Shown here: positions 1 through 64,000 of the stretch, piece after piece | Position numbering within the stretch: position 1 is the first letter of the stretch | Layout: every line of letters begins with the position of its first letter | NCBI GenBank assembly: GCA_001599295.1 | Contig: BCGN01000008.1 | Location: 1,054,001 to 1,118,000 of the forward strand | Reading direction: 5' to 3' | From: Sporopachydermia quercuum | Lineage: Eukaryota | Length of the DNA: 64,000 nucleotides | The notes under the pieces: generated by a model | What the model was told of the DNA's origin: nothing | The model's database searches: none | What the model saw: only the letters and a program-made list of their open reading frames with translations | Program-made: the position numbers and the translations under genes

Positions 1-1796
1 AACATATAGTATTAGAGACTGAAGATCAGGTTTCATTTTGGGTTGAAATGAGATACGTTGTGTAAAACCTCATCTAAAAACTGATCCTGTGAACAGCATT
101 GCAAACTTTTGTTGATTTTTTGATGCCATGGACTCTTCAGATTGTTTAAAACTTAAACTTTGCGGTACCAACTGAACTGATTGGGTTTATTCAGAATTGG
201 TTGACATTATTTTGTCAACAACGTTAATTAGTTATTATTATACGAAAATATCCAGAAATTTGGGGATAAATCTAAGTATTGAGGCAGTCAAGAACTACAA
301 ATAATAGTTCATTGATTTCAATTTACGAAACGCTAGTTACTTTTCTACTAGTAGACGGACAAGAGAAACTTGCTTGTATCCCTGGAAATTATACCGATCG
401 TATAAGTTGTCTAATGGATTTTATCTTTAGTTTTTTCAATTGATTTATAATTATATATATACTTCGATTGTCAAATTTATGCTTCCTAGATATAGTAAGT
501 AATGAACTTGAAAGATAAGGTTCAGAGTTGTTTGAATGATAAATTCAATTAGTTTCCACTTCTAACCGCCGTAAAATTATGAAGATGTCTGAAAATAGCT
601 AAAAATAAATATTTTCTGCTCTAATTAAATGGGCACTTAGAAAAACGAAGACCTTACACACATACCGTATAAAAACAGTTTCATATAAAAGACTATGGAA
701 CTTATTATAACTAAATATCAAAAGTCTTAGTTGTTATTATACTTTTAATTTTAAACTATTGCTGACTCTCTTCTCCGGCAATTGATCTTTGGTTTCGGCA
801 ATGAAATAGAGTTTATCTTTGTGAAATTTAGAATAATCTTTCATACATCTACCCCAGGTTTGGTTTACTAATTGAATTCTTCTTTCGACAGAACTTTAAG
901 TTAGTTTTTTCCTGGTCATGTGATGAATGTGATTGATCTTGTGACAAGAAAGAAAAAATGAAAAGATGTAAGACCACACAATCTATCACCATCCTCTAAT
1001 CATTCGTATCACCGTAAACGAATAAAATTTCAAAAATTATTTTAGACAAAACATGCATATTCGATTGGGGAACTTTTAAATCAACCTTGATGGAATAATT
1101 GACTAATGTTTTCTTGGTTTTAATGAAGAGCGCAAATTATCACTACCAATGAGATTTCGAACCAACATTTACTAACTACTATACATTGGTCTAACTTCTG
1201 AAGAGGGGATATCTATTTTGTGCTAAATTTTTTCCGTTCCACTAGGCAGCTGAAAGTTTTCAACAATATTATTATACTTTACTTTGGGTCTATCTTACTG
1301 AACTAAAATGACTTTTAAGTAGCTAATGACATCACCGATCAGGGCTAATGTTTTAATCTGATTTAATAGGACGAATAATTGAAAGACCTATCCAACGTTT
1401 CATATATAAATGAGTCATGATGAACGGAAGAAAGTGGTAAACATGTTGGCTATAAATGAAACTACCAACAAAAGTTACATCCTCATTGCTGAAGACAATG
1501 AACAATCCATAGATTAGAATATTGATAAGGCTCTGCGAAAACGTAATGAACTGCTTACAGAACGTAATACACATTTCATTCGCAGTGAAATCATACATGT
1601 CCCTAAATCTCGATGATGATAATCAAATATATATAGAAGAATAGCAACAAAGTAGGCACTAGTTAGCACATTCTGTATCTCGGATTCGATCAAGAACATT
1701 ATTGATGGATCACTTCAGTCTTTAATCTTTTTTCTTTTATACCAATTTCTTTTATTTTCCCGTCCTCTAGATTTACAATATTTAATTCTTTCTTCC

Positions 1797-1815
1797 TTTT
1801 TTTTTTTTTTTTTTT
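1797..1815 (+). promoter_or_regulatory. poly(dT)19 tract in a pyrimidine-rich promoter/leader upstream of the choline kinase gene
   Basis: 19 consecutive T. Such tracts disfavour nucleosomes in yeast promoters (established); the role here is inferred. Confidence 0.5.
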
Positions 1816-1926
1816 ACATAATACCATCCTTAACTACTTTGTTTTCCTTCTTGCACACTCTTCTTTACCATTATTGTTTATCAATCATTCTCAGTATTCG
1901 GTCGTTTTCTATACAATTAAGATTCA

Positions 1927-2846
1927 GTAAGCCTTCGGAACTTAACTANCTTAACTTTGCTTTCTCACCTACGCGAAATGGTCAATGAACCATTATGTTT
2001 TCCTTCACACAAATCTCTACCTGGTATTTGCTCAGAGCAGTCTTTCTCTATGATACGCACAATCATGCATGGCTTCATTTCAGTCTCAGAACTTCAAACT
2101 TAAATTTTGGTTGCTGTTTTCATGAATTCACTTTGAATCAGAATAAGGCAAGATCATAAATAATGGCACTGTCTCCTTCGCTTTCTGTTAATTACCGTGT
2201 GATTATTCTATGAGCTAGCGTTCTAATGGATAGTACTAGATATTTAATAGTCTCTAATAGAAGTGTTTGTGCTAAGAATCATTACAGATAGATTTTATTT
2301 CAAAGTTATGAAAAAATAAAAATTTATTCCTTTGTGACGTCTGAGCTCTGATTGTTGAATGATATCAGTAGAAATCTTTTTACTGACGCTTTCCTTCTTC
2401 ATTTGATAGAAATGTGAGTATATTTGATTCTATATGACTTGAAGCTGTTGAAGATAGTCAAGTACGGCTTTTGATAGTAGAATAGTGTGAGCTGTGAATG
2501 ATTTAATGATATTAGAATGTACTCTGAATCTTGTAGCTAGACTAGCCGTGTCCATACTTCAGACTGGTTCAATCGTTTATTATCTTTAGCTTTCATCGTT
2601 AGATATTGATTTTTATAACAAAGAACGAGATGTTCGTTGATAGACTTCTCCTTCTGCAATCTTGTAAGAGTTTCGATACCAATTGTTCCAGTTAATTGTA
2701 TACAGTGACTCTTACAAATAGTAGTGATGTTTATCAGTACTATTATGATATACATGTTTCTGATGTATGCTTTTGATGATCGATATGCAGTTTGAACTAT
2801 GTTACGACTTTTAACCACAAGAACTATACTAACTATATCAAAATAG
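1927..2846 (+). other. putative 5'UTR introns of the choline kinase gene (1927-2409 and 2414-2846)
   Basis: GTAAGC 1927; TACTGAC 2381 with TAG 2407-2409; GTGAGT 2414; TACTAAC about 2827 with TAG ending 2846, 32 nt before the ATG. The last acceptor is the strongest element; donors are less certain. Confidence 0.55.
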
Positions 2847-2878
2847 TACCTTGTATTTTAATTCGTTATTTTTCCTCA

Positions 2879-4495
2879 ATGAGTAGTGCAACACTGAACG
2901 AAGAGTTCAAGAGCTCAAGGAGCAGTATCTCTTTACCGGTTGTAAGAAGAAGATCAGCTTCAAGAGTTCGTATACCTAGAACCCCTTCAACAACCTCAAT
3001 AAGATCTGAGTCTTCAGTTGGTGATGATGATATACCTACTTCTACATACTTCCTTGATAATCAGTTGCCAGTCGATTATTTCAAAGCTGATATTTTATCT
3101 TTATTGCAAGAATTACGCATTCCCAAATGGCACAGATTATCACCGTCGTTGACCAATAAAATTCAAGTACATAGAATCTCTGGAGCTCTAACAAATGCTG
3201 TTTACTCCCTTGAACCACCAGCTGATATCCCTATGAGAAAACCTGCAAAGTTATTATTACGTGTATATGGCCCACAAGCTGATCATTTAATCGACCGTGA
3301 AAAAGAGTTGGAGATTTTAGGAAGATTATGTCAACAGGGTATTGGCCCAAGACTTTTAGGAATTTTTGCTAATGGTAGAATTGAGCAGTTTTTACCAGCA
3401 GTGCCTTTAACCAAAACCGAATTATGGGATGCTGAAATTAGTGCCAGGATTGCCAGAAGAATGAAAGAACTTCATTTGAATGTCTCTCTAACCGAAGATG
3501 AGAGAAACAGTGGTCCCTTGGTATGGAGAAAACTTGAACAATGGAGACCAAGGGTTGAGTATGTTTTGGAAATGTTAGAAGCTGGCAAATGTAATAATAA
3601 AATACATAAAACGACCGAAAGTCTTCTAGGTTGTTCATGGGAAGCTTTTATCAAAATGAACAAAAAGTATAAGGAATGGGTAATAAATTTAAGTGGAGGT
3701 GCTGAAAGGGTCAAGAAACATTTGGTGTTTAGTCATAATGATACTCAATATGGTAATTTACTGAAAGTGCAACCTCCAAAAGGTAGTCCTTTGTTAGATT
3801 TCAAGTATGAACATAAGAAGATTATTGTTATTGATTTTGAATTCAGCGGTGCTAATGTTCCTGGTTATGATATTGCTAATCATTTTCTAGAATGGACATC
3901 TGATTTTCATGCTGAAAAAGACACCCATGATATACACGAGGAAAAATTTCCAAATTATGAAGAGGAAATGAATTTCATTACTTCTTACGTTATGGAAACA
4001 AATGATCCTCTAGTTGCATTTAGCGATTTATCATTAGCAACAGAAGAGGCAGAGAAAGAGCGAGAACAGAAGATTAAGCAAGAAGAAGAGACGTTATTGA
4101 TCGAATCAACAGCATGGAGACCCGCCGTCAATATTCATTGGGTTTACTGGGGAATTGTTCAGGCTTTTGAAGATAACGCTGAAATTGAAACCAGAAAAGA
4201 GTTGGATGAACAAAATAACTATAGGATCATCGATGATGATAGTACAACTTCGGAAGCAAGCGAAAATGAGTCAAAAGCGGCTACTCAACCGGTGGAGGAG
4301 ATTTATGAAGATGATTTTGATTACTTCGATTATACACACCAAAAGGCGCAATTAGTATGGAACGATTTGATTGAGTTTGGTATAATTGATCCAAATGATG
4401 AAGATTATAAGAACATCACTTCTAAAAAGATTCCTGTGTATGTTGATTTTNAGAAGAATCCACCAAAGATTGACAAGAAAAGAACTGAGGCATAA
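2879..4495 (+). CDS. CKI1: choline/ethanolamine kinase (CKI1/EKI1 family), about 538 aa
   Basis: Motifs ISGALTNAVY, LLLRVYG, GPRLLGIFANGRIEQF, HNDTQYGNLL and IDFEF. First ATG is at 2879. CKI1 versus EKI1 cannot be resolved. Confidence 0.9.
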   Translation: MSSATLNEEFKSSRSSISLPVVRRRSASRVRIPRTPSTTSIRSESSVGDDDIPTSTYFLDNQLPVDYFKADILSLLQELRIPKWHRLSPSLTNKIQVHRISGALTNAVYSLEPPADIPMRKPAKLLLRVYGPQADHLIDREKELEILGRLCQQGIGPRLLGIFANGRIEQFLPAVPLTKTELWDAEISARIARRMKELHLNVSLTEDERNSGPLVWRKLEQWRPRVEYVLEMLEAGKCNNKIHKTTESLLGCSWEAFIKMNKKYKEWVINLSGGAERVKKHLVFSHNDTQYGNLLKVQPPKGSPLLDFKYEHKKIIVIDFEFSGANVPGYDIANHFLEWTSDFHAEKDTHDIHEEKFPNYEEEMNFITSYVMETNDPLVAFSDLSLATEEAEKEREQKIKQEEETLLIESTAWRPAVNIHWVYWGIVQAFEDNAEIETRKELDEQNNYRIIDDDSTTSEASENESKAATQPVEEIYEDDFDYFDYTHQKAQLVWNDLIEFGIIDPNDEDYKNITSKKIPVYVDFXKNPPKIDKKRTEA

Positions 4496-5432
4496 GAAAG
4501 ATGAAATAAAAAAGAAGCATCGTGTACAGCAACTATTACGAATAATGAGTTCTTCGCTTTTATAAATTTATGAGGATGAAGGATGAAGGATCACGGATAA
4601 AGAATGCTCATAATGGTTTTATATTGAGGACCAACTAAAACGACAGTGAATGCTTTACTGAAGAAAGCGAGTTCTCGTAATACGGTGCTACAGCACACTA
4701 CCACTTTTTAGTGTTGAAAATTGTAGACAATAAGCTAATATAATATATTTATGTTATAATTTAATATCTATATATATATAATTACTAAGAGTTGATATCC
4801 CACTATAGAAATGATCTTGTGATTTTTTCCTTTGAATCTTTGTTCATTCATAATCTAACTATAAAACGTCAAGTGTAATCATCTTGTTCGTCCTAAATAA
4901 TCTTTTTCTTCAGGTTAATAAAACAACTTTAACATCTTACGTAATGCATTCGTTTTCATCTCAGCTATTCATTATTCATATCAACTACTTTGTGTACAAA
5001 TCGCTTCATATCATTTCTAACTTCAGTTGTCGTGTTCCTACTAGTTCCTGAAAATGGTGTATAATTTACTGTAGTGAACAAGTTACCAGTACATATATGA
5101 GAAGGTACTTTATACAATCGGCATAGGAATATTAATAACCTATGAATATACCAAATATTTGTTAAACTCCAAAAAAACCCCTCTAATCTCAAGTTTTACA
5201 TTATTGGTTGGNAATATGGTTGCAATTGGAAATCGAAACTGTGTCTCTCCTACTCCTAGGTTATAAATCAAATAAATAAATACCTATATTGAAATAATAA
5301 ATAATAAATAAATAAGTAAACGTTTCACTTAACTTCACTTAACAAACTGTTCTAATGCACAATAAATCAAAGATTCTTTTAACAAAAGGAATAGAAAGAT
5401 AAATCGTAGAGTTACTATGGAAACATCTAAAT

Positions 5433-7853
5433 TTACCATAATAACATCTTTCTAGGATCTTCGATCAACTCCTTAACAGTTTTCAAGAAAGTAACAGCTT
5501 CTCTACCATCAAGTAATCTATGATCATAAGTTAAAGCGAGATACATCATTGGTCTTGCGACAACCTTACCATCAACAACAACAGCTCTTTCCTTGACACC
5601 ATGCAAACCTAAAACTGCAGTTTGAGGCATGTTGATAATAGGAGTTCCGTATAAAGATCCAAAGACACCACCATTAGAAATAGTGAAAGTACCTCCGCTC
5701 ATATCTTCAAGAGTTAATTTTCCATCTCTAGCCTTGACACCTAATTCAGCAATAGCTTTTTCAATTCCCATGATATCTAAAGCTTCAGCATTACGAACAA
5801 CCGGTGTGACAAGACCCTTTGGTGTAGCAACGGCAACAGAGATGTCGACGTAATCCTTATATACAATGGTGTCACCCTTACCTGGTCCTTCGATGGCAGC
5901 ATTGACTGTAGGAATATCTTTCATAGCTAAGACAGAAGCTCTGGAGAAAGCTCCCATGAAACCGAACTTAGAACCGGTCTTCTTGAGGATTTCATCCTTA
6001 TAGAGTTTTCTCATTTCCATCAAAGCAGACATGTCAACTTCGTTGAAAGTGGTAAGTGATGCAGCGGTGTTTTGAGATTCCTTGAGTCTTTCGGCAATAC
6101 GAAGTCTCATTCTGTTCATTTTCACTCTGCTCTCAGATCTGGATCCAACAACTGGAGCAGCAGATGAAGGAGCGGATGAAGGAGCAGCAGCCTTTGGAGC
6201 AGCAGCCTTTGGAGCAGCAGCCTTTGGAGCAGCAGCCTTTTTAGGGGCCGGGGTAGCCTTTGGAGCAGGAGCATCAGCCTTTGGAGCAGGGGGTGGGGCT
6301 GCAGCTTCAACCTTTGGAGCATCAGCAGCGGCAGCCTTCTTACCACCAGTTCCAGGTTGTAACTTGAATAAGTCTTGGCCAACGGCAACAGTGTCTTCGG
6401 GTTGGGCTAAGACTTCAGTAATGACACCAGCAAAAGGAGCATTAACAGCTACATCAATCTTATCAGTTTCAATGGTGGCAACTTCTTCGTCTTGTTCAAC
6501 GAAGTCACCAACGGATTTATCCCAGGACTTCAGGGTACCTTCAGTGATAGATTCNGCCATTTCTGGAACTTTAACAGTCTCAGCGGGGCCAGTGGTAGTA
6601 GGAGCAGACTCAGCTTCGGCAGGAGCAGCAGGGGCTGCAGCTGGAGCCGATTCAGTCTTTGGTGGAGCCGATTCGCTCTTGGCAGAAGGAGCTCCACCAC
6701 TACCAGGTTCAATCTTGAACAAGTCCTGTCCAACAGTTACAGTATCCTCAGGATTAGCTAAGAATTCAGTAAGAGTTCCTTCGAAAGGAGAGTTGACAGC
6801 AACATCAATCTTATCAGTTTCGATAGTGGCAACTTCTTCGTCTTGAGCGACATGATCGCCAATTTGTTTTTCCCATGATTTTAGGGTACCTTCTGTGATA
6901 GATTCAGCCATTTCTGGGACTTTCACGGTTTCAGCTAAACGAGAGGTTAGTGACTGTAAGATAAAAGGGAAGGATTGGCTTGAGACTGGTAGGTACAATG
7001 CTGATTGTTGAGATCCTAGCTGAAAAGTATTACAACAAATGGCATTGGACAGATCAAAACAGTTTGGATTGTCATGTTGATAGTAACTTCTTCGAGAATG
7101 ATTGGTAAGTTTAAAGAGGTGCATGACCAGTTGATACCCCTTAATCTGTCCGGGGAATTATGCAGACTTTTAAGGAAAAACCACTAATAAACATCAAGCT
7201 GAACATAGCAGTAAACAATGTCTCAATAGTTGGAAATTTGTATATTTGGTATTATTACCAATTACTGATCATCAACACATCAAGCATTATATGCACAATC
7301 ATGCATCACTCTGCATGTGGTTGTACTGAAATAACTGCACGATCATGCACATCTACTCTTACCTCGTCAAAAGTATCTCATTCATTTAAACAGTAGAAGC
7401 TGACGTCTTTAATTTGATTGATTCTGATCGTATCCTTCATCAATTCATGTTTCCTCGGATGTCCTCCTTTCAATTGGAACATACAATCAAACATAATTAC
7501 TTGATCCACTCAAACTCTACATATCCCACTCCAACTAGTACCGAAGTGCAATACATACCATAACCTCTGTAGAAGATCGAAGAAACTTTTAGGACATTGG
7601 TCTTAGGACTAATGATACGTTAGTATGATATATATTCGATAGAGGGTCTCTCTTACGGTAAATCAATCACATCTTTTTCATAAAAAGCAGCTCTTAAAAC
7701 AACATACCGAATAGTAGTCATAGAAGCAGAAACAAAAGTTCGTTTACTAGAGACATTCCTAATTGTAGCTGAAGTGATTGATGAGTTGATACATCTTCTG
7801 GTTCCAACGGCAGATGTCTTCGACAAAAATGTCATTGATCTCTTTCCGAGCAT
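5433..7853 (-). CDS. KGD2: mitochondrial dihydrolipoamide succinyltransferase (E2 of 2-oxoglutarate dehydrogenase), 565 aa; exons 7853-7708, 7608-7559, 6934-5433
   Basis: Presequence [12 protein letters not shown]...; two GTATGT introns with TACTAAC/CACTAAC branch points join in frame ([12 protein letters not shown]). Two ETDK lipoyl domains; catalytic domain with [31 protein letters not shown] and [11 protein letters not shown]. Confidence 0.96.
6181..6240 (-). repeat. perfect 15-bp coding tandem repeat x4 (KAAAP) in the KGD2 Ala/Pro linker
   Basis: GGAGCAGCAGCCTTT occurs four times in tandem on the + strand. Confidence 0.95.
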
Positions 7854-7898
7854 TTTCGATGATGTGAATATATTAAAAATTTACAACCGAAATTGAAC

Positions 7899-7916
7899 CT
7901 GTATGCAATGTTAGTA
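7899..7916 (-). other. branch point and 3' splice site of a probable KGD2 5'UTR intron
   Basis: The minus strand reads TACTAAC-attgcata-CAG, 45 nt before the ATG, with the same spacing as the coding introns. The donor is uncertain (GTGAGC at 8453 is a candidate). Confidence 0.6.
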
Positions 7917-10358
7917 ACCAGAAGCTGCGATAAAGGCAATAGAGAAAAAGGATATAAAGAAGGAAATAGACGCCAGTGGGTATAAACTAAAACATGACTT
8001 CATATTCTGGTACAACGATAAAGCAGGAAATATCATGGGTGTTGGTAATACTTTGTCAACAGATGATGCATCACATTACCAATATTGATATCGGGCAGCC
8101 TGCGATAATGGTTGATACTAACACGATGTCAAGCTAGTATGAAAGTCAAAGTCCTATACTGCATATGATAAGATGGTGTCAAATTTTATAGGCATCTAGT
8201 TCTTATTATGTAGCACTAAATGAACCTCCTTTGCCAGTAGCAACAAAGCGTCATAGAATATGAGTACTTAAAATACTGACTATATTCTTTTTGTCTAATA
8301 TAGAGTCGAGGCTTATCAACAAATTATGTCTTCGATCCATAATGACAGTACTGAGTAAGTCATGTCTCATCGGCCATTGCATCTCAATATGATTTTCACA
8401 TTAACATCAACATTTCACTTCCAAACGCTCTTCCATATTCGTCTTGAGCTCACACTTTCACATAGGTATCCATGGTCAATTCTCGAGCTCTCCACCAATT
8501 AAATCATCAGCACATCGAAATATCAATCATAACTATGCTGTCATCAATTCTCATAATCATAACAAGAAAACTACGCATCTATTCTATTCACTTTCTTCTA
8601 ATATCCTTTCAATTGAATTATAACCAAGCATCAAACAATAAATACCTTCATTCAAATCTTCGTATGTTAGATAACCGTAGTAGCAATAATAGTAATACCA
8701 ACTAGTTGTACACTGTTTGATTGGCTACGTAGTATTGTACAATAGAAATGACACAATGATTAGATCTCTCAATCAAAATGCGCAATTATTGTGTTGTGTC
8801 TACTAAATTTGTACTTGATGACAAAAATGGTATGATGAATTAGATATTGATGAAAGGAATCAGATATATTTGTTTAATGGAAGAGTTTGAAAGAAAGTAT
8901 GAAAGGTGATCAAATGGAAGCTTTTGTTAGTATAGAGGAATTTTGTGACATTGAAGTTCACGGGAATGATACAGATGTGACATGAAGCGGAAGATATTGG
9001 ATAATGAACAAAACATGTTGGAAGAAGGATATTAGATTGGGAGGATGGNCATGTCATGGGTGACAGTCCGAAGCGGGGAGTGAGATGGTGGAAATATACG
9101 GTAATAAACTNAGCGATGAAGATAATGATGTATTATTTATCGATATTAGTTGCCATATAATTGATTCGTATTATAAAAAGATTTGAAATGTATATTGAAT
9201 AATTCAAAATTCAACAATCAATCGCTTCCAATTGCTTCCGATCAATTAAATGTAGAAAAAGAAAGAATCATTTCTTCTGATTGAAGAGACGATTTACATC
9301 AAATATCTCCTCTACGTACATTTAGAATGTCAGAGTTGTCTCTGACGAAAAGCTCTATAGTAATAAAATGTCTCAACCCAATGGAAACTTCGGGTGGATT
9401 ACTGCTACATGTACATACTTTTTCCTTTGGAAGTAATAATTTTTTGTTGGAAGTATATGAGAGGTTTGTGAAATTAATACTACAGTGCTGGAGCTCAATT
9501 TTTAATGATTCTCGTCTAAAATTCAGCATTTACCTTAGCTGCGCAAGGACTTTCCAAGACAGTTGCACGGATAAAGTTTCCTTGCAGTGTGTGCAAAGAT
9601 CTGTTAATCGTGACAAAACTAGTGCCTCTTCACCCATCTACGTCTTAATTCAATTTACTAGTGACAATCTATATCAATGTCACACGTCACAGTAGCACTC
9701 AATGAAAAATATCTCATCAAATATGCTGGCTGACATGCTGAACATAACTAGCTGGGCTATATGAATGCTACAGGCAGTGGTTTCAAACACCATAAATGCC
9801 GAAACAATAAAATATATTTAATTAGAACACTGTATAATCGAATTGTTGCAATTTCGAAAGAAGTATAGATTGACTTTATAATGTGGTATTCTGATGTCTT
9901 TGCGCGCTTAGATCAGCTATTTTTGCCAGACCATCCCCTAAAGAAGTATTATAAAGGAGTTCTTGTCATTGGTTTACCTTCTCCCAGTATAACCCAATAC
10001 AATACCAAACCATGACATCTGGGGTACACATTACTACTCTTTTCATCTCGATCAATGATTGAGATGTGTATTTTCTTTGGGTAACTCTATTCATTGAGAA
10101 GCGGATTTTTCAAAATTTTCACGTTTTAATTGGTTCAGGGGCTAACAAATTTCCGGTGTTCGGCTAATCTCAAGGGTATCCCCCTAGAAGTGAAAAGAGA
10201 CTTGATCTATTATCACGTGAGTGAACACTTATCCGATGGTTGCTAAATATCCGGTGCTACTTTGTCAAGATTTGATATTCTTTATTAAGAAGACTATGAC
10301 GAACTGATCCAACGCTATTGAGAATAATTAAGAGAGTCAGAATTAGTCCCGGCAATTC

Positions 10359-12374
10359 TCACAGATCTTCGTGTCTAGATTCTTTAGTTGTATTCTCAAG
10401 ATCACTGGAGTCAGCTTCAAGCAATGACAACCTCCCGTAAAGGGGAGGATTGTCTGAAAACGCAATTAAACTATTTCTTGTAGGATAATTCTTCAATTCG
10501 GTCAACTTTTCAGCCCCATCCGCGTCGAAAGAATCAAACATTTCTATTCTTATCAACTCGGGTGTTTTTCCCGACGTATATTTGATTTTTAAATTACCTG
10601 CTAAAAAAAATACTGGGTCCTTTTCCAGCATCTTATTTGAATTAACATCATTTGATGAATTTTCAATGGCAATCAACAGATCAATTGACCGTAAAACAGC
10701 ATAATGTTGTCCTTGATTGATACTACTCCAGTTCTGGGATCCCTCTAGAAATGTATTTATTTTATTTATCAACACACCTTTGTTAGTGGTTACTAGTGCA
10801 TGACAATACTCTGAACCCCCATCCAAAGGAATTGTAGCTAACATGATTTGGTCATCTGTTAGTTCTGTAGCATCAAACTCAGGGAACAGAACCAACGTCT
10901 GTTTACTTTTCTCATTAGTTTCTGAACTCCCACTGTAGGCTTCAATTTGTTTACACCATACTTCATCCCCCTTTTTAGCCTCTTGAATCTCGTTCTGTAA
11001 CAATGGAACTGAACAAAAGATGCGGTGCTCAAAAAATACTTCATAACTGCAGGTGGTTACTTCTTTCACAGAAACTAAGACACCATTGTTTAATCTATTA
11101 TGATTATCAAGTATAGCTTGTGCATCATCAAGATTTGCTAACTCTTCCTCTGGTATAGCATCAAGGTCATTGCTGTCTAAGCATGAATAAAATATAGAAA
11201 CTTCTCTACCTAGACCAGTTAAATCACATTCTGTGCCGTATCCTATTCGCTGTTTCAAATGTTTCTTCATTCCAATATTTACAACTTCTAAACCACGGTA
11301 AAAACTGTCATCCAGTTCATAACCACGCTCTTTGAAACTATCACTACTAGCAGCATTATCATCACTTTCCTCGCAGTACAGAGTTCTCATGATAAACTCC
11401 TTGTTATAACAACCACTTCTTGCTAATTCACATAAAGATCGGCGATAGTCTCCCAATACATACATAGCACCATCGTAAGCAGGAACCAGCCTGTCCAACA
11501 ACTGTGCTGCTTGTCCTAGATTTGTCCCAGTACGTATAAATTCTTCCACCTGTAATCTTCCATTTCTCATGTCATTATTCTCATGAAACTGTCTGATTGA
11601 ATGAGGATAACATAATTGATATGTCCAGTAACCATCGCAGTAATGAAAACACCCATTTATTTTTCTCAACGGTTTGATGGAAACTGTTAGATCAAAATCA
11701 AGTGCGTTTATGGTTTCTTCTAGCTCTGTATTGCTCAATCTAATGCTGTTATCTTCATTTTCTGTTGCAGATCTGTCTATAATATTGTACTTTAAATTGA
11801 TCTTTTCTTCCTCTGTAATAATCCGAGGTTTGGGAAATGGTAGCTCTCTTTGTGGGATATAACAGAGAAAAGGCGTACTCTTGTCCTTATTGACCACACC
11901 TGATGAACCATTGACTGATAGTAGCAGTTGAAAGATACCGAATGATCCATTGGACAAAAGCTGTGGTAGTGTTTTTCGTGTATCTCCATCCGAGTATATT
12001 TTAGATATCTCATCAATTATTGAATCATCAACTGCGNTGTAATCGTATGTTGCAGGATAAGTATCACTTAGCTTATCGTACTCAACAAAGGGATAAGCAA
12101 GACTATTAGAAATGGCTAGAAGAGTATCAGCTTCCGATTTGTTCACCAGTGATGATGACACTATAACCGGACTCTAAAAGAAGTTGTTAGATCATACAAA
12201 TCAATCGTGATTCATCTAAACATGTCTCATCAGTTTCATATTCAGTATTAGTTTAGAAATCAAATTGGAACCTACTTCAACTCCATCAAACAGTTCTCGG
12301 TACACATCAAATAGGGCCTTGACACCTGCAGCAGAACACAGCCAACTTATCAGTAAAACCTCTAGTAGTAACAT
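10359..12374 (-). CDS. YOS9: OS-9/Yos9-like ER lectin (MRH domain); exons 12374-12276, 12173-10359
   Basis: Exon 1 encodes a signal peptide (MLLLEVLLISWLCSAAGVKA); phase-0 intron GTAGGT...CTAAC...TAG. Motifs GYWTYQLCY..IRQFHE, GTECDLTG.GRE and KEVTTCSYE; C-terminal HEDL. Confidence 0.85.
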
Positions 12375-13143
12375 TCCGCTAACAGGTATTATGAATAAAT
12401 ACTCCGCTTTTCTTGATGGTCATCATTAGCTTTATCAAGTATTACTTTTCAATCACACTTTTCATCAATTGATTGATAATATAAATGGAACAAATAGCAG
12501 ATATAAATCTGTTCATGTTTGCACAAATATGCACGCCTGTGTATAAAGTACATATTGTAATGAGATACCAAGTNATTAATGTGTAAATATGGTATGTAGA
12601 TGATTAGTGGTTTATTGTCCGGAATTGTTGGTTTGACTACTGAATTACTCGGAGGCCATAAAGGACTTGAAAGGAATAAAATGTATAATATGAAAGTCAC
12701 TCTCAGCTCAATTAAGATGCTATCAATTATTAATTCAGATCTAAGCTATATGTACCATCCGAACACTCGCCGGTACCTCTAATGATCCATCGTTTTCCAG
12801 TCTACTAGAAATCGCTGAACTTACAAAAGAAAAGAAATATCTTAGTTGAATATAAGTATATAAAGCAAATAAAGAAAAAACCAGTGTCAAAAAGAAGAAA
12901 AACAATCAAATCACTTCAAGATATATTTCCATTGTTGTACGAAGAATCTTTCATGATATCAAACTATGTTAGATTAATGAACGCTTAAGTGAATAGTAAT
13001 GCAAACGCTTTTTTTAGACACAGATTTAGGTTCTTATTCTCTTTCTTTTGACCACTCTGATGATTCTGCTGTTTATTATCACCACATCAAAAACACCCTC
13101 AACCAATTTTTTACTGTATCACTCCTAATCCTGGGTCCCTTAT

Positions 13144-13766
13144 CTAATTGAGTGCAGATTCAATGTATTTGCCAAAATCGAAGTTAGGATCTTCCAAGTT
13201 GATGGTGTTAGTAGCAACTTCTTTCTTGGGGCTGAGTTCAGCAAACTTTGCCTTGGCCTCAGCAATCAAGTCTTCTTGATGTTTCCATTCCTTAGCCTTG
13301 TTTGCTTCTTCGACTGCGGCAGCTCTGTTTAATCTGTGAACAAATCCGTAGACAATACCAGCTCCAAGAGCGGACCATCGGAATACCTGTAACGATTTGT
13401 TAGCGAATGTGGTAAAAATATATTTGAGAGATGCAAGTTGGAGTTTCTAAACGATCACCAAAAGTTCAATAGCGGCTCGTTAAGTGTTCTGTTGATGTAT
13501 ATATAGACCAGGAAGGTGCGTCGATTTGTCTGATTGTCTGATTTGTCCCACGATATGATACACATTTCCTTATCATACAAAATCCTAACCTGTCAATATC
13601 TCATCCCTGAAATACTGAAACAAATAACACCTCCGTTCTCACTACTTGACCGAGACAACAATAATCCTTCCTACTTGCCGATTGTTGATTTCGGTTCCAA
13701 TTCATAATTCCATCACATCTTGTGTTATCAACCCATTAATTCACTTACATTGAAAGTAGCAGACAT
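13144..13766 (-). CDS. TIM11: mitochondrial ATP synthase subunit e, 86 aa; exons 13766-13749, 13386-13144 (absent from the ORF track)
   Basis: MSATFN|VFRWSALGAGIVYG (GxxxG transmembrane helix)...LIAEAKAKF...INLEDPNFDF; intron GTAAGT...GCTAAC...CAG. Confidence 0.93.
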
Positions 13767-14442
13767 CTTTGATAATACTCAATTAATCTATGCTTTAGCT
13801 CAACGCAGATTGATTTACTGATATGCTTACTTTAGTTCGTTTATCAACAAGACCATATCTTTTCATCAAGGCATATAGTTCGTCTTCGTCTACCTTTCGT
13901 ATGTAACACCATCCCCTTCGTCCATACAAACATCTCCATAGTGAAAAATTGCTGTAGTCAATTGGCCAATATAACTAATTAATTAGTGCTGAACCTTACG
14001 CTATGTGCTTTTATGTAGTGAATATTTTAGACTTAGATTTATATTTCACATGTAAACTAGAAATTACATACAGTCTTGTGAATTACAGACAACACATCTT
14101 TTTCATTCAGGTCTTTGACGGGGATCTCTGAAGACTGAAATGGCTAGTCTTGGGGTGAGGAAAGTAAGTGGTGTTTGCTGATAACCTTCTGGATATTTAT
14201 CAATTGCACCTTCATGATACCTTCATGATACCGAAGAGATATAAATGGAGATGAATTCGACAAGTGTTTGTAATTAGATTATACAAGGAAGTACCTGCAT
14301 AGTTGTTTGTGTTGCTGTTAAATTGATGATAGCCTTCTTTGTGTCACAACAACAGGTGATCCCATTAGTAAAATCAACTAGGTGCAGCTGGATATCCCTG
14401 TGATTTGTATAGCCGAAGTCAAGCGCGAACAACGGAACTACT

Positions 14443-15072
14443 ATGAAGCTCGTTATTATATCACTACTACTCTTGATCAGCATACTAGAAGTACTGGCAC
14501 AACAGCAGCTTCAAGTTGTACTAATACCTTTAGAGGATGACTTAATTGACAAGCCTTTTACCCTAGGAACCATCACGATAGAAGAACAAGAAAACGATAG
14601 AAACTTTGAATTTACTGCGGACCAATCAGCTAAGAAATGGTCAGTTTTAACCAGCACATTTGAACCAAATCAGTTATTATGTGTCGCTACAGTTTCCGAT
14701 ACTAAATCTGCTGAATGTTTATCTATCGTACGGTTGAGCCAATTTGTAAAAGGTCAAGAGGCCGTTCTAATAATCAACAGAGACGATGACTCAGCCAATG
14801 GCATTAGAGGCATAAGTTTACAAGAACCAGGACCAGAAATAAGCACCACTACAAACAGCAGAGCTGGAAGAAAGAAGATTCTGGATGATACATTTAAAAT
14901 CGATGTAAAAATCGATAAGTATGTTAAGGGATCAACTCCTAAGTTACAGGATCCTATAAAGCTAGTCGATAATCAAGTGAAAGAACCAGCAAAGGAACAA
15001 TCATTTATAGCCAAATACTGGCTATGGTTTGTCATTCCATTTCTCCTTATGGCATTTACTGGTGAAAAATAG
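14443..15072 (+). CDS. EMC10: ER membrane complex subunit 10-like, 209 aa
   Basis: Signal peptide, lumenal domain and C-terminal EQSFIAKYWLWFVIPFLL transmembrane motif typical of EMC10. Confidence 0.7.
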   Translation: MKLVIISLLLLISILEVLAQQQLQVVLIPLEDDLIDKPFTLGTITIEEQENDRNFEFTADQSAKKWSVLTSTFEPNQLLCVATVSDTKSAECLSIVRLSQFVKGQEAVLIINRDDDSANGIRGISLQEPGPEISTTTNSRAGRKKILDDTFKIDVKIDKYVKGSTPKLQDPIKLVDNQVKEPAKEQSFIAKYWLWFVIPFLLMAFTGEK

Positions 15073-15532
15073 GTTTGGTGAGAAGTTTATCCCGAATAAA
15101 AAATACGAATTTTAGTTATGAGTGTTGTTATTGTAAGTACGACGGTCATGATAGGAATAACAGGCATTGTTAGTAGTATGGTATTGTCTTCTGACAAATC
15201 AATTAATAGTTTTCAATGAGAATAATTCGATTTATTGAAATGTGAGATAACAAATACGACAACCTGCTTTATAAAGATTAATGTGTTATAGGGTTTCTTG
15301 AAAGCTGATGGTAGGATTCACATTCGTAGTGCCTACAATATACATTAGAGCATCTAATGTTGCATACATAATGTGAAGATTACTTTTTCGGCACTAAGCT
15401 TTATTACACACTCTTTCAAGAAGCCCTTTTGGATAGTATTATATTCTCTATATACCTGTTAATACCTTTCTACCCATCTTGTCAATATTGTTATTCTCCC
15501 AATACATGTTCCTTTATAGTTTCAACTAATAA

Positions 15533-18526
15533 TCAATGATTTCTCAACCAAGTTGACAACCCTATAACGTCGTTCTTGAATTTTTGTCTACTACCCAATA
15601 ACAAATCAATCATTTCTAACACCAATTTATTAACATCATCAGACTCTTTGATATCTAGTTTGAACTCAGCTCTGATTTTCTCAACGGTCACACATTCATA
15701 TGGGACAACAGCAGCAACTACTTCAACCACTTTAGAGCTACCTGTCAGCTTATTTCTGACCAGTAAGCTTGTTTTCAAAATTTCATAGTGTTGTAGAATT
15801 ATCTTATACACCAGAGAAACTGCCTTATTGGAGGTTTGATGATAGCCAATTGATGTGACTAGTGTATTAACAGGTAGATTCTCACTGCCTGGCTTGGTAC
15901 TTCGCAAAGTATCAAAGAAAAGTTTCAGTCCTTTTTCAACCATTTTCAAATCCTTGCTGTAAGTCATTGCTTCGGCTGCAATACCGGATAAAGGTCCAAC
16001 TCTTTCAGCATTTGAAGGAAAAGCCAGGTGCATCAATTGAGTCCATTCTCGCTTAGATCCATTATAAACAGCACCATTAAATAAAGCTTGAAGCAAAGGT
16101 AATCTGATTTTTGCCATATCAATATCATCAGACATGTATGCTGAATATCCTCGTTTGTAAACAACCAAAGTGTCCTTACAATCCAAACGAACGGCCAACA
16201 ATGCTTCCCGTAGGTCAGAAAGAGCAGAATGTTCATATTGAATCGTACTGTTTCTAGCAAAATATCCTTCTGAAGTCCAATCAAGACTATTGAATACTCT
16301 ATTAGTACTATTGGTGATGAACACTCTATATTTTACCAACAGTCCTGAATCTGAGCAGTTGTATATTATATAATTACGAACCTGAACCAAGTACTGACAA
16401 ATAACTGACCATAAATATGGCTGATCTTTCCTACCCTTAATAGATAGAATAAGATCTAATACTGAGGATATCTGCTTGCTATTCTTATCTCTAGCACTAG
16501 TAGGTTCAATAGAAGTATCAAAATGAACAGCTCTAGACAGAAATTCAGCCAAATCTTTGAACAGTCCTACTAGAGTTGCTTCTGGAATGTTTTGTATATT
16601 TGCTCTCACGTTGTCGGCAAACTGATCAATGGCATAATACACTCTATAAATTCCTATTCTGTTGTAATTCAATGAAAGTAGCTTCTCTTCTTTCTTCAAC
16701 GGAAGAACTAGCTGTCGTGTGGTTAAGAGAAATGTCTTAATTCCATCAGTAGTAAGCATTGTGATTGGAATAGGATATATGATATCATTCTCATCAACTT
16801 CAGGTGTTGTACTAGAAGCATCCTCTTGAGCTTCTTGTTCGAAGAACTTGTCACTGAAATATCTATGCTGTGTTAAAGAAAGTGTTTGATCATCACTATC
16901 ATAACTTGCTTTAAGGATAGGATAACCTGGAGCATGTGTCCATTTGTGAATATATTTGCTAATTTCTGGCTTTTTACTATCAGAAAGATGCTTATCCAAA
17001 TATTTCCATAGTTGAAACGCTTTCACTGATTGGTTAGCATTATCTTCAAGGAAGCTATTAATAGTCCGGAGAAACACTTTATAACCTTCTGATGTTTCGT
17101 CGATACGATCAGATTTGTCTAAATAGTTTGCAAACATCCTCAGAAAATAAAGACCTTTGTAATAAGCGTTCATATTATATACTTCGTTCTTAGTTTTGGC
17201 ATCTGCATTATTCTTCGCAATAATGACTCCTGAATTGATACCATCATCAATAAACACATCGCGATCAAGCATGTTATCAAAATCACTATTAAGATTTAAC
17301 CAAACGTCTCCATATTCATATTTGAACTTTGGTTTATTTTTTTCTGTCACTACATTAGCTAACCAAGTAGCAAATGCTTCGTTGAGCCACATTCCTTCCC
17401 AAGAATCAAAAGAAAAGTAATTGCCAAACCATTGGTGCACTAAAATATGTGTGAGGACATCCTGAAGACGTCTTGCTGTTGTAGGATTAACAGAGCTACC
17501 AATAGCCATAGCCTGGCCTGGTTGAGCTAATACTGCTTCACTACATGTTAGGAGACCCCAGTTTTCCATGGCACCGTCTGCTAGTTGAGGAACAACTATC
17601 AAATCCACTTTTTTCAAAGGAAAGGAAGCATCAAACAGTTCCAAAAGGGTTTCTAAAGATTGTTCTAAAACCTCAAGTGACTTTTTTGCCTCTAATTCAA
17701 ACCCTTTTCGCGAATACACACTTAGCTTTGGCTCTGTTCTACTGCTGGTAACCGAGGAAAAGTTCCCAACAGCAAGGCCTAAAACTTTGATGGACATTGA
17801 GGGTGATTTGGCAAAACACCATACGTTTTTATTCTTGCCATTCACAGTTTCAGGAATGACCCTTCTCACCGCCATAGATGATACAACAGTATATTCTTCA
17901 TCACATATGACATTCAGTTGAAAACTGGCACGAGCAGCCGGTTCATCAATGCATGGAATGACCTGCTTACCAAAGAATGGTTGCAAATGTGATGCAATAA
18001 TCCATTTATCATCATGAATAGAAGTACGAAACAGACCCTCGGTTGGTTCCCCTGGTTTTTGAGCCAATGACACATTACCCAAGTATGAGATGTCGAGATA
18101 CAATGTTGATGCATCTTTATTAACTGTATAGAAATCAACTAGTTTAGATGAATTTTCGGAACCCAGCGTAAAACTGACGGTCTCCTTTGAAGTGTCCTGT
18201 TTAACAACAGCTTTTAATTTCAATACTTCTGTTTCATCCTCTTCAATAGGTAATATCTCTGTGTCACCCAATGCTTCTCTTAGCTCTATCCCTGTGTTTG
18301 ATGCCAGTCTAAAGAATGCTTGTCGTATCACTAACTTCTTACTGTGTAATTGAACGGAAAATCCTGTTTCTGCACAAGAATTTAATTCTACATCAGTATA
18401 AGCTGGTGAGATCTTCAAAGCAATAGCAGCCTCAGCTGTGAATACCTTTGCCCTCGGATCCAAGTTGAATTCGATACCGTAGTTTGAAGGGATGAATAGG
18501 TTGGACACCTGGAGACTTGAAGACAT
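15533..18526 (-). CDS. M1-family aminopeptidase-like protein (Ape2/Aap1/Tma108 group) with a degenerate active site, 997 aa
   Basis: PCIDEP, GAMENWGL, HILVHQWFGN...WLNEAFATW, YYKG and WT..PGYP. ATG at 18526. Confidence 0.88.
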   Translation of the reverse strand: MSSSLQVSNLFIPSNYGIEFNLDPRAKVFTAEAAIALKISPAYTDVELNSCAETGFSVQLHSKKLVIRQAFFRLASNTGIELREALGDTEILPIEEDETEVLKLKAVVKQDTSKETVSFTLGSENSSKLVDFYTVNKDASTLYLDISYLGNVSLAQKPGEPTEGLFRTSIHDDKWIIASHLQPFFGKQVIPCIDEPAARASFQLNVICDEEYTVVSSMAVRRVIPETVNGKNKNVWCFAKSPSMSIKVLGLAVGNFSSVTSSRTEPKLSVYSRKGFELEAKKSLEVLEQSLETLLELFDASFPLKKVDLIVVPQLADGAMENWGLLTCSEAVLAQPGQAMAIGSSVNPTTARRLQDVLTHILVHQWFGNYFSFDSWEGMWLNEAFATWLANVVTEKNKPKFKYEYGDVWLNLNSDFDNMLDRDVFIDDGINSGVIIAKNNADAKTKNEVYNMNAYYKGLYFLRMFANYLDKSDRIDETSEGYKVFLRTINSFLEDNANQSVKAFQLWKYLDKHLSDSKKPEISKYIHKWTHAPGYPILKASYDSDDQTLSLTQHRYFSDKFFEQEAQEDASSTTPEVDENDIIYPIPITMLTTDGIKTFLLTTRQLVLPLKKEEKLLSLNYNRIGIYRVYYAIDQFADNVRANIQNIPEATLVGLFKDLAEFLSRAVHFDTSIEPTSARDKNSKQISSVLDLILSIKGRKDQPYLWSVICQYLVQVRNYIIYNCSDSGLLVKYRVFITNSTNRVFNSLDWTSEGYFARNSTIQYEHSALSDLREALLAVRLDCKDTLVVYKRGYSAYMSDDIDMAKIRLPLLQALFNGAVYNGSKREWTQLMHLAFPSNAERVGPLSGIAAEAMTYSKDLKMVEKGLKLFFDTLRSTKPGSENLPVNTLVTSIGYHQTSNKAVSLVYKIILQHYEILKTSLLVRNKLTGSSKVVEVVAAVVPYECVTVEKIRAEFKLDIKESDDVNKLVLEMIDLLLGSRQKFKNDVIGLSTWLRNH

Positions 18527-19067
18527 CACAGATACTATCCGTTTGGTATTATGGTCAACAAAGCCAGAAAGTTAGTTTCGCCTTGGTATACAACAATTCA
18601 AGTTCTAATCAGAAACATAAAATGGGACAGCCCTATTATAGCAATAGGATAGATAACATACAAGAAGAAGAGCCACTTGAAAAGCATCAAATCACAACTT
18701 GAAGACACACAATTGAGATCTGAAAATCTTCGTAAACCTAATTCACATTTCCCATACAAATAACGTTTTGGGTCGCCTTCCTAATAGGGACTTAAAGTTG
18801 ACTTGTTCAAGATTTTAGTATCTTGTGACCCTCCCCCTCCAGACAGCAAACCTTTGGCATTTCTGAATTACGGAAGTAATACTGATACATCAATAGCTAT
18901 ATCCTTTCCTTTTCTCTCCTTCCTCTTGGTCTTCCTTCCACCTGTTCACATCTTCACCATTTGATATGATGAATAAGTGACATAACTCCTGCAGATACAA
19001 CGTATCGCACTCTCAAATAAACCTCAATTCTTGCTAACCAGTTTATTTATATACAAGTATCCTTACA

Positions 19068-21491
19068 ATGGACAGGTTTGGCTTTGGAAGAGGAGGCGGA
19101 AGCGGAAGCGGCGGTTCACCTAACTCAGGAAGTGAATCTCCTTATCCTAATAATAACCAGAACAGTTCATCCTCAAGCAACATTATCCCTAAATTCATGA
19201 AAGCTCATCATGACATCTCTGTTCCTAAACTGAGACGTAACGAGCCTGAACACGTTCTGAAAGCAGCAAATTGTCCTAATAATACTTTTGCCTTAAGCAA
19301 CGTGTTAGCTGTCAATCCTCATGATGGGTTCAAAGACGGACAATATGTCATCTGTGATAACTTGTACGTTTTAACGGTTAAAGCAACTAATGAAGTTGCT
19401 CCTGGAACTGTTGGTGCTAATGGTAATCAGAGATTGTGGCTTGGTTGGAGTTTGAATCAAGATGTATCTTTAAAATCATTTGATTTATTTGCATCAACGG
19501 GTAAACAGGCATACTTGGGTACATTAAACGTGGAGATCAATTTCAGATCAAAAAACAAAGCAACTGACACTCCATTTGATCAAGATGAGTTAAGCAAAGT
19601 GTTCATAAGCAATTTTGAAAGCCAAATCTTCCAACCATCTCAAGTAATCATTATGGATTTCAAAGGTGTAATTTTTGAAGTGACAGTTAAAGGTGTTCAA
19701 GTTATTGACCTAAGTGATATTTCAGCTTCAGCGGGTGCAGGTTTGTCAGGAAATGTCTCTTCTAATATAATGACAAAGGGGATTCTTGTCAAGCAGACCC
19801 AGATAAATTTTTTTAAAGGTCGTGATGGATTAGTGAATTTGAAGTCTTCAAGTATTCGTCCTAGAGCTGATGCTATCATTAGACCAGATTTCAAGTTCGA
19901 AGATATGGGTATCGGCGGTCTTGATGAAGAATTCACTTCAATTTTCCGTAGAGCTTTTGCTTCAAGAATTTTCCCTCCTGCGTTGATTGAAAAGCTTGGT
20001 ATTCAACATGTGAAAGGTTTATTGTTGTTTGGTCCCCCTGGTACTGGTAAAACATTGATTGCCCGTAGAATTGGTACTATGTTAAATGCCAAAGAGCCGA
20101 AGATTGTCAACGGACCTGAAATCTTGAGTAAATATGTCGGATCTTCTGAAGAGAACATCAGAAATCTGTTCAAAGATGCCGAAGCTGAGTATAAAGCTAA
20201 AGGAGAGGATTCTTCTCTTCATATTATTATATTTGACGAGTTGGACTCTGTTTTCAAACAAAGAGGAAGTCGTGGTGACGGTACTGGTGTTGCTGACAAT
20301 GTAGTGAATCAGTTATTAGCGAAAATGGATGGTGTCGATCAGCTAAACAACATATTGGTTATTGGTATGACCAATAGGAAAGATTTGATTGATTCTGCAT
20401 TGTTAAGACCTGGTAGATTTGAAGTCCAAGTGGAAATCTCTTTGCCTGATGAGAAAGGTAGAAAGCAGATTTTGGAGATCAAAACCAAGAAAATGCACGA
20501 GTCGAAGATGCTGGCTAAAGATGTCGATCTCGGTGAATTAGCAGCTTTATCCAAGAATTTTTCTGGAGCTGAGATTGAAGGGTTGGTTAAGTCTGCTACA
20601 TCTTTTGCAATCAATAGACATATTAAAGTTGGATCTGTAGCAGCAATCTCGGACGATGTAAAGAACATGAAGGTTACCCGTGATGATTTCCTACGAGCTC
20701 TCGGGGAAGTTGAACCAGCCTTTGGTGTCAATGAAGAAGAACTAGAATCATACATTAGATCGGGTATTATCCCGTACTCACCAATAATCAGTGATATACT
20801 CAAAACAGGTAAAGTGTATGTGAGACAAGTAAAGGAATCCAAGGACGCTGATTTGGTATCAGTTTTAATGCATGGACCTGAAAGTTCTGGCAAAACTGCA
20901 TTAGCAGCAAAGATCGCCTTGGATAGTGAGTTCCCATTAGTGAGATTTATATCCGCGGAGGCTACCGTTGGCATGAGTGAAGCAGCAAGAGTTACTTATA
21001 TAGATAATACTTTCAGAGACTGTTATAGAAGTCCTTTGAATGTACTGGTTATCGATAGTATCGAGTCGTTAGTTGATTGGGTTCCGATTGGACCAAGATT
21101 CTCAAACGCTGTACTACAAACGCTTAAAGTCTGTTTAAAGAAAAGACCACCAAAAGGGAAAAGACTGTTACTAATTTCTACGACTTCGACGTATTCTGTT
21201 TTGGCTCAAATGGATTTGTTGTCATGTTTTGGTGATGAGGTGGCTGTGCCAAATGTCAAGTCCTATGATGAACTACGTAGTGTTATGGATCAGATGGATT
21301 ATTTGACACCTGAATCAAGAGATAAGATTGTCACCACACTTGCTGAGCAAACAGGATTAGATCAAATCAACGTTGGTATCAAGCGTATTCTTGCTAATCT
21401 GAAAACAGCTGCCTATGATTTGGATCCCGAGAATGAAGCTGTTGAGCTACTAGCAAGATCTATGGCATCATCGCCATTGAACAGGGTCTGA
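19068..21491 (+). CDS. SEC18: NSF/Sec18 AAA ATPase, 807 aa
   Basis: GIGGLDEEF..IFRRAFASR, GPPGTGKT, IIFDELD, VVNQLLAKMDGV, LRPGRFEV and D2 Walker A GPESSGKT. Confidence 0.98.
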   Translation: MDRFGFGRGGGSGSGGSPNSGSESPYPNNNQNSSSSSNIIPKFMKAHHDISVPKLRRNEPEHVLKAANCPNNTFALSNVLAVNPHDGFKDGQYVICDNLYVLTVKATNEVAPGTVGANGNQRLWLGWSLNQDVSLKSFDLFASTGKQAYLGTLNVEINFRSKNKATDTPFDQDELSKVFISNFESQIFQPSQVIIMDFKGVIFEVTVKGVQVIDLSDISASAGAGLSGNVSSNIMTKGILVKQTQINFFKGRDGLVNLKSSSIRPRADAIIRPDFKFEDMGIGGLDEEFTSIFRRAFASRIFPPALIEKLGIQHVKGLLLFGPPGTGKTLIARRIGTMLNAKEPKIVNGPEILSKYVGSSEENIRNLFKDAEAEYKAKGEDSSLHIIIFDELDSVFKQRGSRGDGTGVADNVVNQLLAKMDGVDQLNNILVIGMTNRKDLIDSALLRPGRFEVQVEISLPDEKGRKQILEIKTKKMHESKMLAKDVDLGELAALSKNFSGAEIEGLVKSATSFAINRHIKVGSVAAISDDVKNMKVTRDDFLRALGEVEPAFGVNEEELESYIRSGIIPYSPIISDILKTGKVYVRQVKESKDADLVSVLMHGPESSGKTALAAKIALDSEFPLVRFISAEATVGMSEAARVTYIDNTFRDCYRSPLNVLVIDSIESLVDWVPIGPRFSNAVLQTLKVCLKKRPPKGKRLLLISTTSTYSVLAQMDLLSCFGDEVAVPNVKSYDELRSVMDQMDYLTPESRDKIVTTLAEQTGLDQINVGIKRILANLKTAAYDLDPENEAVELLARSMASSPLNRV

Positions 21492-22378
21492 GTTTTAGAT
21501 TGTAATAGCTGCCTAGGGATTAACTGGTCAATTTAGATGTAAATACTATACTAATAGGGAGATTGTACGAATTTCATAAATTCGATGAATATTTGCTTAC
21601 GTGATGTTTAAACCTCCGTAGAACTATTTTATGATTATGCTAGATAGAAGTTTCACCAGTTGCTGCCAGGAGTCAATGCGCACACTACTTTGAAAAAGTT
21701 ATTAAGGAGGAAAAAATTGAAAAAGAGTGTTCCCATATATGTTCTGCAATTAAAAAATTTATTCTTTCTCTTATTGACGGCATTTTTGGACCACTTTTGC
21801 TTCACCATTTCTCTTTCTTTCCTAGCTTTGGAGCTTTCACAGCAACAACAAAACGGAGAAAATAACTTTCTCCACATATTCTCCGTGTTTCGCCTCTTAC
21901 CTTCCAGCATCTTCTCCTATTTTCGAAGATTCACATGTACATATAAATCTTTCACAAGTCTACCTTTATCTAACCTAACACTCACTGAACAAAAAAAACA
22001 ATATATCATTCTAATCAATCATTATGCGCTGGCAGTTATCAACTGATAGCTAACTTGTCAGATGACTGTTTTCTGGTCTGCAGGTCATATTAACGCTATT
22101 ATTGGAATAAAGACAATTGAACATTTGCTTTGTTGGCTGTCGAACTTCCAAGAACGTTAAAACGGTTGCTACTGATTCTCACGGTCATCATCCTAAAGTA
22201 CATGGAAGCATATCTGGATTGATAGGTGGTATAAAACATACGCCTTACAATTAATTGCTGGTTCAACTGGAAATATCTACTGGATTTGTACTTACATTCC
22301 TTAGTTGCAAGAGATCATCATCTGTTGCATTGGATAATCAAGGCCGTGACAACTGAAGTGTACCAGTGAATATCCATA

Positions 22379-23405
22379 ATGGCAGAAGCAAGGAAAATGT
22401 GTAGAATCTGCCTCGGGCTAGAAGGTGACGATGATGATGATTTAAAACCTATGATTTCTCCTTGTCGTTGTAAAGGAACTAGTAAATATGTTCATGCTGG
22501 TTGTTTACAAGAATGGAGGAAGAACGTGAATGGTACGAGCAATTTCTATGAATGTGCTGCTTGTCACTATCGTTATAAGCTGAATAGAACCCCGTTAGCT
22601 GAGTTTCTATTGTCTAAATGTAAGTATGGGTTGGGTAGAGATCATGAATGAAATGCTTTAGATCATTTATGAGGAATATCACTAACATGGTTTTCCAGCC
22701 TTCAGAATCCTTTTATCCATAGCAGTTTTACTTTTAGCAGTGTTTTTGATGGGATTCATCTCTAGGCCTTTCTTGAGTACATTCTTAACCAGCAAAGAGA
22801 TCAATTATCTGGTAAATGCTCCCTTGAAATTCGCCGGTTTTGGTGGAAATGGCGGTTATAGAAATGCGGACACCTTCCATAGTATATTTGACAATGATAT
22901 GGAAACGTTCCAAGTGGGTGGCCAGACGGTATATGTCTCCTTTGGTGGTTCTGTTTTTGGTAGTCTAGCATTTGATTTGCTTTCTGCTATATATTCATCC
23001 ACTATTGGAAGGCTTTTTGGTTCAAACAGAGGAGGCGACGATGAGGTTGGTGATACCATGAGGATTGTGAACAATGGTCCTATTGGACAATCTACTTGGG
23101 CTGAGCATTTCATTATGGGGCTGTTCTCTCTTTCAATAATAGGTGCTGGNAAATTTGCATTAGGCCCACTGGGCTTGGATTTCTTGCGAACTATGAGGAT
23201 TCGAAGAAGACGTGATGCAAGTCAAGCAACCGTGTTCTTCGTAATCTTCATGATACTATTAGGATTTTTCAGAATAGTTCAAATGATCTGGACCAATAGT
23301 GAGTATATTAGTAGATGGATAGCAAGAGTAACTGTAAAAAGTATCCTCGAAGACGTCCCTCAAAACTTCGAGGAGGTTGTTGATAATCATGAGCATGTTG
23401 AATAA
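22379..23405 (+). CDS. RING-CH (RINGv) membrane protein, putative E3 ligase, 315 aa; exons 22379-22619, 22699-23405
   Basis: CRIC...SPCRCKGTSKYVHAGCLQEW...CAAC. The intron GTAAGT...ACTAAC...CAG fuses two ORF-track fragments in frame; several hydrophobic segments follow. Confidence 0.88.
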
Positions 23406-26131
23406 AAAGTTAATGTATACTAAACTGAGAAGTGAAATATTGATTGGTGATGGTTATTTATAGACTTTGGGCAAGTTTAGGTTACAGTTCAGTTGCTTCA
23501 TGTGCTGAGGAAGTTTGTCTTTGAAGATTGGGCATTGGAAATTAGTTCTATAAATATTATGTCAATATAAATGAGCATATATAATCCCTTCTTAGCATCT
23601 GATATGGGAACGAATCTCCATTCATACTATTATTAGAAAATGAAGAACCAAGAAGAATTAGGTTAGTTTAACTCACAGGTTAAAGTTCTTAGTGCAGTAC
23701 CAAGCTTTTTCAAATTTAAAGTTAGCCCTTAATTTGGTTTTCATTATTCCCAGCAAAATCCAGTAAAATCCAGTAAAATCGTTGATTGTAATTCCACTAA
23801 AGCTTTCTAAATAATGATATGGTTCTCAGTCATGCGAAACAATCGTCATTTTGAAGATCTGTTGTTTTGATACTGCTGATTTACTATTGAAATCCGGTGA
23901 AACTAAAAAAAAGAAAGAAATGGAGTAGTTTTGATCAAAATGTGCTATAAAAGTTTTGTTCTTTGAGGTATTGGCAAAATCTAAATTTAGTTCCTGGAGG
24001 TTGGAGATCAAAGGAATAGTGTTTTCAGAGCGTGTCTCATAAGATTTACTAATACGAAGGAAACCTTAAGCACATAGTCAGGCTTTATATTCTTTGCTGA
24101 AGGGGGGGGGCCCCATGTTTTTAAATAATATATAAAGGAATTACATCATGGGAGAACTGGCGTGCTTTTAGAGACTGAAGAAGATTAATCTTTTATTTTA
24201 ACACGAAGGAAAAAGCTGCTCACGGCTAATTTAAAGTTTCTCTTGGCAATATTTCAGTATATTGACCGACAATATTGATTCAATAATTAATCAATGAGTA
24301 AAGTATCCTGGTAATTTGTTTTGCACTACAAGGATATAAATAATGATTCCATTTGTTATAGAGGGAACTTCAAGTATTATCACTTGGATAAATAGTAGAT
24401 GTTTCATTTTCTGCTGTAGCTAGCATCTCCAACTATCATTCAGACTAAGCCTATAACCCCTATCTTCTCGAATAAAGTTTTCAACTTAAATAAAGATTTG
24501 TTATTTCAACTTTATTTCTTGAACATATCTGATTGCTTACTTATCTATCATTCGACTTCTTTCTGTACCTCTCTAGAATATATTTTTCTAATCAACAGAA
24601 AACCATGTTGATAGTTTGTATGTTTGTGATGTTCTGGAAGAAGTTAGCTCACATGATTTGACCTGAATGGAATAATTGTATCTTATATAGCAGNTGATTC
24701 GAAAAAAGCACACCTTGAGGGAAAAGTATCGATCAAAGAAAATATTTTAATAAATAAAATTAGAAAAAACCGTGTGGTGTTTGCCTTTGTTTGCTTGATT
24801 TCCTAGTAAAGCCTGTAGAAATAGGAAGATTCAAATCACATAAAATTAAAAGAATACGATCCAATGCTCCCTTCCCCAATTTCATTTAATTTCGTAGAAA
24901 TACAGTTCAGCTATATTTATCAAAGTGTATCATTGCCCTTTTTTAATTTTGTTTCTTTTATTCTGTCTACGTCATGGTACGTCTCCGATTAGCTGGACAG
25001 GCATAAAATGATCTAGTGCGATGATATGCAAGTTCCGAGAACGAAACGTTTATTTATTGCTTTCCTGCTTAAAGTTCAAATTTCTTGATCAAAGAAAAGC
25101 AAAAAGTTCTGTTATTTTTTCATTTTTGTATGAACTGAATAATAGAAAGATATGAAGTTAAGTGTATTAAGGCTTTCCATTCAAATAAAACTCCACCGAT
25201 CAACAATAACGCTAGTTAAGACATAATTCTAACTTCCGTAACTTAATACCAATATGATCAGAATTAGTTACTAAATCAGTCAACGTTTTGTAAACTTAGA
25301 AGCAAATTTCGTTTATTTATATAGAAGCTTTTCCTGTTTAATCCTCTTTTGTCGTTGGGATACTGTTTGGAAAAGGCTTAAACTGTTGGAATTGTTTCAA
25401 ATACTGCATGAGAATTAACGCGATTTCTTCTGTTTGATTTACGTGCCCAATTAGGTTTATTTAATTACGTCCAAGCAATTCAACTATTGCTTATCTTGAA
25501 ACCTTAATAGCTCTGACTAGTCCTCTTTGTATGTATCCTCTCCGCTTAGATCTACTTGCCATTGCNTTTCCTTGCCATAATTTCCAAGATTCAGTAATAA
25601 AAATGTCCTTGTCTTCTCTAATATTTCTGTAACTTGCTTTGTCATTTTCCTGTTCACTGTTATCATGGAACTATTTAACAACTTTGTTAAACGTTTTTCG
25701 ACAGAGTCACTGAAGTTGAATGTCCATTTTAGGTTCAGATTAACATTTGAAATTTTGTATAAGCTTTTAGCTTGCGTTATTTCTCAAATTTGCGTGAATT
25801 CACAATTCGAACCTTAAGTGCAAAATAAGATTTGGTGCACAGTTCAAGGGTTCAGTTTTCCTGGCAAAATCTCTTGGCACTTTTTTATTTTCCCTTCCTT
25901 TATAAAATAGTTCTTAATTCCATCAATTCTTCTCTTTAAACATCTTGGCAGTTCTACCTTACAAGGCTGTAGAATTCTTAGAAATCTTAGCATTTTATTT
26001 TCAAACCTACTGAGTCTACTACTTTTTTATTCAACCTTCTTTGTATTATTTTAACAAGGAATATATTCAATCATTCAAATATTCTATGAAGTTATTTGAT
26101 TGAAAATTTTGTTGTTTTCAGTCTTGAAAAA

Positions 26132-27037
26132 ATGTCGACGTCACTTCCACCTATCAGCCAGTTGTTAGGCACTGTTGGTCCACAACCATTGAATAGTGGA
26201 TATGAATTTAATTCATATGGAAATCAATTTCAAGGGTATAATAATTATCCACATGAACATCAGCATGACGTTCAAAGATTACCGGTGATGCTTCCACAGC
26301 CAAGAACTGTTCAGTACTATATTCCACCNGTTCATGCTCATGCTCATTCGCACTTTTCTGGTCCTGCTCCTCAACCAATGCCTGGTTCTGCTATTGCTTC
26401 TATGCCCCTGCAACACTCTGTGTCAGTTCAAATGTTGAATGTTTTCCCTACCAGAAGATTCTCTTCACCTCCCCTTGAATGTCAATCACAATCTCCTATT
26501 TCCTTGAGGTCGTATTCTTCATCTCCTAATGTTCCAACATTGTCATTGCCAGCTGATATAAAAAATGTTGTATTACCTCAACACACCTATAATATGGTGT
26601 ATGCGCCAGTGAAAAGTAATGGTCGTGTTTCCACCTCAACTGTCGGTAGAAAATACAGATGTTTCTGCGCCAGAACTTTTACCACATCTGGGCACTTAGC
26701 TAGACATATGAGAATTCATACTGGTGAAAAAAAGTATGAATGTCCTCATAGTGAATGTACTGCTAGGTTTTCGCGTCAAGACAACTGTATGCAACATTAT
26801 CGTACACATTTCAGCTCAAAGAGTAGAAAGAGAAGAGCTAAGAAGAATGCCAATAACAGTGTTGAAGTGAAGTCTCCAGATCAAGAACTGAGTTCGCCGA
26901 AACAAAGTGAACAGGACAAGGAACAAAGATCTGCTCTAGAAGAAAGCTCGAAGAAGATGAAGGTGTCGAAGCTAATAAATGATGCACGATTAGTGGAAGC
27001 AGCGAATACATTGGTGAATGTTGCAGAGGTTCACTAG
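26132..27037 (+). CDS. NRG1: Nrg1/Nrg2-like C2H2 zinc-finger repressor, 301 aa
   Basis: FTTSGHLARHMRIHTGEK..CP...C..RFSRQDNCMQHYRTH is the Nrg1 signature; N-terminal LPPISQL. Confidence 0.85.
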   Translation: MSTSLPPISQLLGTVGPQPLNSGYEFNSYGNQFQGYNNYPHEHQHDVQRLPVMLPQPRTVQYYIPXVHAHAHSHFSGPAPQPMPGSAIASMPLQHSVSVQMLNVFPTRRFSSPPLECQSQSPISLRSYSSSPNVPTLSLPADIKNVVLPQHTYNMVYAPVKSNGRVSTSTVGRKYRCFCARTFTTSGHLARHMRIHTGEKKYECPHSECTARFSRQDNCMQHYRTHFSSKSRKRRAKKNANNSVEVKSPDQELSSPKQSEQDKEQRSALEESSKKMKVSKLINDARLVEAANTLVNVAEVH

Positions 27038-29549
27038 AATTGACTTCAGTGATTAGCAATCGATTATTTTTATTAATGGGTTAGATGTATGTATGGATGC
27101 AGGTTATATTTATTCTTATTTATTTTGTTTCTATATATAGAGGAATGAATATGGTTTTGGTATGGTTATATTACATTATACTATCGTATTTTAGCATTGT
27201 ACGCTGTATNTTATGTTAGCTCTTTGCGAAAAAATGCTGTAATAGATAAGGCATGAAGGTTTTTATTGTAGACCAGTTGCCACTATGGTTTGGATTGATT
27301 TCACGTCGACAAAGCCACAGTTGATGTAATAGTGATTAATCTCAACCTTTTCTCTTGAAGCATTCCATACCATAGCACCATAACAAAGAGTAGTTTATTA
27401 TGTATTATGAGGAGAATACCAGAGCCAATTTGTCTATTTCTTCATTGGTTAGACGAACTTAATAGAAAAGGGAAAATATAAACCTTAATTACTTACATGT
27501 ATTATAAGAGTTTACATTAACTTTTGCTGTAAAAGCTTGTCATCTATAAAATTAAAGTTAACCAATGAGTTGTCTTGGCAGGGTTCATAGACCTCAGAAT
27601 TATGACTCCAAGGACAACAACAATGGCCGTGATATGACAAGCCCGAGTAAATAGTGCAAAACAAAAACTCAAAAGTTTTATAACAGCCCAGGAATATTCT
27701 ACGTATGAGTAACACTATTTAATGGATTAGTTAGTGGATTTGCTTTGGTTGAAGACCCCCTGGAATCCTGTATATGTTGTAACAGGGGTAGAGCTTGGGT
27801 TGCACGTTATGAAGCTCAGTTGATAACGGTTGTTCGGATGAAAGAAAAGAAATCGCTTACAATTTAGAATGATCTTACTCCCGAGCAATTAAATAGTGGG
27901 CTAGGATATATTTATATTACTCTGTAAGAATCGAATGTCTTGTTTTGGATTCTTGAAGCATAGTTCAGCCGAATGCAGAAAGAAAGTCTGTGAAGACTAG
28001 TTGGTATTGGTGGTAATAAGGCTGATTGAGCTATAATTATTAATCAATTTAATTATTCAATAGTCCTATGACAATGTTGTGATAGAAATTATTAGCTCTT
28101 GTTCCCTTGCAACGCTAATAGAACCACTACAAGTTCAAGCCTCTCCTAAGAACAGAAAATGGGTCTCATTCATATTCAAAGAACCTGTTAAAGCCGTCTG
28201 TCAAAACTTTTCTCTTACTTGGCAATTAACCTTGCCTTTTGAAATCAGTTACGGAGTTTATAGGATATTCTACTATGTTCAGCGAATGACAATTGTTATA
28301 TGTTAGTAGAACAAAAGCTACGTGGTGAAACATAAATTGAAACGTCCACCACTAGGTCAATACTCAATGACAAGCTCTGGTTTTCCACTTATTNTGCAAA
28401 ATGAGAAAAACTTGGTAGCTCTCAGTTTTAGTTATATCTTGAGGGTGTACCGATCTTGCCGTAGGGTCTACCAACATTTTAGCTGTAACTAAAGTTTTAC
28501 CCTTGAATCCTTAAAAGCCGTTCAAAAGTAATAAACTTTTGAACTTTAACCTTTCGGCTATTCACTAAAATCTAACCGGAGTTTTACTTGGCAACGGTTA
28601 TTCAGGGAGCGCCAGAAGGATAAAAGGCATCCAAACAGGCTTAATAGTTAGGTTTCGACTAGTAAAGGTGAATGAATATGGATTTTATTCAATGACACTA
28701 TGTGCTTACTTGCTGAGTTCGCTATGCTGATGCTATGTTGAACCAAATAATGGGTTTGGAGGTCAGGTTGATACTTGCTTTGTTGTACGTACTGTTATAA
28801 GTTGGTAACAAAAGNCTTCTTTATCCCTACTTCAACTGAGCCAATCAGTCTCACGCAAGTAGATCATAAAGTCGATAAATCAATTTGCAGATAATTTTTC
28901 TCACTATTTATAGAGAAAAGCAGGTTCAAGGCTCTTCTTTCCGTGCTCCTCTCAAAGCATAATTTTTTGGAAGCCAATCTACTGTTATTTCCGTTATTTT
29001 TAAGATCTCGGGTATGTCCACTTTTCTTATTCAGCTCAAACAACACAGAATCTATGAAAGGAGACTCAATGTTAAGTCATCTGATTTGGCTAAAACTTCC
29101 ACCTCTTCCCACTATTGCTTTCCTCGTTTCACTTTCTTTATCAGACCACCAAACAGTAAAAGTATCTCCTTATTCAGTAACTGTTGCTGTTCTTGATCAC
29201 TAAATGCAACATATTCTGTAAAAATACGATTATTGTATGCAGGTCATTTATTATTTGTCGCCAGAACTGTTTCAATACTTTACTAGATTCTCACCTCATT
29301 GATTCTTGATGGTTGGTTTGTTTCACTGAATCGTATAGTCAATCGTCGTATCATATTTTTAGAAATGATAATCGCTAAATAGTGCTGATTCTTTCTTTTT
29401 AACTATAAATCCTTGTTTTTCGTAACTTGTTGTTAATTGTTCAGAAAGAAGATTGTTGCTGCGAATTTTATTTTGATATACTTGTCGTGTTATTCATACA
29501 AGCATAACTTGTACATAAGAAAAAAAGAAAAGAATAATCCACTTTAATC

Positions 29550-30500
29550 ATGTCATCTACTGCTACGCCTATTCGTGAGAGAATGGAAGCTCTCATCAGA
29601 CAAAAGCAGAAGGAAATTGTTGCTGGTTTAGAAACTGTCGATACAAAGACATTTCAAGCTGATGAATGGACAAGAGAAGGTGGTGGTGGTGGGATCTCAT
29701 GTGTTATCCAAGAAGGATCAACATTTGAAAAAGGCGGTGTGAACATCTCAATTGTTCATGGTCAGTTACCACCTGCCGCCATTGAACAAATGAGAGCTGA
29801 CCATAAATCAATGCAAAGTGATCTTCCCGATGGCTCAGTACCATTTTACGCTTGTGGATTGTCAATGGTCATCCATCCGTATAATCCTTTTGCTCCAACG
29901 GTTCATTTGAATTATAGATACTTTGAGATTTCCAATCCTGATGGATCAACTCAAGCTTGGTGGTTTGGTGGTGGTTGTGATTTAACTCCTTCATACTTGT
30001 TTGAAGAAGATGCAATTCATTTCCATAAGACTATCAAAGATGCTTGTGACAAGCACGATACTAGTTTTTATCCAAGATTTAAGAAATGGTGTGATGAATA
30101 TTTCTTCATCAAACATAGAGGTGAATCTAGAGGAGTTGGTGGTATTTTCTTTGATGACTTGGATGAAAAATCACCAGAAGAAATCTTGCAATTTGTTGAA
30201 GATTGTTTTGATGCCTTTGTTCCATCTTATGTTCCTCTGGTTGCCAAAAGAAAGGATACACCTTACACCGCTGAGCAAAAAGACTGGCAACAGTTGAGAA
30301 GAGGAAGATATGTTGAGTTCAACTTAATTTATGATAGGGGAACTGCTTTTGGATTAAGGACACCTGGTTCAAGAGTTGAGAGTATTTTGATGTCTTTACC
30401 TCTCACTGCTGGTTGGAAGTATAATCATAATCCTGAAGAAGGAAGCGAAGAAGATAAATTGTTGCAGGTGTTGAAGAAGCCTGTGAACTGGGTAGAATGA
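29550..30500 (+). CDS. HEM13: coproporphyrinogen III oxidase, 316 aa
   Basis: [37 protein letters not shown] and [16 protein letters not shown]. Confidence 0.98.
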
Positions 30501-30989
30501 TTGTCTATGACTACTTATGCTCATGATGATGATGGTGATGATCTAATGACAAAAGTTTGTTGATTGTTGTTGATGATAGTATAATTAGTTTAAGAGTATA
30601 AATTTTGTAAATAGCTGAAAATATGATGATATGACTTTACTATATGTTGTTTGTTTCTTGTGTATCTGAGTTATAGAGGTAGTGAACAAGAGAACATCTG
30701 AAAGATTGAATTGGCACTATTCGAGCCTGCTAGTAAATACAGAAAATGAGTCAATTGTTGATTGCTATTGATCACCAACTTCATGGGTTTTAGATCTGTG
30801 GGATTTTAGAGTACATACAAGACAAGGATTGATCTTGTCGTCTGACAATGTTGATTTCTACTTGCTGAATCACTGATAAATTTGAATGCTCTATTAAATA
30901 AATCTATAATACAAAATGTTCCACTCGTTGTCTAACAAACAATATCTCATCTAATAATTCCTTTCCATCCCCTAGTTATATAACCGGTT

Positions 30990-31585
30990 CTAGTTCTCTC
31001 TCCATTGATGACCACATTTCACACACTAATATCTTGTTAGTAACACTAACCTTGAATAGATGCAAATAAGAACAATAGAAGCCTATTTCCAATTCATTGT
31101 AAAGAGTTGTAACATACTTTATAGAACGTCGTCATTGGTTCATCAGCAGATCTAATTTGTAGTTGAAAGAAATATGCCTTGTCACCACCGCAATCTTCAA
31201 CAGGACATTGAGCTGCAGTTTGATCGACATTTTCCCATGCACCTTCACCCCCTAACACATCATCAACTTCTTTTCTTTGCAATTCTTTTCTATCAAACAC
31301 TTCAAATCCTCGGATAGGAAACTCATATGGACATGTTGGACATTCGAACCTATACGCTTCTCCCCCGGTCGACCGAGAGACCTATGGAAAAAGGGTTAGT
31401 ATGACAACTATTTTGAATAATCCACATCAAAATAATTTAACAAGATACCATGCACTGCTATATGAGAAAAAATAATATTATCTTATCATTTCTATCATAG
31501 CCGCTAAAAAAACTATTGATAAGCTAGACTCAATGAGTTGACTTACAAACAACATATTCCCGCATGTTGGACAGAATGTAAGCAT
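30990..31585 (-). CDS. RPC11: RNA polymerase III subunit C11, 112 aa; exons 31585-31547, 31381-31118, 31025-30990
   Basis: MLTFCPTCGNML, CPTCPYEF, KEVDDVLGG and QIRSADEPMTTFYK|CVKCGHQWREN; two phase-0 introns with TACTAAC. Confidence 0.97.
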
Positions 31586-32152
31586 GTTGCTTAATAACTA
31601 ATTTGCAAGAACTAATAGCTCAGCTTTATATTTCAGAGGATGTGTATTGAGTAATCTTGGATAGGTGTACATCAACTGGTATCGAGTCAATCTACCAGGT
31701 AAGGTCGTAATAGATAAGTCAATGAGAAGTTATCAAAAATTTGATTAACTGATAGGAAGTGAAAAATTCACGAATCTAAGCTTTAAAGTTCATGTAGATA
31801 CATGCGCGGTCTTGAAACTCTATAAACTCTATATCCTCTGGCTGAAGAGCGGTTTTCATGATTTTGTATTGTCCAGACCTAAAGGTAAAGAAAACTAAAG
31901 ACAGCTTTCATTCAATCATAATGCTTTATATATAAGGCAAAAGAAGAAAAAATTTCAATTGTTTTNACTCTAAAGTATATTCCTTCTGGGTAGTTATACC
32001 GAGATCACAGCGTTGATCTCAATATGCAATGCCAGTGTATGTCATACTTTTCCTTTTTACCAAGACATTTACGGAAAACGTGACATTTAGGAAGCATTAT
32101 GTTTGGTTTGATCTCAAAATTAGGTTTCTTACACGCTTCCTAAAACAATAGG

Positions 32153-32160
32153 ACGCGAAA
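32153..32160 (+). promoter_or_regulatory. MCB/SCB-like element (ACGCGAAA) upstream of ORC2
   Basis: Motif lies about 200 bp before a replication gene; motif match only. Confidence 0.35.
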
Positions 32161-32351
32161 TTCTTTCCATCATATGTCATAAAAAGATTCAATGGTCCAA
32201 TTGAACATACATCAATATCTAAACAGAAATTATTTTAAACTATTCAAATATAGATTTTCAACAGCCTGATTTTAACCATTTCCATCCCAAAAGCTATCTA
32301 TATGGTGACAATATAGTTTATCTAGTTAGTTCCACCAATTCGACAACCAGA

Positions 32352-33842
32352 ATGACAGCAAATAACCAAACGCCAACTAAACGGTCGCCTCGAAAGACCA
32401 GGAAAGGTAAGACAACTAATAACACGAGTAATAATTCAGATATCGAAATACCTGCCAATAATGAATCGACTACACCGACAAAACAAATGAGCTCCCGATC
32501 TTTCTCTAAGAGATCAGATACTGATCTTGATCGCTCAGCTCGGAAAAGAGCGCGGACAACAGTAATGAATAGGCTTATGGATGATGATCAAGATGACGAG
32601 TTTTTAGACGCAGAAGACGAAAGAATTGCGGAACAAATTATTCAGGAGTCCAAAGGAGAAGCTGTAGTTGACACAGAGAAACTCGAAGAGATTTTGATGG
32701 AAGAACTAGCAGAAAATAAGAACTCATCCGGCATGTTATTTCTTGATGGCCCTGAAGGATATTTTGAACAGCACAGGGCGAGACTGAAGATTTCGGCACA
32801 TACAATGGCCAATGCGCCAAATCTTGACTATGAAGAATTTTCACGGTATAATTTGATGTCAGAGTTATCGCACAAACCTCAAAAAGAAATGCTCCTGTCG
32901 CTTCATCAATCAATGTATCCTCAATGGCTGTTTGAACTCTCGCAAGGATTCAGTCTTTTACTTTATGGAGTGGGGTCCAAATGGAAGCTCACAAATGATT
33001 TCGTTTCCAAATTTGTTGTCGATGGAAAGAAGAAAGTACTATGTGTTAATGGGTATAATCCAGCCACAAATTTCAAAGATATTCTTAACATGACTACCTC
33101 ACAACTATTATCACCAAACGAGATAGCAAGGATAAAGTTACCTCGAAATCCAATAGAAAGATTGCATGCATTGTTGAAATATATGGAAAATGCGAAAGAT
33201 ACAGAAGTGAAAGTTGTGATTACCTGTCATAATATCGATGGTGAATCATTAAGATCAGAAAAAGTTCAGAAACTATTCTGTAGTTTAGTTTCCTTACCAC
33301 AGGTCTGGCTCATTGCTACAGTTGACCATGTATATGCACCTATGACGTGGGATTCTGCAAAAATGGCACAATACAATTTTGTTTGGCACGATGTTACTAC
33401 ATTTGAGCACTACAAGATTGAAACATCCTTTGGAGATTCAATATCTCTGGGTAAGACTGCTACCAAAGTTGGCGTAGAAGGAGTGAAGTACGTTTTGAAC
33501 AGTTTGACGACAAATGCGCGATCATTATATAGAAATTTGGTATCATACCAGATAGAAGTGATGACTGAGGAATTAATGGAGAAAGGTGAAGAAGAAGAAG
33601 AAGAGGATCCTTCTCAAGTTATTGGTACCATTAAGCATGGGGTTGAGTTTCAACGCTTATATCAAATGTGTGTGGAAGAATTCATTGTTAGTAACGAGAT
33701 GAACTTTCGTACAATGCTTGGTGAGTTCATTGAGCATAAAATGGCTGTCAGTACCAAAGATATTACCGGTGTGGAGATTATAATGATACCTTTTGATCTG
33801 GCGTCATTGAATAAGATATTAGAAGAATACTTATTAGAGTAA
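32352..33842 (+). CDS. ORC2: origin recognition complex subunit 2, 496 aa
   Basis: DGPEGYFEQ, QWLFELSQGFSLLLYGVGSK, HNIDG, LIATVDH, YNFVWHDVTTF and VLNSLTTNA. Confidence 0.95.
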   Translation: MTANNQTPTKRSPRKTRKGKTTNNTSNNSDIEIPANNESTTPTKQMSSRSFSKRSDTDLDRSARKRARTTVMNRLMDDDQDDEFLDAEDERIAEQIIQESKGEAVVDTEKLEEILMEELAENKNSSGMLFLDGPEGYFEQHRARLKISAHTMANAPNLDYEEFSRYNLMSELSHKPQKEMLLSLHQSMYPQWLFELSQGFSLLLYGVGSKWKLTNDFVSKFVVDGKKKVLCVNGYNPATNFKDILNMTTSQLLSPNEIARIKLPRNPIERLHALLKYMENAKDTEVKVVITCHNIDGESLRSEKVQKLFCSLVSLPQVWLIATVDHVYAPMTWDSAKMAQYNFVWHDVTTFEHYKIETSFGDSISLGKTATKVGVEGVKYVLNSLTTNARSLYRNLVSYQIEVMTEELMEKGEEEEEEDPSQVIGTIKHGVEFQRLYQMCVEEFIVSNEMNFRTMLGEFIEHKMAVSTKDITGVEIIMIPFDLASLNKILEEYLLE

Positions 33843-35087
33843 TGGGATAGGTTCCAATGAGATTATACTGCAACTGAAAGTGCGGGTACATTTGCAAAGG
33901 ACAGAAAGGGAAAATATAATAATGAACTGTGTATTAATAGAGATTTTAATGATAATAAGAAGAATAATCTATGAAACAAAGAATTGCTTGAATTGTTTGC
34001 TTTCACTTTCCATTTTTAATAGTTGAATAATTCTGATTTTGGGGATAAGGTTTCTGTCGCAGTAATTAAGTTCTAATTTTAAACATTGACTCGGCAAAAA
34101 CATGATTAAAGTTTGCGCAATTGATTTCTGTTCCAATTATTTGAGAAATTAAAGAGCTCATAATTATTCTTAATTTCCCCTTCCAAAATGTAGTGAAATA
34201 GCTTAGAGATTAGAAAACCAGTATTACCATCACTATAGCATTTCATATCTAACCCTTCAAGCATTTCAACCAATAAATAAATCCAATACCTTGAATTCCG
34301 AAATCTTACTTACCCCTTCAAAGTTCTCCTAATTATGCAGGTTACTACATGAAATGAAATAAGAAGTTTTACTAGTTTGTGATGTACTTTTTTCTTGTCC
34401 TTCACTAGTTCGCCAATCTCTAATTATAAAACTTAATTATTCAAATGAAAACACAGTATTAATTGAAAAATTGAAGAGATTTCATTTCTATCTAAGCATT
34501 TATATTCACTTTCACAAATAAGCAGCAATTGTAGACATGTGTTGATTCATCATTTACTTGATCTATGTCAAGAATAAACTCAAAACCTTATGCTTTCAAT
34601 CGTAATCTTAAATAAGGTTCCTTGACCTGCATCTCTCTACATTAACATACAACTCACCAGCTTGTATCACTTCAATTTTTCCTTTTAGCTCAATTTCGAC
34701 AGTCCCATAGGATGGAAAACCTACCATGTAATCAATCACATCCGTTGGTTACTTCAACATTGGAATAATCATCATTTATTACACTTTGAAGCTCTTTTTT
34801 GTATTTAAGAAGATTAACCAATATCTTTTCAGCCTACCAGTTGTTGTGTAATAACATTCGTTATCACCAATTCCCATTACATAGTAGTACATAGTGTTAT
34901 TTTTAGCAGGACAGCGTGATCGGAGCTATCGAAACTCCAGATTACCAACTAGCCATTGATTTCATCAACAGGAGAACCATTGAATTTGGAAGCGCAGCAG
35001 TTTGTATTCAACGAAATATTGTAAAGAGTGACACAGTGTTTCGATCCTTTTAATCCAATTCCTAATCTTCATTTACCTTTATCAACA

Positions 35088-37931
35088 ATGGCTCCGAAAG
35101 ATATCCTTGAAAAAGGAACCAAGATGGTTGTTGGGTCTCACGAGGTGATCATCCAGAAGTATTTAGCAGCAGGTATGTTATATTGGCAGATGATTGTTTA
35201 CACTTGGGTTTGTTCCTTATTGTTTTCTCACTGAGACTTTGTTCATAATTAACAATTGATTATAGGTGCCTATGGTCATGTTTATGCTGTTCAGATTGCA
35301 CCGACACATAACGGATCTGATGTTGGATGTTTGAAAAGAGTTGTTTTACCTGATAAAGAAAGCTTGAATTCTATGAGAGCTGAAGTTGATGTAATGGTAT
35401 GTTGATGTTTATTACGCCTATTATGTTAGTTCGTATTTGAGTATATCCTGCACGATGCATAATAGTATGCGATGGAATCAATATATGATATGCGCATATC
35501 GGATTACATACATGCGTGCACTATACATTCACTATACATAGAACTTATCATCTACCAAGAAATCCCACTGACAAAAAATACTATCCAGAAACAATTGCAA
35601 GGAAATAAGTATATTGTTCAATACTATGACTCGCAAGCATCACGATTACCCAATAGCACATCGTACGAAGTACTGGTTCTTATGGAATACTGTCCAGGCA
35701 AAGGTTTACTTGATTTTATGAACACTCGACTGAAAGAAAAACTGTCTGAAGGGGAAATTTTGAAAATAATGTATGATGTATCTTTAGGTGTTGCTTCCAT
35801 GCATTATTTACAATTCCCATTGATTCATCGTGATTTGAAGATTGAAAATGTCCTTATCAGTGGCGATGGCTTATTCAAGGTATGTGATTTTGGCTCTACG
35901 TCTCCTGTGTTAAGGGTACCAAGGAATCAACAAGAGTTCAATATTCTACAACATGATATTATGATACATACAACAGAACATTATCGTGCTCCTGAGATGA
36001 TTGATCTCTATAGACAGCAACCTGTTGATGAGAAAAGCGATATTTGGGCTTTAGGGGTTTTCCTTTATAAGCTATGTTATTATACAACACCATTCGAATC
36101 AAGAGGCTATCTAGCAATTCTACATGCTGCTTATACTTTTCCTGATCGTCCTCCATATTCTGATCAATTGAAGACTTTGATTGCAATGATGCTGCAGGAG
36201 AACCCTGCCCATAGACCTAATATCTATCAAGTGGTATATGAAGTATGCCGTCAAAGAGGTAAGCCTGTACCTATTAGTGATAAATATGGCTTGGGACCTT
36301 ATATTGCTAGAAACATTTTATACAGTCAAGTTCTTGGAATTCAACCAGTAGGTATTCCTTTGGTAGCTACAGCAAGTGGCACTCCTGGTTCTTATGCGGC
36401 TAATGTTCATCCCAATCAAATGATGTTCCCTCAACAAATGCTTCAAAACTATCCTGTTAGTAGAAAACCAACTCCTGGATACTCTTCTCTACCAATCCAT
36501 GTTAAAGAGAAAACGTCAGGTCAAATGATAAATGATAACACCTCGCAAGGTCGATCATCGACTCCTCAAATTATTTACAAAATGAATGATGTAGCTGGAA
36601 GCTCAATCAACTCTCAAGCTGATCTTTCGTTATTGAATTCTCCCAAACAGATACCCGTTGGTTCATCAGACAGAAATATCGAAGAAGAACCTTCAAAGGG
36701 TTCCTCCATCAACAATAGCAATAGTGCAACTGATACTACAGGTAGTAGCAGAGAAATCTCTGCTGCTAGCAGAGGAATTGGTATTAAACGATCGTCAACA
36801 CTTGAAGCTCATGAGCTAGCCGACCATATATTCTCTCAATCTTCAGGCCTAGTGAACAGTATTCCCATTCTTGAAGAAGCTTTGAGCACACCGGCGAGCC
36901 CGCAGCTTTATCCTACTTCTAATTCGCCTTTAGTTATGCCAACTACACCAGATATATTGAAATTTGAAGAGAAATTTCCCGAATCTCTGGGACCTGATGG
37001 TCAACTAACCGGAGGGTCAACTAATGTCCCTGTATTCAATCTCACAGGTGAAAACACCCAATTTTCCTCTTCAGACGTGGACTCTAATGCACAACGGAAT
37101 TCATATTCGTACTCTAATATGAGGAACACAGGCTCTGTTCCTGTTCCTGTTCCTAATACTGGACCAGCTCCTATGAGCTTCGTGAACAACCAGCATGTCA
37201 CCCCTCATGGGTTTATAATCCAAAGAACTTCACCTTCACCAGAGCGTGGTGGCAGAACAGATCCCACGCTTTTTTCTTCAAAGGAAAATGTGACATACGT
37301 CGGTAGTCCTATTGCATCACCAGATGGCTTTTTGACTCAAACTGCTGTTAGCAGGTCAGTTCCTTCTCTGTCATTAGAAGATGTTACTGCTTGGAAAGAG
37401 GTCTCCAATCCTTTGACAAGCTCATCTGCACACCTGCCACAACCATTGAGTTTTGATGATACTGCCGAACCAAACTGGGGAGATCCAACTAACCCTTTGA
37501 TGAAGAACCATACAGGTTTAAGTATCCAGGAAGTAGAGGTAGACTTAACAGAAGATTCGCCTGAGCAGTACGAAATACATGGAACCCCCAAACATAGGTC
37601 AAAATCTCCTCCCCCGCCTCCTACACGAAGGACTCATGGAAACCCAAATTCTATGGACGATCTGATACATAAGGTATCCAGCATATCATTAACAGAGACA
37701 AGAGTGAAGCTGTCCAATGATGAAGATAGTGATTTTGAAACTGAAGATCGTTCTAAAAGCAGTAGGAACTATGGAAAAGGTAGTGAAAGTGATAGTGATG
37801 ATGGCGATGATGACAGTGACGATGATAGTAGAGATGCCGAAGATAAAGAAGTTACATATGTGGGCACCAGACGTAGTGCTACAAAAAAACTCACTAGCCA
37901 TGCCTCGAAATCACGATCACCCATTCGATAG
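35088..37931 (+). CDS. Ark1/Prk1/Akl1 (NAK) family Ser/Thr kinase, 852 aa; exons 35088-35172, 35266-35396, 35589-37931
   Basis: YLAAG|AYGHVY, CLKRV, EVDVM|KQL, EVLVLMEYC, IHRDLKIENVL, CDFGS and YRAPEMIDLY; two GTATGT introns restore the N-lobe. Confidence 0.92.
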
Positions 37932-39248
37932 GTGTAATTTTATGCGACAAACCACCATGCAAATGCTATACATAACTATGTGGAAGATGAAAACAAAGAA
38001 CGACCTCACCATCTAACTTACAATAAAGGCTAAAAAATGATGACCGTGATGATGACTACACGTTGTCTTCTTTCCATGTTTTACCGTGCCCAAGTTGCAA
38101 ATATTCTTCATATACTATATAATACAATACAGTACAATACGAATCAAACTATTAGAATATGATCAAATCAACATATAAACCACACACATTTTCATAAACA
38201 GACCTCATTAATTAATAACTATATATTGATTTATCTCAACTGAGAATCGATTGTCATAACAAAACTACTTAACGCACATCAACCTAGTTTTAGGCCAATG
38301 TCTTTCCAGAGCCATATATATAGTAATATAATCTGCCAAACAATGCTGTAGTTGACTGGGGCAAATATAGATATATCGTTAATACTAACAGAGTCATAAA
38401 TAGTATCACTACCGTGTCTGAAATTGTCAGGTTAGTCTTAGTAACAAAAGTGTGCGTGATGAGCTGAAAACAAGTAATTCTCTAATTTAACAACATTTAG
38501 CGTCGATACTCGATGGCTCAGTAACAACTTCAAATACTACTTACTCAATATCCAGAACTCTGTCTGAGTTAGTAAATGTGTTGGCAGATCATAAATGTAC
38601 ATCCGCATCAATTTTCTTGGTGTGAGCATAGTGACAGTGTCTTTCAGAAGTTCTGGTCCTGTGCCTGTGCCTGTGCCTGCGTTTCCCGTTCAATGGCAGC
38701 TAATAGATAGACTTTTTTTTACTGATTTACAGTATACAGCTTCTAGTTGAATAAATGATTTTATACCTTGTTACGGTTAATCTACTAACCAAAACACCTT
38801 TTGTGTAGACTCTGCGCGTAGACCTTTTGTGTAGGTTCAGATCAATGGTATGAATACAAACACGATCATTCCATTATCTCAAAATCGAGTCGAAACTATG
38901 AGTTGAGCTTGTGATACCATAATCGAGATTTCAAAACAGTAACATTGTGTGATGAGATATGAAGTCTACAAGTATAGGTTTTCTTCCTTTTTGGTTGAGG
39001 AACACCCAAACATCAAACATTTCAATTTGTTCTCAAGCAAAAAAGCACAGTCAGTTGCTTGAATATTACGCAATAGTTGTAAGACGACGGTATGGACTAG
39101 TTTGGTATTGATATAAGTTAATCTACTAGGGATATAAGTAGATTTGAAGCGATTCAGTCATTGCCAGGGTTCTTTCAAGTGGAAGTGACTAGAGTGCAAT
39201 ACTATTTGGACGGTACATAACATACCAGTAGTGAGAAGAAACCTCATA

Positions 39249-39812
39249 ATGCTAGCAAGTGCACCAAGACGGCTGCTCGCCAACAGCTCTGGGTTCAATA
39301 GTTTGAGGATTGCTTCGTTCTCAACAGCTAGTTGTGTATTTAATGAATCCACGAAGGCTGAAGCTCAAAGACAAGCAGTATTCGATGCCATTAATTCAAC
39401 CAAGCCCAATGAGAATAAGAAACGAGAATTACAAGTTGCTCGAAGTGATATCCAAAAACTTACATCCAAGCTATTAAATCCTTACCAAGAATCCACAGAA
39501 GCACATCAAGTTGAATATCAAATTCGTCAAGAAAATCCAAGAAATGTCGCTAGAGAATTGAAGATACAAGATACTACTGCCGGTAGATATGTGACTCTAA
39601 ATCCTACCACCAATTTCAAATCTGCCATCATTAACTTCAATTCTATCGTTTCACGAAACAGAATCCCTGAGTTTTATAAACGAGATTCAGTTTATCTTAA
39701 ACCTGGTAAAAAGCGGGAGTTGGCCAAATCTCGCAATCATAGAAAGAGATTTGCACAAGGTGTCAAGAGACTATTCAATGTGGTTAATGATGCTAAGAGA
39801 AAGGGTTATTAA
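39249..39812 (+). CDS. MRP21: mitochondrial ribosomal protein bS21m, 187 aa
   Basis: Presequence-like N-terminus; C-terminal YLKPGKKRELAKSRNHRKRF..GVKRLF.VV.DAKRKGY. Confidence 0.88.
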   Translation: MLASAPRRLLANSSGFNSLRIASFSTASCVFNESTKAEAQRQAVFDAINSTKPNENKKRELQVARSDIQKLTSKLLNPYQESTEAHQVEYQIRQENPRNVARELKIQDTTAGRYVTLNPTTNFKSAIINFNSIVSRNRIPEFYKRDSVYLKPGKKRELAKSRNHRKRFAQGVKRLFNVVNDAKRKGY

Positions 39813-39915
39813 TTAGGTCTACATCGTCAGAGCAAGTGTTAATTACTCTCAGGAAATTAATAATAAAACTAATTTATGAAAAGTTGAATTATTACAATGC
39901 TCTCTCTCTTTTTTT

Positions 39916-39925
39916 CTTGTATATA
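39916..39925 (+). promoter_or_regulatory. Puf3-type element (CUUGUAUAUA) in the MRP21 3'UTR
   Basis: Matches CNUGUANAUA, about 100 nt after the stop codon of a mitoribosomal gene. Confidence 0.6.
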
Positions 39926-40679
39926 TAGACTAAGTTTTTAGTTCATGAATCTTCCTTACTTACTATATATCTCACTGTATGCTACTGATATGTCTACTAT
40001 TCTTATTGGATGATCTACATCTTACAAATGCGAATGTCTGATGGTTTTATTTCCAGTCCATTAAATAAGTATTCTCTTAGACCTAGAGGAGTAACTTGCT
40101 TCATTTGCAACAAAAATGAAGCTTCATGTTCTCGCAATGCACTAAAGTTCGCAAGTTATGCATCATTTATGCAAGAGCATCAGAAATCTCTTAACATCCT
40201 AGCATCTCTCCTATTACTACATTTCCTGATCAAAACTCTAGCCGAAAATTAATTATATAAACTGGACTGTTTAATCCAAAGCTGTTATTTAACAAACAAT
40301 GCATTTTATTTATCTTCTCTCTTTCTGATTCAAATTAATTGTACTTTTACTACCCACTACTTCTCCTTCTTTCTACCTTCATTTAATTGCTTTGCATATA
40401 CTCACAGAACACTGCATAGATTCATTTCCTCTCATCAAAGTTTGTTCCCCGAAAAACACGTCCTTCTCCCTCAACTACATTTATTCATTGCTTTCAAATA
40501 GACTCACTTAATTTAAAACTAGAAAATAGACACTATTGCACAACTATTGGAAACATCTGCACTTCACTCTCGACGTTTTCATCTCATCATAGAAACATAA
40601 ACATATGTACACACAACATACACGCACATATTTCCATGCGCAGTAGAATCAGAATATAGCATTTCACCATCCCACCACC

Positions 40680-42164
40680 ATGGTTGATATTCCTTCTCAA
40701 GGAAGCTCCACAGCCGTGTCAGCTTACGTTAACCTTCTCAATACTATTCTTGGGGCAGGAATGCTTGCTATGCCATATGCTGTGAAGTCGAATGGTCTTT
40801 TATTGGGTGTCATCATTATCATCTGGAGTGGATTTGCATCTGGGTTTGGCCTTTATGTCCAAGGAGCTTGCACAAGATTTGTACCCAGCGGCCATGCTTC
40901 ATTTTTTGCGTTATCGCAGTTGACTTATCCTTCTTTGAGCGTGATATTTGATCTAGCTATTGCGATAAAATGCTTTGGTGTTGGAATTTCTTATTTGGTA
41001 GTCATTGGTGATCTCATGCCCCAAATAGCTGAAACATTTTTACCCGGGGAAAGGGAAGACCTTCATCCCTTAGTGTTGGAAAGAAACTTTTGGATTACGA
41101 TATGTATGCTAGTTGTGATTCCTTTATCATTTTTGAAAAAACTGGACTCCTTGAGGTATGCATCTATAGTTGCGTTATCATCTGTTGTATACCTTGTGCT
41201 ATTAATCATTGGTCATTTCATTTTTGGGGATACAGCTGATCAGAGAGGTCCAGTAAGAGTCTTCGCACCTGAAGGTGCTACGGCCTTTCTTTCTGCATTT
41301 CCCATTTTTGTATTTGCATACACATGCCACCAAAACATGTTTGCTTTGGTTAATGAACTTGAAGATAAAAGTAGTCAGAATATATTCAGATTCATCAAAG
41401 CAGCTATTGGTACGGCAGTTTCATTATACTGTGTGGTGGGTGTATTGGGATATCTTTCATTCGGAAGCAATATTACGGGAAATATCATAGCTCTTTATCC
41501 TCCTAGTATGACATCTATTATTGGAAAGATAGCTATTGTGGTTCTTGTTGTTCTTTCCTATCCTCTACAATGTCATCCATGTCGAGCATCAATCAATCAC
41601 ATCGTTAGGTACTATGAACTTAACTACACAGAGGATTCTGATAGAGCGTCTGTATCTTCAGAAACAGAGAACTACTCTCAGGAACGGATTTCAGAGGAAC
41701 GTAGCACTTCAGAAAGCAACCGACTTTTGCCCAATGAACCAGCAGATGATGTTACTTATCGATGTAGTGAGAGTGGTTTAAGCAGCAGAAGATCATCGAT
41801 TGAAATCATACTAGAAGAAGAAGAAGCACAGGAGGAAGAAGTCAAGGACCAACCTCTTCCAGTTATGAGCGATCGACGTTTCATTTTATTAACTATCTTC
41901 ATTTTGATCGGCAGCTATATTGTTGCTATGACTGTATCGTCTTTACAGCACGTACTAGCATTTGTGGGAGCAACAGGTTCAACATCTATTTCTTTCATTC
42001 TACCCGGTATTTTTGGGTATAAATTGATCGGTAGTGGAGCTGATCCGATCGATTTCACTATCAAGAGGAAAATAGTTAAATATCTATCTGGTGTGCTATC
42101 AATTTGGGGCTTTTTAGTGATGGTAGTTTGTTTGTCAGTCAATATTTTCCTAGGGACAAAATAA
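40680..42164 (+). CDS. vacuolar amino-acid transporter (AVT5/6/7 group), 494 aa
   Basis: NLLNTILGAGMLAMPYA, FDLAIAIKCFGVGISY, FVFAYTCHQNMF and VGATGSTSISFILPG. Confidence 0.92.
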   Translation: MVDIPSQGSSTAVSAYVNLLNTILGAGMLAMPYAVKSNGLLLGVIIIIWSGFASGFGLYVQGACTRFVPSGHASFFALSQLTYPSLSVIFDLAIAIKCFGVGISYLVVIGDLMPQIAETFLPGEREDLHPLVLERNFWITICMLVVIPLSFLKKLDSLRYASIVALSSVVYLVLLIIGHFIFGDTADQRGPVRVFAPEGATAFLSAFPIFVFAYTCHQNMFALVNELEDKSSQNIFRFIKAAIGTAVSLYCVVGVLGYLSFGSNITGNIIALYPPSMTSIIGKIAIVVLVVLSYPLQCHPCRASINHIVRYYELNYTEDSDRASVSSETENYSQERISEERSTSESNRLLPNEPADDVTYRCSESGLSSRRSSIEIILEEEEAQEEEVKDQPLPVMSDRRFILLTIFILIGSYIVAMTVSSLQHVLAFVGATGSTSISFILPGIFGYKLIGSGADPIDFTIKRKIVKYLSGVLSIWGFLVMVVCLSVNIFLGTK

Positions 42165-43383
42165 AAGTAGAATGAAGAAAAGGTCGATGTGAATACGGTA
42201 TTTTAAAAACGGCATAGAGATTTTGCAAGGATTGACTGGTTTTAGATGGAAGGGATGAAAGCAAAAGGAAATGATGATAACGTAATGTACGGTGGGGAAT
42301 GTTATCATGACAATGGAACTAGATGTGTATACATGATTATTTGGAGAATTTGATGCAAGAAAATAGATTGCTTTTAGCTAAATTATGCGTTTGCTTGTCA
42401 AACTGTCTACTGATTTATCATATTCGTAGGCTTCTACCCAGCTTCAGTAAGTAAACATTGTTGTCCAATAACAGGGTGACTGAACATTAAGTCTTCGGCA
42501 GACTTTGTATGATTCCTGACTACATAATCATTAAAAGTTAATTATGTACCTGATTGATTATAATATTGAATTGAATAACTGGTTCATTTTTACTTTTAAT
42601 TCTTTTACTTTTTACGCTTTTAACGAAAACTGTCTTGAAAAGTTTACCTGAATAATTTTCCTCATTGAAAAAAATACTACAAGTCTAGCTTTAACACTTA
42701 ATCGGTCACATCCTCTCGGCATCGGAATTCCAATTGGTTTATGCTCAACCAACAAAGTTTGTACCACTTAGACATGCATGAAATCTACAGCTATGTAATT
42801 ACATGTACACACTGTTCAAACACGATGAATTCTCTTATGAAACGCGCGTTGGTTCCCTTCCATAGGGTCTTTTTCCTTTATTTTATTTACTATAATTATT
42901 TACTAGTTTAATTTTAAGCTAGTCAAACTAAACGGTGGATATTTTATTTTGATCGTTAACTGTACGAAGTTTTACGCAAGGTAGATAGAATTTACTATTG
43001 ATATTGATAAAATAAGAGTGCCGATTAGATCCTTTAGACAAGTAATATATCTAAACAGCTAGTTGTGCGTGATTAGATCTGATCTGATATCAGTATCGTG
43101 TTGGACCGTTGTAATCAGGGGACATAAATTTATACGAACAGTCAAGTATAGGTCTTTTCGGATTAATTGAGTCAATAGAACTTTGCTACTGCAAGTGAAG
43201 TTTACTAGATTCTTTGCTCGTTGGCGCAATCGTTGATCGGCCTGAATTTGAAAGGAAATTGAAACACACTCAAGTATTCATTAATACGGGTGTTTCCAAC
43301 TCTACAGCTACTCAACTTATAAAAAATTTCAACATTAGCAAGTTGAAATACATATCAAACATAAACATAATTATTCTATTACA

Positions 43384-44445
43384 ATGGGTAGTCGGTTTGT
43401 TTCTTCACAATCATCATTTATTATTTCAAATATCCTTGGTGATCCTTTTTCATTGGCCACTCTATCGATTGCAGCTGTATGTTATTATTTCGATGTAAAG
43501 CGATACAGGAAAAATTGGAAGAAAAGATGATGGACTAGTGATCATTGATTAGCTATCAGGCTTACTAACGAATGATCCATTTAGATTTCATGGCTTATTG
43601 CATTTATAGGATCCATTGCTGCTGATAGCGAAGGAGTGTATCCCAGGTTCAGTTGGTGGGCTATCGTTTTCCAGTTTTTACTAATTATAGCAATCTTTTT
43701 CCTGATTGCATGCGGTAATGTGGACACATACAGATTAGCAGTACGTTATTTTGTCTAATTGGTTATTTTTCTATTCATTTATTCTGTTTTTTTTTTGTTG
43801 GTCTAACATATCATCTAGTTAGTAGGAAGCCTTGCTACTGCCACTGTTTATACGACCAACTCAGTGAATAATCTTGTTTATTCTTCAAAATCTGCTAATG
43901 CGGCAGCAGCGGCTGGGTTTATCTTATTATCTATCATTAATCTGATTTGGCTCTTCTATTTTGGATCTACAGACGAGTCAACGCCAAAAGCTTGGATAGA
44001 CGAGTTTTCTGTCAATAAGTATAGAAACAGCAACAAAGAAGGTAATAATGGACATCAAGCTATTCCAAACAGAACTCCTGTTGGCCGAAATAGCGAATTT
44101 GACATGGAGGTTAATCCATTTTCCAGCCAGAATCCCTACTCTGATGGAAGGCCTATATCTACTGCCACCTCTGGCGTTAACCTATCATCACCAATCGCAC
44201 CTATTGGCAGAGATCCTACTGATACTGTTGGCACAACAGACACCACAGGAATGCCTATTCAATATTCTTACAGAGCGAAAGCTTTATTTGCCTACGAAGC
44301 AAATCCGGAAGATGAAAATGAAATATCGTTTGATAAAGATGAAATATTGGAAGTCAGCGATATCCAGGGTAGATGGTGGCAAGCTCGAAGAGCAAATGGT
44401 GACGTTGGCATATGCCCAAGTAACTATGTAGAGTTACTACAGTAA
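43384..44445 (+). CDS. SHO1: osmosensor Sho1 (4 TM + SH3), 291 aa; exons 43384-43476, 43585-43740, 43819-44445
   Basis: GDPFSLATLSIA|ISWLIAF, FSWW, YRLA|LVG, AAAAGFILLS..N.IW..YFG and SH3 RAKALFAYEANPEDENEISF; two canonical phase-0 introns. Confidence 0.96.
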
Positions 44446-44705
44446 TGAGTTAATCACAGGAATATGATTATGTATGCCATTGTATCATATATATAGAAAT
44501 GTGACAGACAAAACGAAAAACAATTAGTGTTATAGGAAAAAGGAACACATTTTGGTAATCCCAAACGTTGGAATTATTCTGTAATTATTCAGTATTTTTC
44601 TGATTATGTATATTGTATTAATGTATAAGTAATTTGATTTTACATCAGTAGCCATATAATTTAGTAAGCATACATATATTAATATTCGATGTCTAGAGCC
44701 ATCCG

Positions 44706-44715
44706 TATATACAAG
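44706..44715 (-). promoter_or_regulatory. Puf3-type element (CUUGUAUAUA) in the MRPL19 3'UTR
   Basis: The + strand TATATACAAG is CTTGTATATA on the coding strand, about 100 nt after the stop codon. Confidence 0.6.
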
Positions 44716-44812
44716 AATTTCAATAGCTTCCTCACACCGAACTGCAATTCCCTGTAAATAATCATTCCATCAAGTGCCATAATGAGTCAGTATTTGATAA
44801 CAGATTCGTCCA

Positions 44813-45253
44813 TCATGGAGCCACCTTTATCCCCATACTTTGTGCGACACCTAGAATACTCTTGCAGATATCTTTGAGAGGGATATCAGCATGTTTCGCA
44901 TCCGTCTTCTTGATCTTCGCTATTTCATACACATGTTTCAAACTGACGGTTCCTGCAACCTCTGTTTTCACATTTGAAGCACCCTTTTCCACACCGGCTG
45001 CTCGTAGTAATAAGTATCCTGTTGGTGGTGATTTGATTTCAAATGAAAACGATCGATCTGGCTTAACTATCATAGACACAGGACAGGGAACATTTGGTGC
45101 TAAATTTGCAGTTCTTGCATTGAATTCTTTACAGAAATCCATAGCCTTCACACCCTTAGAACCAAGAGCAGGGCCAACCGGCGGTGATGGTGATGCAGAA
45201 CCGGCTCCAACAATCAGTTTCACCATAGCATTCTTTACTGTGTTCTTTGACAT
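44813..45253 (-). CDS. MRPL19: mitochondrial ribosomal protein uL11m, 146 aa
   Basis: [37 protein letters not shown] and [12 protein letters not shown]. Confidence 0.96.
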
Positions 45254-45489
45254 CTTTCTGCTGAAATAAGGCGGTGTTGATTCGATGATCAGCCGTTATG
45301 TTTTCATTCAACCTATTATAAATATTGCGCAAAGTTAAAAATGATTTTGAAGAAAAGAGAGGTGGTTTTAGAGCATATGACTGATGTACTCTCTCAATTC
45401 CGTGAAGTGGTGAGAAGTATGCCATTCGATGATAGAGGGTAAGGTTTACTATGAAAAATTTGAAGAGCTGATATATCGGAGATAATGTA

Positions 45490-45497
45490 CACGTGAC
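45490..45497. promoter_or_regulatory. Cbf1-type E-box (GTCACGTG on the minus strand) upstream of MRPL19
   Basis: Exact CACGTGAC about 240 bp upstream of the ATG; motif match only. Confidence 0.4.
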
Positions 45498-45774
45498 TTA
45501 GTAATATCGAAAATAACTATAAAATTATGTTTTCCGAAATACTACATTTATTGTGGTCCTTGAGTTTTAGAAGAATATAAAATATTATGGATATGATATG
45601 ATAGATAATTTATTAAAAATACTGGTCTATGATATAGAATACATTTTGCAAATATTCGAGATAAAAAGAAATTGAATTCCCAAAGTATTTATTAGTGAGA
45701 ATTGGTATAATTTTCACCGCATCAAAATTTATATTATATTAACATGATACAACACAAATCAACAATAATCAAAT

Positions 45775-47763
45775 CTATTCTTCATTAGTACTTTCAAAAG
45801 GAGTCAATGACTTGGTGGCTTCGTCCCAAGTGGCGCCATAGTAACAAACTTCTTTAACAGCCTTGACAACATCTTCTAAAGAACCTCTAACTTGCTTTGT
45901 AGAGTCTCTTTCTCTAAGAGTTACACTTTCGTCGGCAACTGATTCGAAATCAATAGTAATTCCAAAAGGTGTACCTAATTCGTCGTTTCTGGCGTATCTC
46001 TTACCAATGGATGCAGAGGAGTCATCAACTTTGAAAGGAATAGCGCTCTTTCTCAAAACAGAAGAAACCTTGTGTACAATTGGAGCCAGCTGAGAATTGT
46101 TGGACAAAGGAACAAGTAAGACCTTGGTAGGTGCGACCAATGGAGGCAACGAGAGGACAACTCTGTTTTCATCTTCAGGCCTAGCCCAGAAAGAGTGCTC
46201 AAAAACACAGTAAATGATACGACCAATGCCAAATGATGGTTCAATAACATTAGGAGTATACTCTCTGATGTGTTCAACGAATGACTTCTTGTTGATACTG
46301 ATCAATGACTTATCTAATTCAACTTCATCGTCAATGCCATTAATCTTCAGTTTTAATGATAAATCTTTAGACAATTGGGTCATGTAATCTTCCAATTCGC
46401 ATTCAGTCCGAGTGTTCAAGAATTCTTCAACCTTTGGAGCATCACGCTTGAACTTGGGTCCAAACTTCTTTTTCTCAATCTCGACAGTAAGTCTTTCACC
46501 TGTAAGAGGAGTTTCCAACTTCTCTCTCACAACTAACTTTTCTTTAGTTCTAGCAGAGTGCACAGATAAATCGTAGGCAGATCTATCGGCACAACCAACA
46601 CATTCAATCCAGCCATAAGAAGTCTTCAATTCAGCATCCCAACAGTCAGTGGCATAATGGGCCATTTCGTTGGCCATATGCTGACGGAATCTGAGTTTTT
46701 CAGGGTCAGCACCAATCTTAGTCAAGAACAAGAAAATTCTAGCAATGAAATATCCCAAAGTTTCATTTTCAACCATACCAGAAGCAACAGCTTCACCGAT
46801 AGAAATAACGGTGATATCAGTCTTGCCAGCAGATTGAACGTCTTTGGGCCAGAGATTCAATTTAATGTCTTTCACTTCATGAAATCTGGGGTGATTCTTT
46901 GATTCTGGATCAACGAAATGTTCGATTTCAGCCATGAGGAATTCACGAACTCGAAGAAGACCAGATCTAGGTGAAATTTCGTTTCTGAAAGATTTACCAA
47001 TAGATGCGGAAGCAAAAGGCATCTTCAAGTTATTGAAATCGAGTAATTTACTAAAATTCAAGAACTGACCTTGAGCAGTCTCAGGTCTGAGATAACCTTT
47101 GACTTGACCAGAAGGACCAATAGCTGTTTCAAACATGAGATTGAACTCAACTGGAGGTTCTAAAGCTCCACCTGTAGCAGGATTGGTGATATTGTATTTC
47201 TTCATAATCTCTCCTAATTCAGGACCAGAGAAACCATCAATCTTAGCCAAAATGGTTTCAATTTCTTCTTTAGTAGAATCATCAAGCTTCTCTGCTTTGA
47301 CGTCCTTCACCTTCTTCTTTCTCTTCTTTTCTTCTTGACTCTTATCGCCAGCAACTTCTTCAACAGTCTTTGTACCTCTGGCAATTTCATCACCTTTCAA
47401 TCTACTTTCTAATACTTCTTCAACAAGATGATCAGCTCTAAAGATTTCACCAGTTTTCAAATCTCTGCACATCCAATCGGCAAATTTGTCTACGTGCCCA
47501 GATGTTTTCAAGACTTCGTAGGGGGTCAACATAGTACAGTCAACTTCCAACATATCCTCTTCCAAAATGAAATGCCTTCTCCACACATCAACGATGTTGG
47601 CTTGGAAAGCACAACCCGGTGGACCGTAATCATACAAACCAGAAACACCACCATATATTTCAAATGCTGGTGCAAAGAAAAATCTTCTTTTCAAAGTGGA
47701 ATCCAACGATTCCCTACTGAAAGGGATCACTTTCTTTCCTTCTGCAACTGATGTAGCTGACAT
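45775..47763 (-). CDS. GRS1: glycyl-tRNA synthetase (AUG-initiated form); the frame stays open upstream to at least 48060
   Basis: IYGGVSGLYDYGPPG, LKTSGHVDKF, YLRPETAQGQF, FRNEISPRSGLLRVREF and VIEPSFGIGRI. Confidence 0.97.
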   Translation of the reverse strand: MSATSVAEGKKVIPFSRESLDSTLKRRFFFAPAFEIYGGVSGLYDYGPPGCAFQANIVDVWRRHFILEEDMLEVDCTMLTPYEVLKTSGHVDKFADWMCRDLKTGEIFRADHLVEEVLESRLKGDEIARGTKTVEEVAGDKSQEEKKRKKKVKDVKAEKLDDSTKEEIETILAKIDGFSGPELGEIMKKYNITNPATGGALEPPVEFNLMFETAIGPSGQVKGYLRPETAQGQFLNFSKLLDFNNLKMPFASASIGKSFRNEISPRSGLLRVREFLMAEIEHFVDPESKNHPRFHEVKDIKLNLWPKDVQSAGKTDITVISIGEAVASGMVENETLGYFIARIFLFLTKIGADPEKLRFRQHMANEMAHYATDCWDAELKTSYGWIECVGCADRSAYDLSVHSARTKEKLVVREKLETPLTGERLTVEIEKKKFGPKFKRDAPKVEEFLNTRTECELEDYMTQLSKDLSLKLKINGIDDEVELDKSLISINKKSFVEHIREYTPNVIEPSFGIGRIIYCVFEHSFWARPEDENRVVLSLPPLVAPTKVLLVPLSNNSQLAPIVHKVSSVLRKSAIPFKVDDSSASIGKRYARNDELGTPFGITIDFESVADESVTLRERDSTKQVRGSLEDVVKAVKEVCYYGATWDEATKSLTPFESTNEE

Positions 47764-48616
47764 CCCGGACTCAACTAAGGCTCTTATCGTTTTAAACTCT
47801 TCAAAATTAGTCAATGACTTCACTTTCTTCTTGTCACTAGAAACAGTAGGTTCTTTCGCCAACCTCCTTGCTTCTTGATTAAAATATCGAACTGGCTGAT
47901 TGAATAATCTCCAAAAGATTCCCTTTCTCACTCTGACAATTTGAGCTTTATTGAGCCGCCAGTTTATAAAATGTATCGACCTAATTGTGGATAGTATTTT
48001 TGTATGTTTTACTTCTGTCGTAATGGATACCAGTTCAAACCAATCCTTTTTGTGCTTCAAGCGACTGATTACTTAATCAAGTAGACGTGATATTTGATAC
48101 AATAATTCAGATTCTACTTAGATACTATGACATAGCAGTAAAATGCATATAGCTCAGAATGATCAACGCAAATGATTTTTACTGGCAGGTAGTTAGGATT
48201 TTGTTGTCCCTAAACTACTACCACTCTAAATGAGTTGGGCGCTTAAAAGTGAAAAATGACTCTTCTGTTCGTTCGTTCATTATTTGTTTGCAACTAAAAC
48301 GGTCTTGCAAATATCCCCTCTCACATTTCTTAAATAGGTAATTGTACACTTGGCGACTCATTATAAAGGTTAATGACATAGGTGTGATAAACAGTAGTAC
48401 TAGTTATACAGTTCCAACATAACCTGCCTGCTATAAGAAGTGGGTGTTCATAGGGATGAGTAGAGAGTAAGGAATTGAAAATGAAGATGAGCTGCTAACA
48501 TTAGAGAACTTCGATATTTTGTTGTTCATATTCTACAGAACGGCATTCAATTGTCCAATTGACTGCTTAGATATTGAAACTAGAACATACTTAGAGCAGA
48601 AGTACATTGGTTCATA

Positions 48617-49120
48617 ATGCCTCATCCAAAAACCATTTCCTACAAAAGTATGTGCAAAGAGCAAGATCAACTACTAATATATATATCTTAGTTGTTTAAG
48701 AGTTGAATACTAACAATTTTTGCGCTAGAGAAACTCAATTTGAGTGTAGAGCAGCTTTTGACCCGATATTCGGGTTTGTTCGACCTTTTATCTTCAAGCG
48801 ACAAAACCCAAGATAAAATCCTCACAGAAACACTACAAATAGAATACAATGCAAGTGCTATTATACGCGAGATAGAAGATCTCTTGACTATTACCAGAAG
48901 CATGAAAGAAATGTGGATACTGGGACAAGTTCAAGCTGATTCTGTTAAATATGATGGAGGTAATAGTGATAATATAGCTCAGTTGGGGAAAACACGGGAA
49001 TTGAGTGAATTACTAGATAAGTTGTTGACTCAAGTATCAAATACTCAAACAAATGATATAACTGATGCTGTTGTTATTGATAACAGTCCAAATAATGAAA
49101 GTCTTAAAGTGGTTGAATAA
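48617..49120 (+). CDS. SRB6: Mediator subunit 22, 140 aa; exons 48617-48647, 48729-49120
   Basis: The intron GTATGT...TACTAAC...TAG supplies an in-frame ATG exon; motif IIREIEDLLTITRSMKEMWILGQ. Confidence 0.85.
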
Positions 49121-49873
49121 ATGAATAACAGATTTATCAAGACTGTTGAACAAGAACGCTGGTTGACCTCACGGATGCTACAGTCCATACAAGATATGCA
49201 CACATATCAATTGTGTTGCAAGTTGTATCAGTGCTGAAATGCACAACAAAAAGATGAAAAAGACAGAATAAATGCTGTATCTTGTTGCAATAGTAGCAAG
49301 TAATTCTTTTCAAGAAATATGCCTCTTTGAGTAGGTGACAATAATAATAGTTGCGAAGTCATTGTTGAGCCATGCTGCTTACTACTAGCTTGATAGATAT
49401 AAACTGGTGTACGTTTGAACCATTTTATCAAATAGCTTGATTATAAATGTTCCGAGGCTTTTTTAAAGGATATGGAAACAAGTCTTTCAGATCTACTTCT
49501 GTGTCTACATGTGTCACCATTTACATATCAGTTTACGAGAGGAGTAACCATTGGTAGATTTAGTCACCTGCACAATCGTTAGGTATTTACTGCTGTTACT
49601 ATAATAATAATTGCTGTGATACTTAGTTTTCTCAGTGGTATTATATATCAGAATGAAAGATATCTGATAACTAAATGGTAACAACAAGGGCAATGGATCG
49701 GCCATAGAAAATACCCATTTGAATAACTTGAGATTCCTCAACCAAATGCTCAGTTTTATGAACGAATACTTTCAAGATTTGGAAGCTTGAACAATGGCAC
49801 ATTGCTCGCACACTTTATTGATTGTTGGAAATATTTAGCATTACTTCCACTATATTATTTTCATCGTAGTTCA

Positions 49874-49929
49874 TTCATCATATTTTATTCATCATATTTT
49901 ATTCGTCATATTTTGTTCGTCATATTATA
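49874..49929. repeat. 14-bp imperfect tandem repeat x4 (TTCRTCATATTTTR) downstream of the MDM34-like gene
   Basis: ttcatcatatttta, ttcatcatatttta, ttcgtcatattttg, ttcgtcatattata. Confidence 0.85.
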
Positions 49930-50059
49930 CATTTTATTGTCACCATTCTATACTTTATAAACTACATAGAACTCATACATACATCCTTACCACCAATTCA
50001 ACAACAAGAACTGACTAGTCGTAACCAAACCATATATTCTATGCACTAATTCAAAAACC

Positions 50060-53000
50060 TCAATCTTCTGTCAAATCATTATCAAACTGCATCACCGGCT
50101 CCAAAAACGTATTTGATGTAAAGAACTCTCCAGACTTCTGTTTTACCTCATCACTAACATATCGATTCTTACTAAATCGCCGCTCAGGTTGTTTGTTCCT
50201 GTAGTTCATAGTCATATACCGTGATGGAATCATTCCATCATCATCTATAATGGCCGATTCACTTAATCTCAAGCTTGGCGATGGCCATCCATTGGTATTA
50301 TTCATGCTGCTGTTATTATGTGCGTTCAAATCTGGCACGGAGCTGGTTTCCAACGAAAAACTAGGCGAATGCGAATTTGAGCCTGTATTTGAATATTTCG
50401 GAGGTTTTGGCGATGTGCAGTTTGATAGAGACACCGATGCCGATGCTGATGAGTATCGAAACATTTCTTCAGACTGAGCAGGTGAAAATGAAGAAGCAAC
50501 AGGAGCGTTGAGAGGATTGACGGCAACAGCATTTGTGCTGTTAGTATCTCCATGAAAACCAGGAGTATAATAGTTACTATTAGCACGCATACTGCTATTG
50601 TTGGTGTTATTCTTGCTATTAGCTATTCTGTCTGATGCACTATTCTGCTTGCCGTAGCCTCCATAATGTGGAGACCCATTGGCAGTGCTAGTACTGTTTG
50701 ATCGTATAAAATTGTTCCCACTATGTAAAGCGTTTCTATGTCCTTTGCTAAAAGGATTTCTATCGATATTGCTGCTAGGCATCTCTGACTGTGATCTACC
50801 CATGAAAGAAGCATCAATTGAAGGTATCTCTTCAATTGTATAGTTAGAATAGTTTTTACCAGTATTCGCTGGTGATGATTTGATAGAAGAAGGAGTAGAC
50901 ACAAACTGTGGAGAATGGAAATTTGATCCCAATGGTTGAGCTGGAGTTGCACTAGGATAGAACATGTTTTGAATATCTCTTTCGCTTAGAAATTTATACA
51001 TATTCTTGTTGTTACTTGACCCAAACGAAGAATCCAATGTATCGTTGTATGAAGAAGAGTTTAATGGCACCGAAGAAGAAGCATTAAAACCTGGCGGTGT
51101 AAATATACTGGCAGCACTTGTAGAATCTGCATTGCTGTGCATATGAATACTATCAATAGTGGAGTCTCCACTAGGAGAACAAGTGGTACTGTTAGGAGCA
51201 TCACCAGATTTACTTCCTGGAGAGTTTACGGCATTTGATAGTTTCTGCAAGGAGATTTTTCTTCTGGAACGCCTTTTAGCAGTTTGAGAGTGAGTGTTAT
51301 TGTTGCTGTTGCTGTTATTGCTGGTAACAGTACTACTACTACTACTATTACCAGCACTATATCTGTAATTCATATTCTTGGAGCTTCTCTTTCTTCCCAC
51401 GCCATTTTGAAGATAGAACCAATCAGCAACATCGTCAACAGGGATTTTGATGACATCGTCCTTAGAGCTGGCACTATTGCTATTGCTGCTGCTGACACTG
51501 CTATTTGGTGCTATTGATGTTGTTGTGATGGTAGTATTGGCAGAGTTACATTTGGATGCTGTAGTAGTTGTTGTAGTAGTTGACAGCGATATACTAGAGG
51601 CACTTGGTCTGATACTTTCATTGTTGCTATTGTTGCTATTACTACCAGCAGAGCTGTCACCAGCACTCCCATAAGTATTGACCATAGTGCTAACACTAGC
51701 ATTACTACCAACCAAACTGCTATCACCAGTATTAAACCCAATTCCTTTTTCGCCTCCTAAACTGGGCCTATAGCAGAATTCACTTATTGTCTCCGTATCT
51801 AACGCCAAAGTGTTCTGAGCTTTGAATCTATGTCCATTCACCATACTAAAAGGACTAGTGAGCCATTGTAAAGATTTATTGGATTTGATGAGCGTAGGAA
51901 TATCTGGTAGCAGGTCAATCAAAGCTGTTAATCTGCTTGACTCTTCTGCTTCTTTTTTTCGCTGCTTCTTCAATTCGAGTTCCAGTTTCTCTTTATAATC
52001 AAAAAACTGGTCAAAGGAAAATGGTTCATTGGGATTGTCAATTATATACTTGCTTATATCTTTAATGAGATTTGGTATATCATCGTTAATGAATTCCTTG
52101 ATCATTTCTTTTACCTCTTGTTTCAACATGTCAGACACTTTTGGTGCTTCTTTTGCCAAACTACTGGTAACATGTAAAGAGATCAAAGGATCATTGCGAA
52201 AAGTTAAGCTTATACCTGGAGCAGCGTTAGAAGAGCAATGAGAATTATGATGAAAAGAATGAGAATATGCTTGCGAGTTGGATGTGCTGTGTGAATTGGA
52301 ATGTGGTCTCCTGTTTGCCGATTCTGTTGATGTTGAGTTAGAAGTCATTCTACTGTCTTCAGGAATCCCATTTGATGCTGTTGTCAAATTATTCTCATTC
52401 ATACCAGTAAAATAGTCGCTTTGTACATTACCAATGCCACCTTGTAGATTATCTGTCGAGACCTTTTCACTTCCTTCCGCGGAATCAACAAGAGATGTAA
52501 AGGCTGTTTGGATTTTGTCTCTGATCTCCCTATTGCTTTTACTTATATTTTCACCATCGCTATCTATGACACTACTAAGGTTAGCAGCACTAGCAGGCAA
52601 ATGACATGATATAGATACCAATCCATCTAATTGGATTTCAGAGATCTCCAGTTTCAAAGGTAATTTCATGGAGGCATCAGCTAATAGGAAATCAGGTTTG
52701 ACGAATTCCGGGGTTGATATTCTATATAAATCCAAAGGATTTGATTCCAGCATTGTATGTAGGTTGATAATAGCATCTCCCTGATAGGAGAATTTGAATA
52801 AGGCCACAAAAGTCGTTAGTGAGAAAGCAGAAACCTCAACGATTTCCAGGTGCGGTGGTCGATGGCCCAGAGTTATATCTATAATTGAAATAGGAGCACA
52901 CACCGGGTGTTTGGCCGGAGTTGAGTTGATTGCGTTAGACAGTGCTTCACAACATGCTGCAGAAAGGATATAGCCATTAGAGCCATAGGACGTGGTATCA

Positions 53001-53191
53001 ATGTTTATATCTGATGATAAGGGTAATGCATGGTCTATGTCAGAGACCGTGGAAGATTCATAGTCTTTGGAGTGAGTAGAACTTGTGGACCCAGAGCCTG
53101 ATGCAGTTGATGGTCTAGTAGAAAGGTTGCTGATACCAGCAGGATATTTCTTTCTATGCCGAGAAGAAGGCCAAGACCAAAGAAATGACAT
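50060..53191 (-). CDS. MDM34: Mdm34-like ERMES SMP-domain protein with long Ser/Asn-rich regions, 1043 aa
   Basis: MSFxxxW start, LG.RPPHLEIVEV, FKFSYQGDA, ESNPL, GISLTFRNDPLISLHVTSS, DDIPNLI and basic KRRSRRKISL. Confidence 0.75.
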   Translation of the reverse strand: MSFLWSWPSSRHRKKYPAGISNLSTRPSTASGSGSTSSTHSKDYESSTVSDIDHALPLSSDINIDTTSYGSNGYILSAACCEALSNAINSTPAKHPVCAPISIIDITLGHRPPHLEIVEVSAFSLTTFVALFKFSYQGDAIINLHTMLESNPLDLYRISTPEFVKPDFLLADASMKLPLKLEISEIQLDGLVSISCHLPASAANLSSVIDSDGENISKSNREIRDKIQTAFTSLVDSAEGSEKVSTDNLQGGIGNVQSDYFTGMNENNLTTASNGIPEDSRMTSNSTSTESANRRPHSNSHSTSNSQAYSHSFHHNSHCSSNAAPGISLTFRNDPLISLHVTSSLAKEAPKVSDMLKQEVKEMIKEFINDDIPNLIKDISKYIIDNPNEPFSFDQFFDYKEKLELELKKQRKKEAEESSRLTALIDLLPDIPTLIKSNKSLQWLTSPFSMVNGHRFKAQNTLALDTETISEFCYRPSLGGEKGIGFNTGDSSLVGSNASVSTMVNTYGSAGDSSAGSNSNNSNNESIRPSASSISLSTTTTTTTASKCNSANTTITTTSIAPNSSVSSSNSNSASSKDDVIKIPVDDVADWFYLQNGVGRKRSSKNMNYRYSAGNSSSSSTVTSNNSNSNNNTHSQTAKRRSRRKISLQKLSNAVNSPGSKSGDAPNSTTCSPSGDSTIDSIHMHSNADSTSAASIFTPPGFNASSSVPLNSSSYNDTLDSSFGSSNNKNMYKFLSERDIQNMFYPSATPAQPLGSNFHSPQFVSTPSSIKSSPANTGKNYSNYTIEEIPSIDASFMGRSQSEMPSSNIDRNPFSKGHRNALHSGNNFIRSNSTSTANGSPHYGGYGKQNSASDRIANSKNNTNNSSMRANSNYYTPGFHGDTNSTNAVAVNPLNAPVASSFSPAQSEEMFRYSSASASVSLSNCTSPKPPKYSNTGSNSHSPSFSLETSSVPDLNAHNNSSMNNTNGWPSPSLRLSESAIIDDDGMIPSRYMTMNYRNKQPERRFSKNRYVSDEVKQKSGEFFTSNTFLEPVMQFDNDLTED

Positions 53192-54638
53192 TTTTTTAGG
53201 ACGGTTATAGTTTCTTGCGTTCCAACTTATTGGTTTTTAATAGCGTAATGTAGCAGTAGAGATGACTTAACCTTTCGTACTATGTATATTTATGCTTTCC
53301 AGTTTGATGGCTTCGTCTAGCTGATATAAAACTTCAAAATAAAAGATCCTTAGTAGATCAAATCCACCTCAAGTATTGAACTATTGAGCTGTTCAACTTC
53401 TACGTGAAGAATGGTACTATTCCTCTACTGATACCATTGAATATCAATAGCTCAATAGATAATACCTCATGAACTTCTAACTCAACAACTTGTTTGAGAG
53501 CCAATGCAACACGTAAACAGTAACTGACTTCCAACCAATCATTCTAACTCACTTTAGTTTCATAAAATCATGTATCAGGTACTTTGAGAGCAGAAAAACA
53601 ACTACTCATTCCTTCTTTAATCTATAATAGTCCTGTAATTCTTGCCTCTACTTGCTTATAATCCGCAAAAATTACCCCAAAGGAACAATACAGAGTGATT
53701 ATTGTATGACGTAATCTAAATATGGGCCGAAACAGGCAAGGACAAACAAAGTTGTAAGTGACTATGGGGTTTGAACTTTAAACGGCAACTTGCATAAGAA
53801 TGTTGGAAAATCCAACAATGAGTGGGTACTTGGGGGATGGGTTGAGCTATGAAAGAATTAAGGATTTCGTTTTACTTTGTATCTAGGGTTCATTTCAACA
53901 TTATAAAGGTTTTTGGTTGTTACTTTGAGGAGACTTTGATAACAGGAATAGAGACTTTGGTGATTACATGAAGAGGTGGAAGGAGTGGTTGGAAGTAAGT
54001 GGGGGTAGGATGGGAGATATTAGGGGCTGAATACCATTCGCAGGACTGAAGAAAAATGTGTTGGGGACAGGAAATGATTACTAAAATGAAGATTCGGTTC
54101 AAACAAAGGACTATAATCCGTATTTTTCTTGATTTATTAAACAAAAATTGGTCATACTATGCATATGTTCATGATTAAGATGTCGTTGTTTCCCGATTAT
54201 GTGATCACGGTTTGTATGTATATATATGCAGTAACATGCACTATTTTGGATTCATGCATCGTCCCTGTAGGCACATGGGCTTCTGAATTGGCACGTTTCG
54301 ATAGGATGATAACTCGATAGAAGAAAAGCTAGCAATTCTATTATTGATGCCGTTACAACGGATAGATGATCTAATTAAGCATGCATGCATATACAAGCAC
54401 CTGCCTCTTTCCAAGCCAGATGGGAATCTCTGACAGTACAGCCATACTATATCCTTTATCCTGCAGGATCTCATGAATTTATGCTGTGGAACTTCTCATG
54501 AGACATAACTCGTCGTTTCTTTTCTAAAATAGAACAATACATTCTGATTAAAAAGTCAGAATGTACTCATTCATTTTGTCTAGTTGATATTTGCCTTCTT
54601 CTGCGCCATATACACCATCAGGTACTAACATCTATCTT

Positions 54639-55165
54639 TCATAGATACTTCTTTGCTGCAGCTATCACCTTGGCATCAAAAGTTGTATTTCTAATTACAT
54701 CATTCAAATTGTAAAATGGAGATAGTAGAGTTTTCGCATATAAGTCTGCAACATCAGAAAGAAACTGCCTGATAGCTTCTTCTGCTTTTATTTCATGAAC
54801 GAGTAGTAGCTTTGCATTTCCTGGTGTAACGTACGCTGAAATAAACCTTCCATAGAACCCATCAACAACTTTCAAATATAGCTGATTGGTATTCCATTGA
54901 ACTTCTTCCACAACGTCTAAAGCAGCATGAACTATCAAAGGGTTCATTTCAACCATCTCAGGTGAAAACTACGGAAATTTGTTAGCAATCGATGATGGAA
55001 ATAACCTGCATAATGAACGACTAATAAACAAATGCATAAACCACATTTCAAAATTCAAAATAAACTTACCTTTGCCTTTCCATCCCCACCCTGACGAAAT
55101 GATCCAAATTGTAATTCGTATAGTGGAACGTCAGTAGTTCCTATGATTGCCAAATAGTAAGACAT
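54639..55165 (-). CDS. TRS20: TRAPP subunit Trs20/sedlin, 141 aa; exons 55165-55070, 54968-54639
   Basis: MSYYLAIIGTTDVPLYE, NPLIVHAALDVVEE, LYLKVVD, LLSPFY and FDAKV...AKKYL; intron GTAAGT...GCTAAC...TAG. Confidence 0.95.
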
Positions 55166-56437
55166 ATTGATGTTGAAAGGGTTCTAGCCTGCACAATTTT
55201 GATACTGATTTGGTTGAGAATCAGCAGAATACCAACGAAATTATAGCTCAATTGCAGTCAAAAGCCAATAAAATAGTACATTGAATTTCTAAGGAATTAT
55301 TTTCTCTCACTGATTTCAATTGATGTATCGCGCACGAGTGGTTGGTCTACGAAAAGAGAACTCTATTACAGCTCTCCTTACTACTCACAGGTGTTCTTCA
55401 ATGTATCCAATAAACATATGCTCTCACTATACAATTCTGGCCAATCCAGCTTGAAAAATATTCAGCATGAGCTCCAATACAAGTTTTCACAATAAGTTCA
55501 AGCATCTATCATAAACTAACAGTGCAAAACATACAACTTGCACTGAACACTGAAAGATAGCCAGATTGTCTGTTGGTTCTCTTTCACCTTTTTTGAAGGA
55601 TATTTTAAGTATTACATAATCATCTAAAATATAACTCTCATCTTTAGACCTCCCCTTAGTGATTTTACTAGATTAAAGTTCATCTACTTTCAGATAAGTA
55701 ATAAATATTTCCTCTTTCGGAACTAGTTGAACATCAAGAGGGAAATTTATTATAAATGATTGACTTAATGGTTAATAAACAGAATAGAACAAGAAAGAGT
55801 AACCCCAGTTACTATTTTGAATATTTGATTCAACGTGTAAGTCAGCTCAATCTGTAAATTCTATGTATTGATCTTGACTCAATTCTTCTCTTTCCCTTGC
55901 TGTTCGCTCAACAACTTGATATTTGTCACATGCCTATTTGCTTAACATTAAAGTATGTAAACACCTATTTTGGGACAGTGCTGTATCCATGTAAATTTTC
56001 TTGCTTCGCTTTTGTTCTTTCTATTTTTATCTTCATGTATTTTGATTATCCATATTCCGCATCCTTCAGGATCCTCATATTAATGGTATCATCTACTTCA
56101 TTAATTCTATTAGATATTGCTGACAGAGTTTCTTGTTTCAACGGAAGGATTGAGAACGACAGTAATGCTTTGCTGACTAACTCCCATTACAAAGAACAAG
56201 CCACTGGTTCTACACCGTAGATCAGCTTCAACACGGCTGATATCATCGAGTTTATCGAGTATTCAAATCGTTAATTCAAAACCAGATCATCAAATATAAA
56301 CAGCTTATGATTGATAGGACAAACATTTAAAAAAGTCCTTCAGCTTGTCCTTTGGAAAGGAAGGGTCTTTTCCCAACATACTATCAGGATATTCAATACA
56401 TATTCTGATTCTTACTCATATTCACATAATATCAATT

Positions 56438-59400
56438 ATGGACAAGCTAAGGAAGCCACCATTGGCATCTTCATCACCAACTTCACCTTCAACGATTACC
56501 ACAGCAAAGAGTTCAGTTGCCACCTCGAATACTGCTGTTCAAAATTCACCAAGATCTCCAAGGGGTGTAACTGATACGATAACTGGTAAACGAAAGTATT
56601 CCAAAAAGATTGGTACTCAACTATCGTCATTCAAACTCCTGAAACAAAATGGCATTAAGTCGAAGGTTGGCAGCAGTAAAGCTTCCAATAAGGAAGACAT
56701 TGCAAGCCAGTTTTTGGATACTTCTGTTGATGACCATAAACAAGAAGTAAGTCTTAACGCTGTTGACAATGAGGGTTCATCTTCAGATCAGATTTCTGGT
56801 GTCAGCACGTTTGGAAAAGAGTCAGAAGAACCAACAATCTCCTTTAAGGGGGTCCAGAAGTCAAATAAATCATCTTCATTATTTTCAGGTAAACGAGGTT
56901 CAAGATCCAGAGCAAATTCAAGAGCAGATTCTTCCAGTAATGCTAAAAGTGTGAATGCAGCTAGCAGCAAAAGAAATAGTACCTCTAAGAGCGAGACAAT
57001 GGGAATTCCTATAAGAAAACCTCAAACTTACAGCAATGCATCAACAATAGAATCATTTGCTGGTGACGCCAGTTATTCTATCAATAATAGCAATATGAAT
57101 AGAAGTACTGATGGTACTAGAAACCGCAATGCTAATGGAAATATGAATGGAAATTTGATGGCACCTGATAATAAAGAGACAATTGGCCAATTGGCCTTAT
57201 TTTTATACGAAATCCAGCAAGGAAGTTTATTAAATTCTAGTCATTTAAATGAGGTATCCGCCGGTGGCTTGAATGCTAACATCGGGAAGGGATATACTGG
57301 TGTTCCGGGTGGTGCAGCGCTTACAGTTGGTCCTGGCCTTGGTGGTACTGTAAATGAAGGCCCAGGTTCAAGTTCAAGTACCACGGATCCTTTTGATTCT
57401 TCACCATTAAGTTCATATAAACAATTACCTGCTCTTCTCATTCCAAATCATAGAAGCAACATTTTCAATACTCAAGATCCAGGGTCTAGCAAGAAAAAAT
57501 TCACTTTGAAATGTTCACCAGCGACACTTGCTCGTGCTGAGAGAATCAAATACACTATGGATTTATACTACCTGACATTAGAGCATATGATCAAAAATCT
57601 CCCGGCATTGTCGCCAATAACTGTCTCAAGTCCTGGCCGCTGTAATGCTTTGGATGATCTTGATAATGGTCTAAGCAGCAATGATCCAAACTTCACACAT
57701 GACCATGTTGAAAGCTATACATTCAATCCTCTGCAAGTGGTAAGAAACAGGGACCAAGCGTTGAAAGAACATAATAATGTCTTAATGACCAGTTTGAAAA
57801 ACAAATATACAAAACTGATCACACCAGCTTCTACGGCCTTCAGCGAAAGGAAAAACAAGACTAAATTCAGATGGGAAGTCACGACTGCTGATTTATTGGA
57901 GGATTATAAATGGCAGATCCAAAACCCTCAGCTAGTGCTTAATAACAAAGGTGAACAGGTATATAAGTTTTGTGCACTTCCAGTCCCTAATGGTAAGTCT
58001 GAATCAAACAAAGGTGCAAGCACATCAAACACATCTAGGCGACCAGCTTCAGAGTACTCAAGTGATGATAACAAATTAACAAGGTCCAACAATAGTGGAG
58101 CGAATGGAAAAGGGTTGGCCTTGATTAATTCAGACTTGATAACGTCTTCTAGAGATTCATCTCCTGATGATACAAGTAATGGTAATGGAATTGGTGTCTA
58201 CAGAGGGAAAAGCATCTCGGAAAGCAGCTTTAACAGTAGCAGGAATCAATCGGGAGTGTATTTAAATCGAGATGATAAATCCGGTTTCATTAGAGAAATC
58301 AATGGTAATGGAATCAACAATGGGAATGGATCTTTGGATCCTAATGTCCCTTTATTCAGTCCTATCTCTGATGATGACAGGCTTACATTCACAGCATCAA
58401 ACCACCACCATGCTGTCCCTAATGATTACGAAACCCCTTCTGTCTTGAGAGTAATACAATCTAAAACACCGGCACAGTCTAACAACTTAGAGTCATCACG
58501 AACACCATCTCCTCATGATAATGATGATTTCATGAAAACTCCAAGTAATACTAATTCTCTGTTCCCTATTGACAATAATAATAATAGCTATGAAGAGCTT
58601 TTGGCAGTTAATGGTTTGCAGAATCTTAATAGTAATGTCACNGCAGGAACCGATAGTGTCAATACAGGCAAGTCATCTATTAGCTATGAAAGAAATGATC
58701 AGTTGCCAGTCTTCATAAAAGCTGGTCCTGGTGCCAATGGTTCTAGTGATGTTAATTCCTCTCTTAGCACTGGCGCTGGAAGTAGCATTGGCGCTAGAAG
58801 TACAGTTAATAGTAATAGCGATAGCTTTACCAATATTGTTGATGCGAATGTGCCAATTGTAGTAGTCACCCCCTCTGACCCTGTCTCTGAATCTATTGCA
58901 TCTGGACCCAGTGAGCAACAGTTGAAGTATCAGCAGTTATTGAAAGAAAGGACATCACAAATAAACAAAGTGAAAAGAGCATTGTCCATAACAGCACTTG
59001 GACATTTATATTTACGGAGAAAACCTATTGAAGCGGAGGCGTTAATGAACTTCAGCCAATGCGAAAGACTCATTGCTGATTTGCAGATGAAAAGTATGAA
59101 ATTCAATGATCTGGTGGAGAAGAAAATCAAACATGAGCTTGTTGAAGATAAAGTAATGAGAGTAAGCGAACTCCGCAATGAAATCACTGATAAATATGCG
59201 ATTCCTGTTGATCAAATGCTTCGAAAGACCGATTTCATGGTTAATGAAGTAAATACAACTTTGCGACTTCATGCCAGAAAACTTAAAGAGAGATTTGATA
59301 GACTGACCTCAAACGATTTACGGTTAAGGCTACGAGCAAGTAGAAATCATATATACAGAGGAATAGCTAGAGCTGAGGACAATCATAGAGGTGCATTTGA

Positions 59401-59770
59401 AGATACTGGTCCTAGTGGTCCTAGGGAGAATGCTGTAATTTATAATGCGATTGAAAACTTATCGGTGGATTTCCCAGCACCACCTGCGGCTACGTTCGAT
59501 GTGTTTTCGAGTATTATGTGGAAAAAATGGGGATATTGGATGGTTGAGAACATAATTGGATTATGTCTTTATATGATTCAGTTCTTCTATTTGATTCTGA
59601 GAGTTGCTATTAGAGTGCTATTGGCTGTGTATGGATTGAAAGATCAGAAATGGTTTTATATATTAGTGCTGGGAATAGTGTTCTTCACACTCCTAGTGCA
59701 AAAAGAAGAGATACCTATATTTTCACTTTTCAGGAGTTATAATAGCTTCTTGAAAATGGGTTCTAAATAG
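56438..59770 (+). CDS. MTC4: Mtc4-like protein (low-complexity, C-terminal TM helices), 1110 aa
   Basis: RAERIK..MDLYY, FNPLQVVRNR, W.V...DL..D..W, EVNTTLRL and GYWMVENII resemble the Mtc4 family as I recall it. Confidence 0.65.
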   Translation: MDKLRKPPLASSSPTSPSTITTAKSSVATSNTAVQNSPRSPRGVTDTITGKRKYSKKIGTQLSSFKLLKQNGIKSKVGSSKASNKEDIASQFLDTSVDDHKQEVSLNAVDNEGSSSDQISGVSTFGKESEEPTISFKGVQKSNKSSSLFSGKRGSRSRANSRADSSSNAKSVNAASSKRNSTSKSETMGIPIRKPQTYSNASTIESFAGDASYSINNSNMNRSTDGTRNRNANGNMNGNLMAPDNKETIGQLALFLYEIQQGSLLNSSHLNEVSAGGLNANIGKGYTGVPGGAALTVGPGLGGTVNEGPGSSSSTTDPFDSSPLSSYKQLPALLIPNHRSNIFNTQDPGSSKKKFTLKCSPATLARAERIKYTMDLYYLTLEHMIKNLPALSPITVSSPGRCNALDDLDNGLSSNDPNFTHDHVESYTFNPLQVVRNRDQALKEHNNVLMTSLKNKYTKLITPASTAFSERKNKTKFRWEVTTADLLEDYKWQIQNPQLVLNNKGEQVYKFCALPVPNGKSESNKGASTSNTSRRPASEYSSDDNKLTRSNNSGANGKGLALINSDLITSSRDSSPDDTSNGNGIGVYRGKSISESSFNSSRNQSGVYLNRDDKSGFIREINGNGINNGNGSLDPNVPLFSPISDDDRLTFTASNHHHAVPNDYETPSVLRVIQSKTPAQSNNLESSRTPSPHDNDDFMKTPSNTNSLFPIDNNNNSYEELLAVNGLQNLNSNVXAGTDSVNTGKSSISYERNDQLPVFIKAGPGANGSSDVNSSLSTGAGSSIGARSTVNSNSDSFTNIVDANVPIVVVTPSDPVSESIASGPSEQQLKYQQLLKERTSQINKVKRALSITALGHLYLRRKPIEAEALMNFSQCERLIADLQMKSMKFNDLVEKKIKHELVEDKVMRVSELRNEITDKYAIPVDQMLRKTDFMVNEVNTTLRLHARKLKERFDRLTSNDLRLRLRASRNHIYRGIARAEDNHRGAFEDTGPSGPRENAVIYNAIENLSVDFPAPPAATFDVFSSIMWKKWGYWMVENIIGLCLYMIQFFYLILRVAIRVLLAVYGLKDQKWFYILVLGIVFFTLLVQKEEIPIFSLFRSYNSFLKMGSK

Positions 59771-61067
59771 AGTATTACAGTTGGGTATTAATGCAGAAGA
59801 ATGCAAGGGAAGAAAGTATTAGAGCTCTACGGAGAGAAGTTAAGATAAAGGATGGGATATTATGTTGGCAATTAATGGAAGTGTTGTCACAATAGTTGTA
59901 CACTAATACAATTTTTTTTTCTTTCTTTGTTTGGTTGATTCGTTGTGTTATTTGGGATTGTTTTCGGTATATGAAAAGAATTAATGAGATACGGTTGAAA
60001 CCTGTTTGGTAAAAAGCAGGAGTGGATAAAAGTTAGAATAAATCGCGAATGAAAATTCTACGATTATGTATGAATCTGCAAGGATCAAATTAAGATTTTA
60101 TTATTGCTGTAGGTATATGTAGGCATACCGGAGGGTTCTCACAGCCTGCAAGGGCTTCTTGTCCAACAAAAATGCCCTTTAGTGCGTTTAAAGGAGACTT
60201 GGATGCAAGTTATTTCTTTATAAAATATTAGACGTATGATTCAAAACAAGCGAATTCGATATTGTTTCCTCAGCATTGCTTGTCTGAAGTGCGAATATGC
60301 AAAAATCCATATTCAGTTTCAACCTTATATCTTTTCCTTGCTCTTAGCAAATTGGCTCTACTTCACGTTTAAATCAAACACCGTTCTTCAACTAGATTGG
60401 ATTTAACTCTTTCCAACAATCAACACCCAATTTTCATTATCTCCTAAAATTTGAATCCCTTTCTTTAATTTTCAAAGTACTAGAGCTCTCTTCTTTTCCT
60501 CTCCTTAGTCACTATATCTCAACACCTCTAAGCATTATGTATCACGTAATCATCAATCCTCAACCAATTGCAACTGAAAGCATAATCAATTCCCAATTAA
60601 GCAACTATTGCCAAATACATCTTCCGCAACCATTTCCAATCAAATGGTACAATTGCTTCCCTTCTTAAGTTGATAGAGGCAAGAATCGAAAAGAAAGTAG
60701 GCATGTTTTGAATCCTAATAGCTAATAAATAGTCAATTGAGCAGCCAGTCAAATTGAATTTACAACAGAAATCAAACCTAGTTTGTTTTCTTTTGTTTTC
60801 CCGTGTTCATAGCAACAGTGCAAGCTGAGGTTACAGGATCATTATCTTCACTACACTTATTGTAATCATCCTTAACACACTTTCAAGTTGAGTTCTATAA
60901 GTATCAATCATTGGGCCAAAGGTTCAAAATATCTCCTTCAAACTACTTTTTGTTCAGGTAGAACCAACAACACTTTTAGAAGAGGTTTCAGAAGTATCAA
61001 TTTCAGTCCTAACAGAATCAATCAAGAGAACCATTTCTCAACATTATCTCCTATCACTTCCACCAAA

Positions 61068-62516
61068 ATGTCAACTGATTTAAATCCTTTATTTAAGAAA
61101 ATTGATGAATTGAAGCCTCAATTCATCTCTAGATTGGCTTCAGCAGTTAGTATTCCATCTGTTTCTGGTGATGAGTCTTTACGTCCTAAAGTGGTTGAGA
61201 TGGCTGATTTCTTGGTGAACGAGTTGAAAGCATTGAACGCCAATGAAGTAGTCGTGAAGCCATTGGGTATTCAACCTCCACCAGTTGTTGATCCTAATCT
61301 TGAATTGCCACCAATTGTTTTAGCCAGATTCGGTACTGATGAAAAGAAACCTAACATTCTCGTCTATGGACATTATGATGTTCAACCAGCTTTGATAGAG
61401 GATGGATGGGATACTAGTCCATTCGAATTGGTTGTCAAAGAGAAAGAAGATTTGCTTATTNGCCGAGGATCAACTGATGATAAAGGACCAGTCATGGGTT
61501 GGTTGAACGTCTTACAAGCTCATAAAGAGCTTGGAATTGAATTGCCTGTTAATTTGGTTTGCTGTTTCGAAGGTATGGAAGAATCAGGTTCTATAGGTCT
61601 TGATAAACTTGTTCACGATGAAGCTACTAAGTTCTTCAAAGGAGTTGATGCCGTATGCATCTCTGATAACTACTGGCTAGGTACAACACATCCGGTTTTG
61701 ACATATGGCTTACGAGGATGCAACTACTATCAAGTAACTGTTGAAGGACCCAAAGCTGATTTACACTCAGGTATATTTGGTGGCATTGTGCAAGAACCTA
61801 TGAGCGATTTGATTCACATTCTCAGTAAGCTTGTCGAACCTGTTTCTGGTAAGATTCTGATTCCTGGAGTTAATGAAATGGTTGCTCCTTTAACTGAGGA
61901 AGAAGAAAAGCTATATGATACTATCAAATTCGATGTTCAAGATTTACATGATGCTGCAGGTGCAGATATTGCTATTCATGATACTGCAAAGGATACCCTT
62001 ATGCATAGATGGAGATACCCATCACTGTCATTACATGGTATTGAAGGTGCATTTTCTGGTGGTGGTGCCAAGACTGTTATTCCTGCTAAAGTCATTGGTA
62101 AATTCTCTATAAGAACTATTCCTGATATTGTATCTTCTAAGCTAGATGAATATGTTTTCAAGTATATTAATGACGAATTTGCTAAGCTTGGATCAAAGAA
62201 TAAGCTGACTGTTGAATTGATTCACGACGGTAACTATTGGTTAGGAGATCCTAGTAACTTCAACTTCCTTGCTGCTAGAAAAGCAACAAAGGATGTTTGG
62301 GGAGTTGAACCTGATTTAACAAGAGAAGGTGGTTCCATTCCTATCACGCTTACTTTCCAGGACGAGTTGCAATGTAGTGTTTTATTGCTCCCTATGGGTA
62401 GAGGAGATGATGGGGCACATTCTACTAATGAAAAGATTAACATCAGCAATTACATTCAAGGAACTAAGACATTAGGTGCTTACTTACATCATGTTGCCCA
62501 TGAATTGGCTAAATAA
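61068..62516 (+). CDS. DUG1: Cys-Gly metallodipeptidase (M20A, CNDP2-like), AUG-initiated form 482 aa; frame open upstream to 60876
   Basis: YGHYDVQPA, RGSTDDKGP, FEGMEESGS, ISDNYWLG, DLHSGIFGG, REGGSIP and DDGAHSTNEK. Confidence 0.96.
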   Translation: MSTDLNPLFKKIDELKPQFISRLASAVSIPSVSGDESLRPKVVEMADFLVNELKALNANEVVVKPLGIQPPPVVDPNLELPPIVLARFGTDEKKPNILVYGHYDVQPALIEDGWDTSPFELVVKEKEDLLIXRGSTDDKGPVMGWLNVLQAHKELGIELPVNLVCCFEGMEESGSIGLDKLVHDEATKFFKGVDAVCISDNYWLGTTHPVLTYGLRGCNYYQVTVEGPKADLHSGIFGGIVQEPMSDLIHILSKLVEPVSGKILIPGVNEMVAPLTEEEEKLYDTIKFDVQDLHDAAGADIAIHDTAKDTLMHRWRYPSLSLHGIEGAFSGGGAKTVIPAKVIGKFSIRTIPDIVSSKLDEYVFKYINDEFAKLGSKNKLTVELIHDGNYWLGDPSNFNFLAARKATKDVWGVEPDLTREGGSIPITLTFQDELQCSVLLLPMGRGDDGAHSTNEKINISNYIQGTKTLGAYLHHVAHELAK

Positions 62517-64000
62517 GGATGGTCCTATCATGAATAGTTGAACATGTATAATACCATATACGAAGTAGTCTCCAATAGAAAGTTTACTATCAGAATAATG
62601 TGGGGTTAAGGGATGCTTAGTTTGATTAATAAGTTTTAAAGGGAACCAATATTGATAAAACCGGTACTGGAAAAGCCCGTATGATACTAAGAAGCTGTTG
62701 AACATGTACAATAGGTAATAGACAGATAGGTAGTAAAAAGCCGAACTGCGGAAAGGATTAGCCTAAATTTTGTAGAATTACCGCTAGCCACTAACGGCGT
62801 AATCAATGGCTCTGATGTACTATTGATATCTCGTAGAAAGGTATAATATATGAATTGTAGTAAATTTGTTCCTCCGTGAGGGGCATAGATTAAATATTAC
62901 GTGAACAGAAAAAATGTTTTGTGGAGAATTAGATGATTATGTATACCTACTATTTGACATCAGTCATATTGATATTGATACATGCATGATATATCTAATG
63001 GCTATCTTGATTGATCCCAAGTGATTTCATAATGATACCTCCAATATCCTTCAATGTCTATTTGATTGAATGTCTTATCATTGAGCCAATCATGATCCGC
63101 TTTCTATTGTTTTTCTTGACGCAGCTCACCAGTATCTCCTGCTAAATGCCTATATAGCTGTCATAAGCATTGCATGAACCATGCATAGAGTAAAACCTTA
63201 TTTTGACTAATCTCATCGTAAGCAAAATTAACAACATTGCGACAAGTTATCAGAACTCTGATATAGAAACAAATCGACAGCCGGAAATCACTCATTTTTA
63301 CCTGGTATTTATGCTTTTTAACTCTAACAAACATTTTCATCAAACTTCTTCACTTCTTTCAACATTCTCTCTCACCTGACCTGTCATTAATTTAAACCTT
63401 CCTACTTATGCACAACATCTGTATGCTGATGCATATAGCAAAACATGCCAATAACGCTTATTTCACCTGCCTAATCGAGACAGGTTATATCGCCGTTCTG
63501 TCTGCGGTCTTTTCCTTCCTCCAAACGTTCTGAGTGAATTTGCTGCTTATTTCCTTTTATGGATTGTTTTATTGATACTTGTTTCACGTTTTGAAGATGC
63601 TGTGCTTTTTATTATTGCTAAGATCATTGAGCTTGATTTGTGATTCTTAAATGTTGATTTAAAAGGTTGCGGTGATTGGTTCGTACAGGAAACTGTGTAA
63701 CTATGGGACTGTTGAATATTGCTGTGAGAATCTGTATACAATTCTCTCTATCAGATTGATAGCGGTTTGACGAGATTAGCAAGCTTGATTTGATGGTTCA
63801 ATAATTAAAAGCATTATTGCATGTTAATACTCTTAATACTCTGCCTTGTAATGTGCACAAGAAAGTTAAGTATTCAATTGTAAGATAAGGTTGGTACTTG
63901 CACTGGTATTGCTTTCTGGCTGAACATTTGATTGTATTGTTTGAACGTCCATTGATTCCCCTGTTGGTTCTGTGTTTATCGCCTGCTATTTTATCTTCCA

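What the first reader, a model, noticed from the sequence alone, without database searches (positions are those of the whole stretch)
6351..6934. KGD2 carries two tandem lipoyl domains, with the duplicated unit starting exactly at an exon boundary
Seen: two 78-aa domains (about 6934-6703 and 6584-6351), 64/78 identical by hand alignment. Both keep the ETDK lipoyl-lysine, differ at many synonymous sites, and are separated by an Ala/Pro linker. Established: fungal and animal OGDH E2 normally has one lipoyl domain, while multiple domains typify PDH E2 and some bacterial SucB/DlaT. Inference: a lineage-specific internal duplication retained under selection could double the swinging arms per core or change E1/E3(Kgd4) docking. 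The repeat unit begins at AETVKV, which is precisely where intron 2 ends.
Basis: partly seen in the sequence, partly recalled or inferred. Interest (0 to 1): 0.72.

Follow-up and report, generated by a model that had tools for sequence, protein, structure and literature searches.

The report
Yeast Kgd2 with two lipoyl arms
This yeast's Krebs-cycle enzyme subunit Kgd2 carries two intact copies of the lipoate-bearing 'swinging arm' instead of the usual one, a rare design that has arisen several times in fungi and could be used to test what extra arms are for.

Summary
Real. The gene is this yeast's single KGD2 (2-oxoglutarate dehydrogenase E2; 565 aa, three exons). It encodes two lipoyl domains: 64/78 residues identical, dS about 1.3, dN/dS about 0.1, both with ETDK, each predicted to fold separately. 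One read-derived contig spans both. The trait is rare: 1 of the 120 nearest relatives by catalytic domain has two. It is not unique: Saccharomycodes, Hanseniaspora, Chytriomyces-group chytrids, unnamed basidiomycete-like and yeast-like proteins and some protists also have two. A single clade of all two-domain fungal proteins is rejected (AU p=3e-23), and the tree needs at least four gains or losses. The exon-boundary match is not a mechanistic signature. One-domain Geotrichum candidum has the same intron, and Hanseniaspora-like genes with no intron there repeat from the same point. The intron sits at the presequence/domain junction, which is where conservation begins. KGD4 is intact. Most likely both arms are lipoylated and redundant; a split into anchor and shuttle is the bolder rival. 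Eight literature searches found no description of two-lipoyl fungal Kgd2. The scan's earlier notes held only E. coli aceF repeats.

The parts
7708..7853 (-). KGD2 exon 1 (ATG at 7853), first part of the mitochondrial presequence
   Evidence: Spliced frame open for 565 aa; the first 65 aa have 12 R/K, 0 D/E and 21 S/T
7609..7707 (-). Intron 1 (99 nt, GTATGT...TACTAAC...TAG)
   Evidence: inferred from signals, no RNA data
7559..7608 (-). Exon 2 (50 nt), end of the presequence, ...RGY plus the first base of the Ala codon
   Evidence: reading R-x-Y-A as the processing site is recalled, not tested
6935..7558 (-). Intron 2 (624 nt, phase 1) at the presequence/lipoyl-domain junction; ancestral
   Evidence: same site and phase in one-domain Geotrichum locus L014
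6702..6934 (-). Outer lipoyl domain (78 aa); lipoyl-lysine codon 6812-6810
   Evidence: PF00364 over cut-off; AlphaFold2 block pLDDT 85-95
6585..6701 (-). Linker 1 (39 aa, Ala/Pro/Ser/Glu-rich, no Arg)
   Evidence: pLDDT mostly under 50
6351..6584 (-). Inner lipoyl domain (78 aa); lipoyl-lysine codon 6461-6459
   Evidence: PF00364 over cut-off; block pLDDT 89-96 over the core
6138..6350 (-). Linker 2 (about 71 aa, Ala/Pro/Lys-rich, with a 15-nt tandem repeat near 6180-6250); no peripheral subunit-binding domain
   Evidence: no E3-binding family among the 4 Pfam hits
5433..6137 (-). Succinyltransferase catalytic domain with DHRLLDG (His codon 5522-5520) and stop codon
   Evidence: PF00198; TIGR01347 599 bits against cut-off 378.65; 81-82% identical to C. 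thermophilum E2o core 7q5q/8oiu

Best explanation
[quoted passage not shown] SHOWN: two full domains, both under purifying selection, with identical E1-recognition loop ([12 protein letters not shown]) and lysine hairpin (ETDKIDV). Also shown: one KGD2, one KGD1, an intact KGD4, and the same architecture in several separate fungal groups. INFERRED: after import and cleavage at RGY|A both lysines are lipoylated. Each arm can be succinylated by E1o, deliver succinyl to the 24-mer core and be re-oxidised by E3, so the core carries up to 48 largely interchangeable arms instead of 24, the outer one with longer reach, as in multi-lipoyl pyruvate dehydrogenase E2s. The repeat seems to start at the exon boundary because an ancestral intron separates presequence from mature protein, and the folded domain, the only part still alignable at near-saturated dS, starts there.
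For: 64/78 identity, dN 0.12, dS 1.27. Two separately folded beta domains joined by low-confidence linkers. 62 of 62 lipoyl domains in 31 two-domain fungal-type E2o sequences keep TDK (the set includes near-duplicates). Single KGD2, one strong KGD1 match, KGD4 over cut-off. AU rejects one clade of all 11 two-domain rows among 43 (p=3e-23); starred branches force at least 4 changes. Same intron in one-domain Geotrichum, no intron in 3 of 3 two-domain Hanseniaspora-like loci. No CTAAC/CTGAC branch site or GTRHGT donor in 6934-6300. [quoted passage not shown] Passages of PMC6270654 name the surface loop and lysine turn as E1 determinants.
Against: No RNA, proteomic or enzymatic data, so lipoylation and use of both arms are inferred. 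Strict redundancy does not by itself explain long retention. In Hanseniaspora and the chytrids outer and inner domains form position-specific groups, which fits some specialisation. The number of origins among yeasts is unsettled: one clade of all yeast two-domain rows is not rejected (p=0.255; p=0.23 for a subset). The window's two domains are sisters at only SH-aLRT 86 and are unresolved in a larger tree.
Confidence: 0.65

Rival explanations
1. Division of labour: eukaryotic E2o has no peripheral subunit-binding domain, so one lipoyl domain (with the extra linker) mainly tethers E1o or E3 to the core while the other shuttles intermediates. That would make the duplication repeatedly advantageous.
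For: Passages of PMC10203282 propose an 'unloaded' lipoyl domain acting as an anchor in the fungal complex. One section of PMC11436768 reports weak binding of both lipoyl domain and linker to E1o and E3. Position-specific grouping of outer and inner domains in Hanseniaspora (outer to inner 67-71% identical, outer to outer 79-92%) and in chytrids.
Against: In the window both domains have the same recognition loop, the same hairpin and nearly the same net charge (-12, -11). All lysines are kept in all lineages. KGD4 is intact. PMC11436768 calls lipoyl-domain binding very weak.
Confidence: 0.2
2. Intron-guided origin (exon shuffling): a breakpoint in or at the end of intron 2 defined the duplicated unit.
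For: Similarity starts at the acceptor codon. A breakpoint far inside intron 2 would have brought untranslatable intron sequence, so a breakpoint near the acceptor is plausible (inference).
Against: No intron remnant ahead of copy 2 (11 of 45 nt match the intron end, 14 of 45 the spliced upstream). The repeat ends inside an exon. The intron is shared with one-domain genes, and lineages with no intron there repeat from the same place. At dS 1.3 the true breakpoints are erased.
Confidence: 0.1
3. One ancient duplication in budding yeasts, homogenised by gene conversion within species and lost in most lineages, rather than several gains.
For: AU does not reject one clade of yeast two-domain proteins (p=0.255). 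The window and P0001 are sisters at SH-aLRT 94 in one tree. Saccharomycodes domains are 88% alike while Hanseniaspora's are 67-71%, which suggests that conversion does occur.
Against: 110 of the 120 nearest relatives have one domain. The best trees put the window among one-domain Geotrichum/Blastobotrys-like rows and Saccharomycodaceae among other one-domain yeasts, so many losses would be needed. It cannot cover basidiomycete-like and chytrid cases (p=1.7e-5 and 0.043).
Confidence: 0.12
4. Assembly artefact (two alleles joined) or a copy that is spliced out.
For: No RNA or long-read data seen; the runs laid may be the source of the assembly.
Against: The copies are 22% different in DNA, mostly at synonymous sites, which is too much for alleles. 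One contig spans both with no variants. No internal branch site. The same architecture recurs in many other organisms.
Confidence: 0.03

Closest known systems
Fungal Kgd2 / E2o (Geotrichum candidum P0006; C. thermophilum core, PDB 7q5q and 8oiu)
   Same: Presequence, lipoyl domain, Ala/Pro linker without PSBD, succinyltransferase domain 90% identical to Geotrichum and 81-82% to C. thermophilum; same intron as Geotrichum
   Different: Two lipoyl domains instead of one
Two-lipoyl Kgd2 in database records: Saccharomycodes ludwigii XP_045935917.1, Hanseniaspora guilliermondii and H. valbyensis, Chytriomyces confervae TPX77350.1 and related chytrids
   Same: Same architecture, both lysines kept, outer linker 31-43 aa
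   Different: Other branches of the tree, probably separate duplications; Hanseniaspora-like genes lack the intron. No paper describing them was found.
Multi-lipoyl pyruvate dehydrogenase E2 (E. coli AceF, three; mammalian DLAT, two)
   Same: Tandem lipoyl-plus-linker modules; redundancy described for E. coli (passages of PMC8421416; PMC7448341)
   Different: Acetyltransferases with a PSBD; the window is far below their cut-offs, and this genome's own LAT1-like E2 has one lipoyl domain
Actinobacterial/acidobacterial SucB-DlaT-type E2 (TIGR02927)
   Same: Two or three lipoyl domains ahead of an E2 core
   Different: Carry an E3-binding domain (PF02817); the window scores 363 bits against a cut-off of 423; no sign of transfer, since the window's domains group with fungal ones

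Membership tests
Kgd2 / eukaryotic E2o | Succinyltransferase-type catalytic domain | tested here: met
   TIGR01347 599 bits, cut-off 378.65; PRK05704 531, cut-off 449; best solved cores are E2o
Kgd2 / eukaryotic E2o | N-terminal lipoyl domain with the acceptor lysine in a beta-turn | tested here: met
   Two PF00364 matches over cut-off; ETDK in both; folds
Kgd2 / eukaryotic E2o | No peripheral subunit-binding domain (PMC9974300, passages) | tested here: met
   No such family among 4 Pfam hits; linker 2 is low-confidence coil
Kgd2 / eukaryotic E2o | Cleavable mitochondrial presequence | tested here: inconclusive
   65 aa with 12 R/K and no D/E, ending RGY|A; composition only, no predictor or experiment
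Kgd2 / eukaryotic E2o | Partners encoded in the genome (E1o Kgd1, adaptor Kgd4) | tested here: met
   TIGR00239 1326 bits at one locus; PF10937 over cut-off. E3 was not searched.
Kgd2 / eukaryotic E2o | Lipoylation, succinyl transfer and 24-mer assembly | not testable with these tools
   Needs MS, enzyme assay or cryo-EM
Canonical one-lipoyl Kgd2 architecture | A single lipoyl domain (typical, not defining of the enzyme) | tested here: not met
   Two domains here; 110 of 120 nearest relatives have one, 1 has two, 9 have none in the record
Pyruvate dehydrogenase E2 (Lat1/AceF) | Acetyltransferase family score | tested here: not met
   TIGR01349 227 against 445; TIGR01348 227 against 552; a separate LAT1-like gene lies on C6
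SucB_Actino / DlaT (TIGR02927) | Family score and E3-binding domain | tested here: not met
   363 against 423.45; no E3-binding hit

The most novel reading that the evidence does not exclude
Eukaryotic E2o, which lost its subunit-binding domain, has convergently gained a second lipoyl arm at least four times in fungi and again in protists, because a spare arm can hold E1o or E3 at the core while the other cycles. These species would be natural experiments on the proposed anchor role of lipoyl domains.
Probability: 0.17. Interest if true: 0.62.

Novelty: new variant of a known kind. Interest (0 to 1): 0.36.

Why it matters
Eukaryotic 2-oxoglutarate dehydrogenase E2 is described with one lipoyl domain (24 per core; passage of PMC7448341). 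A set of naturally two-armed versions from separate fungal groups allows two tests. One is why lipoyl-domain number varies. The other is the proposal that unloaded lipoyl domains anchor E1o and E3 in a complex without a binding domain. Swapping such a gene into S. cerevisiae kgd2-null cells is simple. The chemistry is not new, and multi-lipoyl E2s are textbook in other complexes, so the surprise is moderate.

Tried and rejected
Single-sequence AlphaFold2 of the two-domain region failed (mean pLDDT 41) and was not used; the model with a 54-row alignment worked. No RNA holder was listed, which is no evidence on expression. The three runs left 5300-6118 uncovered; the tool says a filter drops some records, so nothing is concluded. 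The scan of prokaryote genomes gave 32 loci, mostly SAR116 SucB; lipoyl domains were not counted in them and they were not used. A count of lipoyl domains in Rhodobacteraceae SucB was not obtained, so no claim is made on proteobacterial two-lipoyl SucB. The idea that the second arm makes up for loss of KGD4 was rejected for this genome and not tested in the other lineages. The careful 85-row tree did not finish and the quick tree was used. The 66-row domain tree hit its time limit and is read from the file as written, after dropping 3 rows with mispredicted N-termini. P0003 and P0005 ranked high because part of the catalytic domain is repeated; each has one lipoyl domain. My first hand-set exon 2 boundary was off by one base and was corrected. 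The scan's earlier notes by sequence gave two unrelated red-algal entries. Supplementary files were not read; the E2o alignments in the supplement of PMC9974300 could contain two-domain sequences.

Full report
Observation. The minus strand holds a three-exon gene: 7853-7708, 7608-7559 and 6934-5433, with introns of 99 and 624 nt (GTATGT...CTAAC...TAG). Spliced, it reads 565 codons without a stop. Splicing is inferred from signals; no RNA run was listed. Exon 3 contains a direct repeat of 242 nt at a spacing of 351 nt, 78% identical. The two 78-residue units share 64 residues; 36 codons are identical, 27 differ synonymously, 14 non-synonymously and 1 holds an N that cannot change the Ala. Both are Biotin_lipoyl domains over the Pfam cut-off. 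Intron 2 ends inside the first codon of domain 1 (Ala, G|CT).

Not an artefact. In each of 3 of 3 runs laid, one 65-kb contig covers 6211-8000, both domains included, with no other letters, gaps or joints. These are contigs from at most two samples, both flagged as possible sources of the assembly, so they are not independent strains. Alleles are not expected to differ at 22% of bases (inference). No CTAAC/CTGAC branch site or GTRHGT donor occurs in 6934-6300; one GTAAG lies at 6343, after domain 2. Skipping of a domain is therefore unlikely.

Identity. The protein passes the succinyltransferase cut-offs (TIGR01347 599/378.65; PRK05704 531/449) and fails those of pyruvate dehydrogenase E2 and actinobacterial SucB. 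An AlphaFold2 model built with a 54-row alignment shows two confident beta domains, two low-confidence linkers and a confident catalytic domain. Its best solved matches are E2o cores, 81-82% identical to C. thermophilum 7q5q and 8oiu. The genome has one KGD2, one strong KGD1 match and an intact KGD4 with one apparent intron. Two other E2-like genes, which I read from their sequences as LAT1 and PDX1 (names recalled), have one lipoyl domain each. In the trees the protein lies among Geotrichum- and Blastobotrys-like yeasts.

Selection and age. Nei-Gojobori counts over 77 codons give dN 0.12, dS 1.27 and a ratio of 0.096; the bootstrap 97.5th percentile is 0.20. dS is near saturation, so the duplication is old and the estimate is rough. 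The copies are as far from each other (82%) as from the best one-domain orthologues (82-83%). The loop [12 protein letters not shown] and the hairpin ETDKIDV are identical in both; passages of PMC6270654 name these regions as main, but not sole, determinants of E1 recognition.

How common. Ranked by the whole protein, which favours two-domain hits, 13 of the 120 best homologues have two lipoyl domains. Ranked by the catalytic domain alone, 1 of 120 has two (P0001), 110 have one and 9 have none in the record. Of the 110, 75 show at least 24 residues ahead of the domain; the rest could be truncated models. Named two-domain records are Saccharomycodes ludwigii, Hanseniaspora guilliermondii, H. 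valbyensis, Chytriomyces, Podochytrium, Siphonaria, Physocladia, Obelidium and Entophlyctis. Unnamed ones include yeast-like P0001 and P0002, basidiomycete-like P0015, P0018 and P0019, and non-fungal-looking P0170, P0200, P0219 and P0234; P0184 is labelled Polykrikos kofoidii. All 12 eukaryote-type two-domain proteins scanned have TIGR01347 as best family, over cut-off. All 62 domains of 31 two-domain fungal-type sequences, near-duplicates included, keep TDK.

How many origins. On an 85-row catalytic-domain tree (quick search; 85 of 244 sequences then held, chosen by me) the two-domain label needs 8 changes, at least 4 forced by starred branches. On a 43-row tree of inner lipoyl plus catalytic domain it needs 5, again at least 4 forced, and the window pairs with P0001 at SH-aLRT 94. 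AU tests reject one clade of all 11 two-domain rows (p=3e-23), window+P0001 with basidiomycete-like rows (1.7e-5), and chytrid with basidiomycete-like rows (0.010); window+P0001 with chytrids is borderline (0.043). Against a firm count: one clade of the yeast two-domain rows is not rejected (0.255), nor window with Saccharomycodaceae (0.159) or with P0002 (0.475). In domain trees the outer and inner copies group within their lineage: Saccharomycodaceae 99.9/100, chytrids 100/100, P0015/P0019 99/100, P0018 96/92, P0001 92/73 (run stopped at its time limit). The window's pair is unresolved there and sisters at 86 in a 28-row tree, where pairing with P0001's domains is not rejected (0.125, 0.24). 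So repeated gains across fungi are well supported, while the number among yeasts (one to four) is open, and the window may share its duplication with P0001.

The exon boundary. Of 80 metagenome loci, 3 have two lipoyl domains (L019, L020, L023; Hanseniaspora-like). I inspected the DNA ahead of the domain in 33 of the 80, by eye. The three two-domain loci read open from the start Met through the presequence, so they have no intron there, yet their proteins repeat from the same point. One-domain locus L014, whose catalytic domain is 100% identical to Geotrichum candidum P0006, has an acceptor at exactly the window's site and phase. Six further one-domain loci (L016, L048, L058, L059, L061, L069; three of them near-identical) have a phase-1 acceptor in the corresponding Ala codon, one codon further from VKVP. 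The other loci inspected show no intron at this site or look like transcripts. The intron is thus older than the duplication and marks the presequence/mature junction. Nothing ahead of copy 2 resembles the intron end or exon 2 (11 and 14 of 45 nt). The visible edge of the repeat is the edge of constraint, not the original breakpoint (inference).

How it most likely works. After import and processing at RGY|A (rule recalled), both lysines are lipoylated, and either arm carries succinyl from E1o to the core and is re-oxidised by E3. A 24-mer would carry up to 48 arms. Passages of PMC8421416 describe E. coli's three domains as able to act redundantly, randomly and independently. The main rival is specialisation. 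Eukaryotic E2o lacks a PSBD (passages of PMC9974300); passages of PMC10203282 suggest that an unloaded lipoyl domain anchors E1o and E3; one results section of PMC11436768 finds weak binding of domain and linker to both. Position-specific divergence in Hanseniaspora and chytrids fits specialisation. The near-equivalence of the window's two copies fits redundancy better.

Literature and novelty. Eight searches returned no paper whose listing or read passages describe a two-lipoyl fungal Kgd2. The library lacks most subscription papers, including the older lipoyl-domain literature. Seen: passages of PMC9974300, PMC7448341, PMC6270654, PMC10203282, PMC9681731 and PMC8421416; abstract and one section of PMC11436768; listings only for the rest; no supplements. 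The architecture is already present in public protein records. The scan's earlier notes held only E. coli aceF lipoyl repeats, which I did not check.

Verdict. A real, selected, uncommon domain duplication in a housekeeping enzyme: a new variant of a known kind. The recurrence across fungi is the interesting part; the exon-boundary claim falls. Interest 0.36.

Noticed in passing
window 6180-6251: A 15-nt tandem repeat (about four Ala-Pro-Lys-Ala-Ala units) in linker 2; the Logan contigs break there, so copy number may be uncertain or variable.
   Followed up: no
P0004 versus P0007, P0011, P0012, P0024: Saccharomycodes outer and inner domains are 88% alike and pair with each other, whereas Hanseniaspora's are 67-71% alike and group by position: gene conversion in Saccharomycodes or a second duplication.
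   Followed up: partly
P0184, P0200, P0170, P0219, P0234: Non-fungal-looking eukaryotic E2o proteins with two lipoyl domains, one labelled Polykrikos kofoidii and one from MMETSP.
   Followed up: partly
P0003, P0005: Rhizoctonia solani and Scedosporium apiospermum records repeat part of the catalytic domain; these look like assembly or gene-model errors.
   Followed up: partly
window 6875-6873 and 6524-6522: Both domains have Trp at position 21, as in Lipomyces, Neurospora and basidiomycete rows, where the nearest yeasts have Phe; a shared mark of the window's two copies.
   Followed up: no
L097, L127, L128: Short contigs in bacterial genome records match the fungal-type protein at 70-75% identity; possibly eukaryotic contamination.
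   Followed up: no
inner linker lengths: Two-domain proteins have a shorter inner linker (median 62 aa, n=31 with near-duplicates) than one-domain ones (median 76, n=131); the window's is 73 by the same measure.
   Followed up: partly
window 50060-53191 (-) and 56438-59770 (+): Two long ORFs (1043 and 1110 aa) rich in Ser/Asn low-complexity sequence; not annotated here.
   Followed up: no
whole window: 18 isolated N bases, one in the tenth codon of the inner lipoyl domain (6555), harmless for translation.
   Followed up: yes
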